Assembly (NCBI GenBank): GCA_016840425.1
Contig: JAEOSI010000138.1
Location: 1-6,195 of the forward strand
Direction of reading: 5' to 3'
Length of the DNA stretch: 6,195 nt
From: Candidatus Wukongarchaeum yapensis
Lineage (GTDB): Archaea; Asgardarchaeota; Wukongarchaeia; Wukongarchaeales; Wukongarchaeaceae
Shown: positions 1 through 6,195 of the stretch, in pieces
Layout of the letters: the number at the start of each line of letters is the position of its first letter
Numbering within the stretch: the first letter of the stretch is position 1
Program-made: the position numbers and the translations under genes
The notes under the pieces: generated by a model
What the model was told of the DNA's origin: nothing
The model's input: only the letters and a program-made list of their open reading frames with translations
Database searches by the model: none

Positions 1-1
1 T

Positions 2-1117
2 ACTACGAGCATTCCAGTATCTAAAGCTTTTAGGAGTAAAGAGTTGGCTAAAAAGGTAGTTGGAAAGATTAACGAGATTATGCCAGAAGATGACTTGATC
101 AAAGTTTGCCATGTTTGTGGAACTCATGAGTACGTTATTTCTAGGCATGGACTGCGCTCTCTTCTCCCGAAGAATTTAGAGGTTATTGCTGGTCCAGGCT
201 GTCCTGTATGTGTTACGCCGTCCCACGATATTGATGAAGCTATACTTCTTGCAAATAATGGGAAAGTTATTTGTACTTATGGGGATATGATGGTTGTGCC
301 TGCTACCCAGGAGTCCCTTTCTAAAGTTAAGGCAAAGGGCGCGGATGTGAAGGTCGTCTATAGTCCTACAGATGCCGTCAAATTTGCTAAGAAAAACCCG
401 GATAAAGAGGTAATATTTTTCAGCTTAGGGTTTGAGACTACTGCACCAGCAACAGTTGCAGAGATTTTAAACAAACCCCCCGAAAATTTCTCAGTCCTTA
501 CATCTCACCGTTTGATTCCGCCTGCTATGGAACTCCTCATGGGTATTGGCGACATTCATATTGACGGGTTTTTATGTCCAGGCCATGTTGCAACGATTAT
601 CGGTGTTAAGCCTTTCAAGGTTTTTGCTGACGCTTACGCGATGCCTGCCGTAGTTGCTGGTTTTGAGCCGGATGATGTGTTGTTATCCCTTTTTATGATG
701 GTTCGCCAGATTTATGAAGGGAAACCAAGGGCTGAAAATGAATACACACGTTGTGTGAGTTTTGAAGGAAATTTGAGGGCTCAAGAATTCTTGGAAGAAG
801 TTTTTGATGTGGTTGATGCACATTGGAGGGGTATAGGGAAAGTGCCTTATTCAGGATACGCCTTAAAAAAAGAGTATGAAGAGTATGATGCAAGAAAACG
901 GTTTGAATCATTACTTGAGAAGGTGGGGGAGTCGCGGGATATACATCCTGGCTGTAGTTGTCATAATGTTATGCTTGGAAAAATTAAGCCCACAGAATGC
1001 AAACTTTTCATGAAAGCATGTACACCCCAGTCTCCCTACGGTCCTTGCATGGTTTCAATGGAAGGAACATGCGCGATCTATGCAAGATATGGTAAACAAA
1101 TGAAGACAGAACTATGA
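2..1117 (+). CDS. hypD: Hydrogenase maturation protein HypD, 5'-partial (true start probably upstream of the window)
   Basis: Motifs HVCGTHE, GPGCPVCVTP, YGDMMxVP, VYSPxDA, GFETTAP, DGFLCPGHV, GFEP, NEYTR, WRGIG and the C-terminal Fe-S motif GCSC...ECKLF..ACTP..PYGPCMVSMEGTC. The frame is open from nt 2 (TTSIPVSKAFRSKEL-AKKVV) and FRSKELAKKV matches the conserved HypD N-terminal helix, so the TTG at 44 is probably internal. Confidence 0.97.
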   Translation, partial: TTSIPVSKAFRSKELAKKVVGKINEIMPEDDLIKVCHVCGTHEYVISRHGLRSLLPKNLEVIAGPGCPVCVTPSHDIDEAILLANNGKVICTYGDMMVVPATQESLSKVKAKGADVKVVYSPTDAVKFAKKNPDKEVIFFSLGFETTAPATVAEILNKPPENFSVLTSHRLIPPAMELLMGIGDIHIDGFLCPGHVATIIGVKPFKVFADAYAMPAVVAGFEPDDVLLSLFMMVRQIYEGKPRAENEYTRCVSFEGNLRAQEFLEEVFDVVDAHWRGIGKVPYSGYALKKEYEEYDARKRFESLLEKVGESRDIHPGCSCHNVMLGKIKPTECKLFMKACTPQSPYGPCMVSMEGTCAIYARYGKQMKTEL

Positions 1118-1154
1118 AAAAATAAGACAAAAAAGAGCGAAATTTGGTGAGAAT

Positions 1155-1631
1155 TTGGAGACATTTTTAGACACTATTCCCCAAGAAAAAGGAACTTACC
1201 TCCTTTTAGTCCAGGTGGAAGATAACCCTATTATCCATGCTACCAAGAAAAAGTGGATGTTTGAAAAAGGTATCTATGCATATATCGGCTCAGCAAGAAA
1301 TACCGGAGGTCTAAGGGCAAGAATTGGAAGACATTTAAAACAAGATAAAAAGATGTACTGGCACATTGATTATTTACTCGCAAACCCCAATGTAGAAATT
1401 ATAGGAACAATTTTTACAACTTCTAAAAAAAATCTAGAATGCAAAGTCGTAAAAACTTTAATTAAAGAAGGGACAGGAACACCTTACGCTAAAAGATTCG
1501 GCTCTTCTGAATGCAAAAAAGGTTGCCCCTCTCACATAATCAAGCTTAGTACTGATACTACTCCACTAAAAATAAAAGGAATACTTTCAACCAAGTTTCA
1601 CCAAAAAACATTCTTTATTGCAATTTTTTAA
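1155..1631 (+). CDS. DUF123/COG1833 GIY-YIG (Uri) superfamily endonuclease
   Basis: KGTYLL...GIYAYIGSA (GIY-YIG), GLRARIGRH, WHIDYLL, conserved Glu in LECKV, C-terminal FGSSECxxxCPSH. TTG start with GGTGA SD-like site at 1146-1150. Confidence 0.9.
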   Translation: METFLDTIPQEKGTYLLLVQVEDNPIIHATKKKWMFEKGIYAYIGSARNTGGLRARIGRHLKQDKKMYWHIDYLLANPNVEIIGTIFTTSKKNLECKVVKTLIKEGTGTPYAKRFGSSECKKGCPSHIIKLSTDTTPLKIKGILSTKFHQKTFFIAIF

Positions 1632-1643
1632 GGCAAGAAGGGC

Positions 1644-1665
1644 TTTTTTGTTTTTCCGACTTTTT
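1644..1665 (+). terminator. Oligo-T archaeal terminator after the hypD-DUF123 unit
   Basis: T6 (1644-1649), T5 (1651-1655) and T5 (1661-1665) tracts starting 13 nt after the stop codon. Confidence 0.55.
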
Positions 1666-1680
1666 ATGATTTATATATTT

Positions 1681-1757
1681 TTAAGATAAAAAATTACAAT
1701 TATGGATATTAATATGGATACTAATACTATTAATTAACAAATTATTAAGATAAAAAA
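1681..1757. repeat. Short direct and tandem repeats in an AT-rich intergenic region
   Basis: TTAAGATAAAAAA at 1681-1693 and 1745-1757 flank the tandem 12-mer TATGGATATTAA/TATGGATACTAA (1701-1724). Confidence 0.5.
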
Positions 1758-1791
1758 ATTTATAGTTATACATTTTATTAATATTATATAG
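1752..1791 (+). promoter_or_regulatory. Candidate BRE/TATA promoter(s) of the kaiC-like gene
   Basis: A7 then TTTATAG (1752-1765), and TTATATAG (1784-1791). The region is about 10% GC, so specificity is low. Confidence 0.35.
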
Positions 1792-1855
1792 AAACAAAGT
1801 AATAACTCTAGATTTTTGATTCCGAGGACTTTCTTATTTAGGGCAGGGTTACTAA

Positions 1856-2599
1856 ATGGATCGCGTTAAGACAACCATCCCGGGTTTTGAAGAAATGATT
1901 AAGGGGGGGTTACCTAGTAGTGAAACTTATGCTTTAATTGGTCCTCCTGGAATTGGAAAAACTATTTTTGGGTTACAATTTTTATATGGGGGAATTAAAT
2001 TGGGAGAAAATGGAGTTTGTGTTACTCTAGATGAAGCTACAGAATCATTGCTAGAAACAGGAAAATCTTTTAATTGGGATTTTGAAAGATTTATCGGCGA
2101 GGAAAAGCTGATTTTTCTAGATTCTTCGCCTTACAAAGGATTTCATGAAGATGAGTATTTTATTCATTCAGAGGATTCTGTTCTCGGAATGCCCGTTTTT
2201 AACACAAATAATTTGATCAAAAATATTGTTGAAGCTGTTAAAAAAGTGAAGGCACGTCGACTATTTCTTGATTGTGTAACTATGATAGAGCTTCAAAATA
2301 GAGAACCGTTTTCTCTAAGAACAGACCTTCTTGGTTTAAAGAGGGCTTTGAAATCGTTAAATGTAACCACTATTTTATCTTTTGAAGCAAAAAACGGGCA
2401 AGTTTTAGATTATATGGGGTTTGAAGCTTATATTTCAGACGGGGTTATAATTTTAGGTAGAAAAGACTTGGGGGACAGAAAAGTTCGATACATAGAAGTG
2501 CTTAAAATGCGTCATACATCTCATATCGAAGAAAAAAGACAGTTTAGGATTACTAATGAAGGAATTATTATTTATCCAGAAAAAGGACCTTTCTTGTAA
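1856..2599 (+). CDS. Single-domain KaiC-like / RAD55-family (COG0467-type) RecA-superfamily ATPase
   Basis: N-terminal RVKTTIPGFEEMIKGGLP, Walker A GPPGIGKT (nt 1940-1963), VTLDE (usually LEE), Walker B LFLDC (usually IDS), YISDGVIIL, IEVLKMR arginine-finger motif, FRITNEGI. Confidence 0.92.
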   Translation: MDRVKTTIPGFEEMIKGGLPSSETYALIGPPGIGKTIFGLQFLYGGIKLGENGVCVTLDEATESLLETGKSFNWDFERFIGEEKLIFLDSSPYKGFHEDEYFIHSEDSVLGMPVFNTNNLIKNIVEAVKKVKARRLFLDCVTMIELQNREPFSLRTDLLGLKRALKSLNVTTILSFEAKNGQVLDYMGFEAYISDGVIILGRKDLGDRKVRYIEVLKMRHTSHIEEKRQFRITNEGIIIYPEKGPFL

Positions 2600-2637
2600 A
2601 AAACAAAAAAACTCTCTAAAAATAGTTTTTTAGAGAG
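2598..2637 (-). terminator. 11-bp perfect hairpin followed on the minus strand by T7-G-T6
   Basis: CTCTCTAAAAA (2612-2622), loop TAGT, TTTTTAGAGAG (2627-2637). Adjacent + strand A-tracts at 2598-2603 and 2605-2611. Hairpin is certain; terminator function is inferred. Confidence 0.45.
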
Positions 2638-2658
2638 GTAATTTTCAAAGCTTCTCCA

Positions 2659-2680
2659 ACGTAATAACGTGTTTTTATAG
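2659..2680 (+). promoter_or_regulatory. Candidate TATA box of the longin gene, preceded by an ACGT-N4-ACGT dyad
   Basis: TTTATAG at 2674-2680; ACGTAATAACGT at 2659-2670; strong SD AGGAGG at 2754-2759. Confidence 0.4.
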
Positions 2681-2767
2681 GGGGCCGAAAGTTGGCGGTG
2701 TGGAGAATCTCGGGTTAAAACGCTTGAATAATTTAGATGATTTAGCGGTGATAAGGAGGAAAATGGG

Positions 2768-3946
2768 TTGATAACTAATGTTTATATAATAAGGCATGAT
2801 GGTTTACCTCTTGTTTCGTGGGGGCTTTTTGAAAGTCATCCTTTAGAGCTCATTTCGGGCTTTTTAAGTGCTATTTTATCATTTTCCACGGAATTGGGCT
2901 CGAAAAAACTTAATCTTCTTGATTTTGGGGACAAGAAATTTATTTTTAAAATTGAGAGCGATTTACTTTTTGTCTTGGTAGTGACAGAATATAGGGATTT
3001 TGCTGAGGGTATTGGGGTTTTAGAACTTATTGCTTCAAAATTTCAGGAAAATTACAATTTAAAAGAGGCGTTAAAATCGAACGTGGATATGTCATATTTT
3101 AAAAATTTTGAGGAGGATATTGTGACCATCGTCAAAGGCCCTATTGTGAGGGTTCAGGAAGAGCTTTTTGAGCTTTGTAGTAAGCAGGAGATAAAGGCAT
3201 GTGCAACCATCACGATGAAGGGCACCACGTTCTTACATGCTGAATCACCATATTTTTCAGGAGATTTAAAGCCGATTATTGATTTCGTAGTTTATTTTAT
3301 TAAGGGTCATAAAATTCTTGGTCGAGGACAACCCATCGAGTTATTCTTCTCCGATGACATTGGGCATATTTTTATTCTTCACATAGTTTCAGACATCTAT
3401 TTTTTTGTATTGGCTGAAAAAAAGTATTCATACACCTCGATCAGACGTATTATAAATCCGCTGTTAAATGAGTTAAGATCTGCCTTTAAAATGGTTTCAC
3501 CTGATTTCTTCTATGGACTAGAAACAAAAGATATTATTGAATCGTTTTTAGTATGGGCTAAAGATATTTATCCTTTTTCTAGTTTAAACTTGGACTTGTA
3601 TGATATCATTTTTGAGCCTTTAATACCGTATGATAATCGTTTTGTTCACTTTGATGCAATATTTCAACGTGGAAAAAGGTTCATTTTTTTGAGGGTTATT
3701 AAGGGAGCATTTCCCGCTTCAGACAAAAATGTTGAACAGGTTGTTTTTGATGTTAAATCGGTGTTAGGTGATAAAGAACTGATAATGGCAATATTATTGG
3801 GCCCAGAAGGAGTTTCAAAGAATGCGATTATAGCTGCTAAAAGACTACCAATAAGGATAAATGAGTTCTTTAAGTTTGTAACGCTTGTAACCATAGAAAA
3901 AGGAGAATTTAAAATAGTACCCTACGAAAAGCTCGTCCCTACTTAA
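2768..3946 (+). CDS. Multidomain protein: longin (aa ~1-122) + roadblock/LC7-like (aa ~127-241) + degenerate Mrr-type PD-(D/E)XK fold (aa ~252-392)
   Basis: Longin pattern: NVYIIRHDGLPL, LISGFLSAILSFS, beta-meander KFIFKIESDLLFVLVV, LELIASKFQENY, FKNFEEDI. Roadblock pattern: IKACATITMKGTTF...GQPIELFFSDDIGHIFI..VSDIYFFVLAE..SIRRIINPLLNEL. C-terminus HFDAIF..IFLRVIK..NVEQVV..AILLGPEGVSKNAIIAAKRLPIRI resembles Mrr_cat. TTG start 8 nt after AGGAGG; in-frame TGA at 2738 bounds the ORF. Confidence: ORF high, longin good, other two domains moderate. Confidence 0.72.
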   Translation: MITNVYIIRHDGLPLVSWGLFESHPLELISGFLSAILSFSTELGSKKLNLLDFGDKKFIFKIESDLLFVLVVTEYRDFAEGIGVLELIASKFQENYNLKEALKSNVDMSYFKNFEEDIVTIVKGPIVRVQEELFELCSKQEIKACATITMKGTTFLHAESPYFSGDLKPIIDFVVYFIKGHKILGRGQPIELFFSDDIGHIFILHIVSDIYFFVLAEKKYSYTSIRRIINPLLNELRSAFKMVSPDFFYGLETKDIIESFLVWAKDIYPFSSLNLDLYDIIFEPLIPYDNRFVHFDAIFQRGKRFIFLRVIKGAFPASDKNVEQVVFDVKSVLGDKELIMAILLGPEGVSKNAIIAAKRLPIRINEFFKFVTLVTIEKGEFKIVPYEKLVPT

Positions 3947-3988
3947 AATTAAATTTGATATAATTTTATGGGTTAATTTTGGATATGA

Positions 3989-4010
3989 TTTTTTAAACTT
4001 GTTTTTTCTT
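3989..4010 (+). terminator. Oligo-T terminator of the longin gene in the convergent gap
   Basis: T6 at 3989-3994 and T6 at 4002-4007, downstream of the stop at 3946. Confidence 0.4.
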
Positions 4011-4911
4011 ATTTTTCTATTGATGCGGAGAGGTAGCCGACTATTGCGTCTTTTGACCCTCTTACATCGTAAGATGTCGCGTATTTTAGTGTTCTTCCTT
4101 TTGTTGCGCCTAAGGCTTTTGCTGCTATTATGCCGGCTGCCACGGGAGCACAACCGCACATCGTGAGCCCTTCATTTATTACAAGATCAATGAGGCCTTT
4201 AGCGTCGAGAGATTCTATGGTTTTGATTATTTTTCCATCTGTTTCATGTACCCACCCGATTACCTTTTCAATGGGCGAAGTTCCTATAGGATAGTAGCCA
4301 TACATGGCACCATAATGTGTTAAGTCTGTAGAAGAGACTATGAACACTTCTTTCTCTGATTCTTTTATTGCTGAAGCAACGCCTTCACCAGCCTCTTTAG
4401 AGGTGTTATAATCCATTAACCCCATGGCTATTGGGACAATCTTAAAGGATTCAGCTCCAAAAATATATTGTAGAAATGGTAATTCAACCTCTAGAGAATG
4501 CTCAGGGCGATGAGGTCTGTCTTCCTCGCTTATCACAACACTCTTTTTCTCTATAGTTCTTGCAAGCTCCGTATCGATCTCGGTTAAACCTAAAGGGCTT
4601 TCCCAAAACCCGCTACTCATAAGGGCTACACCCGGCCACCCGTAATGGCTGGGTCCGATAATGACTACAGTGTCTGGTCTTCCTTCTGAAGCTAAAGCAT
4701 AAAAACCGTGGGCAGCAATCTGGCCACTATAATAATATCCTGCGTGAGGACTAACTATGCTCAAAATACCTCTTTCAGCAATTTTTTCACCGATGGAGGG
4801 AAGTTTTCCAGGTCCAAAATCTCCCAAAAAACAGGCCTCCAACTGTTTAAGCAAACTATTCTTATCAACAGTTTCATAAAAGCCATACGCGGCAGGCTTA
4901 CGCACTTTCAA
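4009..4911 (-). CDS. amrB: MEMO1-family protein (AmmeMemoRadiSam protein B, COG1355)
   Basis: RKPA..GFY, SPHAGYYYSG, IIGPSH, WESPLG, EHSLEVELPFLQ, IVPIAM, SSTDLTHYG, TMCG, YATSYDV, VGY. TTG start 7 nt after AGGGGGA (4919-4925, minus strand). Confidence 0.95.
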   Translation of the reverse strand: MKVRKPAAYGFYETVDKNSLLKQLEACFLGDFGPGKLPSIGEKIAERGILSIVSPHAGYYYSGQIAAHGFYALASEGRPDTVVIIGPSHYGWPGVALMSSGFWESPLGLTEIDTELARTIEKKSVVISEEDRPHRPEHSLEVELPFLQYIFGAESFKIVPIAMGLMDYNTSKEAGEGVASAIKESEKEVFIVSSTDLTHYGAMYGYYPIGTSPIEKVIGWVHETDGKIIKTIESLDAKGLIDLVINEGLTMCGCAPVAAGIIAAKALGATKGRTLKYATSYDVRGSKDAIVGYLSASIEK

Positions 4912-4980
4912 ACAAAAATCCCCCTAAAAAAGCTCAATAAATTGATAACAAAAGCCTTCCTTTTAAATTTCTCGCAACAA

Positions 4981-4992
4981 AAATATATATTT
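4981..4992. promoter_or_regulatory. Palindromic TATA-like element in the divergent amrB/tmk promoter region
   Basis: AAATATATATTT is a perfect 12-bp palindrome between the divergent starts at 4911 and 5033; could act as TATA on both strands. Confidence 0.4.
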
Positions 4993-5032
4993 ATTACCAT
5001 AATGGTTAAAGTTTTTTGGAGAGTTTTTTTTG

Positions 5033-5689
5033 ATGGCAAGGAAGAATAGAGGTTTTTTCATAGTTTTTGAGGGTATTGATGGTTCAGGGACCAGCACACA
5101 TACACGGAAGGTCTCTACATGGCTTAGGAATTCAGGGGCTGAAGAAGTGGTACAAACAAGTGAACCCACAAAAGGCAAGATAGGGCGACTGATAAAGGAA
5201 CGGTTAAAAGAAGGAGGAGAGGAGAGAGGTAACAATATTGAGGAGGCAGTTATTGATGCTCTTCTTTTCGCAGCGGATCGGGTAGAACATGTAAAAAAAG
5301 AGATTTTACCCGCTCTTAACGAGGGAAAGATAGTGGTTTGTAGCCGTTATGTTGAAAGCTCGATCGTTTACCAAACCACGCAGGGATTAGATACAAATTT
5401 TATGGAGAAGATAAACAAGTATACGGTAAACCCTGACCTCGTAATAATCCTCGATATACCTCCAGAAATAGCCTTAAAAAGGGCAAAAAGGAAGAGATGG
5501 GAAAAATTTGAAAACAAACTTTTCTTAACAAAGGTAAGAGAACTCTACAAAAAAAGGGCAAAAGAAAAAGGATACACCCTCATAAACTCTAACCGTAACA
5601 TAAAAGAGGTAGAGAAGGATATCCAAAAAATCGTTTTAAAACACCTAAAAGAAACATTAAAAATCCAGATCGAAACCGAAAAACAATAA
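5033..5689 (+). CDS. tmk: Thymidylate (dTMP) kinase family protein with atypical catalytic motifs
   Basis: FIVFEGIDGSG(T)ST, SEPTKGKIG, LLFAADRVEH, ILPALNEGKIVVC(S)RY..SSIVYQ, PDLVIILDIPPE, KFE..LFL.KVRELY. ATG at 5033; the TTG at 5030 is an alternative; GGAG at 5018-5021. Confidence 0.9.
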   Translation: MARKNRGFFIVFEGIDGSGTSTHTRKVSTWLRNSGAEEVVQTSEPTKGKIGRLIKERLKEGGEERGNNIEEAVIDALLFAADRVEHVKKEILPALNEGKIVVCSRYVESSIVYQTTQGLDTNFMEKINKYTVNPDLVIILDIPPEIALKRAKRKRWEKFENKLFLTKVRELYKKRAKEKGYTLINSNRNIKEVEKDIQKIVLKHLKETLKIQIETEKQ

Positions 5690-5714
5690 TAATGAGAAAA
5701 CCTATTATCACCTT

Positions 5715-5778
5715 GGTGGCGATGAGGAAAGAGCAAAGAACCTGAAAAAAGATGAGGGATCGATGGGCAGTCCGAGCC
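5715..5778 (+). ncRNA. Candidate archaeal box C/D guide sRNA
   Basis: C box GCGATGA 5719-5725; 16-nt guide; D' CTGA 5742-5745; 3-nt loop; C' AAGATGA 5749-5755; 16-nt guide; D CCGA 5772-5775; closing stem GGT (5715-5717)/GCC (5776-5778) leaving a 3-nt K-turn bulge. 5711-5810 is 53% GC in a low-GC window. Confidence 0.7.
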
Positions 5779-5816
5779 TCCGCCACAACGCAAAGAAGTT
5801 TACGGAGGGAAAGAAA

Positions 5817-6134
5817 TCAACGTTGGGACTTAAGGCGTTCTAACACCTCAGAAAAAGTTAAATCTTCTTCGATTAAAACCTGCTTTTCTCGGGATTTTAA
5901 ACCTTTAACTATTTTAATCTTCGAAGAGCTCAAACCAAATGTTTTAGACAAAATTTTTACTAATTCCTTGTTTGCTTTCCCGCCCGTGGGGGGAGATTTT
6001 AAAAACACAACAATAAATCCCTCATTTTCATCAAAAAAAACTTCTGATCTCCCACTTTTTGGCTTCACAAAAACATTAAGAACAACACCATTACCCGAAC
6101 CATCACTAACAATAATATCCACAATTAACACCAA
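5817..6134 (-). CDS. DUF167 / UPF0235 (YggU-like) protein
   Basis: VVLNVFVKPKS, VFLKSPPTGGKANKELVKILSKTFG, IKIVKGLKSREKQVLI. The start could instead be the GTG at 6131 or 6122 (the latter has a GGTG SD-like site upstream). Confidence 0.92.
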   Translation of the reverse strand: MVLIVDIIVSDGSGNGVVLNVFVKPKSGRSEVFFDENEGFIVVFLKSPPTGGKANKELVKILSKTFGLSSSKIKIVKGLKSREKQVLIEEDLTFSEVLERLKSQR

Positions 6135-6168
6135 AAAAATACAAAAAGAAAATTTATACGATTGAAAG

Positions 6169-6195
6169 GTTTAAACAGTAAGCTTAAATATTTTT
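6169..6195 (-). promoter_or_regulatory. Candidate promoter of the DUF167 gene
   Basis: Minus strand reads AAAAATATTTAAGC (6182-6195) and GTTTAAAC (6169-6176, palindrome), 35-60 nt upstream of the start. Confidence 0.3.

Follow-up and report, generated by a model that had tools for sequence, protein, structure and literature searches.

The stretch of DNA analysed here (the window, 6,195 nucleotides) is a whole contig of a 2.16-Mb genome that is 92% complete. It places the gene of a KaiC-like ATPase beside the gene of a protein with longin and roadblock domains, which raises the question of whether the two products work together and, if they do, what they would act upon. Archaeal KaiC-like ATPases have been presented as signalling hubs (Makarova, Galperin and Koonin 2017, as quoted in PMC5847659 and PMC4858521), and dimers of longin and roadblock domains serve as platforms for small GTPases (PMC10933270). 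A preliminary description of this DNA proposed that the longin/roadblock protein may serve the RecA-type ATPase in place of a GTPase. Our sequence comparisons support the pairing of the ATPase with the fusion protein and do not support its reading as a GTPase-free effector. We tentatively regard the fusion as a scaffold between the KaiC ring and a small GTPase whose gene would lie elsewhere in the genome, a reading to which we give a little less than an even chance.

The locus and its KaiC-like ATPase

Along the contig, the order of genes is hypD, DUF123, the KaiC-like gene, the partner gene, MEMO1, dTMP kinase and DUF167. hypD, the 5′ end of which is cut by the contig edge, and DUF123, which follows after 37 bp, occupy positions 2-1631 and are conserved across the genus; the DUF123 product we take to be a GIY-YIG-type nuclease. 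Positions 4009-6134 hold the MEMO1-family gene (minus strand), the dTMP kinase gene (plus) and DUF167 (minus); in the sister species (G001), additional small ORFs take up about 2 kb between MEMO1 and tmk (L021:6694-7919). The KaiC-like ORF (1856-2599, plus strand, 247 aa) lies, as first described, directly upstream of the partner ORF (2768-3946, plus strand, 392 aa, TTG start) with a gap of 168 bp. Both genes are real and both are under purifying selection. The features of the first gene, its leader and the gap are as follows.

1735-1800, plus strand: AT-rich leader (GC 17.5%) with an archaeal TATA-like box, TTTATA, at 1759-1764; near-invariant in four genomes of the genus
1856-2599, plus strand: single-domain KaiC-like (RecA-superfamily) ATPase, 247 aa, CI-like (PF06745)
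1940-1963, plus strand: Walker A, intact (motif comparison among Asgard paralogs)
2027-2035, plus strand: LDE at the position of the KaiC EE pair, the first E being D, as in 14 of 65 Asgard KaiC-like proteins
2120-2203, plus strand: equivalent of the B-loop, residues 89-116 (28 aa), from alignment with the KaiC CI B-loop
2261-2275, plus strand: Walker B, LFLD(C), with Asp139 kept (invariant in 65 sequences) and followed by Cys, in a column that holds S, P, G, C or T
2504-2512, plus strand: K-x-R trans-acting finger (KMR; K217, R219), invariant in 65 sequences
2612-2637, no strand assigned: hairpin of 11 bp, -13.7 kcal/mol, z -2.9
2754-2759, plus strand: Shine-Dalgarno sequence AGGAGG, 8 nt ahead of the TTG start; AGGAG conserved in four genomes

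The leader is probably the promoter of the KaiC gene, which would set this gene apart from hypD-DUF123. It also shows, at 1706-1725, a short direct duplication (TATGGATA twice) that is missing in a near-identical genome (L023). The gap, which ranges from 144 to 168 bp in the genus, had been described as carrying a hairpin together with its own TATA box and Shine-Dalgarno sequence. The hairpin is real and the Shine-Dalgarno sequence is conserved, but in the sister species the hairpin is absent and the TATA-like stretch degraded, the Shine-Dalgarno sequence being retained there. The hairpin is missing in L022 as well, and the gaps of these two genomes are about 21-23 nt shorter; as judged from these alignments, it is a lineage-specific element and not a conserved terminator. 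With an unconserved hairpin, a degraded TATA-like stretch, a Shine-Dalgarno sequence that is kept and a near-invariant leader ahead of KaiC, co-transcription of the two genes is thus possible. An out-of-frame ATG-GGT-TGA (2763-2771), not conserved in the sister species, overlaps the TTG start.

The ATPase had been called intact-looking, with a Walker A motif and a KMR finger, and this holds: it matches PF06745 over residues 4-243 with an E-value of 3e-57 (194 bits for a cut-off of 26.6), and the set of the KaiC superfamily (Walker A, Walker B Asp, catalytic acidic pair and K-x-R finger) is complete. The LDE and LDC that had been singled out as variants are not distinctive, given the 14 paralogs with the same Asp and the free variation of the residue after Walker B. 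Domain, size, Walker A and B motifs and finger are those of single-domain archaeal proteins such as PH0186 (2zts; E 2e-41) and PH0284 (2dr3), and the dN/dS of the gene is 0.21 (versus G001). We consider it an ordinary single-domain KaiC-like protein, predicted to hydrolyse ATP as a ring. It shares with other archaeal KaiC-like ATPases a candidate partner encoded alongside and relatives found near receiver domains and inactivated KaiC; it differs from them in that the partner is a eukaryote-like longin-roadblock fusion and in that its score is under the cut-off of every NCBIfam KaiC/ArlH family.

Two more specific identities were rejected. With the CI domain of the cyanobacterial clock KaiC (with KaiB/SasA), the protein has in common a CI-like sequence and a longer loop at the B-loop position. 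Unlike clock KaiC, it has 247 aa and one domain, without CII, scores 167 bits for a cut-off of 408 and is encoded in a locus without KaiA or KaiB; it is not a clock component. The clock phosphosites of CII, S431 and T432, align to A191 and Y192, and clock-type autophosphorylation is therefore not expected. ArlH/FlaH was discarded at 42 bits for a cut-off of 215, with no archaellum genes nearby.

The B-loop of KaiC CI is part of the KaiB-binding site (PMC12208873). Its equivalent contains the His/acidic insertion noticed earlier, which does start at 2129 and is not an oddity: it is the variable B-loop, the length of which goes from 6 to 35 aa among paralogs, with a mode of 22, and is 28 here. 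At a dN/dS of 0.21, this loop is as constrained as the remainder of the ATPase, and it is a candidate docking loop for the partner.

Domains of the partner protein

The preliminary description recognized a longin-roadblock fusion. Both folds were found, and a third domain (residues 252-383) had been missed; the protein is modelled as longin, roadblock and a degenerate PD-(D/E)XK fold.

2768-3130, plus strand: domain 1, longin, residues 1-121 (VIA Z 11.5 to the VAMP7 longin domain, 2vx8)
3134-3508, plus strand: domain 2, roadblock, MglB/LAMTOR-like, residues 123-247 (Z 16.0 to MglB, 3t1r)
3521-3916, plus strand: domain 3, PD-(D/E)XK fold, Mrr/NucS-like, residues 252-383 (separate model, pLDDT 88.5)

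Sequence searches of Pfam, NCBIfam and PDB with the partner and with domain 3 alone gave no match, and since those of Pfam and PDB were blank, the longin and roadblock domains are assigned from structure. The full-length model has a pLDDT of 67, its longin part being of only moderate confidence. In VIA, the predicted longin domain, a sheet of five strands with one plus two helices, has longin topology (rmsd 2.8 over 111 residues of 2vx8), and the N-terminal domain matches longin proteins in 38 of 41 relatives. Those matches that bear a name are Asgard, which places the source organism, a member of a small family, in the Asgard archaea. The roadblock domain, with its N- and C-terminal helices, fits 3t1r with an rmsd of 2.4 over 123 residues and roadblock3 of MK-D1 with a Z of 15.2. 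Both domains superpose best onto GTPase platforms. The partner is in this respect like the MglA-MglB, Ragulator-Rag, TRAPP and Mon1-Ccz1 platforms, including a Rab-like GTPase that is co-operonic in one family, and its longin and roadblock folds are common to the Asgard longin/roadblock fusions (PMC10933270; bioRxiv 10.1101/2020.10.19.343400). Unlike those platforms, it unites longin, roadblock and a dead PD-(D/E)XK domain in one chain, has no GTPase domain and is linked to KaiC; a GEF or GAP role is putative.

The structural matches of domain 3 include AF1548 (1y88, Z 11.5), NucS (2vld, Z 10.3, VIA) and, in Atlas, Mrr_cat (TM 0.67), and the top 14 VIA matches are all PD-(D/E)XK proteins. It thus has a restriction-endonuclease-like core, the fold of the Mrr-like/NucS (EndoMS) nucleases (PF04471), of which the first Asp (Asp296) is kept in two lineages. 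In contrast to these nucleases, it has no Pfam match, the second acidic residue is missing in either register, and the Lys is missing in the homologs of families f16 and f22. As no homolog retains the (D/E)xK motif, the domain is most probably catalytically inactive, and DNA cutting is not expected. It is charge-neutral here (19 K/R versus 19 D/E). With a dN/dS of 0.57, compared to 0.19 for longin and 0.36 for roadblock, domain 3 is still under some constraint.

The partner family and the neighbours of KaiC-like genes

Profiles run against 400 Asgard genomes and protein databases indicated that the full-length family is rare, with five firm genomes and one possible genome among the 400. The pairing is conserved within the genus, along with the entire housekeeping block from hypD to tmk, and for that reason this conservation carries no information. 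Outside the genus, family f16 (genomes G020 and G040, plus a Logan contig) has a homolog with 25% identity over the full length (399 columns, E 2e-27), the domain 3 of which was recovered by a profile made from the window's own genus only (E 6e-10). There the genes run KaiC-A, Rab-like GTPase, homolog, KaiC-B (in L026, at 8045-11443), and are preceded by genes for PAS histidine kinases and receiver proteins. The GTPase, with intact G motifs, is directly upstream of the homolog in one operon, and the stop codon of the homolog overlaps the start of KaiC-B (translational coupling). Synteny thus supports the earlier suggestion that KaiC and fusion belong together, the pairing being found again in a distant Asgard family. 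In the five f16 genomes searched, homolog and KaiC-B always go together: three of these genomes have neither, two of the three being less than 80% complete. One f16 genome without the homolog retains a paralogous Rab-KaiC-receiver locus, so that Rab and KaiC may go together without the fusion. Loci of this paralogous type (L250:1161-4169, L249 and L258) hold Rab, KaiC and a degenerate-KaiC::receiver protein without a longin-roadblock protein.

The second outside lineage, f22, has a firm homolog in G108 (leave-one-out E 3e-6) with no KaiC nearby; a homolog of this type is found between a dual-specificity phosphatase gene and a ThiI-like gene, beside a histone gene (L253:3907-6533 / L095). In G107, also of f22, P0071 converges on a two-domain KaiC-like gene. 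It resembles the family by eye, leave-one-out profiles failed to retrieve its domains 2-3 (E about 0.5-1; hhalign probability 2.4%), and it was counted as possible only. P0010, P0056, P0057 and P0058 were rejected as full members, sharing only the N-terminal part. The longin gene of G005 that lies directly upstream of a long-loop KaiC-like gene (L057:5623-7582) was also rejected, as it encodes a different fusion, longin-TackOD1.

The pairing is therefore repeated in one of the two firm outside lineages, for a base rate of 0.6% of genes abutting a KaiC-like gene in the source genome; only two firm independent lineages carry it, with a different gene order in each. The KaiC-like protein of the window is only 29% identical to its f16 counterparts and is sister to them in no tree, a common clade with KaiC-B being not rejected (p-AU 0.11). 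It is long-branched and groups weakly with long-loop paralogs (93/89; 85 with the loop removed); in four of seven of these, the adjacent gene encodes a GTPase or a longin protein. Given this weak grouping and the lack of a sister relation to the f16 proteins, the pairing may come from family-level affinity rather than from strict co-inheritance.

In Asgard genomes generally, KaiC-like genes show ties to small GTPases. A GTPase, longin or roadblock gene is the direct neighbour of 25 of 107, in 10 of 17 families, and is found within two genes of 36 of 107, versus 4.1% and 7.0% in the source genome; these figures use labels from our own profiles, a background of one genome, kin that are non-independent and some loci that are short. 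In the conserved KaiC clade, none of 27 has such a neighbour. A wider contig scan for KaiC, made up almost only of non-Asgard loci, had a GTPase or roadblock gene nearby in 2 of 80, and is a weak control because the profiles were trained on Asgard proteins. Two families have degenerate-KaiC::GTPase fusions beside KaiC, KaiB-like and roadblock genes. The corresponding operon (L040:1109-3382, L199:2402-5690, L047 and L035; f7 and f18) consists of a KaiB-like thioredoxin, KaiC and a 387-aa degenerate-KaiC::MglA-like GTPase, and in L199 it adds a roadblock gene and a further KaiC-like gene.

No small GTPase gene is present in the window, as the preliminary description stated, nor next to the pair elsewhere in the genus. 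This absence from a 6-kb contig is without weight, because the source genome encodes, on other contigs, at least 17 GTPases of the Rab-like kind and several small GTPases of other kinds, together with 12 longin and about 8 roadblock proteins.

A possible link between KaiC and small GTPases

The operon of a distant relative includes a Rab-like GTPase as well as two KaiC genes, so that the pair is more likely to provide input to GTPase signalling than to take its place. The two genes would be the local part of an Asgard signalling module in which switches of two kinds, a KaiC-type ATPase and a small GTPase, are coupled. From the folds, motifs and gene context described above, we infer binding, GEF or GAP activity and the direction of the signal as follows. 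The ATPase would form a ring, the nucleotide state of which would control exposure of the long B-loop, as in KaiC CI. The partner would dimerise through longin and/or roadblock to give a GEF/GAP-type platform for a GTPase encoded elsewhere in the genome. Lastly, and this is the weakest step, the dead nuclease domain would be a non-catalytic module binding nucleic acid or protein, and the KaiC ring would gate the platform. In a stricter form, the fusion would be a physical bridge that lets a KaiC ring, driven by two-component systems, gate a GEF or GAP of the longin/roadblock type acting on a Rab-like GTPase, with the dead nuclease domain as sensor or anchor; this we consider unlikely. If true, Asgard archaea would possess, upstream of their eukaryote-type GTPase switches, a relay from ATPase to GTPase of a kind not yet described.

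The two genes could also be neighbours without any present functional link, an explanation that we place on the unlikely side without dismissing it. The fusion would then be a regulator of the usual Asgard longin/roadblock type to which an accessory domain is attached, made from its own transcript, and the adjacency would be a relic or would reflect a general clustering of signalling genes, which do cluster in Asgard genomes. A gap of 144-168 bp with its own Shine-Dalgarno sequence and, here, a hairpin leaves room for separate transcription; the G108 homolog is without an adjacent KaiC, the KaiC partners are not demonstrably orthologous, and Rab-KaiC pairs occur without the fusion. In MK-D1, moreover, the genes for GTPases and for their regulators do not, as a rule, share operons (PMC10933270). 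Against this stand the translational coupling in f16, the recurrence at 25% identity compared to so low a base rate, and the non-conservation of the gap hairpin.

Less probable still, and in our opinion decidedly so, is the reading of the preliminary description, in which the fusion acts on KaiC directly, as its adaptor or effector and with no GTPase involved, its longin and roadblock domains having been re-targeted to a RecA-type NTPase. It would fit with the lack of a GTPase beside the pair in the genus, with the long and conserved B-loop and with the proposal, known to us from its title, that roadblock proteins are general regulators of NTPases (Koonin and Aravind 2000, via PMC4316618). It is disfavoured by the co-operonic f16 Rab-like GTPase with its intact G motifs, by the ties between KaiC and GTPase genes in Asgard genomes, by the supply of GTPases in trans in the source genome and by the superposition of both domains on GTPase platforms. 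The most improbable of the explanations, which we retain at a very low level only, is a unit for DNA repair or DNA sensing, where the ATPase would be an aRadC/Rad55-like RadA paralog, acting with the upstream DUF123 protein, and the nuclease-fold domain would bind DNA. The repair-linked RadA paralog SSO2452 (2w0m; PMC10003305) is indeed a homolog, at E 1.7e-25, and both domain 3, by its nuclease fold, and the DUF123 gene upstream would suit this idea. However, KaiC and PH0186 score far higher, the conserved promoter-like leader separates the pair from DUF123, which itself follows hypD, the f16 loci contain kinases and receiver domains rather than repair genes, and domain 3 is charge-neutral and devoid of catalytic residues.

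For the preferred reading, that of a scaffold between the KaiC ring and a GTPase encoded elsewhere, each part comes from a known family. A literature search, the scope of which did not extend to the full text of Makarova et al. 2017, brought up no study of KaiC together with GTPase, longin or roadblock genes of Asgard archaea, and none on a longin-roadblock-PD-(D/E)XK fusion. Which regulator belongs to which small GTPase is recognized as an unsolved question in Asgard archaea, because the two are seldom encoded in one operon (PMC10933270). It is suggested by the present data that the eukaryote-type GTPase switches of these archaea may receive input from an archaeal KaiC and two-component network. 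The window locus is a reduced, GTPase-less version and so is less decisive than its f16 relative, where the family offers a compact testable set, with KaiC, Rab-like GTPase and longin-roadblock scaffold in one operon; the f16 locus (L026, L025) is the better one for experiments. In these contigs (L026:11-12508 and L025), the operon comes after a dense cluster of PAS histidine kinase and receiver genes, in which one receiver is fused to a domain that, by eye, resembles an inactivated KaiC.

Follow-up and report, generated by a model that had tools for sequence, protein, structure and literature searches.

Does the short gap between two convergent genes of an Asgard archaeon encode a guide RNA and, if so, which nucleotide would that RNA modify? 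We addressed this in a window of 6,195 nt (the whole stretch of DNA that was analysed; contig C140 of genome G000) from Candidatus Wukongarchaeum yapensis, whose genome has 2.16 Mb and is 92% complete. Its sister genome (G001) is from the same genus, and their order has three genomes in our set. The candidate lies in a 127-nt gap between the thymidylate kinase gene tmk (plus strand) and a convergent DUF167 gene (minus strand). The original prediction put a box C/D sRNA at 5715-5778, outside the open reading frames and about 25 nt past the tmk stop; both statements hold, with no Pfam-supported ORF covering the locus and position 5715 being 25 nt after the TAA. Sequence comparisons argue that this is a real, previously unannotated box C/D sRNA, and it very probably directs 2'-O-methylation of 16S C1402 (E. 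coli numbering) as a single-guide archaeal RNA. Guide RNAs of this class, how they work and this target are known from other archaea and eukaryotes; what is new is this Asgard member, which fills an annotation gap. The features are as follows.

5033-5689, plus strand: tmk (Pfam PF02223, E 4e-46), upstream gene on the same strand, stop codon TAA at 5687-5689
5714-5785, plus strand: complete sRNA with its extended terminal stem (predicted ends; core at 5718-5778)
5718-5720, plus strand: 5' strand (GGC) of the K-turn canonical stem, pairing with GCC at 5776-5778
5722-5728, plus strand: box C AUGAGGA, in the corrected register (homologue alignment)
5729-5741, plus strand: D' spacer of 13 nt, an orphan or decayed guide (target search and comparison with the sister genome)
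5742-5745, plus strand: box D' CUGA (from the sequence; the same in the sister genome)
5752-5758, plus strand: box C' AUGAGGG, forming a K-loop with D' (homologue alignment)
5759-5771, plus strand: D guide of 13 nt, antisense to 16S 1398-1408 in E. coli numbering (11-bp duplex)
5772-5775, plus strand: box D in the variant form CCGA, for which G5726 in box C compensates
5817-6134, minus strand: DUF167/YggU gene (Pfam PF02594), convergent

The probable host transcript of the sRNA is that of tmk, and co-transcription of the two is plausible (the promoter scan was for sigma-70 promoters, a scope that archaeal promoters fall outside). The original prediction also pointed to the position antisense to the probable DUF167 3' UTR, with a minus-strand T6 at 5745-5750. 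The corresponding A6 is present on the plus strand; the antisense position is incidental, because DUF167 adjoins the sRNA in this genus only (orthologues of other families lack it), whereas tmk precedes the sRNA in four families, and antisense control of DUF167 was discarded for the same reason. Elsewhere in the window, positions 2768-3946 (+) encode a 392-aa protein with no Pfam match, whose longin/roadblock-like N-terminus and restriction-endonuclease-like C-terminus were recognized by eye only. Between this gene and a KaiC-like gene lies a long A/U-rich perfect hairpin (2600-2640) followed by a minus-strand U run, which is a probable terminator and the source of weak leader-family matches.

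Box layout and K-turn geometry

The C-D'-C'-D motifs were correctly located by the original prediction, including box D' (CUGA) at 5742-5745 and box D (CCGA) at 5772-5775, and it is the register of the other two boxes that changes. We fixed the register from an alignment of 40 homologues, in which box C reads AUGA(U/G/A)GA and box C' reads AUGAnnn followed by a guide of 12-13 nt (columns T38, G39 and A40 of C' are almost invariant). Boxes C and C' are accordingly AUGAGGA and AUGAGGG, so both spacers have 13 nt; they had been read 3 nt too early, and the symmetric 16-nt guides, thought to be unusually long, become guides of ordinary length. Box C as GCGAUGA, which belongs to the 16-nt-guide register, is excluded by the homologue alignment and by K-turn pairing. 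The overlapping C' register AAGAUGA (5749-5755) is geometrically possible and is not the homologous one.

A full K-turn is obtained in the corrected register only. Its C-stem consists of the pairs G5718-C5778, G5719-C5777 and C5720-G5776, followed by a three-nucleotide bulge (G5721-A5722-U5723), the tandem G.A/A.G pairs, and then G5726-C5773 and G5727-C5772. K-turns usually have a U.U pair where this one has a G-C pair: the unusual box D CCGA is compensated by the unusual box C, whose G5726 pairs with C5773. Box C', for its part, is imperfect, and this and the G-C pair count against our reading. The k-turn of U4 has G-C at position 3b.3n and folds on binding L7Ae (PMC4382518), and the sRNA is U4-like at the same position. 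The terminal stem is extended beyond 5718-5720/5776-5778 by the pairing of 5714-5717 with 5782-5785, where the wobble U5717.G5782 is replaced by C-G in the sister genome, and the tmk-linked orthologues are likewise closed by GGC...GCC/GCU. Two features of archaeal box C/D guide sRNAs are therefore found here, namely a K-turn from boxes C and D with a terminal stem, and an internal D'/C' K-loop with spacers of about 12 nt (CUGA/AUGAGGG; 13 and 13 nt).

The box layout by itself is weak evidence: it occurs 9 times in the genome, as compared to once in the reversed genome and 2-6 times in Markov controls. This sRNA is the one layout among the nine with both a 3-bp C-stem and at least 9 Watson-Crick guide pairs to rRNA. 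Its predicted fold energy is no better than that of shuffled sequences. An Rfam scan of the locus gave no family at the gathering score, the weak matches to several C/D families being driven by the boxes; the top one, snoU54 (RF01277; 25.3 bits versus a cut-off of 35), covers box C and the stem and not the guide, and homology to U54 was dropped. We note that other C/D candidates in this genome also have the compensated AUGAGGA...CCGA combination (C100:4051-4099 (+), as well as layouts on C17 and C215), and that the D' guide of the C100:4051-4099 candidate makes 10 bp with 23S (own position 2853).

The D guide and its 16S target

The 16S and 23S rRNA genes are assembled in this genome, 25 tRNAs were found, and 5S is unassembled. 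The D guide pairs with own positions 1400-1410 of the 16S in an 11-bp duplex that is flush with box D and has 10 Watson-Crick pairs and one G.U, at -20.2 kcal/mol as compared to -14.7 at the next site in 16S and 23S, and 5 of 300 shuffled guides match its score anywhere in these two rRNAs. The N+5 base G5767 forms a Watson-Crick pair with own C1404, which is C1402 of E. coli (counted on the E. coli 16S record). N+5 positions G5767 and A5737 had been assigned correctly in the original prediction, and the C that it named within ACUGC*CC turns out to be 16S C1402 of the same genome; its suggestion of an orphan guide does not apply to the D guide and stands for the D' guide. As far as sequence matching goes, only the D' half of the sRNA is an orphan.

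Fibrillarin, Nop5 and L7Ae-family proteins are all encoded in the genome: the fibrillarin (PF01269) and Nop5 (PF01798) genes are adjacent on C172, and two PF01248 genes are present (the L7Ae family, which also includes L30e; the members were not told apart). A search for RsmI found none here, and none of 19 further Asgard genomes gave a match above the cut-off. Following established box C/D biochemistry (PMC6009581), L7Ae would bind both the K-turn formed by C/D and the K-loop formed by C'/D', Nop5-fibrillarin would then assemble on the sRNA, the D guide would anneal to pre-16S 1398-1408, and fibrillarin would methylate the ribose of C1402 in the P-site at the top of helix 44 (predicted methyl-transfer substrate of the D guide: ACUGCCCGUCG). 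The D' arm would only hold the particle architecture, guiding nothing, and the sRNA would have the role that the protein enzyme RsmI has in bacteria. We are less firm about how the sRNA is released. Because the short gap to tmk is conserved, we propose that it might be freed from the 3'-terminal part of that transcript, being trimmed back to the stem that the proteins protect.

The modified nucleotide Cm1402 corresponds to Cm1639 in yeast and Cm1703 in human, and lies in the P-site (PMC11542601). I. hospitalis has a guide and yet a methylation level under 50%, and N. equitans has the modification although no guide was found (PMC5389701); methylation at C1402 is possibly partial. Our reading predicts that Asgard archaea place this universally conserved decoding-site modification by a guide RNA, like eukaryotes, and not by RsmI.

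Homologues and the nucleotide at position 1400

This genome and its sister show 0 differences over the 52 nt that make up the stem, the boxes and the D guide, versus about 7% for flanking sequence and the ends of the coding regions (with one sister genome, only modestly below background). Lack of box conservation in relatives had been put forward as part of the grounds for dropping the candidate, and we observed the opposite, as orthologues keep the boxes and the guide. The guide-plus-box pattern is found in 84 of 301 genomes of the phylum, as compared to 22 for the backwards control, and a full layout was seen in 37 of the 72 pattern matches inspected, the others being chance. A model built from the full-layout homologues detects held-out orthologues in further families (only held-out matches were counted, the match on the window itself being circular). 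Seven genomes from four families (G000, G001, G012, G027, G037, G007 and G017; 7 of 27 tmk matches) have the sRNA about 30-45 nt past the tmk stop. Ten assemblies of near-identical strains were found via the tmk protein, and the sRNA is unchanged among the matches listed (7-8), which is uninformative.

The model search did not find the guide in families f6, f9, f13, f14 and f16 or in G002 of the same order (which does not imply absence), and neither guide nor RsmI was seen in the genomes searched from these several large Asgard families. A metagenome scan with a genus-specific pattern gave no matches, and no description of Asgard C/D sRNAs was found in the literature searched. Some Asgard homologues are arranged differently. 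L066 (G011:C71, ~16385-16440, minus strand) has swapped arms, with the C1402 guide in D' and a helix-27-like guide in D, the arm order of the published Sulfolobus, Ignicoccus and Methanopyrus RNAs. Family f19 (L060 of G104, L063 of G065) has the C1402 guide on the strand of a 5S rRNA gene that starts about 200 nt further downstream, with two 5S-like copies at L063. The Hermodarchaeia 16S genes at L095 (G032) and L108 (G059) carry an insertion of about 30 nt inside ACACAC/ACCGCCCG, at the 5' edge of the target of the C1402 guide, where full guide pairing is possible only after, or just beyond, the splice.

Outside Asgard archaea, the same guide in a full layout was found in genomes of Thermoplasmatota, Bathyarchaeia, Nitrososphaerota, Caldarchaeales, Methanofastidiosum and DPANN. 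It is also in three sRNAs detected by RNA-seq, Methanopyrus kandleri sR114, Sulfolobus acidocaldarius sR122 and Ignicoccus hospitalis sR11 (Dennis et al. 2015, PMC4644070, Additional file 1), the last of which was proposed for Cm1402 (PMC5389701). Like our sRNA, these have the guide core GAUGGGC(G/A)G directly before the box, are aimed at 16S C1402 and have the C-D'-C'-D layout; they carry the guide in the 5' (D') arm, whereas our sRNA and most Asgard homologues have it in the 3' (D) arm. Our sRNA differs further in the guide A that faces U1400 and in having an orphan as its other arm. We note that L180 (Ca. Iainarchaeum) and L171 have two or three guide-plus-box-D copies within 8 kb, of which a single one has its 5' half complete, so that duplication or decay is possible, and that the contigs of L171 and L217 are labelled bacterial but carry sRNAs of archaeal type and are probably misbinned.

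Archaeal sR12 (Pyrococcus and Sulfolobus; a prediction by Gaspin) has been described as the counterpart of yeast snR70/SNORD43, with homology left open (Hoeppner and Poole 2012, PMC3511168). Its site is equivalent to that of yeast snR70, which is the nucleotide targeted here. The printed consensus of Rfam sR12 (RF01147) lacks this guide and the model had no match to the locus at E up to 10; the locus is likewise absent from the 7 weak genome matches of the SNORD43 model (RF00221), and snR70 is absent among the weak matches at the locus in the Rfam scan as a whole. With no match to the sR12 and SNORD43 models, the link to these families is by target: SNORD43/U43 and yeast snR70 (Rfam clan CL00059) act on Cm1703 in human and Cm1639 in yeast, equivalent to E. 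coli Cm1402. Bacterial RsmI yields the same product nucleotide as a stand-alone enzyme, with no guide RNA. The homologue set, in which a constant D guide is combined with an exchangeable D' guide, linkage to tmk and the U1400 match, is useful for asking whether sR12-type RNAs and SNORD43/snR70 share ancestry, and a 10-nt guide fixed by its target is insufficient alone to settle the ancestry of SNORD43/snR70.

At the target, the 16S of this genome reads ACACACUGCCCGUCG, with U at 1400 and A5769 of the D guide opposite. U1400 is unique to this genome among the 85 genomes matched by the pattern, and two Asgard families missed by that pattern also have it. We excluded a misbinned 16S as the source, as the contig flanks match the sister genome and the tetranucleotide profile is typical. 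Where a genome has both guide and target, a G in the guide is combined with C1400 in 27 cases and with U1400 in 1, and an A with U1400 in 5 and with C1400 in 4 (these genomes are kin and not independent); the A/U match at 1400 suggests an association among related genomes, with no strict rule, and is not decisive. A.C mismatches opposite 16S 1400, 1404 or 1399 occur in different lineages (L134, L196 (Bathyarchaeia), L215 (Thermoplasmata), L214 (Wolframiiraptor); L275, L277, L274; L278, L280, L282), and seem tolerated among C1402 guides. C-to-U editing behind the A opposite C1400 in other archaea is unsupported, such mismatches being found opposite 1399 and 1404 too. C1400U sharply lowers mRNA-bound occupancy of E. 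coli orthogonal ribosomes and cripples 30S subunits in that orthogonal background (PMC8986856). This lineage might naturally carry U1400 in the P-site with its C1402 guide changed to match, the tmk-linked D-arm guide being an old, vertically inherited, target-tracking Asgard gene; we offer this tentatively and lean against it. If true, the guide would be a usable marker for the origin of eukaryotic SNORD43/snR70, by descent from an Asgard guide or by convergence.

The D' arm and alternative readings

The best flush match of the D' guide to rRNA is 6 bp, equalled or beaten by 167 of 300 shuffles, nothing above 8 bp was found in the 25 tRNAs, and neither 16S, 23S and these tRNAs nor a search of the rest of the genome for perfect 11-mers yielded a candidate target beyond chance. 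A target is thus found for one arm and not for both, with 5S and some tRNAs missing from the assembly. An RNA of that missing set (5S or an unassembled tRNA, given that 25 tRNAs only were found) could be what the D' arm methylates, or the arm could pair weakly upstream in the 16S (GUCCCUGCUCCUU, ~1379-1391), where the D' spacers of G000, G001 and G012 each rank in the top 2-4% of rRNA windows. We consider such dual guiding very unlikely: the upstream site is not the best one, and the D' arm as a decayed guide for it is suggestive and a minor rival; the N+5 pair there is an A.C mismatch in this genome, and the N+5 base itself is A here and G in the sister genome; and purine-rich spacers easily match pyrimidine runs. 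The spacer also varies within a genus, with 3 differences in 14 columns between G000 and G001 and unlike spacers in G007 and G017, and about 28% of Pyrobaculum guides are orphans (PMC6009581). The arm looks orphan in the tmk-linked sRNAs that were checked (G000, G001 and G012) and is exchangeable in the guide family, targeting 16S helix 27 in two families (10-11 bp). BLASTN matches to the D' region in G026, G015 and G022 were taken as chance, with no C'-guide-D after them.

Single-guide methylation of C1402, which we prefer, also has to be weighed against a role of the sRNA mainly as an assembly chaperone or checkpoint that binds 16S 1398-1408 with little or partial methylation. The low Cm1402 level in I. 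hospitalis (PMC5389701) and the A.C mismatches tolerated by orthologues opposite 1399, 1400 or 1404 would suit such a role, as would homologues of other lineages that join this guide with a helix-27 guide, an arrangement that Dennis et al. proposed for chaperones (PMC4644070). Here, however, the N+5 pair is a Watson-Crick G-C within an unbroken 11-bp duplex, and the second guide needed for bridging is without a target, which makes a mainly chaperoning sRNA improbable; the two roles are not exclusive. That there is no functional RNA at all, the boxes being a chance pattern or part of a terminator or antisense element between convergent genes, is hardly credible even though control genomes contain 1-6 such layouts, the fold energy is at shuffle level and Rfam gives no gathering-level match. 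The combination of stem and rRNA target is unique in the genome, the guide is conserved from Asgard archaea to Sulfolobus and Methanopyrus, the sRNA stays by tmk where DUF167 does not, and weak folding is usual for C/D RNAs, which fold on protein.

We note that the 16S gene of this genome (G000:C165, own positions ~871-905, L001) has an insertion of about 35 nt that follows GCAAGGCUGAA (near E. coli 908). This probable rRNA intron splits the helix-27 site that is targeted by the D' arm in other lineages, and might relate to the loss of that arm.
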